Made by a program: the position numbers and the translations under genes. Shown in pieces: positions 1-64,000 of a DNA stretch of 64,000 nt. Position 1 is the first letter of the stretch, and each line of letters opens with the position of its first letter. The stretch is taken from contig BQFW01000010.1 of NCBI GenBank assembly GCA_020891255.1, positions 868,001-932,000 of the forward strand. Direction: 5' to 3'. Source of the stretch: Entomortierella parvispora E1425. Its lineage: Eukaryota; Fungi; Mortierellomycota. A model generated the notes under the pieces. It was not told where the DNA came from, made no database searches, and saw only the letters and a list, made by a program, of their open reading frames with translations.

Positions 1-8
1 GTATTAGG

Positions 9-787
9 CCTATCTCAAATTCAACAAAATCGACTTCGATATCAAGCCTGCGACGGAACCCAACATGTCTCCTTCAGGAAAGCTTCCATTTTTGGCTTTG
101 CCCGACGGCAAACTGATCACCGCGGAAGGCTTTGAGGCCTTTGTCCAGGAGAATGCCGGGTCGGATGTACCTAGATTGGAGTTGGATGAGGCTGCAGAGG
201 CAGTCGCGTTTACTGCCTTGGCCGAGTCAAAGATTCACGCCGCCCTTGTAAGTATAACTTGTGTGGCGGCGGTTGAAACCTTCAATGGGGGCGATTTGTT
301 CTTGTTTTTTTTTTTTTTTATCTAATGACTTTTCTTGAATTCCTTATAGCTTTATACCTTGTGGCTCGAGCAGCCTCATTTCCAGGCGACGACGCGCGAC
401 CACTACTTTGGCCACTACAACAACCGACTCTTGTCTATGCTCTTGGCCTACCAACAAAAGTCAGATGTCGTGAATACGATGCTCCAGACGCGTACCCAGA
501 TTGATCGCGAGTTGATCTTTGAGGAAGCTGCACAGGCGATTGATTCGCTTTCGGTTCAATTGGCATCTTCGGATGGCGATTACTTTTTCGGACGGAGTGA
601 ACCCTCTGGATTGGATGCGGTCGTGTTTGCGTACTTGCATGTGATCTTGACCATGCCTCGGATCGCCAACGCAGAGGATGCCGGTCGCTCGAGCGAGTTG
701 GCCAGGATTGTGAGGAAGCATGAGAATTTGTTCCGGTACTCACAAAAGATCTGGAAGACCTGGTTTGTCGCAGAGGCTACCCACTAA
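9..787 (+). CDS. Metaxin family (MTX2/Sam35-like) mitochondrial SAM-complex protein, 5'-partial; exons 9-247 and 350-787
   Basis: AYLKF...NMSPSGKLPFL N-terminal motif and GST-C-like LDAVVFAYLHVIL. The GTAAGT donor at 248 and TAG acceptor at 349 join in frame (HAAL|LYTLW). Confidence 0.85.
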
Positions 788-1058
788 GGAGAGAAAATGA
801 GCAGTTTACTCTTTCTTTGTATCCTTGAAGAGGAAAGCAAAGCACAGAACTGAATGCTAGAAGAAAAAAAAAATAGAAAGTGAAGAAGATCTTATAGATC
901 ATGGACTGTGCTGGACCTTGGTTTTATCCTAGGAAATCGGCTCCACCCATACCATCCTCAGCATGCACATAATAAACAGCATCTTCAATAAACCACTGTG
1001 CAGGCTTTAATGATTGGTATGTTCTAATGTTGATAATGCGTGTTACAAAAATTCTGAT

Positions 1059-1799
1059 TCAGCTCTTGCTCATATCGCCAGGAGCATGTGGCAGTGTCGG
1101 GGCGCTTGGGGCCGTGTATTGAGGTGGAGGGATATCATCCACGGGCGGCTGAGGAGCGAATTCGGATTGTTGTTGCCAATATCTTTCGTTCCCTTCGCTC
1201 TGGCTGTAACCTTGTGCGGTAGGTGGAGGTGCAACGGATGGAGGAAAGTATTGCTGTTGCTGTTGCTGTTGCTGGCTCTGCTGGTTCTGCTGAGGTTGCA
1301 CTTGCAGTTGCTGCTGCTGCATTCGCTTCATTTGTTTCCGCTGAATCTCTTGCGGGGTCGGCTGGGGGACGAAGGCGTTCGCCATAACAAAAAGTCGCCC
1401 AACAATGCCTCTCGGGGCATTGGGGTCTCTCCTGCCACGGAAACCTCCCAACGGGCTTCCGCCCCTGATACTGTTGTTATTGTCATGGCTGCAGGCGTAA
1501 CCATTGTCATCGTACCCATTTCTGCAATTGCAGCCGTATGGAGAGTGACGGCTCTGGCTCTGGTTCTGATCCTGGTTCTGGTTTGAGTTTTGAACTGATT
1601 GAGCAATGGAACCGACTAGGCCACGGATGACACCATGGCGACGTGGGCCTCCGAGTCCTCCAAAGGTGTTGTTGGGCTCTACTTGTTGATACATCACGGG
1701 AGGTGGAGCTGGGGGTGAGAGAGAGGCGTTGTAACCGGCTCCGGTACTGTATGGGGTGCTTCCGTCGCCGTTGCTGTAGTAGTTGTCGTTTCTTTGCAT
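1059..1799 (-). CDS. Hypothetical Q/P/N-rich low-complexity protein with a C-terminal PPxY motif (PPPQY)
   Basis: Open 246-codon frame from ATG 1799 (MQRNDNYYS) with poly-Q tracts and a CT-rich leader. No family motif recognised. Confidence 0.65.
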   Translation of the reverse strand: MQRNDNYYSNGDGSTPYSTGAGYNASLSPPAPPPVMYQQVEPNNTFGGLGGPRRHGVIRGLVGSIAQSVQNSNQNQDQNQSQSRHSPYGCNCRNGYDDNGYACSHDNNNSIRGGSPLGGFRGRRDPNAPRGIVGRLFVMANAFVPQPTPQEIQRKQMKRMQQQQLQVQPQQNQQSQQQQQQQQYFPPSVAPPPTAQGYSQSEGNERYWQQQSEFAPQPPVDDIPPPQYTAPSAPTLPHAPGDMSKS

Positions 1800-2354
1800 A
1801 GTGGCGGTGATGATAAAGGCCAGTGAAGTATGGTATAGGACGGGCAAAGGGACTTTTGAAGTGTAGAGATGGAAGAGAGTAGCTGTAACGTCTGTGGTTG
1901 GATCGAAGGAGAGATGAAAGATGAAAGATGAGGTTGAAGTGAATGAAAAAATATCCTGGCGTATTTATAAAGGTGATCCTCTTTTCGCATTGCTCGTTGC
2001 TTCATTCTACAGCCGTATGTCTCATTGGTCTTGATAAGCCCTAGCATGTAGAGACGACGAGGGACAACTAGAAAGTCGAATAAAAATTTGCTGTGGGCTG
2101 AGCTCAAGTGTCCGAGAGACGGGGCTGAATGCCTTGCACAGTGGGCTGCAGGGTTGGAGAAAAGAAATGTAACAAGGCACGGACTCCAAGCGTGGCAGGC
2201 TAAACTCGATTGAGCCGGGTGGATTTTATTTGTGTTGGCTGCGGCTGATGTCATGAAGACCACGACCATTTGCCCAAAGCAACAACTGAGCCAAGCCATT
2301 GACAAAAAGATGTTTACTATTTACAAATATGTCATCAAGGGCCATGGGAACCGT

Positions 2355-5159
2355 TCAGTAATCATCGTCGTCGGTGTTGGTGTGCAGTGTATCCGAGAAC
2401 ATTGGCCGCTCCAGTCCAAGAAAGTTGGCTATCCGTTGACCCCATTCTGTCCTCATCATCTTCCTCTTCCAATCGGCACCTCTCGAGACAGGGGAAGCCC
2501 CCGATGTCGTCAAACGTGCACCTGCACTGCCGTTGGCACCGCCAGCCTGCCGTCTTCTCCGGCCATTAGCTTGGTTGTTGTCATTGTTCAAAAGAGAACC
2601 AGCTGCTTCTTCTGCTCCTGAGACACCCGTTGTCTGGCTAAGTCTGCGTGTGGACGATCGGCGATGCTGTCCTGCGAGAAGAGGGTCCCCATGGCGACCA
2701 TCCTCCCCGCGGTTCATAGCCCAGCTGTAGGCAGTCGAAAGCAAGACTACCACAATACCAATGGCGATGCCCAATTCCACGCTGACAATCAAGACGCCGA
2801 GAAAGGTAACGCTCCAGATGATACAGGCTTTACGATAGCCTAACCGCCACAACTTCAGAGGCTCTGTGATCTGCATCACCAGAGACTGCAACGCCACTAA
2901 AACAATCGCCGCCAGGACTGTGTTGGGAACGCGTTCAAAACACCAGGTCAAGCAGACCAAGGTGAGCGTCACTATCACGACGCCCACCATACTGGCCAGG
3001 GGTGTCTTTCCTCCCGATTGCGACAAAATAGCTGTGCGTGTCAAACTTCCTGTACAGGCATATCCGCTGAACATGGATCCACCCATTGAGGCCAATCCAA
3101 GGGCAAACATCTCTTGGTTGGCATCGACTTTGTATCCATACCGTTTTCCAAATTGTTTCGCAATCGAGAAGGACATCACGTAGATAATCACCGCAATCAA
3201 GAGGGCAGGTTGAAGCATAGGCAGGATCACTTTCTTGAGGAACTCAACAGACATCCACTCTGTAGCACCTCCACTGACGATCAAGCTTGGAGGGAAAGCG
3301 ACATGAGGGAGTCCTTTAGGGATAGATCCAATGACATCAATTCCCATACCTCCTTCGGAACGAGGCATGTCGAGCGAAAATGCCACGTTCAAGAGAGTAA
3401 GGAGGATGACGGCCAAAAGGATATCAGGGATGGGAATATAGACCTGTCGGTCTTTGGGTGTGGCGACTGGTTCGACCATCGACATTGCCTGTTCTGCATC
3501 GTTGGCAGTCCTCGGGACATTTGGTACAAAAGTGATCGTCGAAGGACCTGCTCCATTTCCGTTTCCATGACCATCCGCAACTGTTTGTAGAGAAATGTTG
3601 GACGCCAAGGCATCCGTGTCGGGTGATGCATAGGGTGACAGAGGTTCGGCAAGATGAGTGTTGTTTCCTCCATCTTGTTTTTGTTGCTGCCGGAGTTGCC
3701 ATTGACGCTGTTGCTGCCGCTGCTCCTCGTGGCTTCGAATGATGGCGGCAGAGACTGCCTGGCGTTGCTGGACCAGGAACATTTCCTTTTTGCGAAGGTG
3801 GAGCTCATAGTCTGCCTTGCGCTTGCGCTCTAGTTTGCGCATTACAAGCATGAACAGGATGGCGATAGATCCCAATCCGACTGTGTACAGGTTCGTACTT
3901 GATATGTTTTCTCCGATCCAAAGCCATGACTTTAAAAGAGCAAAAGCACCTTGGGGAGAGGGCATATCTTTCAAACCCAAAAAGTGCTTTAGCTGAGAGG
4001 TACCAATATGAAATACGGCTGCAGTATTGAATCCGCCGACGAGCGCGTCCGGTAGCAGGTGCTTGGACGCCCAGCCACCAATGCGCAAGAAGGACATCAC
4101 GATCTGGACCACACCAACGACAAGGGACAGTGTGAGGATCATGCCAATAAACCGCTGCTCAGAATCCGGATCTGTGTAGGCCAGAGGCGACGATGACGGA
4201 GACTGTGACTCGTACAGGAGGGTGTTGGTCAGGCTATACGCATCCAATGATCCCCCAGGGGGGACAACACCATCCTGCTTTGCCATCAGTCCACGCACAG
4301 CTTGACCGAGTAGAAGAGTTGTGATCGCAAAGGTGCCTGTGTGCATGTGTCGACTCGTGCCAAAGATGCAGTAAATGAGGATGGGCACAACCGAGGTATA
4401 GAGACCGTAGACAGGGGGAAGAGGGGCCAACATAGCGTACGCCATGCTCTGAGGAATGACTACTGTGGATATGGCTACGAGGAGTACAGTGAGAGCGGTT
4501 AGTGACAGGATTGAACAACAGAGAGTCCTCTTTCATGGACTTGTGGAACAGGCAACGTTACTTATGCCAGCAATGAGATCGTCCGGGAGATCCTGAAGGT
4601 TGTACCCTGGCGAGACTAGCCATCCGAATGCAGGGACGCGCTTTCGCAGCCACGTCTTCCAACACGACTCGCTCCTGACCAGCAGGTCCTCGTCCATCCA
4701 TGCTGTCGATGACGAGCGCCGCCGCGAGCGCGCAGTGGGCGGCACGAATGAAGCCTGAGCCAATCCCGGGTCTACCCCCACATCCTGTGCTTCCAATTCT
4801 TCCGACGTAGTGGAGGATCTGAGGTCGACCGAGAGACGCCGTGGTGGAAGGTCATCGGTGCTGTAGGCTCTCGACATGCGGCGCTGGACCGTGGAGCCTC
4901 CAACACCATCGTTGACATGGTTCAAGCCGCCCAGGGAGCTGGCACTCTCGCCACTGTCGCTCTGTGTGCTGGAGGTGCTGCCATCTTGGATACTGCTGGC
5001 GCTGCTGCTGAGGCCACTGCCTCCATTCATGGAGCCGTTGGGGGAAAGCGTCAGGTAGTTGGAGGTTGATCCTCCAGCGGGAACAATGGTGGCGCTGGAC
5101 AGGGAGGAGTTTGACTCTGGCAGGTCCTGGGGGTGAACGGGAGGAGTGCCTGAAGACAT
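2355..5159 (-). CDS. SLC26/SulP anion transporter lacking a recognisable STAS domain; exons 5159-4562 and 4474-2355
   Basis: Splicing (GTAACG at 4561, TAG at 4475) gives DLIAGITISTVVIPQSMAYAML. Motifs LPPVYGLY, GTSRH, NQEMFALG, SLTRTA and GGKTPLA are present. Confidence 0.9.
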
Positions 5160-5713
5160 TGCTGTCAAGGTAAAGTATGGCTAGGGGATGGAGTAGTGAG
5201 AAGGAAGGAAGGAAGCAAGGAAGGGAAGAGAGGAAGGAGAAGGTGGAGGGAGACAAGAAAACAAGAAGCGCTGTGTTTGGGGTCGAACAGGAGCCGGCTC
5301 CAAGGGCAGCAAGGGGGCCAAGGGGGGAAGGAAGGGAGAGGAGGCGGAGGTGCAGACGAGAGGGATCAGATCAGATCAGATCAGATGGTGGAATGAACGA
5401 CGGCATGCAATGAGGGAGTGGGGAAAGAAGAGAGAAGAGAGGAGAGAGAAGAGAGAAGAGAGAGAAGAGAGAGAAGAGAAGAGCCATGTACCAAAGAAAG
5501 AAAGAAACGGAACCAAAGAAGAACGGCGAATCGGGGCGGGCAATGAATGAATGAATGATTAATTGATTGCTTCAATGAAGGAATGAAGGAATGAAGGAAT
5601 GCAAAGGTTGCTCTCTTCCTCTCTTTTCTCTTCCTTCTCACTCATCAATCCCTTGCTGGCTCGATCCATTCCAGTCGTGTCATTTCATCCATCCCTTCAT
5701 CCACCTCATCACC

Positions 5714-6298
5714 ATGGCCTCATCCCTTCTGCGCCTGACCTTGTTCACAAAGGCCAACTGTGGCCTCTGCACCACAGCCAAAGAGGCGTTGATGCGGGTG
5801 CAGACAAAGGTAAAGCGGTTCCTTCCTCCCCTTTATCGTCTGAGTCAATGCTCTCATCCTACCATCTCCTCCATCGATCTTTAGCTGGCTCGGTTGGACC
5901 TTGTGCGCTGGTCTCTGACAGGGGCATGGGATCAGATCCACCGGCTGTCGCTCCTTCCCTATCATATCCACCTGTCTCTTCGTTCTCTTTCACTCTGTTA
6001 CTCTTTCCTTCCAGGATAGTCTCGACAGAGCACACACACTTCCCCCTTTTCCTATGCCTATCCCAATCGCACCATGCTTCTCTTGGATGACTAAATACAC
6101 GTCTGTGCTTTTTAGGTCCCCTTTCACCTTGACCAGGTCGATATTTACGCGCCAGGAAAGGAGGCTGCTCAAAAGTACATGTTCGATGTGCCCGTCGTCG
6201 AGCTTAATGGACGCGTGGCCATGATGCACCGCATTGATGAGCCCAAGCTGATTGACATTCTACAGCAAGAAGCTAGCAAAGGCAAAAGCAAGCCATGA
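5714..6298 (+). CDS. Glutaredoxin-like DUF836 family protein (CGLC); exons 5714-5809 and 6116-6298
   Basis: LTLFTKANCGLC...|VPFHLDQVDI...YMFDVPVV thioredoxin-fold pattern, with a canonical phase-0 GT-AG intron. Confidence 0.88.
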
Positions 6299-6834
6299 TG
6301 TGATATCAATACAAACACCCCCTGGTCTTTATTCTCTTTTTTGTGTTTGTGTTTGTCCTTTTTTTTACCCAAAGTCGAAAGAATTGTTGTTTGTGCGACT
6401 GACGGCAGATGGCGTGAGCAAACAAGAACCTTCAAAACAATGGCACTTGATCCTAGCGCAGCTCCCAACAAGCCTAAAACTAGTGCAACGACACTGCACG
6501 CGCCTTTCTACAACCATTTCTGCCCCCTACCCGTAAGTCTTGTGTATTATGTGCTTTGTCTTTGTATACCTACCCTTGCTGCCTTTTATCGTCCTTTGGC
6601 TCAAAAAGCAACACGACACATTAGTCAGTGAGCCAATGGTGTGGTCCAATGCAGGTCTTAATTATTTGATTCATCGATAGTCAATGCCTGCGGACATTTC
6701 GAAAAAGACGACGACAGTGAGGACATATCAGTGTTGCATTTCATGCAGGTATGATTGCCACAGAGTCGTGGATGTGGTCATAATATTTCGAGTGGAGGTC
6801 GCCTGCATCACAACAGCAGTAAGTTAGTTGTTTC

Positions 6835-8230
6835 TTGTGGAGTGACTTAGGGGGATGCTGCCGCCGGCTATTTATATCCCAGCAGTGCTCAAGTATGGGG
6901 CAGCTGGGGAGGCTTGGTCCAGCACTGTCTAATGAGGACCCTAGAGAGTCTCCAGAGCCCCCAACTGGTTTGTTGTCAGACATTCAGGAAGAAGAGGACG
7001 ATAGCAATGACAATGGCATCGATAATGAGGAGAACGAGCAACTAGCATCTGCCAGGGTTGAATAAGTACCGTCACCGCCACCACAACGATATCAACACCG
7101 ACGATGGGCACCGCCAGCCCAGCCACCGCCTGTCCTTCATCCGATGACATACAGGACCAGTCTGGAGAATGCCCAGCGTCCCCCTGAATATTTTTGTTGC
7201 GTCTGCTGCCGGGTCCTCTCTCGGGGGGAGACGGTGCCCCTGACTGTAGCAAAGCACTACAGCTGGACCCTACCTTTGATCTTGGCGCTGTACAATGGCC
7301 AAATGACTGACCATGCTTGCAATACAGGGTCGAACCAACAAGGAAAGGAAACAATCTCATGGCGGTGCAAGTCTCACCAAAAAATCATTGGAATGAGTAT
7401 GTATTTCTCGTAATGACCATGACTTTGACATGGCCGCGTGTATGTATTAACAGTCCGCACGTGTCAAACTAGATACCCTTTGTCAATCAGAACAGGGAAC
7501 CCTCTACGATGGATGGATGAGCATGGTAACGTTGCGTTTGAAAAAAACGCTCCAGTGTCGCTCAGAGGAGTGTCGGGTCATGACCTTTAGTGCCTTGATC
7601 CCCTCAGCGCCTGGCCATTCCCTGTCTTTTCTATGCATCAATGGACACGGACCGATCTATCGATCAAGGTTATCTCTCAACTCCAATGCAGGCATGGACT
7701 CGTTCGTTCACGATGCGACAATACTTCCGGCAAACCGGATTCGCATCATCAGGGCGTGGAACTGGCTCCGTGTTCACAATCCTCAGGAGGAGAACTGTAA
7801 GCCAGTACCAGCCATGCCGGAGCAAATTGGAAAGTGCCTTGTAGACATTGGGACAGGGCAGGCCGAGCATCCGGGGCATCTAGATTTCCCAGGAATGTTT
7901 TGTGCAGGCATGGATCCAGGTCCCAGAGCGGCGGACGTGCAGATGGAGAATTTGATCACAGGCGTGAATGCAGAGGATGACACGGGGGTAACTAACCTTC
8001 AAGAGCCCCATGCTGACGCTCAGTTTCATTCCCAATCTCTTTCCGTATGGGCATGGTGACTTTAAGTTGGAACATTACAAGACGAACCTAAGTCAGCGCT
8101 AGAGGCTGTGCATGCGAAGCAAGTGCGCGGATGGTGGCTGGAGAGTCCACCGCCTGGGATTGAAATGCAGGTGTTCTTTCAGGACCATTTACACAAACCT
8201 CTCCAAAGCCAACACAAAATGAGTATAGCA
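6835..8230 (+). mobile_element. Degenerate Helitron-like Rep/helicase N-terminal fragment (DUF6570-like region)
   Basis: Broken frames contain PEYFCCVCCRVL, RIRIIRAWNWLRVHNP (RxxxALxWLxxHNP type) and, frameshifted near 8025-8065, FIPNLFPYGHG (FPxLFPxGxG Helitron hallmark). In-frame stop at 7063 plus frameshifts. Confidence 0.65.
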
Positions 8231-8461
8231 GCATGATGTCGCAGGGTGTCATGGTCATGGATTTATTTATATTTCATGCAAGCAAGAGGTCCAATGCCTA
8301 GTAAAAGCAACCCGAGCTGGACCCTTTTTTCAGGAATCTCACATGACTCAATCGATTGCAGCAAATAATCCTCATTATTGTTATTTTTTTATCCCTTAGT
8401 CTGTAAATACAAATTTGCCATTTAAAATTTATTTTATCTGAGTTTCGACGAGGAAGAGTTT

Positions 8462-10262
8462 GTGCCTGTTGTTGAGATACGAGCTCAGACTGACGAAACC
8501 TTTCAAGAACAAGACGAGGAGCAAGAGGCGCCTGATGAACTAGAGCAAGATGAACAAGAAGGAGATCAGGTGCAGGAGGGAGATCAAGAGGAAGAGCCTC
8601 TACAACGAAGGAGAGGGAGAAAGAAGACGAAGCCCAACATCAAATTGCCTGATCCTCCAGAGCTCGAGCCTCTGGTCCAGAACATCCGGCGTGGATACGT
8701 CAGTCTAGATCCTGTTTTCCAGGGCATCGTACCACCACCCATCACTCTCTTTCGATTTTTCTTCAGAGACTTCATGCTCGATACAATCGTTAGGAACACC
8801 AATCTTTACGCCGAAACCAAAAGAGCTGAAGCGGGTGCAACTGGTCGTGCTTGGAAATCAATGACCAGAAACGAACTTGTTACCTGGATCGCCATCACCA
8901 TTTACATTGGACTTCACAAAATGTCGTCGTTAGTACAACTCTGGAACACAGAGCGAGTGGCACCGACACACTACATATCAAGGTACATGAATCAAGTTCG
9001 ATATGAGCAGATCAAGCGTTATTTCCATGTGTGCGCCCCAGATGCCGTTATTGATGAGTACGTGATAAAGTCGAGCCACTACTGTCACATATCCGAGATA
9101 CCTCAAAGCGACTCTACACGCCAGCATCGAATGTCTCCATCGATGAGATGATGATCCGGTTTTCGGGACGAGGTGCTCATACCGTTCGTATGAAAAAAAA
9201 ACCCGATTACGGAAGGCTTCAAGATATTCTCTCTCTGCGATGCAGGATACACCTACACTTTCATTCCATCATGTAGGGTTCAGTCAGTCCGAGTTGAAAA
9301 AAATACCCGGCCTCACTCAAACAGGGAACATTGTCAACCATCTTGTCCAACAGCTACCGAAGAGTCCACATTACCGCGTTTTTATGGACAACTACTTCAC
9401 CAGTGTCAAACTTTTCCAACACTTTCGAAACCTCAGCATCGGCGCCTGCGGCACCACAAGAAGGCAGGGTGGAGTCCCCAAGGAGTTATATGTCGACAAG
9501 AATGCAAAGCTCGATTGGGATACTAGGTCTGGTGTTGTTGTCGGCGGCGTACTGGTGGTCTTTTGGATGGATAACGGCCCGGTTACGATGATGACTACGA
9601 TTCATGGCATGATAGGAGATGAATGGGAGGTGATGCGAGTACGACGTCGGCCCAGAGAAACAAGTACTAATGGGACCAAGGTGCGGTCCATTTTCGGCAA
9701 TGAACCCAAAAAGGAACTCAAGATCCTCAAAGTCATCGATGACTACAATCTCAACATGGGTGGGGTTGATATTGCAAACCAACTTCGGTCATATTACAGC
9801 ACGGAGCAGACTGCACATCGAAACTGGTGGCCGATCTTTTTCTGGCTCCTGGATACTACGATCATCAACTGTTATCTCATTGCTCGAAAAAAAGGATCCA
9901 TTCTCACACAGAGAGTTCCGCAGCTCTCTTGTCTGGGGCTTGATTGACTCAGTTACCACCACAAAGATTACCAAGCGCCGCAAGGCCGATGATCCTGTTC
10001 TAGTTGAGGAGATCGAAGGGGCGACATGGAGACGTCCCCGCGTGACCAAAACGTTCACTCTCCCAAACGACCGGTTTACTGACGACAATCACTTTCCTGT
10101 TACCCGCAAGGAACGATCCACCTGCCTTCTCTGTTCCTGGAAAGCCAAGAACAAGCTCATCTTCATGGATCACAAAAACCCTGTTTAGTCCAATATATGG
10201 TGCCTGGCATGTGGAGTTCCTCTGTGTAGCAACAAAACTCGAAGCTGTTTCAAAGAATACCA
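8462..10262 (+). mobile_element. piggyBac-family (PGBD/DDE_Tnp_1_7) transposase pseudogene
   Basis: IVRNTNLYA, YEQIKRYFHVC, SIDEMMIRFSGR, KPITEGFKIF, VFMDNYFTS, YNLNMGGVD, WWPIFFWLLD and a C-terminal Cys-rich CLLC...CLACGVPLC...CFKEYH. Frameshifts near 9060, 9200, 9260 and 9900. No TTAA/TIR found. Confidence 0.92.
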
Positions 10263-11244
10263 TAGTGTCCAGATCTTGTTTCGAGCTGCTTTACGCCCTT
10301 TCTGTAGTCCTGCTCCCAGTGAGGCAATTCCAATCTGTCTACTGTACCCAGCATAGGGTCCACGATCTTTTGGATCTTCCTCTCTAAAACGTCATTCTCA
10401 AAGAACTCGAGCATTCAGGGAGGTGAAACAGTGCTGTCGCCATCACAGTTCAAATTACAAAAGGTCTATAAAATGGTAAGGAAAACAGTTTAGTGCCAAG
10501 ATACTTATACAGACGCATTACGGGAACCAGCATGGGTTTGGATATACAGGGAATACATACCTCCCACACCTTGAAGTAGGTTTTGTACGCTTGAGTTGTC
10601 TTTGTAGGCGGTCGGCTGAGGATACCTTCAAGGACGACTCGAGCAGACTCCTTTCTTTTGGCAAGAACGACTTCTGCTATAAGTGAGATTGATGGTTGGT
10701 CATCAAGTGCACATGGAGAGAACAAGGACTTGTTCCATCTCTTGGCTGAAGAAGGAGGCCCTGTAGTCGCTGTAACCATCGGTTTCTAGGCACGTTTCTC
10801 GTTTAGAACAGCATCGTCAGGGTGGGTTTGTTCCTGCCTTCTTTTCCCACGTCCAGTTACCACTGCAGCTGCAGCTGTCTCTATAGCATCTGGCAAAGCA
10901 GACGTTTCCTGCTGCGTTGTCTCGAAAGAAGGCATGAGGACGCGTGTGCATTTTGGACTCGTTGCTGGAGGTGTCAACGGGGGGCCATAGGACTGAATCG
11001 CGGAGACTGCCTCGGAATAGGGTGCACTCAAGGTAGACATGTCAGCGGTGAAGGCTGCTGTCGCTTCCTTGGTGGGTGCAGGATCATGCGACTCTGCGGA
11101 CAACAAAGCTAAGGTTTAGGTGGCGACTGTAGCCTTCCGATCTTCCGCGGCGCTTGGCTGGAGCGTCGGTGGAGGCTTGCAGTCGGGCTTTATTGCCTAC
11201 AAGGTTTTTCGTCGTTCAGATTTTCCGGTGTTTTTCTGGGCATG
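10263..11244 (-). pseudogene. Crypton/Ndc10-like tyrosine-recombinase-family N-terminal fragment, disrupted
   Basis: Intron 10560-10466 (GTATGT...TAG) joins TTQAYKTYFKVWE|TFCNLNCDGDSTVSPP*MLEFFENDVLER. This resembles the TxxAY..W..FC..V(T/S)..K...F..V..R pattern of fungal Crypton-type proteins. In-frame stops at 10786 and 10415. Confidence 0.5.
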
Positions 11245-11867
11245 ATGGAGTCAATCAGCAGGGGATGAGCAGGCGCAGGGAGTTTGTGGAGATTTTTGCG
11301 GAGAAGAGAGCAGCGAGTGTTGGATAATGAGAGCATGAAGGCGCACCAGACCCAGATTAATAACATTTATAACTGCAGAGATCAGATGAGAGATGGAGCG
11401 GAGGATTACCACGCCCTGCAACGGAGACAACGACAATAGGATAGTTTGGCATGGGCAGGGTAGGATGGTGAGATGTGTTCAGGTACCTTCGCATTCCATG
11501 CTGATGGCCCTCGGGCATGCACTTCTAAGCCACCGGGACACTGACCTGGTCTTCTTGTGACTGTTTTGAGAGCGCCGCCATGCACGCGTTACGCGACAAG
11601 TTGCCTCGGCTTTCTTCCTTGCCTCTGCACCTGTCCATGACCCACCCAGCATCGCGCAGAGACAAGCCTCACAAGCCTTACCAAGAAGCCCTAGTCCATT
11701 AATCTCCAATCACGCATCCAAATTCGACAGCTGAACGTTTCCCCATTCACGGAAAGAGGTGAGCCCTATAGCCACGCGCACGCATGCAACCATGCAACTA
11801 CTGTGGCAGCCATTGCATTGACACACTCCCACATTACTCACATATTTCTATTTTTGGGACATCAGTA

Positions 11868-14800
11868 ATGGGAATCCGCGGCCTTCCCAAGGCGATGCGA
11901 GATAGTGGGGCAATAGCTGGGCAACCCTTGAAGGAGTCATCAAAGCCCGTCCACGTGGATTTCTTGGCCTATTGTTTTCGTCTTGTGCAAACAATAGCGT
12001 TTGGGGTTCTCCAAAATGGCTTGAAGAAAGCCGGGTCAATCTCTGCAAACTCTGCCCCCGCTCCGGAGTTGAAGTTTGAAACCGATATGACCACAGCAAG
12101 CTCGCGGAAAAGAAAAAATGTGGCTGAGCACAGCCCTGCCTCCATTCGCAGCGCACCCCCCGATGATCCTGTTCCTTTTGGTCCCAAGCAGACACTGACT
12201 GAATTACTTGAGGATGTCATCGCCAGCGGTGATCATAAGAACATTTTCATCCACCCTGATGGTCTCTCCGACGTGGAAATCAAAAAAGATCAGCAGGTAA
12301 GACATGGTCATAGTTGTTCGTCACTGTACCTGAGGCTGCTTTCTTGTCCTTAATTGTGATTGCTTGCATTTAACTATGTAGAACTTTCGATCCATTGGAT
12401 ATATATTGGATGACGTTCTCTCCAGCTCATTCAACAAAAATCCCACAGTACTTCACGTTGATGGTAAGGCATCAGAACAAAAGAGACAGGAACATCGACG
12501 CAGGAATGAGTACCTTCGAAAGGCTCTAGGTGGTCTTCAACAACCCTGGATCTAAGCCAAACAAACAACTCTTCCGAGCCTGCAGAAACCTCTATCGCCT
12601 TCCACGAGAGAATCTCCACCACAATGTCATATCGGTTCTTGAAGAGCTTGGATGGTCGATTGATTACTGTCAACATCAAGCTGACACCTGTCTAGCTGCC
12701 GTATGCCAAAGCAGTGCTCCTGGCTCTATCACTATCGTCACGTCGGACAGTGACCTCATGGTCTACGAAGGTGTCCAGAGCGTAGTGATGCCGGTTGAAA
12801 GGAAAAGGGAACTTCTGACATTTGACAAAAAGAAATTGATGGACCACCTGGATCTCCCGACTGAGCAGCACTTACTGCTGGCATGTATCGTCACTACCAA
12901 CGACTACGTCAAAAATATCCCATACTTTGGGCTATTAACCAATTGCGATATCGTCCGTGGCATGGACCTTTCAGCTCTGGGACCACTGGGAGAAATGGCC
13001 AACAATGCAGAGAGAGCTGAGGCGATCATGCCCTTCGTACAACGTTATATTGATGAGGTAAATCGTCGACTCGTTCAGCGGAAGCTCGAGTCAAAGCGCC
13101 AGACGAAAGCTCTAGCTATTCAACAAGGTGGCATTGATGTTGAAGTGTGTCACTACCACCATTCGGTGACAGCCTTCGTTGCAAGGACCGCGACTTCAAT
13201 GGCTGAGCCACTTCTACAGGAGGACCAGAGCCCTCGTTCTCACTATGTAATCACCGCCTTCCTCCAGGAAATGTATGCACGCAAAGCCCAGCAGGAGCAT
13301 TCTCGGCGATTCAAGGCCTCTACGAACGCTTTGATACAGCATCCATCCACAGACACAGTCTCAACAACGGAGCTTTCGGCCACAGTGGCTGATTTAGACA
13401 TTGAGTCTGTGCTCTCATCAACATCCACGCAGGTTGGTCCCAAAAAGGTCTGTGCCAGTAGCCGAAAGCGGAAAAGTTCCCAGAAACGGCTGCAGAATCG
13501 GAAAGATCGATTCAAGGACAGGCTGGCAGAAAAGAAGCGAAAAAAATGGGAGGATTCACAGTAACTTTGGCTATCTACAGAGCTTTGATGTCCTCACACT
13601 TTCACTATGCATGGTTCGTCCCTTGCTCATTTATCATCATTTTCTTGTCTACATAGGTTCAGACCACGTACACACGATCAGAGACAGTATGTGGTCAGAT
13701 CCGTCAACATTCTAGACGCTCCTGGTGTTGAAGAGTCGGAGCTTTTAAAAATGACCATACCGGCTCCTCGCATTAGAAAGGCGACTGGTGACTCAAAGAA
13801 GGTCGACTCCAACAACAACGGCAACTCTGCGACCACATCGTCCAACGGTCAAAAATCGAATGCGAAGAAGAAGAGGAAGAAGCCTAGAAAACCAAAAAAG
13901 GCAAAGTCTGGTCCCGCTTCACTAAAGACCGGATTTTCGACCTCGTTTGCAACCTCAACACAGACTTTGGGTAGTGTCCAAGGGTGCCTACGACGAGCAC
14001 TTTTACCAGCCGGGGAAAGTGGGAGAATTCAACGCCTGAGCAACAATGACATCAATGCGATTGCCAATAGGATCGAGGCAGCCGTGTCCACCATCGCAGA
14101 GGCTCGCATGTACGTTTGTCGTTTACTTGTCATCCTGGTGTACGATGCGCTCTTAAAGCAACAGACTCCAGAAGCTGCCCCCGAGTTGCACGGAGAAGCC
14201 TTTGATGTACTCGACTTGTTGCTGGAAAAATCCACCGGCACTGCGATTATCAGATACTTCTTTGCACTTGTCCTGAATGGCAAAATCGACGCAAGAGGCA
14301 AGAAGATAGTCAAGGAGAAGACTCTGGCAGCCAAAAGAATGGCGGAGGCGACCTATACACGATTGAAGGATATGCTCCCGGGTCTAACAAGTGTGAACAG
14401 GAGGCAGATACCCCTCTCGAGAGTAATAGTCCATGCATCGATGGAGATGGGGGTGCAGCTCCGGAAACACTTTAAGGAAATCCCGTTCACGATAGGCGGC
14501 AGGGTAAGCTCCCATATTTTTCTGCCATTTCTCTCTTGCTCAATCTCTACCCTCACATATTTATATGCAGATTATGCATCATACTAACCAGTAGCCTCAT
14601 TCCACTTTTGATGAAAAATAGATGAAGAAATGTGGATGGAAGGAAGAAGACATTCCACAAGGGGCGACTGAGAGCGACAACAACGACGACGAGGAGGACG
14701 ACGAAGACGATGGGGAGGATGAGGTCGAGGTGGATGACGGGGACGAGGAGGGCAATGACGATGATGCCGAGTCTTGTTTTAACAAGGGCCACATTCAGCG

Positions 14801-16491
14801 GTGGTGGAGAGAGGCACGCAGACTGCCGTTGCCAATGATGCCCGTGTTCAGCCTCCGCCATCAGTTCAAGGATCCCTTTGTGACTTTCGAAGAGAGGGCA
14901 CTCCCTGCCATTCTGTGGTCAACATCGAAGTCGCGTCCTAATCCAGCTGCGGCAGCTGCGTCGAAAATTCTTTCTGCGAAGGAAGCCACGAAACTGACTG
15001 AAGAGCACTATGGCGAGTTGACCAGGACACTCTTCTATGGGGATCCGGATGAGATCAGGAAAAGCAAGCGAGTGTGGCAAACACCGTATGGTCGACGTTC
15101 AACGACCATGCATGCTTTGGCCAAAAGTTGCGGTGACGTATTTTCATCGACTGCCCTCCACACCTTCCTGGATCTAAAATTCACCCATGTTGCAAAGACC
15201 ATCGAGTGTCTGGAAAAGGGGATCCCTTGTGACAGTGCACCTCCACCTTTGCCAACTACACGTCTTCCTCAGGAACTCCGCCCATTCTGTCCTCGCTATG
15301 CCATCAGCAACATTTTTTCAACAAACGGCACAGAACTCAATATCAATTGCTACGATACAACAAAGCCTCATCGAAAACAATCGACGTTCGTGCCGATTTA
15401 CCGCATTGAGAGCAAGTTCCCGACCACAAAGTCTATCCTTGACGAATTTGGCGTTTCTTCCATAGATGAGATCGAGGCTTGGGGTGTTGATCCGGGCGAG
15501 GTGAACACAGCTGCTTTTTGTCGGGTCGTAAGGGAGGAATCAACAACATCAGACACCGCCTCATCCACCACAGTCTTTCGACCAGGAGTGGAAGCAAAGA
15601 ACCTGACAATCAACAGGAAGGCCCTCTATCAGCCCGTTTTTGCACATCGGGAACAAATGAATGCGCTGATCTCCAAGAGAATACTCATCTCTCAAGGTCA
15701 GCCTATTCAGGGAGCTCTTTGGGCCAAAGATGACAAGACCCTTCGTGATGACAGTGTTTGTCTGCCTAGTATTTCAGATGTTCAGGACAGACTTCCATCT
15801 CGACAACACACGAGCACAGACGACATTGAGCACTCCACAAAGACTTTTTTTCAAAGTCAAGGTTTACTCCACGGCTTTTACTCAGCGAAGCGGATCAAGC
15901 GCATGGCATGGTCGTTGAAGAAAGTCAAGAAAGCAGAGATTGACAGGGCTATTGATTCAATCTTGAAACAATGCACCAAGAAAACTCTCTTCTGTTATGG
16001 CAATGGATCATTCAGGACGGGGATTAATCTTGCGTCGCCACATGAGACATTCAAGGCGATATTCGCGCAAAAGGTAGGAGTTTTTTTTTTATTTTTTTTT
16101 TTTTTGCTTCCTATCGATTGCTTTGTCGCACTTGTGAAGAAGCTGACTTTTCTATGATTTGGATATATAGGCCACCGCAGCAGGCCATATCGTCGTGCTT
16201 ATTGATGAATACCTCACCTCTAGCCTATGTCCAAGCTGCCTGGAGATGGGAGTTTCCTCCCGACTGGCAAAGCCCACCATGCGTTCGTGTGTGTGCCTTG
16301 TGTGCGCCAGATGGCTGCACAGAGATGTCATCGGTGCACAAAATATTGCAGTAGCAGGGGAAGCGTGGCTTCATACTCAAGCCAGACCCCTTCCCCTGTG
16401 TCGTCCGATCAGCAGTACCAACCTCCCCAAAACCAATATCTGCGCCGAAAACGCAGTCACATTTATCTCAAGTAGTCAGATAGACAGCTGA
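11868..16491 (+). CDS. XPG/FEN1-like nuclease fused to Fanzor1 (TnpB-derived RNA-guided RuvC endonuclease); exons 11868-12296, 12382-13560 (frameshift near 12530-12550), 13657-14503, 14622-16073, 16171-16491
   Basis: FEN-type motifs: MGIRGL, VHVD, LHVDG..K..H..R, CQHQAD, TSDSD, TNDY..NIPYFG. Fanzor motifs: FSTNG (WED), WGVDPG (D 15489), YGNGSF, IDEYLTS (E 16207), CPSC/CLVC Zn finger, HRDVIGAQNI (D 16324). All four GT-AG introns splice in frame. Confidence 0.88.
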
Positions 16492-17699
16492 AGAGATAGA
16501 CTACTAACATACATACCAATCATGATGAACTATTAGCCTGCCTCCTTCCTCCCTAACTTTTTTCTCGCTGGAAAGTAGAAAAAAGCAGAGTGGGCAGATA
16601 GTATTTAGTGCAGAGATGTAGAGAGCAAGAGAATGTGTGTGTCAACAGGCGTAGGATGAATAAAGGGAGAAGACAATAAAGTTGGCTGCCGCACGACATT
16701 GGCGTCAGGAAGTAGTTTATTGTATTACCCGATGCTGACATGACCATAGTGCATCCACTTACTGCCTCTCTTAGTCCCAGGAGAGTCAAGTGTAGGCGTT
16801 GCAGGCGAGGCCAGTGTAGATCATGTGGGGGGGGGGGGTATGTGCACCTTTTAGCCGCCTTTTTTTAGTTTTCGGGTGCAGGCGTGGGCGGTGTTGGTGA
16901 TGCATTTCCCTGAGCTCCTTGTCTTTTTGCTGGATCCAGTTTGTCCTCCATGGCATCGCTGATATACAACCCTGCCAATGAGAAGGCCATGCCACCTACG
17001 GACATTCGAATCCGGTTTACAAATTGATTGATATCGGTTAGTATTCATCGGAAATAATATACGGAGGCTGTCCCATGCGACGTTCACTTTGATAGATAAC
17101 ATGAAGTAGTTTTCATACCGAGTCCGATGTACATGCGCGTACGGGGCGGCAATGCCTATGGGACATGAGGTGGTTCACTAGATGTGATTAATAAACGTCC
17201 TCGAGCCTGAATCTAGAAAATCTCTAGCGTTCATTCGGTAATGTCCTGAGAATGTGTAAGCAGGTCGATCCTTGTTCTTCCAGCCTTGAGGTACCTTGTA
17301 TTGTGACCACATGGATGCCATTGTCGAATCGAGTATGAGTGATGATCAATCAGTGGTTGAACGTTTGGGCAAGTGGACGATCCCACAGCCAGTCACATTG
17401 TTGCCACCAATTTTGTGTGAATTGAGACCAAGTTCGCCTGCACAGCCTAAAATCCAGCGACCTGTTCAAGTGGCACATCTTTAAAACTGCACCGACCCTG
17501 GATCGCAGTGGAGTGCAAGGCATGCCTCGTTTTTTTATCTTGGAATCAGAAACTTATTACAGTAGCTACCATGCAACCATCCACCGCAGCGTGTTTGCAG
17601 GGCGCAAATCAGAAAACTCCAAAACAATACCATCTCGACCTAAAAACATTAGAAAGACGCAGATCGGAAAAGGGGCTCGGAGCAGGCGGTCACTGGGCT

Positions 17700-18100
17700 C
17701 AGATTGTTCAGATTGTTCAGATTGTTCGGATTGTCAGAGGGACCGATTGTTCGGATTGTTTGGACTGTTTGGATCGTCGGAAGAGACAGTCGTTTGGATT
17801 GTCAGAGGGACCGATTGTTTAGATTGTTTAGATTGTTTGGATTGTTTGGATTGTTCGGATTCAAATTGTTCAGATTGTTCAAATTGTTCAGATTGTTCAA
17901 ATTGTTCAGATTGTTCAAATTGTTCAGATTGTTCAAATTGTTCAGATTGTTCAGATTGTTCAGATTGTTCAGATTGTTCAAATTGTTCAGATTGTTCAGA
18001 TTGTTCAGATTGTTCAGATTGTTCGGATTGCCTGGATTGTGCCCGATTGTCAGAGTGACCGATTGCTCGGATTGTTTGGGCTGTTTGGATCGTCGGAAAA
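17700..18100. repeat. 9-bp minisatellite (GATTGTTCA/AATTGTTCA variants) with a 54-bp higher-order block
   Basis: Roughly 25 tandem 9-mers at about 17813-18040. The block GATTGTCAGAG.GACCGATTG.TCGGATTGTTTGG.CTGTTTGGATCGTCGGAA occurs at 17729-17782 and 18045-18098 (3 mismatches), with a partial copy at 17797. Confidence 0.95.
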
Positions 18101-20051
18101 TGGGCACTTGTCTGGATGGCCAGGAAATTGTCCAGGAAAACGGGTCAGCACGGAACAGATGCCCTGCGCGGTTAGAGCGCACAGTCTATCTAGGCGTCCT
18201 GCAATCCTCAGCAAGTGTGTGCAATGCAAGATGGCCCCGAGTCAGTGGTGCGCCCATGGTCAGCCCATGGTTTATCTCTCCAAGTGGGCCACCACAGCTT
18301 CAGGCGTGCCGTAGCCTGTCTGTTCACAACTCTTCCTGTCTCTTTCCTTCCTTCCTTCTCCAATCCTTGTCCAATTCGACATTCTGAACGCGCAAGAGCA
18401 CATTCTCCTGCAGCCTGAGTCTGCTCCTGAAATTGTAACCCAAGCTCCACAAAACATATCGCATCCACTGGCAGCGGGACTCGAAGACTACCTCCACCTG
18501 CCAATTGGTGAGCTCCCTTCAGTCCAAGCATGTATTGCTGCAAACAGGCTCGACCTCGCTGCTGTTCCTGTACGAGCATCTGTACTGACTCCTTATATAA
18601 TCTTCTGGTTCGCCAAAGGCAGTGCTTCGTTGTGGAACGGACACAGTCTTTACGCCGTGTCGGTGCTGTAGAGAAGGTCACTCAACGTTCACTTCTCATA
18701 CTGTCGTCATCTAGACTCCATCAGAGACACGCGTGATACGGTCTCTCTGCACGAACACAAGTCTTTCTGCAGTTTGCATGTTCATTTGAGAGAGTTTTAT
18801 CCTTGGATGGGCACATGATGATCCAAAGCTAACTTTCCCTCCACTCTAGATCTCGCGTATATGTTTTGCGAACGAACAGGCACCATTCTTTGGTCGCGTT
18901 TCCCGAACGAGCACCAGCTCCTAAGGACTGGATCAAAACCTTCCACGTATCGCGAGTCGATCCCATGTTAGGAATTGAGTTCTCTTTCAACTTATCTAAC
19001 TATTCTCAGGTCAAATCTGCCATATTACAAAGTTTTATCTTAATATTCGGATCTTTTTATTATTTTCACTTTCTTTCATTTACTAATCCCACTACAACGG
19101 ATTCCAAGAATAAAAACTAGGAGAAAAATACTGTAAATTGCGCGCACACCTAGAATTGGGAGCCAAGTTTCCCTCTAGTAGTCGCAAGCGTATTCTACTC
19201 TTTTGTTCATCTTTGGAATGAAAGGGATAGTAAACAGGGAGACAAGACTTTTACAAAATAAAAAAAAAGAATAGAAATAAGTTAAGATCAAAAAAAAAAA
19301 AAAAAAAAAAATTGAACAAAAACACAGCGATACTGAGGTACTGAAGTACTGATATAGGCAAAAGACAAAGAAAGACAAAGAAAGACAAATATAAAAGAGA
19401 GGCGTTCTGCTCATCAAAGAGACCAGGCGTGCGATGTGACGGATGGTGTCTGCGGCTGTTGAAGCGGGCCTTGCTCGAGGTCAAGACTCACGACTCTATC
19501 CACCTTGTCCCTTGAGCCATTTAAGACGAGGGAGGGGGGGAAAAGAGTCCTTGGCAAAAAGTGAATCAAGATACGAAGCAAGTTGAGATATAAAACTGGG
19601 GGAAAAAAAGACAGATGTAGACAGAAAACAAAAGGAATAATTGAAATATGAATGACAAAAAAGAAAAAAGAAAATAAAGAGAATATCGAAAAACAAAAAA
19701 GTGGCAAATGGATACAAACGAATAAACCAAAAGGGTGCGGGAGAACGAAGTTCGGGTGCTGACCGTGATGGATTACGTTGTAAAAACATTAAAGAGTGCC
19801 GACTGAGAGGGATGGTTGCTTCTTCCTTGATATGGGGTCGGAAACGCCTGTTGAAGGTTCCTGAATGGGGTTTGGTTTGGTTGGTCCTTTGAGGCCGTCA
19901 AGAGATGTGTCTGAGGCAGGACTTGTAAAAGAAAAGAGTTGTAAAAAATAGACGGATCCGGTGCAGTCGAGGCGTGCAGGGGACGGGTCATTACAAGAGG
20001 GGCCGACCGGGAGGGTCGGCTTGTTTAAAAGCTGGGGACTGAGGTCTCATC

Positions 20052-21185
20052 TCAGGTGGCCAGCCAGCCGTTGTCGGCGCAGGTACCCTTGACAGCAAGG
20101 TGGCGACGGAGGCCATCCTGGCGAGAGAAGGGCTTGAGGCAGGTCTGGCAAGCAAAGTTGCGTTCCCCCTTGTGGACAGAGGCCTCGTGGCGCTGGAGGT
20201 CATGCTTGCGCGAGAAGGCCTTGGCGCAGGCCTCGTCCGAGCAGATGAAGGGACGGGCCTGCTCAGGGTCGTGGGTCTTTTCGTGGGTGTGTAAGTTGAA
20301 GAGACGGGCAAACTGGCGATCGCAGTGCTTGCAGGTGAAGCGCTTCTGGGTCGAGCGCTTGTCGGCCGAGGACTCGAAGACACGGTTCTTCTTGGCAGGC
20401 GAGTCAGCAGGGCTGATGGGGGTCAAAACCTTGCGCTTCAAGCCAGATACCAAGGCAGCAGAGCGGGAAGAAACAAACTCGTCATCCTCCTCGTCAGAGC
20501 CAAAGTCGACATCAACCGACTTTGAGGGAGAGGCAGGGGCCGAGGTCATGGTCAAATCCGAGGGCAGGAGCATGTTGGGCTCGATCGTGAAGACGCTGTC
20601 GTACGAGGCAAAGTCGTAGGTAAAGTCACCTCCAAAGAGAGGGAAGGCCGAGTCGGCCAGCTTGGCGGCATCGATGCCAGACTCGAGCAGGTCGCCGAGG
20701 TAAGGGGTCTCGAGGGGGGTGTCGACAAGCGAGGGGGTGTCCATGTACGGGGTGTAGGGCGTATCAATGAGGGCCTGCTCGCCAAAGGCAGAGCAGCCGT
20801 CAAAGCCAAAGAGGTCGGTCGAGGCAGGGGCAGCGACGGGGGCCGACGCGACAAGGTCGAGCGAGGGCGTCTGGGGAGTAGAGAGCTGGTTGTTGAAGGC
20901 GCTCAGCTGGGCAGGCTGGTGCTTCATACCACCGGTCTTGTAGGCAGCATTGCCGGTGAAGAGCGGATAGTCGAACGAGGTCTCGTCGTCAAAGAGACAG
21001 AAGTCCTGATTAATAGTGTTGATGGGGGCAGGCATGGCGAAGAGGGTTTGGAAGAGAGCGGATTCGGCAGCAGCAGTGGAGTCAGAAAGTGGTTCAGAGG
21101 TAGAAGGCAGGGTGGGGTCAAAGGCAAAGGCAGAGGCAGCAGAAGATGCAGAGGTGGGGAAGTAGTTGTTGGTGTTGGTAAACAT
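20052..21185 (-). CDS. C2H2 zinc-finger transcription factor (three C-terminal fingers, Crz1-like arrangement)
   Basis: CKHC...HEKTH, RPFICSDEAC...HEASVH and FACQTC...RRHL fingers behind an acidic activation-like N-terminus. Likely ATG at 21185 (MFTNTNNY). Confidence 0.92.
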   Translation of the reverse strand: MFTNTNNYFPTSASSAASAFAFDPTLPSTSEPLSDSTAAAESALFQTLFAMPAPINTINQDFCLFDDETSFDYPLFTGNAAYKTGGMKHQPAQLSAFNNQLSTPQTPSLDLVASAPVAAPASTDLFGFDGCSAFGEQALIDTPYTPYMDTPSLVDTPLETPYLGDLLESGIDAAKLADSAFPLFGGDFTYDFASYDSVFTIEPNMLLPSDLTMTSAPASPSKSVDVDFGSDEEDDEFVSSRSAALVSGLKRKVLTPISPADSPAKKNRVFESSADKRSTQKRFTCKHCDRQFARLFNLHTHEKTHDPEQARPFICSDEACAKAFSRKHDLQRHEASVHKGERNFACQTCLKPFSRQDGLRRHLAVKGTCADNGWLAT

Positions 21186-23725
21186 GTAATCCGAGTTGGG
21201 GGAGAAGCGAGAGGATGAAGTGTGGGACTGAATGGTGTCTGCGTTGGTGGGGTGAGCTGGTGAGCTGTTTGCTGTTGTTGCTGTTGTTGCTGGTGCTGAT
21301 GAATCCAATGAGGATGGAGAAAGACGAGTGAAGAGGTTGAAAGAGAAAGGTGGAGAGAAAGAGAGAAAGAGAGAAGAGAAGAGAAGAGAAGAAGGGAAAA
21401 AGAACACTGCTGATAAAAAGGATTCGATTATTCATCCCCGTCGTCCGTGATGAGACCCACCCAGCCAAGCCAAAAACACACTCACGGCGCACACGGCACA
21501 CCACGGCACACGGCACACGGCACACTCTGACTGATTATTGACTTTTTGCGCCCTTTGAATCGAAACTTTTTTTTTTTTATTTGTCGCAATGATTTACTGC
21601 GGCAACCTTCTCTCCTATCTCCCCTCTCTCTTCCCAATCTCTCAATCTCTCGTCTCTCCTGGCCTGTCTTGTCTTCCTTTGCATCTCTGCCCAATTGCTA
21701 TTAGGGCAAAGCTGAACAAAGCAGAGCACTCAGGCATCCGTCTTTCTGGGCCCCTCCTTCTCTTCACTCCCTCATTACTCAAGACCATCTGCTCGACCCT
21801 TTCACTCGAAGAATAACCCTGGTGGCAACCCTGGGCTCGATTGGGTCGGGCGCGTGCGTATGTATGTTGTTGTTGTGGTCCTTTGTGTTTGCCACCGTTT
21901 TTTTTTTTTTTGATCAATTCGCCCCCGACTTTCTCTTCCAATCGTGACCAAATAGGGCAATTGGAGCGTTTGGAGCTTTTTTTTTTTTTTTTTTTTTTTT
22001 CCCTTTCTTCGATTCCTTCTGTTGACGTGGCTGTCTCCGTCCCCTTTCCCTTCCCTCATTCTGCAGCGTTCATTTCAAAGCCCCTCTGCTGTTGACACAC
22101 TGTGATGTCTCTTTTTTTTTTTTGACCCCTCAATCCGCCTTTGTTGTGTTGTACGTGGTCCCTGAGCAGGAAGACACGCACGACCGACTGGGACAGTGGT
22201 CTGTGTTATTTGTCGAAATGAGGTCAAACGTTGGCACCCAAGTTGGAGTATTCTGACTCTGGCCCAACCAGCCAATCAATACCGTCTTCACTTCCACACC
22301 GCCAACCATCTTTTAAAAAAAAAAATAGAATCAAACAAAAATTGCTCTTCTCGGCACCAGTTCCGTCTTCACCTCATCTCATACTCTTCCAAAGTATTGG
22401 AGGTAACCACCGACGGTAAAAAGAAAGAAAAAAATGTGCAGGACTGAGCCCAACGCGGCGACATTGGGTGTCTTCACTTTGGTTGCCCAAAGGGAGGCCA
22501 GTGGGCGCCAGAGCAATGGGAACCCAATGGAGAAACGACACAATTGTCTTTTCCTTTTGCGGAGCCAGCAGAGCGGAGAAAAAATTCGCAAACAAAAAAA
22601 CTTCAACAAACAAGCAGTCATGGACACAAAGATACAACTATGATGTCGTCGTGCATGGTCCCCCCATCAATTGTGTCGCTTCATATTGGAGGGAGTGGGG
22701 GCGCCTAGACCTTTTGTCTGACGCTTGTTGTGCCAAAAGTCCAAAAACGAGGCCTACTTTGCACTGCCCTGCTCAGATTGCGGCACTCAATGACGCTGTT
22801 CACTCGGTTTGTATGTCAAGGAATGGTACACGAGGGACAGCGTGTGAACAGCCACGTCTCCTTTTCCCTGTTTCGTATCAACAGGTCAAGTTCGGAATAA
22901 CATTCCTTCTTACTCTCAATGAAGCAGGGAACAAGGCAACAGGGTGTATTGTTCGTTGCGTCATTTGAGCTCAAGGCAATCCACACGTAAAAACACCTCC
23001 GTTCACGATGCAAACGCTTTTTTAAATAAAGTGAAAAAGTGGCTGGACCTTATTGTCTTTATTTCCATGAAGACCAACGAGTCAACCCTACTCCACGCTC
23101 TTACTTGGAAGATGCCAAAAATGGAGACACAAGTGACCGAGACAGTCACTGGTGTGCGCGCAATTGCGCTCAGATGCCACGCTGAACATGGGCTTCTATC
23201 AAGAGCGAAGGACCACCACACCAAGGGGTGTCCACGGTATCCTCTAACGGTGATGCGAAAGGGAACAAAGAAAGTGAAGTGACGCTCGGACCATCGAACC
23301 TGACGCACACCAATCTATTTCACATTCTGTGACTAAGACCAGTGCAGCACTGTTAATGCAAAAGATGCAGAGTCTTACCTCGGTAAGAGCAACCAACAGC
23401 TATGGCACCGCCAAAGAGTGGTATTGTCACCGGGCTCCGATTAAAGTCGCTGTACATCTTGCTTTTGTTTAGGCACCCCCCAGATAGCTGAGCTCCTATC
23501 CAAACATACTTCTCGTTTACCATAATCTACCTCCACGCCCAAATTTCAGAGTGAGCAACGGATGGGGGAAGGAGGCAGGGTTTGAAGCAAGGGTGAGTCC
23601 AAGGGCAGAGCTCAGAAGTGTGTAGCCCGGAAGCGACAGCGAGCAACACAAGTCTAAGGCGTGTAGACGATAATTCATTATTTTCTTGGAGGCTATATTC
23701 AGTGTTTTCCTAAACTGGCATGCAA

Positions 23726-24439
23726 TCACAGGCGAGCACGCGAAGAGTTTTCACCCATCTCGATATCTTGGTACTCGTCCTTGTCATTGTGTTCCCGTTC
23801 CTGTTGTGTCGCGCTTGAGTTCTTGTCACCCAGCCTCAAATGTTTCCGAGCCCATGCTGACTCTGCAAGACACAGTCGCCAAAACACAAGCATCTCGATG
23901 AGGACCACCACTCCAGTGATAACGATCAAAATGGTCCTTGCTTGCAATTCGCCGCAGTATTTGTGAATCGTTCCATCCTTGACCGCTTTGTCGTCCACTT
24001 TGGAAATCACAGTTTCCATGATGGACTCGAAGGGTCCCCAGCAGACCACGGTTGGATCCGCGTGGATCATCTTGACGATCTCGAGAAGGTCTTGCATCGT
24101 CGCCTTTGGTGACTTCAAGAAGCTGCTGGCGGAATAATCGTGATAGGCCTTGATAGCCTGCTGGGTATCGTGCAGTTCCAAGCTGGGCGCAATCAGAGCC
24201 ACGGCAAATGCTTTCAGTCGCGCAATAATCAGAAAGGTGCGAGACAGCCTAAATCTGTTCAATGCTATGACGCTGTAGAGGCCGAGGCCCCAAATATCTG
24301 CCCAAAAGACGGCAAAGAGAAAAATGGCGGCGGCTCCCAGTTTGGCGGCTCGGACGATATCAAGGATAAAGCAAATGCCAAACATGGCGATGAGCACATA
24401 GTCGATCCTTTGCATGACTTTCTCCCAAACGATCATCAT
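23726..24439 (-). CDS. Hypothetical membrane protein, about 4 TM helices
   Basis: 237-aa ORF with three N-terminal hydrophobic segments, one late TM (ILIVITGVVVLIEMLVFW) and a charged tail. Confidence 0.7.
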   Translation of the reverse strand: MMIVWEKVMQRIDYVLIAMFGICFILDIVRAAKLGAAAIFLFAVFWADIWGLGLYSVIALNRFRLSRTFLIIARLKAFAVALIAPSLELHDTQQAIKAYHDYSASSFLKSPKATMQDLLEIVKMIHADPTVVCWGPFESIMETVISKVDDKAVKDGTIHKYCGELQARTILIVITGVVVLIEMLVFWRLCLAESAWARKHLRLGDKNSSATQQEREHNDKDEYQDIEMGENSSRARL

Positions 24440-25229
24440 GGTGTATATTTTTTTTTATCGAGTGGAGGTCCTGGAGGAATGAGTGAAGTAGAAGCTGGTT
24501 TTGGAGGTAACTGGGTCGAAAGAGAGAAAGCGAGGGAAAATGGCAACGCTCCTCTTTTATATTCGTTTAACCACACATGACGACTGCCCACAGTTCTCTC
24601 ATATTGTTACCGGTTTACTCGTCAGTGTCGAGATGTGGTTCTGGGGCTAATTTATGTACTTGTGCACGGTGTCTGCGTCCCGAGCGAATTTATTCGTTGA
24701 AAGGGCTTTCCAGGGCGGATTGCTCATTTGTCGCCGAGTTTTGCTCTGCCGCTTCGCCCTGTGGTTACTGCATGAAATATTGCGCATTGTTCGCTTCGTA
24801 TCTTTATTCACCTTCCGTTGTTTGTTTTTCTTTGTGTGTTTTCTTTTTCTTTTTTTTTGTTTTCTGTGCACATCTATTTGTGATCTTGTGGGCACTGGGT
24901 GAATGAGGTTCTTTGACAAGTCGGCGAGACCCCATGAAAATGCAATGGGCTGCACTCAAACAACCCCAAACAACTGGTACACCCCTTGGATACTCCCGCT
25001 GTCGCAGCGGGAAATCCTCCGAAAACCAAGAGCGTGTCAGGAATCTTCTTGAGGCTCCACTGTTTGCTCGCAAGAACAAAAGTTCGAATTATTATGTCGT
25101 TGCCACTGAAAATAAAATTCCTTCGATAATTTAAACAAGGTATTTGCCTTCAGTCACACTCCAAGTCGCGTGAGAAAGTTATGTTTTCATCGTCCATGCG
25201 TCCATCCATCCATCCGTCAGGCAAATGCA

Positions 25230-27461
25230 ATGCAAATGCAACGGCACCTATCCCCTATCGAGATCCCCCTCGTGGTCGATATCATCTGTCCTTTTCTTGA
25301 ATCGCCGGATATCGCTCACTGCTGTCTTGTAAGTCAAACTTGGAATGTCGCGTTCACGCCCTTCCTTTGGCAGTCAGTGATCGTTCGGCGCAGATATGTC
25401 CTGCGCCGTTGGTGGCTCCCTCGGAGGCTATCGCGTCATCGCACAGGGAGTCCACCGTCTTTATCCTCATCTATTCGCGTACCGACACTGCTCGAGAGGC
25501 TGCTGGAAAATGCAAACGCGCATCATGTCCGGTCTTTAACGGTCTACTACGCTTCCGTGATTGAGGAATTGGAAGAAAAGCTCCGCAGTCTTTCCTTTGG
25601 CGAGCAAGGACAGGGGCCACTCTTGAGCCGGAATCACTTCTCGAACTTGACCGTCTTGCGTTGCCTCAGCCTCCCTCACAAGTCTGTGAACATACAACAG
25701 AACATGGCCTTAACGACACCCGTGACCTTGTTTTTGGAGCAATGGGGCCATCATCTGAAGGTCTTGGAGATTGGATTCTTTGACTGGGAGGACAACCCTG
25801 GCTCCCTGAGATTGATGACCTTCCTTCAAAACCATCTTCGTCTTAGAGAGTTCACACTCAGGGCACCTCTTCAAATCACAAGCAATAAGTTCCGCGGCCT
25901 CTTAATGAGCCTTACATGCTCGACATTGGCTCCGGTGGAGAAGGTCAAGCTGTCCGTCTCTGTTTTTTTCGATGCCCTGGAATCCTGGCATACCCAACTC
26001 TTTCCCGACATCCCTAGGTTTGAATTCACCGAGGAATGTTCTGCGGCACCGATAAAAAGACCGTCGGGCTTGATCACAGATTTGGATATTTCAGACGTCG
26101 AAGGAAGAGAGATACACACCACCATTTTGCCGTATTTCCTGAAGGAATTTTGTCCCAAACTCAAGCGACTGGCTCTACCTATCGTCTCTATGGATAGCGT
26201 TCCGACTTTGTGTGATACGATAACGACTGGATTGCCCGACTTAAGGCATTTGAACCTTTCTGAGGCTAGGACAACGGACTCTGAAACGGCCAGTATCCTG
26301 ACAGCCTGCGGGAAACCTCTTGACTTTGAGCAGCAGGATGAGGAATCTTCTGCTGGTTACTTGGAGGCGCGAAGGCTGGAGTCTTTTAAAGCACCGTCCC
26401 GTAATTCAAGGATAGGTTCAGATACTGTCGAAGCCTTGGTGAACCACCACTCTAAGACTCTTCAAGATATTGATTTGTCGCAATGCTTTGCCGTCTCTGG
26501 CAATATGATCAAGACCATCCTCCAAGCCTGTGCTCGACTTGTTCGGTTCGACACCCTGCACAAAAAGTCTCCGGAGCTGGATTATATAGAGAAGTACCTG
26601 ATGACATCATCTAAAGCTGCCTCAAGGGACCCCTTTGTTCATTTCAAAGAGCCGGAACATGGTGAACCTCCATCTGAGAAGGCTGACGGCAACATGTCTC
26701 CAGCCGAGCCTTCTATTCTCACGACTCTACCGACTTCATTGGAGGCAGGATGGGCATGCTCCCAAACGCTGAGGATTCTCTCACTTCAGTACTTAGAGAC
26801 GAGTTCTGAAGTTTTCCCATTGATCCTTTCCGAGCAGCTCTCAAGGCTCGTTCAATTAGAGGAGTTAAGACTTCGGAGACGAGCTCTCCTGGCGTCCTCT
26901 CGTCCCCTACGATCGCCTGGCGCCTCTCTGTTCTTGGGTCAAACAAGCGAGGCAGCAGCACCAGCTGCAGTAGCCGATCCTGGCGTTTGTAAAGATAATA
27001 AGGCAACGATATTGAATGTGGTTGAACAAACTTCGGTCTTTACGACAACATCGGCAGTATTAGCAGCAACAACATCAACAACAGTGGCGGCAACAGCAAT
27101 TGCTACGACGGTGGCAGCCATGGATCCTGCTGGCTCAAATCATAGGGTGACACTGCTCGAGATGTTTTCAAAACCAAAACCAAAATCACCTCTCTGCCTT
27201 AACGTCGAGAGACGACAACAAGCTCAGAAGCGCCTTCAAATCGCACGTCGGGAGAGATTCAAGGCTATGGATATGGACATGGATCCGATTGTGATGGCCA
27301 AAAGACTGAACATGACCCAGGGCTGGGACCCGATACTAAAATCTCTCAAGAAGCTGCGAGTCGTAGAGTTGACCAGCATGAGACTCTACATTGACAAGAA
27401 CCTACATCTGCGACTGAAAGAGTCGTTGCCCTTATTGCAAAAGTTGACATACTTTGAATAA
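25230..27461 (+). CDS. F-box / RNI-like LRR protein (intronless)
   Basis: F-box-like SPIEIPLVVDIICPFLESPDIAHCCLVSQTWNVAFTPFLW followed by LxxLxL repeats. Confidence 0.85.
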   Translation: MQMQRHLSPIEIPLVVDIICPFLESPDIAHCCLVSQTWNVAFTPFLWQSVIVRRRYVLRRWWLPRRLSRHRTGSPPSLSSSIRVPTLLERLLENANAHHVRSLTVYYASVIEELEEKLRSLSFGEQGQGPLLSRNHFSNLTVLRCLSLPHKSVNIQQNMALTTPVTLFLEQWGHHLKVLEIGFFDWEDNPGSLRLMTFLQNHLRLREFTLRAPLQITSNKFRGLLMSLTCSTLAPVEKVKLSVSVFFDALESWHTQLFPDIPRFEFTEECSAAPIKRPSGLITDLDISDVEGREIHTTILPYFLKEFCPKLKRLALPIVSMDSVPTLCDTITTGLPDLRHLNLSEARTTDSETASILTACGKPLDFEQQDEESSAGYLEARRLESFKAPSRNSRIGSDTVEALVNHHSKTLQDIDLSQCFAVSGNMIKTILQACARLVRFDTLHKKSPELDYIEKYLMTSSKAASRDPFVHFKEPEHGEPPSEKADGNMSPAEPSILTTLPTSLEAGWACSQTLRILSLQYLETSSEVFPLILSEQLSRLVQLEELRLRRRALLASSRPLRSPGASLFLGQTSEAAAPAAVADPGVCKDNKATILNVVEQTSVFTTTSAVLAATTSTTVAATAIATTVAAMDPAGSNHRVTLLEMFSKPKPKSPLCLNVERRQQAQKRLQIARRERFKAMDMDMDPIVMAKRLNMTQGWDPILKSLKKLRVVELTSMRLYIDKNLHLRLKESLPLLQKLTYFE

Positions 27462-27510
27462 AGTGTTGTTTTTTTGTTCTTTTTTTTTTTTTTAATTATT
27501 ATACTATGGA

Positions 27511-30154
27511 TTATAGATTGACCATTTCAATCCCATGGTTTTTGTATCCTCCGCCTGCTCCTCGGGATGCGGACGCAGAAGAAGACGGGATCGGTGCTGA
27601 GAGAGACATGGTCGAGGAGGTTGCCGTTGCAGGTGAGGAAGAACCCGTGACTAAGCCCGCGCTAGACTTTTTACGGCCTCCATTTGGAGCGCCTGTCCCT
27701 GGCAAGGGCTGGGACAACTGCCTCAACGGTTGAGGTATACCAGAGCTGGAAGGAGGGCTAGCTTGGACTGAAATGATGGATGAGTTTGTGAGTGTAGTCG
27801 AGAGAGATAATGACGACATCTGACTCTGATGCTGCTGCAGCCGTTGTTGAGGATGTTGGGTAGAGGGCGAATTTGAAGTTCGAGTAGATGGATTGGTGGC
27901 AGGAGAGGCTGGTGTCGTTGTTGCTGCTGTTGACGCAGCAGAGCGAAGCGAACTGATAGAGGGTCTTGACGTTACACTGTTCCTTTTTCCGGGCTTGTGG
28001 GAAGAGCGATGGAACGATGGTAGATGGAACCCTCCACTTAAAGGCGAGGTCGGCGAAGTTGGCGAAGTTGGCGATTGCGGCGGGGGCGAAGTAGTTCTAT
28101 CTCTTGACGAAGAGGAGGAGGTCTCCTCTCGTGGGGTCCGGCCGCCAAAGACAGACTCTCGGATCTGGCTAGGACTAGGACCTGTAGGTAACAGGCTGAA
28201 ATGATGGCTGCCGATACTGTAACTATCGCTGGTAGGGGACATGGTCGGGGAACTAGAGCCGTATTGGTTTCTGCCATGGGCATCGCCGTAGCTCAACCCA
28301 TAGTTCAAACTGAGAGGCGCTGGCAAGGGCCTGGGTGGAGGAGTAAGGGAAGCCGGGGCCTTGAGAGAATCTCGATCACTTTCGTAACCCTTGGCCGAAC
28401 CGCCTGCACCCCCTCTTGCCAAGGTAGCGGCATGCATTGTCAGCTCTTCTGATCCTATCCCTTCGTAAAAACTGTCGTGCGCTTTCTCCATCGAGTGCTT
28501 GTCACTTTTGTCACTCACTACAGAGTGGAGCGTGCTCAAGTCATTGGAGCTAACTTGGGATAAGCACGCTTCTGGATCCGAGGACATATATCGCCCTCCT
28601 TTTGAGGAATCGAGTGGCCCGACAGCGTTACTGCTGATGCCTCCTGAGTGACTCTGGCTGTTGCTACCTTTGTGGGCTGAGGCTTTCGTGCCAGTGGCGG
28701 GACCGAGCCGTCCACTAGAGGGGTGAGGGCTGCATGTTGTCGTCGTGGAGGTATTATTGTTGATCCCGCGCCTCCGGTTCTTGATCGACTGGACCGTAAT
28801 CAAGATCATGATTACAAAGTATGCGACCGCGATGGCGCAAGTCCAAAAAAAGCCCATGGCTCTGGGTAAGTTGGGCTGTTGCATGGTCAAGATCTTGTCA
28901 TGGAACAGGACCCAAATTAAGCACAAAAATCCCGCAAGGATCATCACCGCAGAGCCGCCAAAGCCTGTAATCTGCAGCTGGATGAACAAGAACCTGGCAG
29001 GTGACCTCGAGATCAAGTTGCCGATACCAAACGCCGCTCGAGGAGCCTTGAGCGCCTGTTCAGCAATTATGATGTTGGCCCGAAGGATGAACGTGTACTT
29101 GAGTCCATAATAAAAGAACATGACTGCCAACGAGAAATGGATCAAGGCCCAGTTGGAGTACTGAGCCAGGATCAAAATCCGAGCCTTGTCGGGTTGGTTT
29201 ACGTCATGCATCGCGCCCGAGGCAATTCCAATTCCGGCACCGATCAAAGGATAGATAGCGCCAGTGGCCAGCATACAGTTTTTTTGAAACGTCGTAGGCG
29301 TGAGGACGTGAATGGGACGCAGAGGCTTGGCTCCGTAACTGGTCTCGGGTTGGTATACGGCAAAGATACCCTCGCGCGTCGTCACCGGCATGGCGTAGAG
29401 AAGACCAACAAAATAGGTCGAGAATGCAAAAGACACCATCACCCTAATGATAACAAGAGAGGACGCTAGTTAATGCCTCTGAGGGCTTAGTATCGGATGA
29501 CAAACGTGCAAATAAAGGACATACCAATACATCTGTTCAATGGCCACACGAAGCCACCACGAGTCTCGAAGGACATCAAAGACCAGTATGAGGTTGGCGG
29601 GCACTTTGATGAAGCAAGCGATGCATACAAAGAAGATGATACAATCCATCTGCAACAACGGTTGAAAAAACAGGCGCGTGTTAGCAAGCAGCTGAGGTCA
29701 AATCTGTAGGCACTTCTTTTTTTCCTCGAGCTTTCTATCTTACTGGCTTGGGTCGAATCCCAGTTCCGACCATGCTGAACAACTCAGTGACGACCTTGCG
29801 GTTCCATCCGCGGTTTCGATAGACCAACAACAGCATACAGAACGTCCCCATCACCGCATGCAGGATCGCAGAGGTGACTAGCATCCATCGGACAAATTCA
29901 TAGTCACGACAGTCGAATGCTTCACGTGTCCAGTCGCAGAGATGTGGTAGACTCGGGTCCAAGGTCAGCAAAGAATCCTTTTCAGATATACTTTGGTGTA
30001 AGAAAGGCGGTGTCTTAAAAGAAGGGACGGAGGTCGATGAGGGTATTGATGGTGCGGTGCTTGTCGCTGTGGCATATTGGAGAAGGAAGGCGGTGATGTT
30101 GACCATTGGAGGGGCCAAGGGAGTGGAGATAAGGGTCGAGGGGGCGGAGCTCAT
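27511..30154 (-). CDS. Seven-TM, GPCR-like membrane protein with a long S/P-rich C-tail; exons 30154-29744, 29649-29525, 29443-27511
   Basis: Two GT-AG introns splice in frame (RPKP|MDCIIF; QMYW|VMVSF). Seven hydrophobic segments counted; S/T/P-rich N-terminus with CDWTREAFDC. Confidence 0.75.
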
Positions 30155-33100
30155 TTGTGTGGGGTTATATATCCAGATTGGCAACCTTGAGAACTAATGT
30201 ACAGGGTTCGAATGAATGAAGACGTGATCAGAGATGAAGGAGAGATACAAGGTATGTGCACAAGAGTATATGGTTCCCTATCTATAACTCGCTCCTCTTT
30301 CTTCTCCACTCTCGCACGAGCAAAGGAGAAAAAGAGCGCGTATCTGACGAAGGAATGTTGTATGGATGGGAGTATGCGACTGAATGAGAGCTGTGGCCAA
30401 GGATGTGAAAGAGTCGCAATGATGGAGGGCAAAAAAGTGGGGGCTGGAAGCACAGGAGCACAAAGAGGACAGAGTGTCTACCTGTTGTGCTTGCGTACAT
30501 GTACTGCATGACCCACATGTTCTTCAAGCAAAGAAGAGAGATAGAAGCTCCAGTGCATTGCACTTCGAGGGTGAGTACCAGCAGCATGTGCACCTGTCAT
30601 CAAGGTATGGTTCTGTGCAAACGTGTGGGTACACTCTTTGATGTAGTTACAGTGCCTTTTGGCATGCGATTGCTCTCTTTGGTCGACTTATTTTTTCTCA
30701 TTCCTAAACACGGCGGGAAGGGGCGGAGACTCAAAGACGTTCTCGCACGAAGAAACGCGTCCCCCTCGTGTTCATGCCGAGAGAACACGTTGCAGTGGAT
30801 CAAGAGGAGGAGAATTACCTATATACAATTGTCAAGAGTATGACGGGATAGTATGCTGTGTGGACTGGATTACAACAACAAAAAATGGCGCCCGCAGGGA
30901 AAATAAGGTCCTGTCTGAGAACAGATCAGGCGAGGAATGGGAATGAGCAAGTGGAATGGAGGAACAAGTGAAATGGAGGAACCGAAGGCGGAACGAGAGA
31001 ACAGCTGCAGCAGGAAGACAAGGCGAGAAGAGGAGAGTTGAGAGGAGTGGAGAGGAGGGGGATCGTCGTTGCTGCCGTCAATGAAGAGATGTGCGCGTGC
31101 AAAGGGCAGAGGCCAGAAGTCACCAAGAAAGCGAAGGAGAGGGGCGGACGGACGGGGGGAATGGGCCCACGTCTGGTGCTTTTAAGTGGCCCGTCCTTGG
31201 TTGTTGCTCCACATCTGTCCCCACTTGCTGACTTCTTTGCGCTGGCTCGACCCACACACACGACAGCGATGATAACAACAAGCAACAGCAGCCATCCGCC
31301 CCCTCCGACCAGAAGCAAAGCGCTATCATGCGCCAACAAACAAACGCGGCCAAGAGGTTTGGCTCGGCTTCGCACACGGGCAGCAACTTTGTCGAGGAAC
31401 ACAAGGAACAAAAAAAACTCCGCGTCCTTTTTTCATTTTCCCTCTCCCCTCGCCCTTGGTTTGCTCTTTGCCCTCGTTGCTGCACCTTGGTCGTTTTTCT
31501 GCATGGCCTTCAAAGAGAGAGATACTTCCTTTGTCCTTCTCTTGAGGAAGCCTCATAGATTCTCACTCGATCTCATTGACGAAAGCTCATTTTCTCTTGG
31601 GAGAGAAAAGGAGGGTTAAAGGTTAGTCATTGTTTTTTTTGTTGTCTGCCGTTCTGCTTGGAGGGCGCAGGGATGTGGGTGCGGAAATAAGGGTATTTGT
31701 GGGGAGTGTTTGAACAACAGCTGGTCTTAGCCATTTGTTGACTCTGCCTGGATTGTTGTTGTTTGTTCAAGTTCAGAATATCAAAGGTGTAAAGTGTCAG
31801 CATCGGAGCTTCTTTCCGTCACTGATCTAGGTCTATTCCCTCTCACTCTTTACAGTTGGTAATTGACGTCCTGGGAATGAGGGGACGACTTCAATAAAAA
31901 GCTCCACATTCAAGTCGTCCAAGACGGTGCTCAAGAGAGGCGGAACTGTCATAGAAGCAAAGCAATTGCTCTGCATCCATGCATCTATCGTCTATGCATC
32001 TCTTATCGTCCGCTCTCTTTCCTTCTGTCTTCTGAGCCGGCTCTCGTTGTTTGTGCTTGGTCTTGGACAGCCCTCAACCCCAAATATTTCTCTCCTGTGG
32101 TCTGCAAGCTTGGTGAGAGCACCGCGGTGGGCCGTCTTCACCAGAGACATGAACACACTCTTGGGCAACAACCTGTCTTTTTAGAGGGAAAACTTGCACC
32201 CTCGTGAAAAGGAGAAAACTATTGTCGACAAGCCCTTTACAATACACGCATTGACCTCTGGCGAGAAAAAGAGAATAATAAAGAAGCCAACTTTCTGTAT
32301 GACACTGCCCTCTGTTGTCGCCGAAGGTGAACAATTGCGGATGAATAACATCAATAGCAAAGAAGAGTCGAGGAGATGATCACCAGTGGCGCCATGTCCG
32401 ACCAGCGCAAATCAAAACAAAGGGGTTTTATTTGCCTTGGTTCATGCTGAAGAACAGTCGATTGGGATTAAGCATCATCTATTGGGTTGTACAGTACAAA
32501 GGACACCCCTCTTGCTCCACACTGGTCCAACACCGACATCAAAGACCGCCGCATCGTAACGGGCACCAAGGTGTCCAGCCTAGCAGGAGTGGTGCTGGCT
32601 AGTTCATATATCACCCCTTTTTTGCCATCGGCTATGCTGAGGTGCTTTTTTCTCCCCTTGCTCGTGTCCAGTTGTGCTGACAGAGAGCACAACACTAAGG
32701 AAACACATGATTAAGGATGATGTGTGGGGTGAGATCGGAGCAACTGAAAGAGCTGCTAGTCAATATTGTTCTCCACACTTGAGTCCTAGGGACAGGGGAC
32801 ACAATCTCAATGCTACTTGAGCAAGCCCAATTGCCTAACTGTCCGATATCCAGATAGCCTCCGATGTTGTCTCTCTAAAGCCCTTTTTTTCCCGGTGTCA
32901 AATATTGCTAGGCAAGGTTTTTTTTTGTTGTACCTCAGTTGCGTATGCGGTTCTTGTTGGGGTTAAGGTAACCGGAGCTGTGTCAAGGATTCTGGGCGCA
33001 GAATAGGCTGGGCACATTGAAAGCAACCGATAAAGGACAGAGTCATCCTTTCGTGAATCTTGTGTGGTGCGTGCGTTGGGGTTCAGTCTTTGGTGGGAGA

Positions 33101-33814
33101 GCGCGCTTCGGTATAGAGCGAGCTCGTAGGAAACTCGATCAGAGAGCGTCCAAGAAAGCTGGACTTTCATTTCTAGAATTGACGTCTAATTTGCGGTGTT
33201 GGCCTGCGTATGTTTTAGGAAGGAGGACCGTTTGCTCACTTTTTGCCTTCTGTGTCACCAGCCGAACTGCCCACTGGAGATTTCCTTTCGTCTTGCTGGC
33301 AAACAAACACAAGCTGGAACCGAAAGTAGGGCAAAAGGTGCACATGAGCATGTGAGTAGGGGTTCCACATGTGAGTCTTGGGTGGTGATGCTACCTGTAC
33401 CTCACAGAGCGGCGATATTTCACATCACCATCAGTCCACATGTGTGGGGTCCCCCCCCCCCACATAACTTTGTCTAACAACTAAGTGTGGGTGATGGGAC
33501 ACGAGGGCGAAGATATATATGATTATCCTTGGACATCTGGACTCCTAGCGCCGATATCATGACCAAGGATCTCTGCAGGCATGTTTCTCTAATCTGTGGA
33601 GGTTGCGGCGCGTGGCGCGTTGCGGCGTCTGGCGAGACTTGATTGCTGTTGCCGCAGCCCTCTGGTCCTCTGGTCCACAAGACGGGTTTTGGACAGTCAC
33701 GCAAACTGCGCCTTGCGCCCAGACCAGGTTGAGCAAATACAAAAAGTCCCTTTGCCTCCTTTCCCTGCTCCACCCATACCATGCCCTTTCATTCACCACG
33801 ACCCACGACCCACT

Positions 33815-35890
33815 ATGTACAACAGATCAAACAAACCATGGACGATCATAACCGTGGACGACCTTGCGATTGATTTCCAGCGCCTTCAGCCAAAGATCAC
33901 CAAAGATCAAGATACGGCTATCACACAATCCACGTCATCAGAGCCAGAACAAGCAGAGCCAGGACAACAACCAGAGTACTCCATTCAGGATGCACTACCA
34001 TTCATACTGTCTCATACTGCCATGTCACAGGCAATGAACGTACCGGAGATCACGTATTTGATTCGTCAAGAGCTCCATGGTGTCGATCTCAAGAGGTGCG
34101 TCCTGGTCCATTCCAGCTGGTGGAAATGTTTTGCTCCTTACCTGTGGGAGAGGGTCTTTATTGACTCGTATCCAGGAACAAGCGATCAAGGGGTCATATT
34201 TCGGAATGGACTTGCGGCCAGATCCTTGACTCTCTCCATCTATGACGAAGATGTCCTTCAAGCCATGGCAACAACAGATACGAACCAGGATCTCGGCCAT
34301 GGTTTGATCGCCTATGTTGCCGAGCGATGCCGCAATGTGACCACCCTCGACCTCAAGCTCTACTCCTCTCATTTGGCTATGAAGATGGAATCTGCTGGGC
34401 GTGATCCGGCATCCACACAAAGACAAGAGAAAGGAGAGGACCATCAAACCCCAGTTTTGGATGCACTGTTTCAAAAACTTACACATGTCACCGACCTATC
34501 GCTCTCCATAGTTCATGAGGACTTGGACCAGTCTGTGGTCAACAGTGTCCGCCATCTGCCACAACTCCGGAATCTGACTTTGCTCGGTGGGCTCCGCGGG
34601 AACGCGTCTTACATGATCAAGAAGAACCGGAGATGCCACTGGCCATCACTGGCCGGAATTCTCCAAAAATCTTGCCCTCTAATTGAGACCCTCTCTGTTG
34701 CCTGGGAATCACCATTGGCAACTTTGGCAGAAAAGGAGCTTCAGGATCAACAACAGGAGCGAGGGTCAGAGCCTTTATTGACTAGTCTTCGGGCCGTTGA
34801 TCTCTCGTATTGTCGATTTCAAGACGAGCATCAGCTCGATAACCTTTTCTGGGCCAGCCCCAACCTTCGTCGATTTACCTTGGATATGGTCTCGGATCCC
34901 AATGCCGTCCTCAATCACCAGCTTATCACCATGATCAAGGCCTGCCCGCGACTCGTATCGTTCCAGTGCCTCCGCCCTGTCCTCTCTGACACCCCAAAGG
35001 AATTTAACTTTTATTTTTTAAAGTCGTCCGACATCCAAGCCTTGTCCGACCTTGTTCTCTCTGGGTCTTCTATGAATGGATTCTTATGGGAGCTCATCAT
35101 CCAGAAGAAAGAAGGTGTTGACTCTGATTCTTATTACTGTGCTCTTCCGGCGATCAGGACTATGGAGCCGTCTTTCTTGACCAATTCCGTCACCAGCCTG
35201 ACGCTGAAGGATATCTCCGATATGTCGCCGATCTGGGCCACTCTCCAGGTCTTTCCTCGACTGGAGCGATTGACTTTGGATGGCCAGGGGAAATGGCAGA
35301 GCCGATGGCTTTATCACAATTTCGAATCAGGCACCAAACTCACAGACTCTTTGGGATTGCCGGAACAAAAGGTGCGCCTGTTGCAGTCGGAGGTGTCCAT
35401 GGCGCCAGCGTGTGCAGAGACGTTGCGGTTCTTGGATATGTCGAAATTGGAGTTTCACAATGACGAGGCATCTGGGATCTTTTCAAAGATTGTGGTCCAG
35501 AGGATGAAACGATTGAAGCATTTGCATCTGTCGACAGATCACATTCGGGCTGCGTTTTTGCAGAAGACTTGGTCCTATGAGCCGCTCACAGACAAGGGAA
35601 AATCTCGGAAACTACAAACAGAGACAGAGACCCTAGGGGATATCCTACTTGAAAAGGTCTTTGTTCATTTTGGAGCCGTGGAGTTCCTCTATATCCATCA
35701 TGTGGACTTTGGCGTTCAAAACACCTCCGGCCGCCTCTCGAGGCACGAGATCAGTGCCCTGACCCGAGCCATGCCCAACCTTCGCGTCCTAGCTTATGAC
35801 AGCTGCGTGCACATTGAAGACTTCCCGCTCGAGGAGTTTGCATGGATGACAATGATGTCGATGGAGTCCCTTAAGCTCAAGCTGCCTTGA
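33815..35890 (+). CDS. F-box / RNI-like LRR protein (intronless)
   Basis: AMNVPEITYLIRQEL...CVLVHSSWWKCFAPYLW F-box-like motif, then repeated LxxLxL. Confidence 0.85.
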   Translation: MYNRSNKPWTIITVDDLAIDFQRLQPKITKDQDTAITQSTSSEPEQAEPGQQPEYSIQDALPFILSHTAMSQAMNVPEITYLIRQELHGVDLKRCVLVHSSWWKCFAPYLWERVFIDSYPGTSDQGVIFRNGLAARSLTLSIYDEDVLQAMATTDTNQDLGHGLIAYVAERCRNVTTLDLKLYSSHLAMKMESAGRDPASTQRQEKGEDHQTPVLDALFQKLTHVTDLSLSIVHEDLDQSVVNSVRHLPQLRNLTLLGGLRGNASYMIKKNRRCHWPSLAGILQKSCPLIETLSVAWESPLATLAEKELQDQQQERGSEPLLTSLRAVDLSYCRFQDEHQLDNLFWASPNLRRFTLDMVSDPNAVLNHQLITMIKACPRLVSFQCLRPVLSDTPKEFNFYFLKSSDIQALSDLVLSGSSMNGFLWELIIQKKEGVDSDSYYCALPAIRTMEPSFLTNSVTSLTLKDISDMSPIWATLQVFPRLERLTLDGQGKWQSRWLYHNFESGTKLTDSLGLPEQKVRLLQSEVSMAPACAETLRFLDMSKLEFHNDEASGIFSKIVVQRMKRLKHLHLSTDHIRAAFLQKTWSYEPLTDKGKSRKLQTETETLGDILLEKVFVHFGAVEFLYIHHVDFGVQNTSGRLSRHEISALTRAMPNLRVLAYDSCVHIEDFPLEEFAWMTMMSMESLKLKLP

Positions 35891-36075
35891 AATTACCACC
35901 CTCAAGCCCTTCCAGACCCTAGTTGAATAAAAAAAAGCAAAATTTGCTCTTTTACCATCCAGTTCCTGTCAAAGCAACTTGATTTGAAGCAGGTATGTGG
36001 AGGGTATATTGTGGGGTAAAGTGTATCTTACTCAATATGTGCACTATAGATAATAGGTAGAGTACAAAGTCCATT

Positions 36076-37756
36076 TCAAGTCTTCGCTTCTGGCTTGACC
36101 TCCTTCACCTCTTTGAACTCATTCTTGTACATGGCGCTCTCATCCACTTCTTCATCACGGATCTCAACGTTATCGATGATATCGGGATTCAAAGCGAAGG
36201 CGCCCTTGGGAATGAAAGTAGCACATAACAGGACCACGCAGACGACACTGTACATTGTGCCTCCAACGTAGACCAAGGCTGGGCGGATATCACCCTTTGC
36301 GTTAGCAGCATCCAAGACTCGTCCGAGGAGGTAGCCCAAGACAGCGTAAAGGATGATGTAGAGCGAGTAAAGGAATGCCATGACAGCGCCCAGGGGCGAG
36401 ACCTTGTCATCCGGTCGCTCGATCGCGGCCAAAGCAGACTGAATATAGGCAGCCAAAGAAACGTCACCGGCAGCCCAACCAAAGGAGACGGGAATCCAGA
36501 TGGCGGCCAGGGTCCAGGCGTACTGAAGAGACTTAGTAGCCTCGGGGTAAGAGTAAGGCAAGATCCAAACCAACAAGAGACCCAAAGCGTCAAGACGCAA
36601 CCATGGGAGAGGGGTTTTGATCTTGTTGGCAAAAAACAGCACAAACAAGGCACCAAGCAATTCACCAAAGTTGGAGCCTCCGACCATGATCTGAGAGTAA
36701 GCACCCTCCTTGAGGACACGCTTGGCGAAAGCGGGAGACAGAGCTGACTCGAGGTAACGATGGGTGAACAGCTAAACCACATGGAGGGGAACCAGGAGTT
36801 AGATATATATATACTTATATAGGCTTCTTTCCAGTTAAGATCTTACTGGGATAGAGTAACCGGGGATCAACCAAATGAACTTGCGAGAAGAGAAGATGAT
36901 CTGGGCGCCACGGTACATGGACAAACCAAAGTGTGAGAATCCGTGCCCGATTTGGGCCAACATAGGAGTCTCATCCAATGTCTCCAGGGCCAACTTGTTA
37001 TCGTGGTCAGAACCAACCAAGCCGATAAAGGACCAGGCAATGGCGGCAAATACGAACAAGAAGGGAGACATGGAGGGAGCCAAGGCATTACCAAGGTTCA
37101 ATACCAAGAATGTTGCAAAAAAGGCACCGGCGGTACCAGCAATCTCATAAAAGACGTGGACGACGGCATCCATACGCTTCAACTTGATGACATCCCCTCC
37201 AACAATATCACGGGGGATTACACGACGAATTAACTCCACCATGCCGTGGCAAATACCAATGATGCTGTAGATGGGGAAGAGAATCAAAGAGTTCCAGTGA
37301 CCGTAGCGCTGCTTGTTGGCTTCGGGGATCTTTCCTCCAGTTGAAACGTCAACAATGATAATGATGGCAGAGAGGAGACCAAACATGGCGATGGAAGCAG
37401 CTAAGACGGAGCGGGTAGGGAAACGCTTGATCAAAGGAGCGATGGCAATAGAGCCAACACACTGGAAGGCCTGGTTCAAACCCTGGAGAATAGCCAAGTT
37501 GGAAAACGCAGTAGCCTCATTGAAACGATCTGTAGCCAGCAAGGTAATGGAACCAGTGAAAGCTTCCTGTTAAGGATATAGCAGTGATGGTCAGAGACAA
37601 CCTCGGGGTTAATGTATTCTAACAGAATTCTCGATACATTAGGGTAAGGAAGGAATCGGATCTTACCAGACCAAACTTATACAACATGATACCGACCATG
37701 TAGATGATCAGGTTGCGACGCTCGAGAGCGGTAAAGTCCGCAAAGGGGTTGGCCAT
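36076..37756 (-). CDS. MFS-type transporter of an uncharacterised fungal family; exons 37756-37667, 37566-36847, 36771-36076
   Basis: In-frame splices give MLYKFGL|EAFTGSITLLA and GYSIP|LFTHRYLES. About 12 hydrophobic segments and biased codon usage. Confidence 0.85.
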
Positions 37757-39029
37757 TGTAAGGAAGTGTCCACCAAAAAGAGGCGCAGAGAGGAACGAGG
37801 GAAGGAGAACGAGTTGCGAACGACTGAAGAACTCCTAGAAAAGAGATAAAAGGGGGGGAATGAGCATCACCTTTTTATATGAAGTGAGGGCATGTGAGGG
37901 AGGTTGCCATCTTGCCTAGTCAGTTTTGCTGTGTCTTTACCGGGGAAAGACAGTGATTTGTACAGGTTACACACCCCATCGCACCTGCGTTTCCAAAGTG
38001 CGAGCCCAATGCCATCGTTCGCTAACAAACAACGCAACGATGGATTGACGTCTCGATCGGCCACACTTCACGAAGCTATACCCTCATTCGCTGGAGTTGC
38101 AGCAAGGATGGGCACGTTTTGAGGCCTTTTTTCTTGATGAACTTGCAGCCCCCGATTCTTTGCAGCTGCGTTTGGGCCATGCCAATATGAAGGCGCGCCA
38201 CTCACGAGGTTTGCGACAGGGTCGGATGCAAAAAGCCCCAAAAGAGCACTTCTCAGAATTCCGTCGATTAAAAAAAAGGGCGTCACCAAAAAGAAATCTC
38301 TTGCTTCTTTTTCCTCGTTCAACCCTCAAATCCCTCATGGGATAGAACATCGAGAGTGCTCTTCGCACTCACACATCCTCCACCCCCTAGCTCAACGTTG
38401 GGCGAAATGCGGCCAGGCCCCAGCCAATCCAATCTAGCGCCACTGCCTCTGATGCCAATCAGTGTATGCATTCTTTTCCTTTTCGTGCCAGATCATTGAA
38501 AAATGGACCCATGGTCACTCCAATCATTATAAGTATCAAGAGTCTCTCATCCTCCAATGGCATTCTCCACGTTCATTGACAACTCCTGTTTGACTGGGAG
38601 CTGGTTCTCTGTTTTCATTTTGGCAATGCACTTGTGAGGACAACCAAGAAGGATCTGATCGGAAACCAGCAAACGCTGTCCTCGTCTTTCCTGACCTAAC
38701 CGTCACCGTCGTTTCTCTTCCTCCCACTCGCCATATTTTGGAATCGCAAATGGACATGCCCCACAACTCGGTGCACGTAACTGGCAGGGAATGAAGCCGT
38801 TTTTACTTGACAAGGGGTGTCTTTTTTTGTATGTGTGTGATTCAAAGTTTATTATTATAGTACAATGGGCATGGTGTTTACCGCGTAAGGCAAGGTGGAT
38901 AGAATCCGATAGATGCAAAATATGAAGGTTGGAAGGCAATGGCTTGATTGACTAATCAGAGCTAGGCCTCGTCATTTAAAGCTGAGAGTCCCTCTTCTTT
39001 TCGAGCCGGGTTTGTTCGGGCCCGTACTC

Positions 39030-39270
39030 TTCCACCCTCTCCATCGTGGAGGTTGGCTACGCTAAAGTCACACTCCATCAGGGGACGAGATTAGTCTTGT
39101 AGTAGATCTTGTAGGCACCCCACATCAGCAGGAAGAAGGACAATCCAATGTAACAGGCAACCAGGTTGACTTGACGGCCTTGGGGTCAGGCTTGTAAACT
39201 CAGGGTACCCTTGGATCGACCGATTCCGTTTCTGCCACGAGAAGGAAGCGAAACAGAAGAGGCTGTTTTG
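39030..39270 (-). pseudogene. Relic of an amino-acid permease (APC/YAT family) C-terminus
   Basis: Frameshifted pieces IQGYPEFT / NLVACYIGLSFFLLMWGAYKIYYKTNLVP / (L)MECDF match the last TM and the VPLxExDF tail of yeast-type amino-acid permeases. Confidence 0.6.
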
Positions 39271-39747
39271 TTTCATTTCCCCGTCCGCTGCGGGTCTCCG
39301 ACTTTCAGAGGCAGGCAAGGCGGGAAACCACCGTCTTGACTTCCCCTGAAAGTTTCATCTGCGTCGATCGACCTTCGAGGAAGAAGATGGGATAAAAGTG
39401 TGGTCTGTGCATTTCACTCTGTCAAGAAGTCGGATCTCGGTCAGATCTGCGTCTTTGATCGATCCACGTCCCCTGGAACCTGGAGGTATTCTTGTCGGAT
39501 GAAACAAAATGGCGGCATTGGGTAAGCAACAAAGACGTCCATGGCACTGTAGACGGAAGGGGCTGGTTCCACTCAACTATAGATGGTGCGCGTGCGTTGA
39601 GGTGCAAGGACAGATCAGAACCAGCAGACAGCTTCGATGATCAAATTGGTGGCACAGTTGGATGCACCCCTTAAGAAAGCCTCTCTTCATTTCATTCGGC
39701 ATGCATGTTCATCCAATTAACCATCCACGAACAAGACCACCTGCACC

Positions 39748-41181
39748 ATGTCGTCGCCCACAGCCGGACTCGGGCGGAAAAAGGACAGTGGGATGAACTT
39801 GGACAGGAATAGCAACAGTGAAGGAGATTCTTCTCCGTCATTGTCTGCTCAAGCATCTAGGACAGCCTCGACAAGCCTGTCATCGCTTGCAACCATGCGC
39901 GCCTCCCAGAGTTCTCCCACAACTAACACCGGCACCGGCACTAGTGCGCCCTCTCCGTCGCAACGGCCATCCCTCACATCACTGGCCTCTAATACTGGAT
40001 CGTTATCATCGCGACCTGGTCTTTCATCATTCGGAGCAAGCTCGAAAGGTATCTCCGGAGGATTGGGCTCCAGACCGTCTTTGACAGCACTGGCGAGGAG
40101 CGCTAGTCCAGCGCATGGAGCCCAGTCAACAGCATCAGGTGCTACACCATCACGACCACCGCTAAGTCAGCTTTTGGCGAATAGGTCTTCTACAGGTGCA
40201 GTAGGAACGATGCCGTCGACAAGCGCTGCACTTCCTCCACGACGGTCGCTTGTTGGTTTGGCAAAAGTGGGGTCCGGATCAGATCCAAATTCGAAAATAT
40301 CTCCTAATGTGCCATCATCGACTGTGGCTTCAACTGCAAACAAATCAGAACCACAATCAGGCACAGCAGAGCCAAAGTCTTCCCCTACGGTTGGATTAGC
40401 AGTGCGTTCCGGACCGTCGCTATCAGGACCTTCGGTTTTGTCTGGATTAGGAGGACTGTCCGGTCTTGCTCGAAACAGTGGGTTAGGTAGCAATGGAGGA
40501 GGCGGTCTTAGAGGGGGTCTAGGAGGTGGTATCCAGGTACAATCAAGCTTGAGTGGTACATTGGGATCTCCAAGTTCACCTTCTTTATCCGGATTAGCCT
40601 CGAGATCATTACAGTCGCGCGCCTCGCCTTCCTTGGCAGGACTCTCCAAACGGACAGAGTCTAGTTCGATTGCCACGTATACCCAGGATCGAACAACAGA
40701 CCCCCAGCAGGCGCAATTGGAAGACAAGAGTGTGGCTCAAGAGGAGCGAGATTTTTCATCACCCTCCCATTCAGACTTTAAGGACGACTCGGCTGCATAC
40801 GGACAGGAGTCCAACGAAGCGTTTGCGACTATGGCAGAGCAATTTGCGGCGACTTCTCCGTTTTCAACCCTGATCGCAAAACCATCACATTTTGCCATCT
40901 CAATTTTTGAGCGCCTAGACCCTGTTCCAGTACCACTAGCCGTAGAAACTGCAGCCAGAGTTGCCTCCTTCGAACCCTCATCCCTGTCGCGTGATTCAGA
41001 CACAGCGGAAATAGCTGCTGCTAATAAGATTGCCACTGGAGTGTCAAAGTCAGCTCGGACTGCAGAGGCTGAGGCCTGTGTTCGCGCCAAGGCATTCCAA
41101 TTCGATCAACCTAGTCCGGACGATATTGTATTTAAAGCACAAGGGTCTCGCGCAACTGTTATCGGGATCGGAAATCGATAG
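39748..41181 (+). CDS. Ski7/HBS1L-v3-like SKI-exosome adaptor without a GTPase domain
   Basis: S/G-rich disordered body. C-terminal KPSHFAISI and FQFDQPSPDDIVFKAQ resemble the RxxxFxxxL and PFDFxxPSPDDIV motifs of HBS1Lv3/Ski7. AATAAA follows the stop. Confidence 0.7.
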   Translation: MSSPTAGLGRKKDSGMNLDRNSNSEGDSSPSLSAQASRTASTSLSSLATMRASQSSPTTNTGTGTSAPSPSQRPSLTSLASNTGSLSSRPGLSSFGASSKGISGGLGSRPSLTALARSASPAHGAQSTASGATPSRPPLSQLLANRSSTGAVGTMPSTSAALPPRRSLVGLAKVGSGSDPNSKISPNVPSSTVASTANKSEPQSGTAEPKSSPTVGLAVRSGPSLSGPSVLSGLGGLSGLARNSGLGSNGGGGLRGGLGGGIQVQSSLSGTLGSPSSPSLSGLASRSLQSRASPSLAGLSKRTESSSIATYTQDRTTDPQQAQLEDKSVAQEERDFSSPSHSDFKDDSAAYGQESNEAFATMAEQFAATSPFSTLIAKPSHFAISIFERLDPVPVPLAVETAARVASFEPSSLSRDSDTAEIAAANKIATGVSKSARTAEAEACVRAKAFQFDQPSPDDIVFKAQGSRATVIGIGNR

Positions 41182-41435
41182 GTGCATCCGTCTTTAGCTT
41201 GTAAAATTGTAAAATAAACCCCTCCATCTCATCTCCTCTTTACCGGAGACGTGATTCCAGCCTCTTTTCACGGGAATTTTATCTAAAAATGATTTTTCCT
41301 GAGCTCTCCTATAGCTTGAACAGTAATCATCATGCCTGTCAACAATTTTTTTTGTCTCTGGCGATTCACGACATTCTTTACACATTGTCTACTCCCCCTC
41401 AAGGCCGGTCGGGGTTGTGAGTTGATGGTCAAATT

Positions 41436-42416
41436 GCGCGTTGCACTCTCAGCCGATGCATCGTCTTCGACGCGGGGCTGGCTGTCCGTATCATTATCCA
41501 GTGGATTAGGTATACAAATTCTCAAAGCCACAATCATAAGGTAGCATGTAGGTGGTTGATTACAGGGGTTCAACAGCATTGGTTCCTATTTGGACACAGT
41601 GTCGGCCTGGTCAATTTATTGGCTTGTATTTATCAATCGTACGAAGGAAACGAAGATGTAAACGATCTATTTGCTCGCTTTTTAGATGCAGCAATCAGGG
41701 CGGAATTGGGTTCCAGGGCCGGCGGCACCGCAGGGGCACTTGGGGTACACAGCCTCGACCTCGGCGACAGGGGCAGAGGGGGCAGCGTGGGCAACAATAG
41801 CCACGAGAGCAAGGAGGGCGACGGTGTAGAACTTCATGTTGGATTGGGTGGTTGGAGTGGTTTGGTTGGTTTGGGATGAGGTGCAGGTTGAACGTCAATC
41901 CAACGGTATTTATACCTTTCAAAGACTGTTGTCAAATTCTTTCCAGAAAAAAAAAAAAAAAGCTCTGGTGTCAACCACAAGTTGCCTCCGAGATGTCGGC
42001 TTTGGCATGATTGATAGGATTTACTTGTTATGACTTTTGCGGAATGAGCATTTTTGCAACGGAAGTGACATCCGTTGGCGACATCTGATCGAGCAGTTGT
42101 CGTCTGGATCTCTGTGCCGCGCCCTACACCGTGGGACTTCCCCGTGGGACTTCCCCATGAGTCTTGTGTGTTGACTGGAGATGCATTCAGTTCTCTCACA
42201 CCATTCGCGCCGGAAGAACGACCGGTTCACCTCCAGTCTCTCGCTCTCGCCCCCGAAAGGCAAAAAATATGCAACAGTATTTTTTCGTGTTGTGTAACGC
42301 GTGCAGGACCAGAGAGCGGACATAGAGCCAGTGAGCAACTCTTCCCCTCAATGGGCTTTTTGTTTTTCAGAGAACAAAGAGGGCACGAAGACACGACAAG
42401 TACACAGTATCTATTT
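41436..42416 (-). repeat. Left arm of a ~980-bp inverted duplication (partner 44327-45313)
   Basis: The reverse complement aligns by eye with 44327-45313. It is nearly identical in the core and more diverged at both ends. Confidence 0.95.
41682..41837 (-). CDS. Small secreted Cys-rich prepropeptide, copy A (51 aa): MKFYTVALLALVAIVAHAAPSAPVAEVEAVYPKCPCGAAGPGTQFRPDCCI
   Basis: Signal-peptide-like N-terminus, CAACATG context, TATA box (TATAAATA at 41914-41907) and strongly C-ending codons. It is below the ORF-track size cut-off. Confidence 0.88.
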   Translation of the reverse strand: MKFYTVALLALVAIVAHAAPSAPVAEVEAVYPKCPCGAAGPGTQFRPDCCI

Positions 42417-43821
42417 AGCTGTGGCACTCAACAGGCTTCCACTTGAATCGACCTACATTTTTTTTATATTTTGTGCTCGAATCCTGGGAGTGTCTATTTG
42501 TTGTCTGGCCTGATAGCCCTTGACTCGCTATACCCCATATCGGTGGATGTGGTCTGCAGGTTCATTCTTGGCCGTTGCATTTTAGTCCGCAGACACAATT
42601 GCAAATTTTTTCGTTTTGTATACCTCTTTCCCACGGACACAGTGCGTTTGTTCATTGAGGCACAGGACAAACACCCAGACAGACCTCCTTTGATATGAGA
42701 GCCGTATGAGAGGGCTAAGTGATGGACATAGGGGAGAGACTCGCTCACAGCAACGGGAAGGTGGAAGCTAGGTTCATGTATCCGACGATAAACATGATTT
42801 CCATTGTTTTTCTGAGAACAATAGAAAAGTTCAGCTGACCCCCTTTTTTTTTGTGTGTGGTAGTAAAAGTTCAAAGGTTTTTCGAAAGTGCTCGTGTTCT
42901 TGAAGGATCGGGAGAAGGGGAGCAATTGTTGCATATGGATGAGCGGTGAACAAGCAAGAAAATCCAGTTTTTTTATAATATGCGTCCTCCTTTCTTGTGT
43001 GCCCAAGAAAATCACTTTCTTGATTCTTTGAGTTGATTGGCCTTTCTTTCGTTTTTGTGTAACGATTCTCGCTGGAAAGCTGATTTCCAGAGAGAATCAA
43101 AAAGTGATTCTCTTGGGCACAAAAGAAAGGAGGGCGGTTAATGATTCCAGTCAGCCGTTTCCTACAGTGCTGCCATCGCACCATCAATGGGCGAACTTTG
43201 GAGAAGGCTCAAGAGCAAATTTCAAGAGCAAAGATCAGGGGTAAATGCAGGGGTAAAGTCAGTCTAGCAGAGACCTGGCTTAGTGGCGAAGACAACACAC
43301 GGATTACTTGTGAAGCACACCAGCAAGGTGCAAGTCTATTGGACAGGCCAACAAATAAACACGTCCCCTCTGCGATTTTCGAAGGCGAGATAGACTAGAG
43401 TCTGGAGCATGACCAGGGCGCGGTGCGGAAATCCAGACGACCATTAAGGTATTGGCCGACAAATAATGAGAAGGGTCCATCTGTCGTCTTTAGTCTGACA
43501 GCCCTCCATGCTTGCCGTCCGATGTTCTCTTGTTTGTCGCTTGAAGCTCTCGTATTTGTGTTCAGAATTTCTGCACCGCGCCCTTGGTCATGGTCGCAAA
43601 ATCATTTTGTCCAACTGGTCATTTTTGGATGTTTAGAGTTGAAATCTCCCATGCAATAACTTTAATCCAATTTTTGGGTAAGGCCAAGGGTTCAGCTGCA
43701 CTTGCAGCAGCATTTAAACCAATCAAGATCAATGGACGGACTGCGATCACAAGCTTGGAGTCTATGCCGGGCTACAAATAAGAGCAGTTTCACGGTCAAC
43801 ACGCAGGGGAAAGAGGTTTGG

Positions 43822-43893
43822 CGGAATAGAAAGAATATTGTGAGCACAGATGGGGAACTCGGAATAGAAAGAATATTGTGAGCACAGATGGGG
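43822..43893. repeat. Two-copy tandem repeat, period 38 bp
   Basis: CGGAATAGAAAGAATATTGTGAGCACAGATGGG starts at 43822 and again at 43860. Confidence 0.9.
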
Positions 43894-44326
43894 AGCTAGC
43901 TAGGGCACGGCGGGGTTTACACTACGAGATGGATGGGTCCCGCACTGGTTTTGAACGTGGACAAAAAGTCAGAGGAGAACCTGATAGATCCTGATGTGGC
44001 TATTACAAGGGTCTAGTGGCGAGATGAACCTAAGGGTGAGTGTAGGGATTACGTTATCGATAGAAGAACGACATAATGGCTAGGGCAACAGCGTTTGGAA
44101 TGGCAGGGATCCGCAGGGACAGAAATCGATCTATGCCCCTTCGTCAACCTTCCTTCCCTCCTTTTTCTTCTCTTCTTCTTCACTCCTTCTCTGCGGACAG
44201 AAGACGGTCAGGATTTGAGGCGTCATTCCTATGAGCTCGAGTGCAGATACTGGGAAAAGACTAGCGACGCGTACAAAAGGTCGCTGTAGGTTCAGGTTAA
44301 GCACCAAAAAAAAGGGTGTGCATGAC

Positions 44327-45313
44327 AAATAGATAATGTACTTACCGTGTCCTGGTGTCCGCTTTGTTCCCTTAAAAACAAAAAGCCCAATGAGGGAAAG
44401 AGTTGCTCAACTCTCTTTCTGGCTCTCTGTCCGCTCTCTGGCCCTGAACGCGCGTTACACAACACGAGAAAATACTGTTGCATATTTTTTTCCTTTCGGG
44501 GGGGAGAGCGAGAAACTGGAGGTGAACCGGTCGTTCTTCCGGCGCGAATGGTGTGAGAGAACTGAATGCATCTCCAGTCAACACACAAGACTCATGGGGA
44601 AGTCCCACGGGGAAGTCCCACGGTGTAGGGCGCGGCACAGAGATCCAGACGACAACTGCTCGATCAGATGTCGCCAACGGATGTCACTTCCGTTGCAAAA
44701 ATGCTCATTCCGCAAAAGTCATAACAAGTAAATCCTATCAATCATGCCAAAGCCGACATCTCGGAGGCAACTTGTGGTTGACACCAGAGCTTTTTTTTTT
44801 TTTTTTCTGGAAAGAATTTGACAACAGTCTTTGAAAGGTATAAATACCGTTGGATTGACGTTCAACCTGCACCTCATCCCAAACCAACCAAACCACTCCA
44901 ACCACCCAATCCAACATGAAGTTCTACACCGTCGCCCTCCTTGCTCTCGTGGCTATTGTTGCCCACGCTGCCCCCTCTGCCCCTGTCGCCGAGGTCGAGG
45001 CTGTGTACCCCAAGTGCCCCTGCGGTGCCGCCGGCCCTGGAACCAAATTTCGCCCTGATTGCTGCATCTAAAAAGCGAGCAAATAGATCGTTTACATCTT
45101 CATTTCCTACGAGCGATTGATAAATACAAGCCAATAAATTGGCCAGGCAGACATTGTGTCCAAATAGGAACCAATGCTGTTGAACCCCTCTAATCAACCA
45201 CCTACATGCTACCTTATGATCGTGGCTTTGTTTGTATACCTAATCCACTGGATAATGATACGGACAGCCAGCCTCGCGTCGAAGAAGCTGCACCGGTTGA
45301 GGCTGCAACGCGC
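44327..45313 (+). repeat. Right arm of the inverted duplication
   Basis: Matches the reverse complement of 41436-42416. Confidence 0.95.
44916..45071 (+). CDS. Small secreted Cys-rich prepropeptide, copy B (51 aa; K44 instead of Q44)
   Basis: Identical to copy A except 2 nt (CAA>AAA, TTC>TTT). TATAAATA at 44839-44846. Confidence 0.88.
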   Translation: MKFYTVALLALVAIVAHAAPSAPVAEVEAVYPKCPCGAAGPGTKFRPDCCI

Positions 45314-45873
45314 CGTCGGAAGGAGTGCAGTCAGATGATGATGCAGTCATGGAAATTGGCAACGAGATTTCTGGAGATACAGATCCAGAACGCGACCCAT
45401 TAAGGAATGTGCAGAATGTGTGATCCAAGAGTTATCTGTACGGCTTGGGGAGCTAGCTGCGCTCCACGGCAGTTTGTTGCAAAAAAGATGACCGATAAGT
45501 GCGTTCTGGGCAGGGCAATCTTTAGTGCAGTGCCGCTGTTTCTACTCTTTTTTGCTTCATCGTCATCGTAGTTATTTGTCCTTTGATATTGCCCCTTGCT
45601 CTGCGAGCGACCGTGAATGATCCTCCATGACGGGACGCATGGGGAGGTAGATTCTAAGAAAGGGGTTTGTAGATAAGGAAAAAGAAGAGGAAGAAGAAAA
45701 GAAGAGGAAATGAAAGACCAGGAACACAGATCGCTTCCAGGGGCGAAACAAAAAAAAAAGTTCGTTTTTGGTGGTGTGAACTTCCCCAGCTACTCCGACC
45801 CATCCCCATGTGAGCACGGTCTTTGACGCGCCAATATTGCGCGTCCCTTCCGCTGGCGCTTGAACGGAGTTTA

Positions 45874-48140
45874 TTAGTTTAACAGCAAGTGGACGGCGTG
45901 AGAGGGCACGCCGTTATTCAACATGTGGATGTAGTGAGGACCCGGGGGCATGATGTTGGCGTTGGGGGGCATGTCGACCTCATAGGTGAACTTTGTTCCA
46001 GAAGTCGAGTTTCCATCCTTCAAGGCTGCCACGAGCTTAGTCATCCGCTGGGACATGTGTGTGCTATGGGTCACAAACCCTTTGTGGCCCAACATAAATA
46101 CGACCTCGGGTTCGTATCGGCTCACGTCCTTCAGATCTGCTACCAGCTCCAGCTTCTGAGCATAGGTCACCGGTACAGGTTTGGCATCATTCGTCGTCAC
46201 CTTGTTTTGAAAGAACCCCTCGGTCAAGACAATCTCGGGGCGGGCCAGATCTGTGGTCAGGTAAGGCGGCGTGAATGACTCGACTCTGAATTCAGTGGGG
46301 AAACGAACATAGGGCTCCTGATGAAGCGACAACTTGGTATGCACGCCATTGTTCTCGTTCGAACCTGCGACAAAGACGGAGCCATCAGGTAACATCATGG
46401 CCACAGAGTGATACATTCTAGCAATGTTACTGGAGGCCCACTCCGTAAATCGTGATCCCAGAGGTGCCTGAGGATCATACATCAATGGAGTATAGTTGGG
46501 ATCGTTGCCATGCAAGAATCCAGCGAAACCAGTCTGGCAACCATTGAGAAGCATGACTTTGCCATCGGCTAAGATGATAGCATCGCCCATCAAGCGACGA
46601 CTGGGCATCTCGTCCATCTCCCACTGAGGGTCTGGATCTGCCAAATTGATGCGTCCACAGGTTTGCAAGGCCTTTGCGTTTTTATCCATACGTTCTGACC
46701 CTCCACAGACCAAGATTTCGTGCGCGTAGCCCTTGGCAGGATCGAGGGGCAAGAGCACATGGGAGCCTGTCAAGGGATACGAGCGAGATCCTCCAGGTAT
46801 ATCAGGCAATCGACGCACGATCTCGTTTCGGGCTACGTTGAAGATCATCGACCTTGTGTTGGCAAAGATGTAAATGTCTCCACTTGGCAGCGAGTATACG
46901 TTCGGGTACAAGTTGTTGGGCAGAGTATCAACCATGAACTGCATGAAAACGGGCTTGTAATCCGCGGCCGGCTTGGGTTTAGGGTACAGCTCCCACGTCG
47001 GGTTATTGAGTACGTTGGTGTTGATCGCTAGAGATTGGTTGCTGCCTCCCAGGATAAAGAGCTCTCCAGAAGGGAGCGTCGTGATGGACACGTACCAGCG
47101 ATTGCTGGTCATCAGCCACTCGCGGTCGTTCGGGTTCTCGATCCATTCTCCGCAGTTCTCGCCTTCACAGGGCAACCACATTCTCAAGGACTGAAAACCA
47201 TCCTGACACCCGATGGCCTTTGACTTACAGTACTCAGCACCCCCACCGCTGATGAAAGTGCCGTTGGGCAAGAACCCTCCACCCGAGCAAAAGGTGTTGG
47301 TCTTTACTTCCAATGGTCTGAAGTCGTTGCGGATCAGGTCGTACTCGGCATTGTAGGCATTGAGACCGTTGGGGAGCTTGGCAGGATTGGCCTCGGCCCT
47401 ATCCATGATTAAAATCTTGGTAGGCGAGATCAAGACAATGTGTTGAGCCGTTACACCGCTCTGGCCCACGACCTTGAACACTCCCTTAGGCAGGGAAGGG
47501 ATTGGTTTGGGGTTTCTACTGTTTGCGGTGATATGGCTCATGTAGAAGCGTTCGCATCGATTGTTGTAGCTTGCTGATGCATTACATCCTGCACTGCAGG
47601 CCAGAGGCGAATTACCGCAGTGACCATGCTTCGAATGGAAATGGGCGAAAGTAAACAATATTAAAAAAAATTAAAAAAAAATAAGAAACTGGGGTCAGAT
47701 CGAGTGTGAAATCGTGGATGCAGAATAGCTGAGTTGTTGAGTCAAGCTGTAACCAGACAAACAGTCAATTCAGTCGAACAAAAGTAAAATGGGCTGTTGT
47801 TGGTGTCTGGAATCTGAAATCTGAGAGCGGTCGTTGGGGTGAGCGTTAGAGCAGCGAAACTGAAAGGCTCGGAACAGGAGTGCACATTGTGCACAAGACA
47901 AACGTCGAGGAATGTAAATGAGGCGCTGGGGGGAGGAGAAATGACAGAAGGACAACGGAGAGGAGGGGGAAAAAGAAAGTGGAGGATTCATTGGCTTACA
48001 GGACTGCAGCAGGGTGTCTCCTGCGGACATGCCAGACCGTTATTGAACTTGCAGCCTGCTCCGTCGGCAGGGACAGCGACGGAGACGGTAAGCAGGACAA
48101 AAGCTGTCGTTACCAGGAACCAGCCTAGTTTTAGAGTCAT
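45874..48140 (-). CDS. Secreted copper radical oxidase (CAZy AA5_1, glyoxal-oxidase-like) with an N-terminal hevein/CBM18 chitin-binding domain; exons 48140-48000 and 47628-45874
   Basis: Signal peptide MTLKLGWFLVTTAFVLLTVSVA. Splicing rebuilds C..C....CCSP|HGHCGNSPLACSAGC. Active-site motifs TFCSGG, RWY, RMYHS and FVTHS are present. Confidence 0.9.
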
Positions 48141-49217
48141 TCTGGTTGGTGACATTAACGGGGTTCGAGAGGGAGAAAGGAGGGGGACAAAGATAAGATA
48201 AATGATATAATGAAAGTGATACTATGTGGTGAATATATGGTGTGCAAGGAAACGAGTGAGCGTTAAAAGAATGGGGAGGGCAGGTAGATTGATGATACGA
48301 GGGTGTGCAAGATGGGGTAAATTGCAAGCATGAGTAGAGTGAGTGAGTAAAGTGGATTGAAAATGCAGAACGATGAAGAAGAGAGAGGCGAAAGCTTCCA
48401 GACGTCGACTCTTACGTTCAAATGCCTGGGCGCCAATGGGTAAAGTATGAGCCTAATCCTCCCTCAGTCATCACCCGGGCATTTAGGGTGCCACAATCTT
48501 TCTCATAGAGCTACCCTCCCCTTTCCTATCTTCGTTAATTCATGATTACTAACACCAGCCGATCTCAAGGACTCATCCACCTCCAAGTTTATAGATGACG
48601 GTACTGCCTGACTGGCATCCACATGTTCCTTAATATTGTCATATTGTCATGTCCACTGTGAACACAGTGCGCATCAACAAGATCAAAGGGCGATGTCTGT
48701 TCTGTTTATTGGCGGTTAAGCTGTGTGGTGGAGAGACACATCCATGGGGTTGCTGTATGTTGCTGTTCACTTTGTCTTCTGAACAGCAGAGTGACAAAGG
48801 GGAAAGAGTAAAGGATAAAAATAGACAACATCCAGAAGGACAAGGACCATCAAATGCTGCGGGCAAAATAAACAGATTAAGGTCCAGAAGACCAAGAGGG
48901 CGAAGCAAACTCTCGTCAAAAGACTTGAGAGCAATTGCCGACCCATGCGCCACAAAGAAAAAAAATAAAGACATTAATGTTTGCAGGCTGGGAAGTAAAA
49001 ACAAAATAAACACTCCTCCCTGTTCCTTACGGAAAAATGTCCTAAGTGTGTTTTCTTTGTGTATTTTTGTCCGCTAACCATTTATGAGAAAAGTCAAGCT
49101 ATCCAGACGACCTGGGTCCCAGGATTCTCATACAGCAAATAATGCCCCGACTTGTCGCCTTGTACAAGGCAAAGTGAACTACTAGTCATAACGAAGGCTT
49201 TTATTCCCCCCACCCCC

Positions 49218-50220
49218 TTTTTTTTTTTTTTTTTTTTTTTTGTCAAAGGGTCGGTACGGTTTATTGCTGTTAAATGTATGTATTCACACGCTCACGCGCC
49301 TGCTCCACCCAAGGGAAACTGACAAGCCATCAATGACGGCCCATGCACCCAGGTTTCGCGGCCGGAGACCTCCAAGCGGGATCTACTGGCTTGCTACAGC
49401 AAGGCTATGCCTAGTCCTTAGAGTGGCCTTTCATGCTCGTTCGTCACTAGTCTCCGAGATCCTAGCCAAAGCAAGACCAAACTGTCTACAACCTGAGCTC
49501 CAGACGAACTAAGACTCCGGATCCCCCGCACAACAAATGCCACCGCTCGTCACTTTTTTGGTGGCGATTTTTTTATTTGCTATGTCGAGCCAAAGAAGTG
49601 AAGTGCGAGACCAAACTATCTACAACCTGAGCAAAGCCGCGGTCCAGATGAACAAAGACCCCGGATCCCCGCGCAACAAATGCCACGGCTCGTCACCGTG
49701 TAATAAAGAAGAGTAAAATGTTACAAAAAATGGAGCTTCCCCATCTTTTCTAATGTAGATAAGTGAACCTGGCCACGCACACAAGCCAGTAAGCGCTGGT
49801 CGGCCAACGTGGGATTATCTTGGGCACCAGGGCAGAGGCCTTGGTGGTGGTCGGTGTTAGGCTTTCCGCATAGGCAAGTGTCCGGTGGTAAGATCGTACC
49901 AGAGGCATTGTTCCACGGTTGCCCTGTCTGGGCTTGCTTCTTCATCTTGGGGCGGATACCTTGTGTCTTCTCCCATGCAATAGTCACTTCGCAGCGCGTC
50001 TTCCAGAGCCGAGCTAGGGCATCCCTGTCCAGACGACGAATAAACTGATGAGCAACTGCGACCACGACAGAGCGAGGGCCTTTAATAATTGGCCTCCAGG
50101 CCTCGATCAGAGCCGAATGGAGCAGTCCTTGGTAAGCAGTGACGACAGAACAAGCCGATGCCAACGGAACTTTGAGCTGTCCCTGCTCAGGGGGTCGGAA
50201 GGCTGACAAGTCATGAAAAG
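49218..50220 (-). mobile_element. 5'-truncated non-LTR retrotransposon remnant(s): ORF2 C-terminus (50209-49721), 3' UTR and poly(A)
   Basis: LWKTRCEVTIAWEKTQGI resembles the W..RC....WE...GI C-terminal motif of fungal L1-like ORF2. AATAAA at 49265-49260 is followed 18 nt later by A24 (49241-49218). An identical 18-mer lies at 49549-49566 and 50221-50238. Confidence 0.7.
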
Positions 50221-50350
50221 GTCACTTTTTTGGTGGCGTTGTCACGTGAAAGTGAAGGCACGTGACGTCCAACGTAAGACTGAATAGATATAAAGGCAAC
50301 TTTGAATAAAACAAAATACCCAAAGAACCAATCAATTGGTTCTAACTCTT

Positions 50351-50433
50351 GGAGAGATGGCCGAGTTGGTCTAAGGCGCCGCGTTAAGGCCGCGGTCTAT
50401 TCGTAGGCGTGGGTTCAAATCCCACTCTCTTCA
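50351..50433 (+). tRNA. tRNA-Leu(AAG): tRNA-Leu, anticodon AAG, intronless, 83 nt
   Basis: Acceptor stem GGAGAGA/TCTCTTC, A-box TGGCCGAGTTGG, anticodon arm CCGCG-TTAAGGC-CGCGG, long variable arm, GGTTCAAATCC T-loop and a T-run terminator. Confidence 0.97.
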
Positions 50434-51025
50434 TTATTTTTGCTTCCTCCACGAACATCTTGAAGAGTGGAACCAGGCACCAGAACGCGATCGACTTGGT
50501 AGGTCCTTCTTTTTCTTTTTCTTCTTTCGCCTGCTCACGCCAATCTACGTATTTAGATTATCCTCTTGGCCATGGGCCCACACGAACCACGAAATATATA
50601 TTCGCTCGTGCTAACTCTAGCGCATGTCCAACGTTTCTTCCGGTCTCAGACCTAGTGTTGCCTTGGTCCGTGGCACTGGAAGCGGGGTTCAATCAATTGA
50701 ACCACAAGCCACAAGGGTTCCTTAGCGCAATACTAATAACGCATTCAGTACCGTGTAGCCGTGTAGCAGCATCGAAGATAGCTTTAGACGGGCCAAGGGG
50801 CGCTTCTAGGGGTACCTTTACTACATATGTAGGCCTGAAAGCCTTCCTCTCGTGGGCGAGACCAGGCTTTTCGGCGCCAACAACGACAGTCCAAGACAAG
50901 ATGGCAAGATGGACCAACCACCAGCGAGGCCTGTCTTTGCTCCCATTGGTCACGCTCGCTGACTTTCAAATACCATCTGGCGCCATCAACAACAAAGCAC
51001 AGAAGACTGTCACAAATTGATTCCA

Positions 51026-51032
51026 TGAGTCA
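51026..51032 (+). promoter_or_regulatory. Gcn4/CpcA response element TGAGTCA upstream of the bZIP gene
   Basis: ATGAGTCAA matches 8/9 of ATGA(C/G)TCAT. Confidence 0.5.
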
Positions 51033-51294
51033 ATCATCGCAAATGCTGCGTGGATGCCCGCGCCCCTTCTTGTTCAGGCCCTGTTTTCTCTTTCCTCTTT
51101 TCTTTCTTTCTTACTTTACTACTCAACCCAACACTCCCTTCTGCTCCAACCCCAACCTTCTATTAGCCAAAGCTCTGCTCGTCTGACCTTTTCAGCCGCC
51201 TTTCTTTTCTTTTTGCTCTTTTTTTGTGGACGTATTCTCCACCCCTTTACATATACCTACTCTTCTCCCCAGCAGCACACTGCTCGTAGCCAAG

Positions 51295-51312
51295 ATGGCC
51301 TTCACCGCTTAA
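51295..51312 (+). promoter_or_regulatory. uORF1 (MAFTA*) of the Gcn4/CpcA leader
   Basis: CAAGATGG strong context; the first ATG in a leader that has no other ATG from at least 51061. Confidence 0.8.
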
Positions 51313-51464
51313 ACGCCGCGTTCTCTTACGAACTTTCAACACTTTTACACTTCTACAACAACAACAACACAACGTTCAAACAGAACAACAACTACACCCC
51401 TTCACTTTATAACATTCATTCACCTTACACTTTCAACCTTTACGGTTCATACAACATTTTCAAC

Positions 51465-51563
51465 ATGATTTCCCCCAACACCCCCATCTGCGCAATTATT
51501 GATATCAAAGAAAAACAAGCCCTCGCCCCAGTAGTACTCGATATTATCCCCTTACAGTCCTAA
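51465..51563 (+). promoter_or_regulatory. uORF2 (32 aa, MISPNTP...PLQS*) of the Gcn4/CpcA leader
   Basis: The second and last upstream ATG; the uORF ends 46 nt before the main ATG. Confidence 0.75.
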
Positions 51564-51609
51564 AGCCAAAAGCTCCCCTTTGAAAACCCCCTTTTATCCT
51601 TGAAAAAAA

Positions 51610-52709
51610 ATGCAATCCATCGATATCCCCATGTTTGACGACGTCAAACTCATCGAGTCGTCCGACTCACTCGAGTTAGCTCTTGCCCAGAGTATGTATT
51701 TATCCAGTGTTAATTTTAAATTGTTCACCTGGCAGTCAAACTAAATAACTAACCACACTTTTTTATTCATAATAATTTTCTAGTGGGCAAGTACTCTCTC
51801 GGTAACGACACCAGCTTCAACAGCAACATCCTCTCCAGGCCCTCTGCCATTGGCACCGGCAACGGATTTGATGACTGGTTGGCAGCCGACCTCAACTTCG
51901 GTGCTCTTTCCAGCGACGAGTCCTCTCTTTCGTCAAGCCCTTTCTCTGGTATGGAGGATTCTCCTGACCTGGGATTCGACTCGTACGGATCCATGGACCC
52001 CTCGCTTTTTGACATGTCGATGGCTTTCCCAGCCTTGACGTCCGAAGACACCGCAGTTCTCCCAGAACCAGAGATGCCCGCTGTTTCTGTTCCTGGATTG
52101 ACTGCCTCTGCTGTCCAACAAGCTGCTGCTGCTCTTAACATCCCTTGGAGCAAAGATCTCGAGAAGGCCGTTATGGCTCAGGCTGCCATGGGAGCAATCG
52201 CCGTTCCCGCTCCTGCCCCTGTTGAAGCTGCACCAGCTACGCCTCTCAGTCAAACCATGGATTCACCCATGTTGATCCCCAAGGATGAGCCTGTCGAGAG
52301 TGACTTTTCCTCTTTGTCTTCATCCGAGTCTGTGTCCTCGCGTTCGGTTTCTCTTTCCCCATCGCCATCTCCCTCGCCTGAGGCGTCTTCCCAGAGCTCT
52401 TCTTCTACTCCAAAGAAGTCCAAGAAGCGCGTGCTTACCCCTGAGGAACGTGAGGAAGAGATTGTAGCCAAGCGTGCCAAGAACACGGATGCAGCTCGCC
52501 GCTCCCGTCTGAAGAAGCTGATCCGACTTGAGGGCTTGGAGGCCAAGGTCTCCGATCTGGAGTCTGCCAACTCTGCTCTCAACATGAAGATTGCGATCCT
52601 CGAGACGGAGAAGACGGGCTACTTGACCAAGGAGGCTGAGCAAGCTGCTCGCATTGATCAGCTCGAAGCCCAGCTCGCTGAGGCCCATGCTGCGCTTGCT
52701 CGCATCTAA
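51610..52709 (+). CDS. GCN4: Gcn4/Cpc-1/CpcA-type bZIP transcription factor; exons 51610-51691 and 51784-52709
   Basis: Basic region KRAKNTDAARRSRLKK plus a leucine zipper and acidic N-terminus. The GTATGT-TAG intron splices in frame, and there is a two-uORF leader. Confidence 0.85.
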
Positions 52710-53107
52710 GCAATCCATTTTTTGTTTTACTTTCAGTTTCAATATCAATACCATTCATTCATTCATCTGTGCCCCGTTTTAATCTCCATCCAAAAGGAAG
52801 AATTATTTTCAAGCAATAAAATTCTGTGCAAAAGCAATCGAGATTTCAATTGGGAAGGGAGGAGGAGGAGCGACGAGGTCTTGCGCCACTAATTTTAACA
52901 GACGAAGGTTATGACAAAACGTCTTCAAAGATTGGTCATAATTCATCCCGCTTGCATTGCACAGCGGGCATGTCGTCTGTTTGCTCCTTCTCTCATTCCT
53001 TTAATACCTCCTGGCCAACTGATTGACCTCTCCGCCACTTTCCCACTTCACTTGTCTCAATTTTTTTCCCCGACTCTGTCAGCATTTTTTTTTTTTTTTT
53101 TTGCAAC

Positions 53108-54694
53108 ATGACCTTCTCTCTCGAGGTTGTCCGACCTATCCATCACTTAGAGCGGTACAATGTCACCCGTTCCAACGTCAAAATTTACAATAACGTAGCC
53201 ATTGGCGCCCGATTCCGGTGCTCCGAGTTACTGCAGCAACCTTTCCAAGAGGAGCGATTGTCAAGCCTGTTCTGGTCAAGGCTCCTGATCGGACCCATGA
53301 GGCAGGTTCTAGAGGCACATCCTTCCCTGGGTCTCGTCGTTGGCGATGCCTTATCCGCCCGGCCCTACTTTTTGCGCCTCCCATCCCTGGATCTCTCCAA
53401 GCAAATCCGAGTCGTCACTGTTCCTGCCACGGCGAAGTCGAACGAGGGAGGGGTGACAGCGGCGATAGAGGAGGAGCACAATCGACCTTTTGATCTGTTG
53501 GATCTTCAAGCACCTGTCTGGCGGATGGTGGTGGTCATGAATGAGGAAAAGAGCGATCTCGTCTCGTTGGTGTACACCTTTCACCATGTTATCGCAGACG
53601 GTCGATCGGCCATGGCCGTGATCGAGCTACTGTTTCAATTGCTCAACCAGCAGGCAGCCGCCACTCCTTCTATTATGAGCGATTCCTCCATCACAGACTT
53701 CACGATCACGCCTGCGCCTCGCAGACCGATACCGGAGGCCATGGAAACTCTTACCAATTGTTTTCCCTCTGTCCGAACATTGGTCTGGGAAGCGACCCGA
53801 GCGATCCTGTTGCCTTCCTTTTTGAAAAAGGCCCTGGAATCACCCTACTGGGCTGGTGATTTTGACAGTACATTGGAGGTCCCCAATGACACGCAGCTCC
53901 GGCTCCTCCGGTTCACAAAAGAAGAGACCCAACAGATCGTTCGCTCCGCCAAGGAGAGAGGGACCACAGTTCAATCCATCCTGGCCACCGCTTCCATCTT
54001 TGCTGCCGTCTTGGTGTTCATGACGGGTCTAGATAAAAAGCGAGAGCCCTTGGTCTTTGCAACCCCAGTTTCCCTCCGAGACTTGATCCATTCGCGTCCA
54101 GGTTCTACCCTCTCGGGGCCGATCCCTGCCACTGACCAAGGGAACTACACCTCCGAGATCCTTCATGAGAACATCCAAGTCGCCGAGGACAACTCGAGTT
54201 CGTTTTGGTCCATGACCGATGCATACCGTCAGCAAGTCATTCGAGGCACCAAGACGGATCGAGGTGTCCAAGAGCTTTTGGAGCATTTTGGAATGTTGGC
54301 CCTCTTGCCCAAGGACAAGGATGGTAGCTGGGAAAAGTTTATGACGGACAAGATCTTTAAGGATCAACACGGTCGCAAAGCCAGCATCAAGTTGTCCAAC
54401 CTAGGTCGAGCCTCCTGGACCACCACTTCCTCCTCTGGAGCCAGTGAGGCTGCGTTCAAGGTCGAAGACGCCTTTTTCTCTCAATCATCTGGCGTTACGG
54501 CCTCAGCCCTGACCATGAGCGTGCTGACGGTCAATGGCGTTCTGAACGTCTCTACGACTTGGCAAAAAGCCGGCTTCCAAGGCCGCGAAAGGGGTGATCG
54601 ATACGTCGAGGCCTTTAAGCAGATCTTGATGCAGGCTATCGACCCTGACCGACAAGATTATCTCTTCCGGGACTGTATTGCCTCATTTACCTGA
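53108..54694 (+). CDS. Alcohol acetyltransferase (AATase/Atf1-like CoA-dependent acyltransferase)
   Basis: HHVIADGRS (HxxxDG), LSNLG and the N-terminal RPIHHLERY in an intronless 528-aa ORF. Confidence 0.85.
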   Translation: MTFSLEVVRPIHHLERYNVTRSNVKIYNNVAIGARFRCSELLQQPFQEERLSSLFWSRLLIGPMRQVLEAHPSLGLVVGDALSARPYFLRLPSLDLSKQIRVVTVPATAKSNEGGVTAAIEEEHNRPFDLLDLQAPVWRMVVVMNEEKSDLVSLVYTFHHVIADGRSAMAVIELLFQLLNQQAAATPSIMSDSSITDFTITPAPRRPIPEAMETLTNCFPSVRTLVWEATRAILLPSFLKKALESPYWAGDFDSTLEVPNDTQLRLLRFTKEETQQIVRSAKERGTTVQSILATASIFAAVLVFMTGLDKKREPLVFATPVSLRDLIHSRPGSTLSGPIPATDQGNYTSEILHENIQVAEDNSSSFWSMTDAYRQQVIRGTKTDRGVQELLEHFGMLALLPKDKDGSWEKFMTDKIFKDQHGRKASIKLSNLGRASWTTTSSSGASEAAFKVEDAFFSQSSGVTASALTMSVLTVNGVLNVSTTWQKAGFQGRERGDRYVEAFKQILMQAIDPDRQDYLFRDCIASFT

Positions 54695-54767
54695 AAGTGT
54701 CGAACAAGATAGAGAATAATACCGCTTATTTTTTTTTTGTATTAATTTTTTGTTGTACAACGACTAC

Positions 54768-56977
54768 CTAGAATTCCAGAGTAGGCTCTGCCTTGGCTAT
54801 GATTTTGATAAAGAAAAGTGTATGGGAACACAGGTTAAACACTGAGCGTAGCAATCAGGCCTGTCATGTGCTCCGCAACATCCCATCACATACCTTGTTT
54901 TGTGCTACGGATACTCTTGACATTGCCCTTCACAAACGCCTCAAACACCTTCACATAGGAGGCAAGGGATGTCTTTTCCCAGTCTGCAGAATGAGATGTT
55001 GTCACGAATGTTAAAAATGTTGTCATTACCTCTGGAACATCAAGAAGGTGGTTAAAACGACGGTAGTAGCTACCTTGCAAATTTGATCCTGGGTGATCAG
55101 TATCGTACTGGTTCAGCTCGTTGATAAGCGTCTCAGTAGTAGGTGCTTCGGTGGGATCAAATTTCTCACAGTTTTCGATCTCGATCGGGACACATACACG
55201 TCCTACAAGTACAACTTGGTGAGCAAATGGTCTAACCAAGGAATTTCCAGGTCAATAATAGCAGCAATCATGATCTTACCGGTCTTGGGGTGCACACAAA
55301 AAGGACTCTTCAGCAAATGGTTGATGTTGGTCGAGACTTTCTCGTCAAGACGAGGATACGTGTATTGGAACATAATATCACGCAACACATGTTCCAGAAG
55401 ATTCCTTTTTGAAGGCTATAGTCGTCGTAAACAAAAAAATAAGTATCGAGTTGTTTCATACGACACTGATGTCAATCCGCGAAAGACTACTTACGGTGGC
55501 AATAGCTTTCCTCACAAAGCCCCTGAGATCCTCCCACTTGTCCGATGGTTCGCGATCTGGATCAGCCTCCCACTCTACACGGGCAGTTTGCTGAACGGTT
55601 TCGTCCGGAATAAGGGTCAGGATCTTCTCCCAATGAGTAGGGTCCCTAAGAATATCTTGTGAGTTAAACACAATATTTTTGAAATGTTCGTCGATAATTT
55701 CGTACGACCGCCTATATCGATGAAATGCCTTTGTTAGTTCAAAATCTGAAAACATGATCACGTCGCGCACAGAGTGCTCTTGGCTTACCTCACAGAAGGA
55801 TGGAGGTTGTTAGGCAACTTGACAGTCTTTCCTTGACGCTCTCCTCCCTATTGGTACATGTACAATAAATTAAATTCGATGGGCTGGGACGAGTGTAAGT
55901 CCAAGGCATAACACAAAGCAGAGCTCCGCTGTCCATACCTTTGTCACATCCAGGTATGCAACGATCGCCTTCCGCTGTTCATTGTTCAATTGGCGTGCCC
56001 TTTCATCGCCGACCCAGCAATGCACACCACGACGTCCTGAATACACCCAAAGCAGATTCTTGAATCCAAAATCATCTAGTTTGAAATATATGAAAAAAGG
56101 TGGACCGTATTTCCGTCAATAAAAGTCAGTCTGATAAAGTCATACATTGTTTTCTGGTCCAGATCCATGAAACAAACCTTTGAGAGCACTGTCTACAATC
56201 TTCATAGCCACGGTCATAAACTCCCAGCACTTCATGCACACATCTCCTCCAGAGCAACAGGTACGGATATCGTCGTAATCAGTCATATCCACATCAAAGA
56301 CCAACTCTTTTGACATTGGCTTGAAGGCCGAGGCGTGGACGGACGCCTTATCCCTAGGGCGGATATTATAGATGGCGCCCAAGTCAATCTTGGCGGGGTT
56401 CAATCGGGTCAGCTCCTGTCTGAATTCATCCACGGTCTTGTACGACTGGAAACGAATATAAGTGTCGTCCATGAGTGTAAAACAGAACTCGCGGTTCATA
56501 AAAGTCTTTGAAAGTTTGATGTCTGATGCCGATAGTTTTGAGTCTGAGACTGAAAGTTTTGGGATGAATGCCGAAAGAAAATGAAGAGGTTAGCATATCT
56601 TGCACAGAACACAAAGGTAGTGGCTCCCATTCGATCCTGTACCTGTATCATAGTTCAGCCAGTCAATATACTGCTTCATTGGAAAGAAGTGACGGTAAAA
56701 GAGCTTGAGCTTCAAGGAGTTGTCACCACCATAATCGCTCAGGTTGACGTTGCTATTGTACCAAAAGTTTTCATCCGCTTGTTAGGAGCTGGTTCAGAGA
56801 CGACCAACAGGCACGGAATCTACACGGCGGGCAAACTTACTGGACATCCAGAGGGGCATGGACGGGTCGCCATGGGTTGTGAGCAGGTGCCGAGGTTTCG
56901 TCTTCATCCATATCGTCAAAGATGTGATCAAGGTCTTCGTCGTCGTCAACAGGCTGTCCGGCCTCGACGGTTGGCAT
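54768..56977 (-). CDS. PRI1: DNA primase small subunit (multi-exon)
   Basis: [53 protein letters not shown] and [19 protein letters not shown]. The terminal exon boundary is approximate. Confidence 0.95.
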
Positions 56978-57487
56978 TCTACCGTTGGTGGCGTCTACAA
57001 TGCAGGAACAACAACAGAATGCAGGGATGAGGATGAGGATGGCAGTCTCTACTAAGAACGGAGGCAGTCAAAGGACTGAGTGTTGAGACGCACCTTGGGT
57101 CGAGTCAATCTCCATTTGCGACATGGTCATGGATGCGTTTAAAGTGAGGGGTGAGTCGATGGCGAATGAAGAGAGAAAAGAAAGGAGGGACCGATTCCCT
57201 TTATTTTCGTTTCTGTCGCGTCCTTTGCTTGCCACCAATCCAAATCAAAGCGAGTCCGAGACGCAGCGCGGGCGATGAAAGACAGCGGGAGGGAGAGAGA
57301 CAGAGAGACAGAGAGACAGAGAGACAGAGAAGAAAAGACAGCAAAGCCACCGCGCTGTTCTTCAGGATGGACAGGCATGGAATGGGCACATTACTCGATT
57401 GGCGCTGTTCTGTTCTGTTCTCCCTTCCCTTTCCTCTCCTCACTCCTCCCCCGCCGCTCATCACCGTCGCAAGATCATTCTCTCACC

Positions 57488-58591
57488 ATGAAACTCGTTC
57501 GGTAATACTGCTGGGACTGACGTTACTGGCGGGAAACTGCAGCGCATCTGGAACCTGTGGCCAAATCACGATCAGCGGTCGCAGTGGAACGGGTGGCGTC
57601 GTCAATAGTCTCTCTGCCACGCACCATCGTCGTCATTCAGAACAAGGATGTCCTGTCGACAATCAGGACTGGCAACATCACCAACTAGAACCTCTCTCTG
57701 GGACTCGCGTTCGTCATTGGGTGACAGTGATGCATGGGCTATGGACCCAAGCTCATAAAGAGCGCGACAATGGACGACAAATGGACAACTCTAGATCTGG
57801 AAGCAACCCGTTGCATCTGTACTCAATCGCCAATGGACTATACATCTTTTGACCCTTACCTGGCTTGCATCATGACGACGAGGAATCTTTTCAAGGAAAT
57901 CAAGTGACTGAAGAGGACTATCTTCTAACGCACAAAGTTCGCCTTTACTTAGTTTTCTCATGAAGCTCAATACCGAGACGGTTACCGTCGAGCTCAAGAA
58001 CGGTACCATCGTCTACGGCACAGTTACAGGCAAGTGTGTATTCTGCGTCGCCTTTCCCACTTTATCTCCCTTCTGAAACCAATAGGAGCATGGTATCCTG
58101 GACAAACAAAAGCTTCTCTGATCTAATCGAAGTTGTGCATTTTGTATTAACCCTGGTCATCCTCCTCGCTTTTCTAGGTGTTGATATGAGCATGAACACA
58201 CATTTGAGAGCTGTCAAGATGACGGTCAAGAACAAGGATCCCGTCAACCTGGACTCACTCAGCATCCGTGGGAACAACATCAGATACTTCATCCTCCCCG
58301 ACTCGTTGCCATTAGACACTCTTCTCATTGACGACTCGCCAAAGAGCAAATCGAAAAAGAAGGCTGGTACTGTATACTTTCTTTTATTATTTTCCCTCTC
58401 TCTCTTTCTCTCAGTCTCTCTCATCTTCGTATGTACTTGTTGCTAAAAAAATGCTAACTCTTTTCTGTATTTCATTTTCTGATCCCTTTATAGCATCTTC
58501 CGGTCCCGTCTCTGGAAGAGGCCGTGGTGGCAGAGGTCGCGGAGGACCAAGGGGTGGTCGTGGTGGTCGCGGTGCTCGTGGACGATTCTAA
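57488..58591 (+). CDS. SMD1: Small nuclear ribonucleoprotein Sm D1; exons 57488-57501, 57953-58029, 58178-58366, 58494-58591
   Basis: [23 protein letters not shown]...[10 protein letters not shown]...[22 protein letters not shown] followed by an RG-repeat tail. Confidence 0.97.
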
Positions 58592-58965
58592 GCTATACAA
58601 GGAAGAAACGCACAAGAGGATCTGCAAGAAGACATGTTACAATAGGCAAAACCAACATTATAAACCAATCGATGCGATTAAATATCACAGCGGACATTGG
58701 GATGCTATTTGCGTGTGACAGTGGGCAGTGAGAAAAGACGGCGTGTGTTTCCTGGAAAGGCAGTGCAATTTGCCACGTAAGAAACGCAGTTGACCATTGG
58801 GCAAAGTCTCCACGTATGTTACCACCGCCTGGTAGCGGGTCCAAGCGTGCTTTAACGTGTCACGGAGGTTTCTGGTTTCTTTCCTGAGCGAATTCGAAGG
58901 TTGCATTCCTTTATTCCTTCATTAGTTTGTTCATTCATTCATTCATTGTCAAGAATACATACACA

Positions 58966-61290
58966 ATGAGTCTCTTCTCACCCTTGCTCGAAAAGCTCAC
59001 GTTCTCAACCATGCGTTCAGGGTCAACCGCAAGCTTTGAGGTGATAGAGCCGCATACATCCCAACCCCCGCCTACTTTCACAGCTGGTCATGCAGTCCCA
59101 GAAATCATGCAAGAAATCTTCTCGTATCTATCACAGCAGGATCTCATTCGCAAGGCGAGCCAAGTCAATCGACTATGGCGGTCGATCAGTATGTTCTACA
59201 TCCGGGGCAAGGTCAGTTGGCAGGACACCATGACCACCAAAGAACAGGAGCTGGCTCTCCTCGGCATCGGACTGGAGGGCACAAAGATCTTGCAGTTGTG
59301 GGCGCAAGACTCAAGAGTCTACCCCGCCTATGACGAAGGGGTTGAGAAGCTAGTGGGTGCAGCCTGGGATGCTTTAGCGGAAACTATCCGATCGATGACT
59401 GCAGTACAAGAGGGCGGTGCAAGACTTGATAGACATGGGCAAGGGAACACAGTCAGAAACAGGCCCCAATGGCAAACTTTGATCTTTTGTGGTGATATCA
59501 AATGGCTGAGCTTGCAATTGGAGCCCTGGATTCTCCAAGGTAGTCTTGGATCGCTCTCGACGTTGCGGCTTTTACATCTTACGCCTGGTCCCATCGATTT
59601 GAGTTGCATTCTGTGCGAACTTTCGAATCTGACAGAGCTGGTGATCGAATCCATGGAAGGCCGACCGTTTGCCTCGAAAAGGAACGTGACCATTACGTGG
59701 GAGACGAGGACTATGCAGGAAGAAGGCGGAGAAGACACCCAGGAGGGGGGAGGAGAGGATGGCTGGACATTGGTCCTACCGAAACTCAAGATCAGGACAT
59801 TGAGCCTCAGATCCATTTTGGTGAATCAATCGATCCTTGAGACCTTGTTCAGATCCATGCCCCAACTGAGGTCCCTAGAACTTGTTTCTGTGCTCCAACC
59901 CAAGGATACCTTTCATGTAGAGAAACACAGGAGCGACGGTCGCATGGACCCCTTTGACCCACACCATTATCTGGACCGTGTTCGCCTCTTGGAATTCTTG
60001 GCGGAGCACTGTCCTTGCCTGGCCCATTTTCATCTTTCCATGAACACTCGCTGGTGGAAGCTCTCTCAGAATGACATGGTCCGGATGGCAAGTAGATTCC
60101 CAAATCTGAAATCATTCTCATGCATGACCATGGATATCAAACCCGAGACATTACCCTTGTTTGTCGACCGATTAACGACTTTGGAACTCACATCCAATGG
60201 CCATTTGATCAATGTTCGAAGCACCCTACATTGGTACCTGTGCCACGCCCCGTTGCTCCTGCACCTTAAAGCACCGGGTGTCCTGACTTTTGCAGATGAC
60301 TTGATTTTGGACCCAACTTGGAAACACAACGGACCTCCCAGGGCTTCAATGTCTTCATCGCGACCGCACCCGCCTGTGGAGACTTTGAATTTTGAGGGTC
60401 GAGTCTGGGCCTGTCGAGACTTGAAAACGATTAATGTGTGTATGGAAACACAGCGCCTGCTCCACTATACTGCGCGTCGACGGTCCGAGTCTGGCGACGA
60501 AGTCGGGTCCTCCAACAACCGTAGGCTCTTTGCCTACTTGAGTCTAGTCTGTCCCAAACTGGAAGAGATCACGCTCGAGGGTTCTCAGCTGGAGATTTCC
60601 GTTCAATCTGGGCTCGTGTTCTTGTCCAGATTGAATCGATTGAGGCGGTTGCGGTTATTCGTCTCACTCACACCCTGGTTGGAGAAGGGGTCGCTGGACT
60701 GGATGCGAATTGGCTGGGGAATGTGGCCTCCACCACCGCCATGGCGTACTCCTGTTTCGTGGACACAAACAGCCGGTCCGTTCCAATACCTGACGGAACC
60801 ATATTCACCGAGAGTCAATGCTAAAAGACAAACACCATGGATTGGCCTCCTACTTGGGCGGTATGAAGAAAGAAGGCTTGCGAAGGAGAAGATCACTTAT
60901 CAAGAGTCCCTCTTGAGGGGTCTCGAATCGACAACGGCAGATCTGAGAAACAAAGCAAAGACTTTAGCTCTGCCAAGTTATTACCCTGACCGTTCCACTA
61001 TAGATGAATTTATGAGATCAAAAGAGCAACATGATCCTTCCAATGATTCTGATCCCCCACCTCTACACCCAATCGAACTGGTTACAATGGAGGCATTGGA
61101 TCATGTGGCAGAGCGATTTCAGGAATTGACATCGATGCAAAGACAGATCGTTGAGGGCAAGTCCGAGAAACGAATATGGCCACATGTAGAGTCGTTCGAG
61201 GTCCATATGACTAAGAAGCTGGCTCCCCATGCCATGCGATGTATCCTACAGATGCGACCCGACCTTCAGGCTTGGGAAGAAGCCGAGTAA
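58966..61290 (+). CDS. F-box / RNI-like LRR protein (intronless)
   Basis: PEIMQEIFSYLSQQDL...QVNRLWRSIS F-box, followed by LxxLxL repeats and a WACRDL motif. Confidence 0.85.
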   Translation: MSLFSPLLEKLTFSTMRSGSTASFEVIEPHTSQPPPTFTAGHAVPEIMQEIFSYLSQQDLIRKASQVNRLWRSISMFYIRGKVSWQDTMTTKEQELALLGIGLEGTKILQLWAQDSRVYPAYDEGVEKLVGAAWDALAETIRSMTAVQEGGARLDRHGQGNTVRNRPQWQTLIFCGDIKWLSLQLEPWILQGSLGSLSTLRLLHLTPGPIDLSCILCELSNLTELVIESMEGRPFASKRNVTITWETRTMQEEGGEDTQEGGGEDGWTLVLPKLKIRTLSLRSILVNQSILETLFRSMPQLRSLELVSVLQPKDTFHVEKHRSDGRMDPFDPHHYLDRVRLLEFLAEHCPCLAHFHLSMNTRWWKLSQNDMVRMASRFPNLKSFSCMTMDIKPETLPLFVDRLTTLELTSNGHLINVRSTLHWYLCHAPLLLHLKAPGVLTFADDLILDPTWKHNGPPRASMSSSRPHPPVETLNFEGRVWACRDLKTINVCMETQRLLHYTARRRSESGDEVGSSNNRRLFAYLSLVCPKLEEITLEGSQLEISVQSGLVFLSRLNRLRRLRLFVSLTPWLEKGSLDWMRIGWGMWPPPPPWRTPVSWTQTAGPFQYLTEPYSPRVNAKRQTPWIGLLLGRYEERRLAKEKITYQESLLRGLESTTADLRNKAKTLALPSYYPDRSTIDEFMRSKEQHDPSNDSDPPPLHPIELVTMEALDHVAERFQELTSMQRQIVEGKSEKRIWPHVESFEVHMTKKLAPHAMRCILQMRPDLQAWEEAE

Positions 61291-61397
61291 TACCCAGGAA
61301 CAGCAACACTCCCATAGATGCCAAATCACATTCATAATTGATAATAAATAGATGCCATGAAGTTTTAATGCTGATGAAGATGCTGGGTGTGGATGGA

Positions 61398-64000
61398 TTA
61401 AAAGTCTAATGTGATGTCCGAGCCATCTCCACCCTTCTTGCCCTTATGGCCCTTTTTGCCTTTCAAGGAGCTGTCGCCCGCTTGATTTTGCAGTTGTGGT
61501 GGGGTGTCAACAACGACCTTTTGACGGCTCTGCTTCTTTTCCTTCTGTTTCATTCGCTTCAACAGTTTCTCTGAACTGATATCCAGAGGTCTTCTTCTCT
61601 TGTAACCTCCATCGCCCTTGCCGTTTGTTTCTCCCTCTGCAAGCTGCTCATCACCCTCGCCTGGCCCGTTCTCCATCTGCACAGATTCTTTCCGGACTGG
61701 CTTGTTCTTGGGCTGATGAGGGAACAAATCTCCCCAAGCTGATTTGCGAGCATCGCGGTACTGGATCTTGCCTTGGGACTTGGGAATAATGATTCGCTCC
61801 AATGATCCATTTGAGGCGCAGGTATCGATCACGACGTGTCCATCCTTCTTGAGTGGTGGTACCACAATCCTAGACCAGTCATGAGAAGCGTCCTGCATAT
61901 CACTGGCAGAGTCATAAGTGACAGGTGGAGGTGGTGGGGGCTTCTTGAACTTTCTCTTGGACTGCGCTGTTGAGTCGTCAGAGATGGTTGCGGTGTCCGC
62001 GGCAATAATGTCGGCCGAGGCTTCTGCAGCGACTACAACCTTGGGTGTGAAGGAAGGACGTGATCCCTTTCGCAGGACCACATAGGTATATTTGGCGTCC
62101 TCGAAGTTTTCCTTGGAGTGTTTCGTCTTTCGCTATTATCCATCATGAAAAGCGAAGTGTTAGTATCATAGAAACATCATAAGGAGTTCATTTCTCGAAC
62201 AAGTGTTGTAAAGATATTCCGAAAATTTACCAAAAAGTCAGGACGTTGCAATTTTTGCGAGAAATGGCACCACTGTGTATCGCGGCTCAAGGATGCATAC
62301 ATGGGGCAGACCTTGTCGTGGGGGCACTATTCAAAAGTGCAAGAATGTTCAGGTTAATATCCGCCTATAAAAATGTTTTTCTGATTTCTCACTTTAAAGA
62401 CCATCACGGGCTCTTACCGGTGCCAAGACGTGTGCAGGCTCGCGCTCTTCTGGGGCTTCTTCCGGAATAGGCACACCCCAGTCATCATACTTGGGCTTCA
62501 CCTTCTGTCGGCCAATGTCCAATCCCAAGATTTGTTCTCTGGCCTCTGCCAAAATCCTGAATCCACTAGGAGTTCCACGATCAACCAGAATCTAGTAGTT
62601 ATGAACAGGGTTAGTGCCTACATCCTCAAAATCAAACAAAAGAGCAGATCGCAACGTTTTTTGTCTTACCAACATGTCGTTGGTCGATTCCCAAAGTTGC
62701 TCCAGAGTCGATTTACGGAGTGCAGGCGTCGTCAATTCGCTCAAAGCAAACGCACTCATAACCACGTCGTATTTGGAAGCTTTTGGTCCATGAGACATAA
62801 AGGGCTTAAAAGTCACATTCTTAATCGCAGCTCTTGAATCTGCCAATGATTCTAAGACTTCCTCTGCAGTCTCCAGCATCGCCATCGAACTGTCGACTCC
62901 TGTGCAATGTACAGACTGATCATCCCAGACTTGGTTTACTGCCCTGTTTGTTTGGATCGATATATTGTGTTAATGTCAATGATAACAGAAGGGGACAACT
63001 TCCCAAAAAAAACAGGTCTCTTACCAGATTGCAGTTCCAGGTCCAGTTCCAAAATCCAAGACTGACTTTGGCTTTAGGTCCGGTACGCGCTTATGCACCT
63101 CTTCCAGGACGTTCCTGATAGCGCTATATGTCGTTGGGGCCATGGCTGCGATATAGGCCATGGATTCACGATGGCCGTATTCCAAGATATGAGCTGGTGT
63201 AGGTTGCTCCACGCCTCCTGCTTTCGATCCGACCACAGGTTTAGATCCGCTCTTCATTCGTTTTGTGACCGAAGTAGACCCTTCAGAGAGATCATCCTCA
63301 TCCAAGGCGCTAGTCGAACGCAACGACCCATAAAGTCTCAAGGCGTCCGTTCTAATCAGGGACTTGTCATGCTCTATAGTGAAATGGAGATATTAGTATG
63401 GTAATCCCCTATCTGGGTTCCACATCCTGCATATCATGACGCAGCGAAGGAAAAGTACCATCAAGGACATTTCGAATTGCATCCTGGATTTCCAGTGGAA
63501 TTTCAACCTGTCCGATACGTTTCCGTCCATATTCGGCCTCCTTGGAACCTCTCTGGTGACTCGATCCGTCAACATCTTCCTCGCCGGCACCGGCGGCCAT
63601 AGCGGCATCTCGGGCAGCCTTAGTTTCGCCCTTGGCCCTGTCATCACGGGGGATCATAGTGACCTTTCCTTGCTTGTCCAGAAAAATAATCATGTTGGGG
63701 TCGTATTCCGGCACTTCCTCAAACTTAGCAAGCTTGAATCCATTGGGCAACTTCACGTTGGGCTCAGTTTTTGATTTGTTGCTATTGTCGTTGTTTGCTG
63801 TGATCACTGTGGGCGAAGCGATAGAGGGGGATGGGATCCCAAAGCGGTTGCTGGCTACTGCCTTGCCACCAGTAGGCGCCTTTGGGGTGAGTGGTCGAGA
63901 GCGTGCTGCCCTGGCATAGCCACGGAGCTGACTTCCTTGCGTCCGAGAGGAGTTCAACGACAACAAAGCGAACTGGTTGAGAAGCGAGCCTGACGAGGAG
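61398..64000 (-). CDS. RSM22: Mitochondrial small-subunit assembly factor / methyltransferase-like Rsm22 (METTL17), 5'-partial, multi-exon
   Basis: [57 protein letters not shown] and [14 protein letters not shown]. The frame is open to the window edge. Confidence 0.92.

Follow-up and report, generated by a model that had tools for sequence, protein, structure and literature searches.

Two 51-codon open reading frames in an inverted duplication of Entomortierella parvispora E1425 probably encode a lineage-restricted small secreted cysteine peptide

The analyzed window is a 64,000-nucleotide stretch of contig BQFW01000010.1 from E. parvispora E1425, and all coordinates below are positions within it. 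Direct reading confirmed the presence of two 51-codon ATG open reading frames (ORFs), which are arranged head-to-head and have no in-frame start 5' of either ATG. The ORF occurs in two copies in the 38.9-Mb genome. The features of the locus, of which the TATA boxes, the AATAAA signals and the tandem 13-mers were identified by direct reading, are as follows.

41436-42404: left arm, comprising 3' flank, coding sequence, 5' leader and about 570 nt of promoter
41615-41620, minus strand: AATAAA of the left copy, mirror of 45133-45138
41682-41837, minus strand: left copy, coding sequence including stop, Q43 variant
41685-41783, minus strand: predicted 33-residue secreted part of the left copy
41784-41837, minus strand: signal-peptide codons of the left copy
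41709-42237: tract without substitutions between the arms, mirrored at 44515-45044
41907-41914, minus strand: TATA box of the left copy
42131-42156: tandem 13-mers of the left arm, mirror of 44596-44621
42405-44336: unique spacer between the two promoters
42983-43136: MITE-like element of 154 bp in the spacer
43822-43897: 38-nt tandem duplication in the spacer
44337-45313: right arm, mirror of the left arm
44596-44621, plus strand: tandem 13-mer GGGGAAGTCCCAC, two copies, about 300 nt 5' of the ATG, candidate regulator sites
44791-44806: run of 16 T just 5' of the right TATA box
44839-44846, plus strand: TATA box TATAAATA, 77 nt 5' of the right ATG
44916-45071, plus strand: right copy, coding sequence including stop, K43 variant
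44916-44969, plus strand: signal-peptide codons of the right copy
44970-45068, plus strand: predicted 33-residue secreted part of the right copy
45133-45138, plus strand: AATAAA, candidate poly(A) signal, 62 nt past the right stop

The preliminary description had proposed two secreted prepropeptides with a signal peptide, an APSAPVAEVEA spacer and a four-cysteine C-terminal core, and all three elements were found on direct reading. Residues 1 to 18 contain a basic K2, an uncharged hydrophobic stretch of 14 residues (mean Kyte-Doolittle value of 2.6) and, just ahead of the probable cleavage site, A-H-A. This signal-peptide call is heuristic, being made by direct reading and a crude filter; both copies passed the filter, as did 65 of 1,129 small ORFs in all. 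The spacer precedes a core of 22 residues, with cysteines at positions 34, 36, 49 and 50 (C-x-C-x12-C-C). The predicted cut would leave 33 residues (3.3 kDa; 3301.8 Da with two disulfides) with four cysteines (12%) and a D-C-C-I end. The peptide is not cationic, its net charge of about -1 to 0 making it near-neutral to acidic. The coding sequences of the copies differ at two bases, CAA/AAA and the synonymous TTC/TTT; thus, the sole amino acid difference is the Q/K change (Q43K) in the intercysteine loop, as previously noted. The role of the spacer as a pro-peptide was not borne out, because the 51 residues contain no KR or RR dibasic site and no other recognizable processing site. For this reason, all 33 residues may be released together, rather than the 2.2-kDa core; a form trimmed to the core would have a mass of 2279.6 Da. 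Stepwise trimming of the spacer by a dipeptidyl-peptidase was also considered and rejected, since the X-Pro/X-Ala pattern does not extend beyond the second step. The AlphaFold single-sequence model of the peptide was unreliable (pLDDT of 64, pTM of 0.26).

The flanking signals appear compatible with one small unspliced gene per arm. The TATA box 77 nt before the right ATG, mirrored in the left copy, agrees with the earlier claim that each copy has its own TATA box at about 70 nt, and it is accompanied by the T-tract, an A at position -3 of the start codon and the AATAAA. On direct reading, the leader was free of upstream ATGs and the ORF of GTRNGT-type GT donors. A longer spliced gene was ruled out by the lack of a plausible donor in the ORF and by the AATAAA after the stop. 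An antisense ORF of 107 codons was likewise rejected as part of a longer spliced gene (TTG start, CAI of 0.09).

Rather than being independent loci, the copies form the two arms of one inverted duplication. The arms are approximately 970 nt each, and the module of 3.9 kb is single copy in the genome. The tract without substitutions spans codons 1 to 42 and the leader and extends about 400 nt into the promoter, whereas the sequences flanking it diverge by 6 to 10%, and we read this tract as the trace of a recent gene conversion. The last nine codons are the only part of the coding sequence that has diverged between the copies, with one replacement and one silent change, which is close to the flanking rate. 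The term "family" used earlier is therefore overstated, as there are exactly two copies, derived from one local inverted duplication and apparently kept alike by gene conversion. A transposon with long terminal inverted repeats was excluded, because the module is single copy and the ends of the arms lack a matching target-site duplication. The spacer between the promoters showed no long ORF with a family match and no Rfam match.

The strongest argument that the gene is real came from codon usage. With the TEF1, GAPDH and actin genes of the same genome as the reference set, the CAI was 0.53 for the left copy and 0.50 for the right copy, which ranked first and second among 1,129 ATG ORFs of 40 to 100 codons in 264 kb (median of 0.11, 99th percentile of 0.27). 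Both ORFs also exceeded all 51 ORFs of at least 250 codons, whose maximum was 0.47. When synonymous codons were resampled from ordinary-gene usage, the CAI was 0.20 ± 0.056, and none of 5,000 resampled sequences reached 0.50; the observed values thus lie about 5 SD over the ordinary-gene expectation. The other five frames gave CAIs of 0.03 to 0.14, so that the highly biased codons pointed out in the preliminary description are confined to the coding frame. The third codon positions comprise 28 C, 14 T, 7 G and 2 A. This strong codon adaptation suggests that the gene, when on, is heavily translated. It would also predict a gene older than its appearance.

Both peptides were absent in an exact look-up of the gene-position collection and in a word search of public protein sets and were not called in the RNA-guided AUGUSTUS annotation, and their description as unannotated holds for the public protein collections searched. 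A phmmer search against 1.84 billion representative proteins returned no match, which is a weak blank, since a query of 51 residues cannot reach an E value of 0.001 for relatives whose identity is much lower than about 60%, and protein libraries do not contain micro-ORFs that lack annotation. No match was found among PDB sequences at E values up to 10 or in the ESM Atlas, queried with both the full-length peptide and its mature part, and Pfam at E values up to 10 gave only a signal-peptide-level match (PF10917, E value of 0.12), consistent with the earlier statement that no named family is recognized. A scan of JGI metagenomes yielded 598 pattern matches, none of which was confirmed, and a DNA pattern of the cysteine framework gave 494 matches in the fungus's own genome, swamped by CTG/CAG repeats. 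A 7.4-Gb stranded RNA-seq data set of strain E1425 (DRA013164) exists, and the public RNA-seq derives from an endobacterium-cured line only (PMC8759367). A search for RNA runs covering 44700-45300 listed none, which suggests that the gene is off in plain vegetative culture.

We compared the peptide with known peptide classes. Like fungal small secreted cysteine-rich proteins (SSCPs) and effector-like SSPs, which make up an operational class, it shows a predicted N-terminal signal peptide, a tiny mature part (33 residues, within the limit of <300) with an even number of cysteines (four, where at least four are expected), lineage restriction and local duplication, and residues 19 to 51 contain no second hydrophobic segment and no ER-retention or GPI-type end. 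Such peptides are often missed by annotation and are typically expressed only in some conditions. Within this class, the peptide, whose expression and secretion are predicted, stands at the very small end and has no sequence relative. Fungal CS-alpha/beta defensins (plectasin, copsin and micasin) share the signal-spacer-cysteine-core layout and an origin as secreted peptides of soil fungi. However, defensins have six to eight cysteines in a CxxxC...CxC register, a pro-peptide with a dibasic site and a mature part that is cationic, whereas the present peptide has four cysteines as CxC...CC, no dibasic site, no positive net charge and no profile match. The previous label "toxin- or defensin-like" was not supported and reflects size and cysteines only. 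Conotoxin cysteine framework XVI is C-C-CC, in a peptide of about 20 to 30 residues behind a signal and a spacer; the cysteine order is alike, but the resemblance is one of pattern only, with no similarity to solved or catalogued peptides. Kex2-processed repeat precursors (KEPs, alpha-factor-like) are also precursors of short secreted peptides but carry at least two repeats separated by KR or RR, whereas here there is no repeat and a single core at the extreme C terminus. Legume NCRs and aphid BCRs share a signal peptide followed by a four-cysteine mature peptide of 30 to 50 residues, duplication and lineage restriction. These families have hundreds of copies, in contrast to two here, and the conserved four- or six-cysteine spacing and the homology of NCRs were not found, the peptide having a different spacing and no match among the representative proteins. 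The parallel extends to the host, since E. parvispora, too, carries an endobacterium, Mycoavidus (PMC8759367).

On this basis, the two ORFs are, with a probability of roughly 0.6, copies of one real unspliced micro-gene encoding a condition-induced extracellular peptide, probably a lineage-restricted small secreted cysteine peptide of a known kind. Each copy would have a TATA promoter of its own, a leader that is short and C/A-rich, and a poly(A) signal, and the 51-residue product would enter the ER via the 18-residue signal peptide, be cleaved after A-H-A and be secreted as a peptide of about 33 residues. Its Gly/Pro-rich C-terminal loop of 12 residues is probably clamped by two disulfides, with Cys34 and Cys36 on one side and Cys49 and Cys50 on the other, since the latter two are neighbors and can hardly bond to each other. 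Codon usage suited to heavy translation, together with the suggested silence in vegetative culture, is the reason for considering the peptide condition induced, and it would most likely serve dealings with other organisms, such as defense, competition or signaling.

An unlikely alternative is that there is no gene. The frame would then be open by chance, within an inverted repeat that is rich in pyrimidines and structurally young, and neither copy would be translated. The blank homologue searches, the lack of annotation and the lack of a listed RNA run agree with a chance frame, as does the patchwork of recent events at the locus, which comprises the inverted duplication, the MITE and a duplicated segment of GLOX whose end lies at a distance of 550 nt. 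The intactness of both copies means little here, because gene conversion homogenizes codons 1 to 42. Against a chance frame stands the highest CAI among the small ORFs, in one frame only, which coincides with a good-context ATG, a textbook layout of a signal peptide, an AATAAA at +62 and a TATA box at -77.

Paired cysteines of the CxC and CC kind typically act as Cu(I)/Zn ligand motifs, and a gene for a secreted copper-radical oxidase of the glyoxal-oxidase type (GLOX paralogue, 45874-47658; Pfam PF07250, 1.1e-48, and PF09118) lies 800 nt from the end of the right copy. A secreted thiolate metal-binding peptide that aids this enzyme, for example, by copper delivery or buffering, is nevertheless improbable. 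The adjacency is not conserved, as no related ORF stands beside GLOX either at its ancestral locus on contig 13 or in Gryganskiella and metagenome relatives. Six loci around relatives of GLOX and geneA contained no related ORF, with the Gryganskiella contig stopping 287 nt past geneA, before the equivalent position. Furthermore, four cysteines in 33 residues, with one CxC, one CC and a signal peptide, are poor for a metallothionein, which would be cytosolic with about 20 to 30% cysteine in several CxC/CC clusters, and the oxidizing secretory pathway normally leads to disulfides.

Very improbable, too, is a RiPP or pheromone-type precursor whose core is excised and modified by dedicated enzymes. 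The small precursor has a leader-like segment ahead of a short core, and a condensation/alcohol-acetyltransferase-like gene (53108-54694) lies 8 kb away, but there is no Kex2 site, no repeated core and no CaaX end, the terminus being D-C-C-I behind a signal peptide. The seven large ORFs within about 9 kb, to which this check was confined, have GLOX, MFS, bZIP or AATase-like domains or none, and they include no UstYa/DUF3328, methyltransferase, prolyl-oligopeptidase or tyrosinase and hence no UstYa/DUF3328-plus-oxidase cluster of the dikaritin type. The least probable reading, by analogy with legume NCRs and aphid BCRs, makes the peptide a host tool for managing Mycoavidus or other bacteria, on only in their presence and hence silent in the antibiotic-cured RNA-seq line, which would account for both the strong codon optimization and the lack of a visible transcript.

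As a condition-induced secreted cysteine peptide, the product would, if expressed, enlarge the secretome of a soil-common, endobacteria-bearing Mortierellaceae fungus by one micro-peptide that is unannotated and has no detected homologue. Because fungi commonly have small secreted cysteine peptides restricted to one lineage, this candidate is a modest find. Such micro-peptides are potential antimicrobial agents, signals or factors in symbiosis that are systematically missed by gene finders. Extreme codon adaptation singled out a 51-codon ORF among more than 1,000 small ORFs, and the same screen could recover hidden micro-genes in this fungus.

Two 51-codon ORFs were identified by direct reading on opposite strands of the window, and all of the elements in the preliminary description were present in both.

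Features of the peptide module and its neighbours
39748-41181: left neighbour, annotated hypothetical protein of 477 aa
41436-42404: left arm of the inverted duplication
41615-41620: AATAAA, left copy (mirror)
41682-41837, minus strand: left-copy peptide ORF, 51 codons from ATG
41907-41914: TATA box, left copy (mirror)
42131-42156: tandem 13-mer, left copy
42983-43136: MITE-like element of 154 bp in the 1.9-kb spacer
43822-43897: 38-nt tandem duplication in the spacer, 97% identical
44337-45313: right arm of the inverted duplication
44596-44621: perfect tandem 13-mer, GGGGAAGTCCCAC x2, approximately 300 nt 5' of the peptide ATG, as in the left copy
44839-44846: TATA box TATAAATA, right copy
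44916-45071, plus strand: right-copy peptide ORF, 51 codons from ATG
45133-45138: AATAAA, right copy, 62 nt past the stop
45874-47658, minus strand: glyoxal oxidase (GLOX) gene adjoining the right copy, a derived paralogue

Both peptides begin with M-K, 14 uncharged hydrophobic residues, and A-H-A, followed by the spacer APSAPVAEVEA and 22 C-terminal residues, which contain cysteines 34, 36, 49, and 50 (C-x-C-x12-C-C) and end with I directly before the stop. The coding sequences differed at two bases, CAA/AAA and the silent TTC/TTT; the former gives Q43K, the only amino acid difference, which lies in the inter-cysteine loop as previously described. Both ORFs passed a crude signal-peptide filter, which only 65 of 1,129 small ORFs passed.

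The two ORFs are located head-to-head in opposite arms of a single inverted duplication and are not independent loci. Each arm contains approximately 250 nt of 3' flank, the coding sequence, a 77-nt stretch from TATA box to ATG, and approximately 500 nt further upstream, and a genome-wide search found no further copies of the arms. The TATA box claimed for each copy was confirmed, with a run of 16 T immediately 5' of it, and the leader is C/A-rich, lacks ATG, and has A at -3. The tandem GGGGAAGTCCCAC falls within a tract identical between the arms and is possibly a paired binding site for a regulator. Divergence between the arms was very uneven, reaching 6 to 10% at both arm ends, whereas positions 41709-42237 (codons 1 to 42, the leader, and approximately 400 nt of promoter) were identical except for one homopolymer base. 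Because 35 to 50 changes would be expected across these 529 nt at the flanking rate, we read this tract as recent gene conversion rather than constraint, and the two intact copies are therefore not independent evidence. The diverged coding portion comprises only the last nine codons, with one replacement and one silent change, and is uninformative on selection.

The codon-adaptation index (CAI) was calculated against TEF1 (two copies), GAPDH, and actin (two copies) of this genome, and small and long ORFs were collected from 264 kb, consisting of the window and twenty 10-kb stretches sampled across 14 further contigs. The CAI values of the peptide ORFs were 0.53 (left) and 0.50 (right), compared with 0.75 to 0.80 for the reference genes, 0.18 to 0.30 for ordinary window genes (GLOX, an acyltransferase-like gene, and bZIP), and 0.03 to 0.14 for the remaining five frames of the same DNA, confirming the highly biased codons described earlier. 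The two ORFs ranked first and second among 1,129 ATG ORFs of 40 to 100 aa (median, 0.11; 99th percentile, 0.27) and exceeded all 51 ORFs of at least 250 aa (maximum, 0.47). The remaining high-CAI small ORFs were recognisable exons of real genes, indicating that the index behaves as intended, and across the samples and the window it separated real exons cleanly from chance small ORFs. When synonymous codons of the peptide were redrawn from ordinary-gene usage, the CAI was 0.20 ± 0.056, and none of 5,000 draws reached 0.50. Third codon positions were C (28), T (14), G (7), and A (2). Based on the frame-specific bias, signal-peptide layout, start context, TATA box, and poly(A) signal, a translated gene is the best reading, and the gene is probably real (approximately 0.8).

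That the ORFs arose by chance is unlikely in view of these codon statistics; the case for it comes from the blank RNA and homologue searches. A search for RNA runs over the right copy (44700-45300) listed none, a weak indication that vegetative cultures do not express the gene. The deep RNA-seq of E. parvispora E1425 was obtained from an endobacterium-cured line in half-strength CMMY (PMC8759367). Consistent with the reported lack of annotation, a word search and exact look-up of both peptides showed that the gene is absent from the RNA-guided annotation. As also stated earlier, no named family was matched: Pfam, word search, a JGI metagenome scan, PDB sequences, and the ESM Atlas yielded no relatives, and phmmer gave no match among 1.84 billion representative proteins, although so short a query (51 residues) has limited statistical power at this scale and unannotated micro-ORFs are absent from such libraries. 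If the gene is translated, its heavy codon optimisation and the lack of a visible transcript suggest that expression is strong but limited to certain conditions.

The window GLOX ORF was 91% identical (aa) to EMPS_09496, an E. parvispora protein that contig 13 of the same genome encodes with 100% identity. Window positions 45860-48965, comprising GLOX and approximately 1.3 kb upstream, aligned to contig 13 (920613-924128) at 81% nucleotide identity, and the alignment stops exactly at the GLOX stop codon. The contig-13 copy is the ancestral one, because the gene order at its locus matches that in Gryganskiella cystojenkinii (EST1, GLOX, S10 peptidase, arrestin, and P-type ATPase). The gap from GLOX to the S10 peptidase is approximately 5.4 kb on contig 13 (915215-920612) and approximately 0.4 kb in G. 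cystojenkinii, a putative insertion. No peptide-related ORF was found at the contig-13 GLOX locus or its Gryganskiella counterpart, on a related metagenome contig, or around left-neighbour relatives. Since the window GLOX is a derived paralogue and ancestral-type loci lack the peptide ORF, the module sits in a recently rearranged stretch, with a nonancestral link to GLOX. A copper/thiolate peptide tied to this copper-radical oxidase is thus very unlikely; in addition, cysteines normally oxidise in the secretory pathway.

The left neighbour has no Pfam domain, and its relatives were confined to Mortierellaceae among the matches found, with 57% identity across 39% of the query in Gryganskiella and 34 to 46% identity, covering between one quarter and one third of the query, in Mortierella alpina, Haplosporangium, Lobosporangium, and Dissophora. 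G. cystojenkinii JAAAIG010000738.1 carries the orthologue and the same upstream genes and ends 287 nt past the orthologue; thus, the equivalent module position would lie beyond this contig. The contig end coincides exactly with the start of the inverted module in E. parvispora, and the assembly may be interrupted by a repeat at this point. In the spacer, the MITE-like element has 36-nt terminal inverted repeats (92% complementary) and at least 40 copies at 75 to 95% identity across most contigs. A second small inverted repeat (43415-43446/43553-43584) may be another degraded MITE, and no Rfam match was found in the spacer.

If the gene is real, its product is likely a secreted disulfide peptide. 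The TATA promoter would drive an mRNA of approximately 300 nt, and the peptide would enter the ER co-translationally and be cleaved by signal peptidase after A-H-A. Because adjacent cysteines are unlikely to bond each other, two disulfides would join Cys 34 and 36 to Cys 49 and 50, clamping the Gly/Pro-rich 12-residue loop. The predicted secreted peptide has 33 residues, an oxidised mass of 3301.8 Da, and a computed pI of 4.7 (Q form) or 6.2 (K form). The preliminary description had proposed a signal-pro-mature layout; since the peptide contains no dibasic or other recognisable site between the "pro" spacer and the core, release of a separate 2.3-kDa core is a guess. A RiPP or pheromone precursor is hardly credible, as Kex2 sites, repeats, and a CaaX end are lacking and no tailoring enzymes occurred among the neighbouring ORFs tested.

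By operational criteria, the predicted product belongs to the small secreted cysteine-rich peptides. It does not show the hallmarks of CS-alpha/beta defensins, Kex2-processed repeat precursors, dikaritin precursors, NCRs, and metallothioneins. Conotoxin framework XVI has the same C-C-CC order, a likeness of pattern only. Because the peptide is not cationic, it fits a classical membrane-active antimicrobial poorly, and a role specific to a receptor or target, as a signal, an inhibitor, or a toxin-like binder, would fit better. Altogether, the original observation held, with the gene and the secreted four-cysteine layout supported and the pro-processing and defensin label not. E. parvispora E1425 is a soil fungus harbouring a Mycoavidus endobacterium (PMC8759367), and a peptide directed at this endobacterium and silent in the cured strain seems most improbable.

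The peptide, for which these searches found no homologue, belongs to a common kind. Since selection for translational efficiency needs time, the gene is probably older than its lack of homologues suggests, and unannotated relatives should exist in other Mortierellaceae. A CAI screen could find hidden micro-genes genome-wide in E. parvispora.
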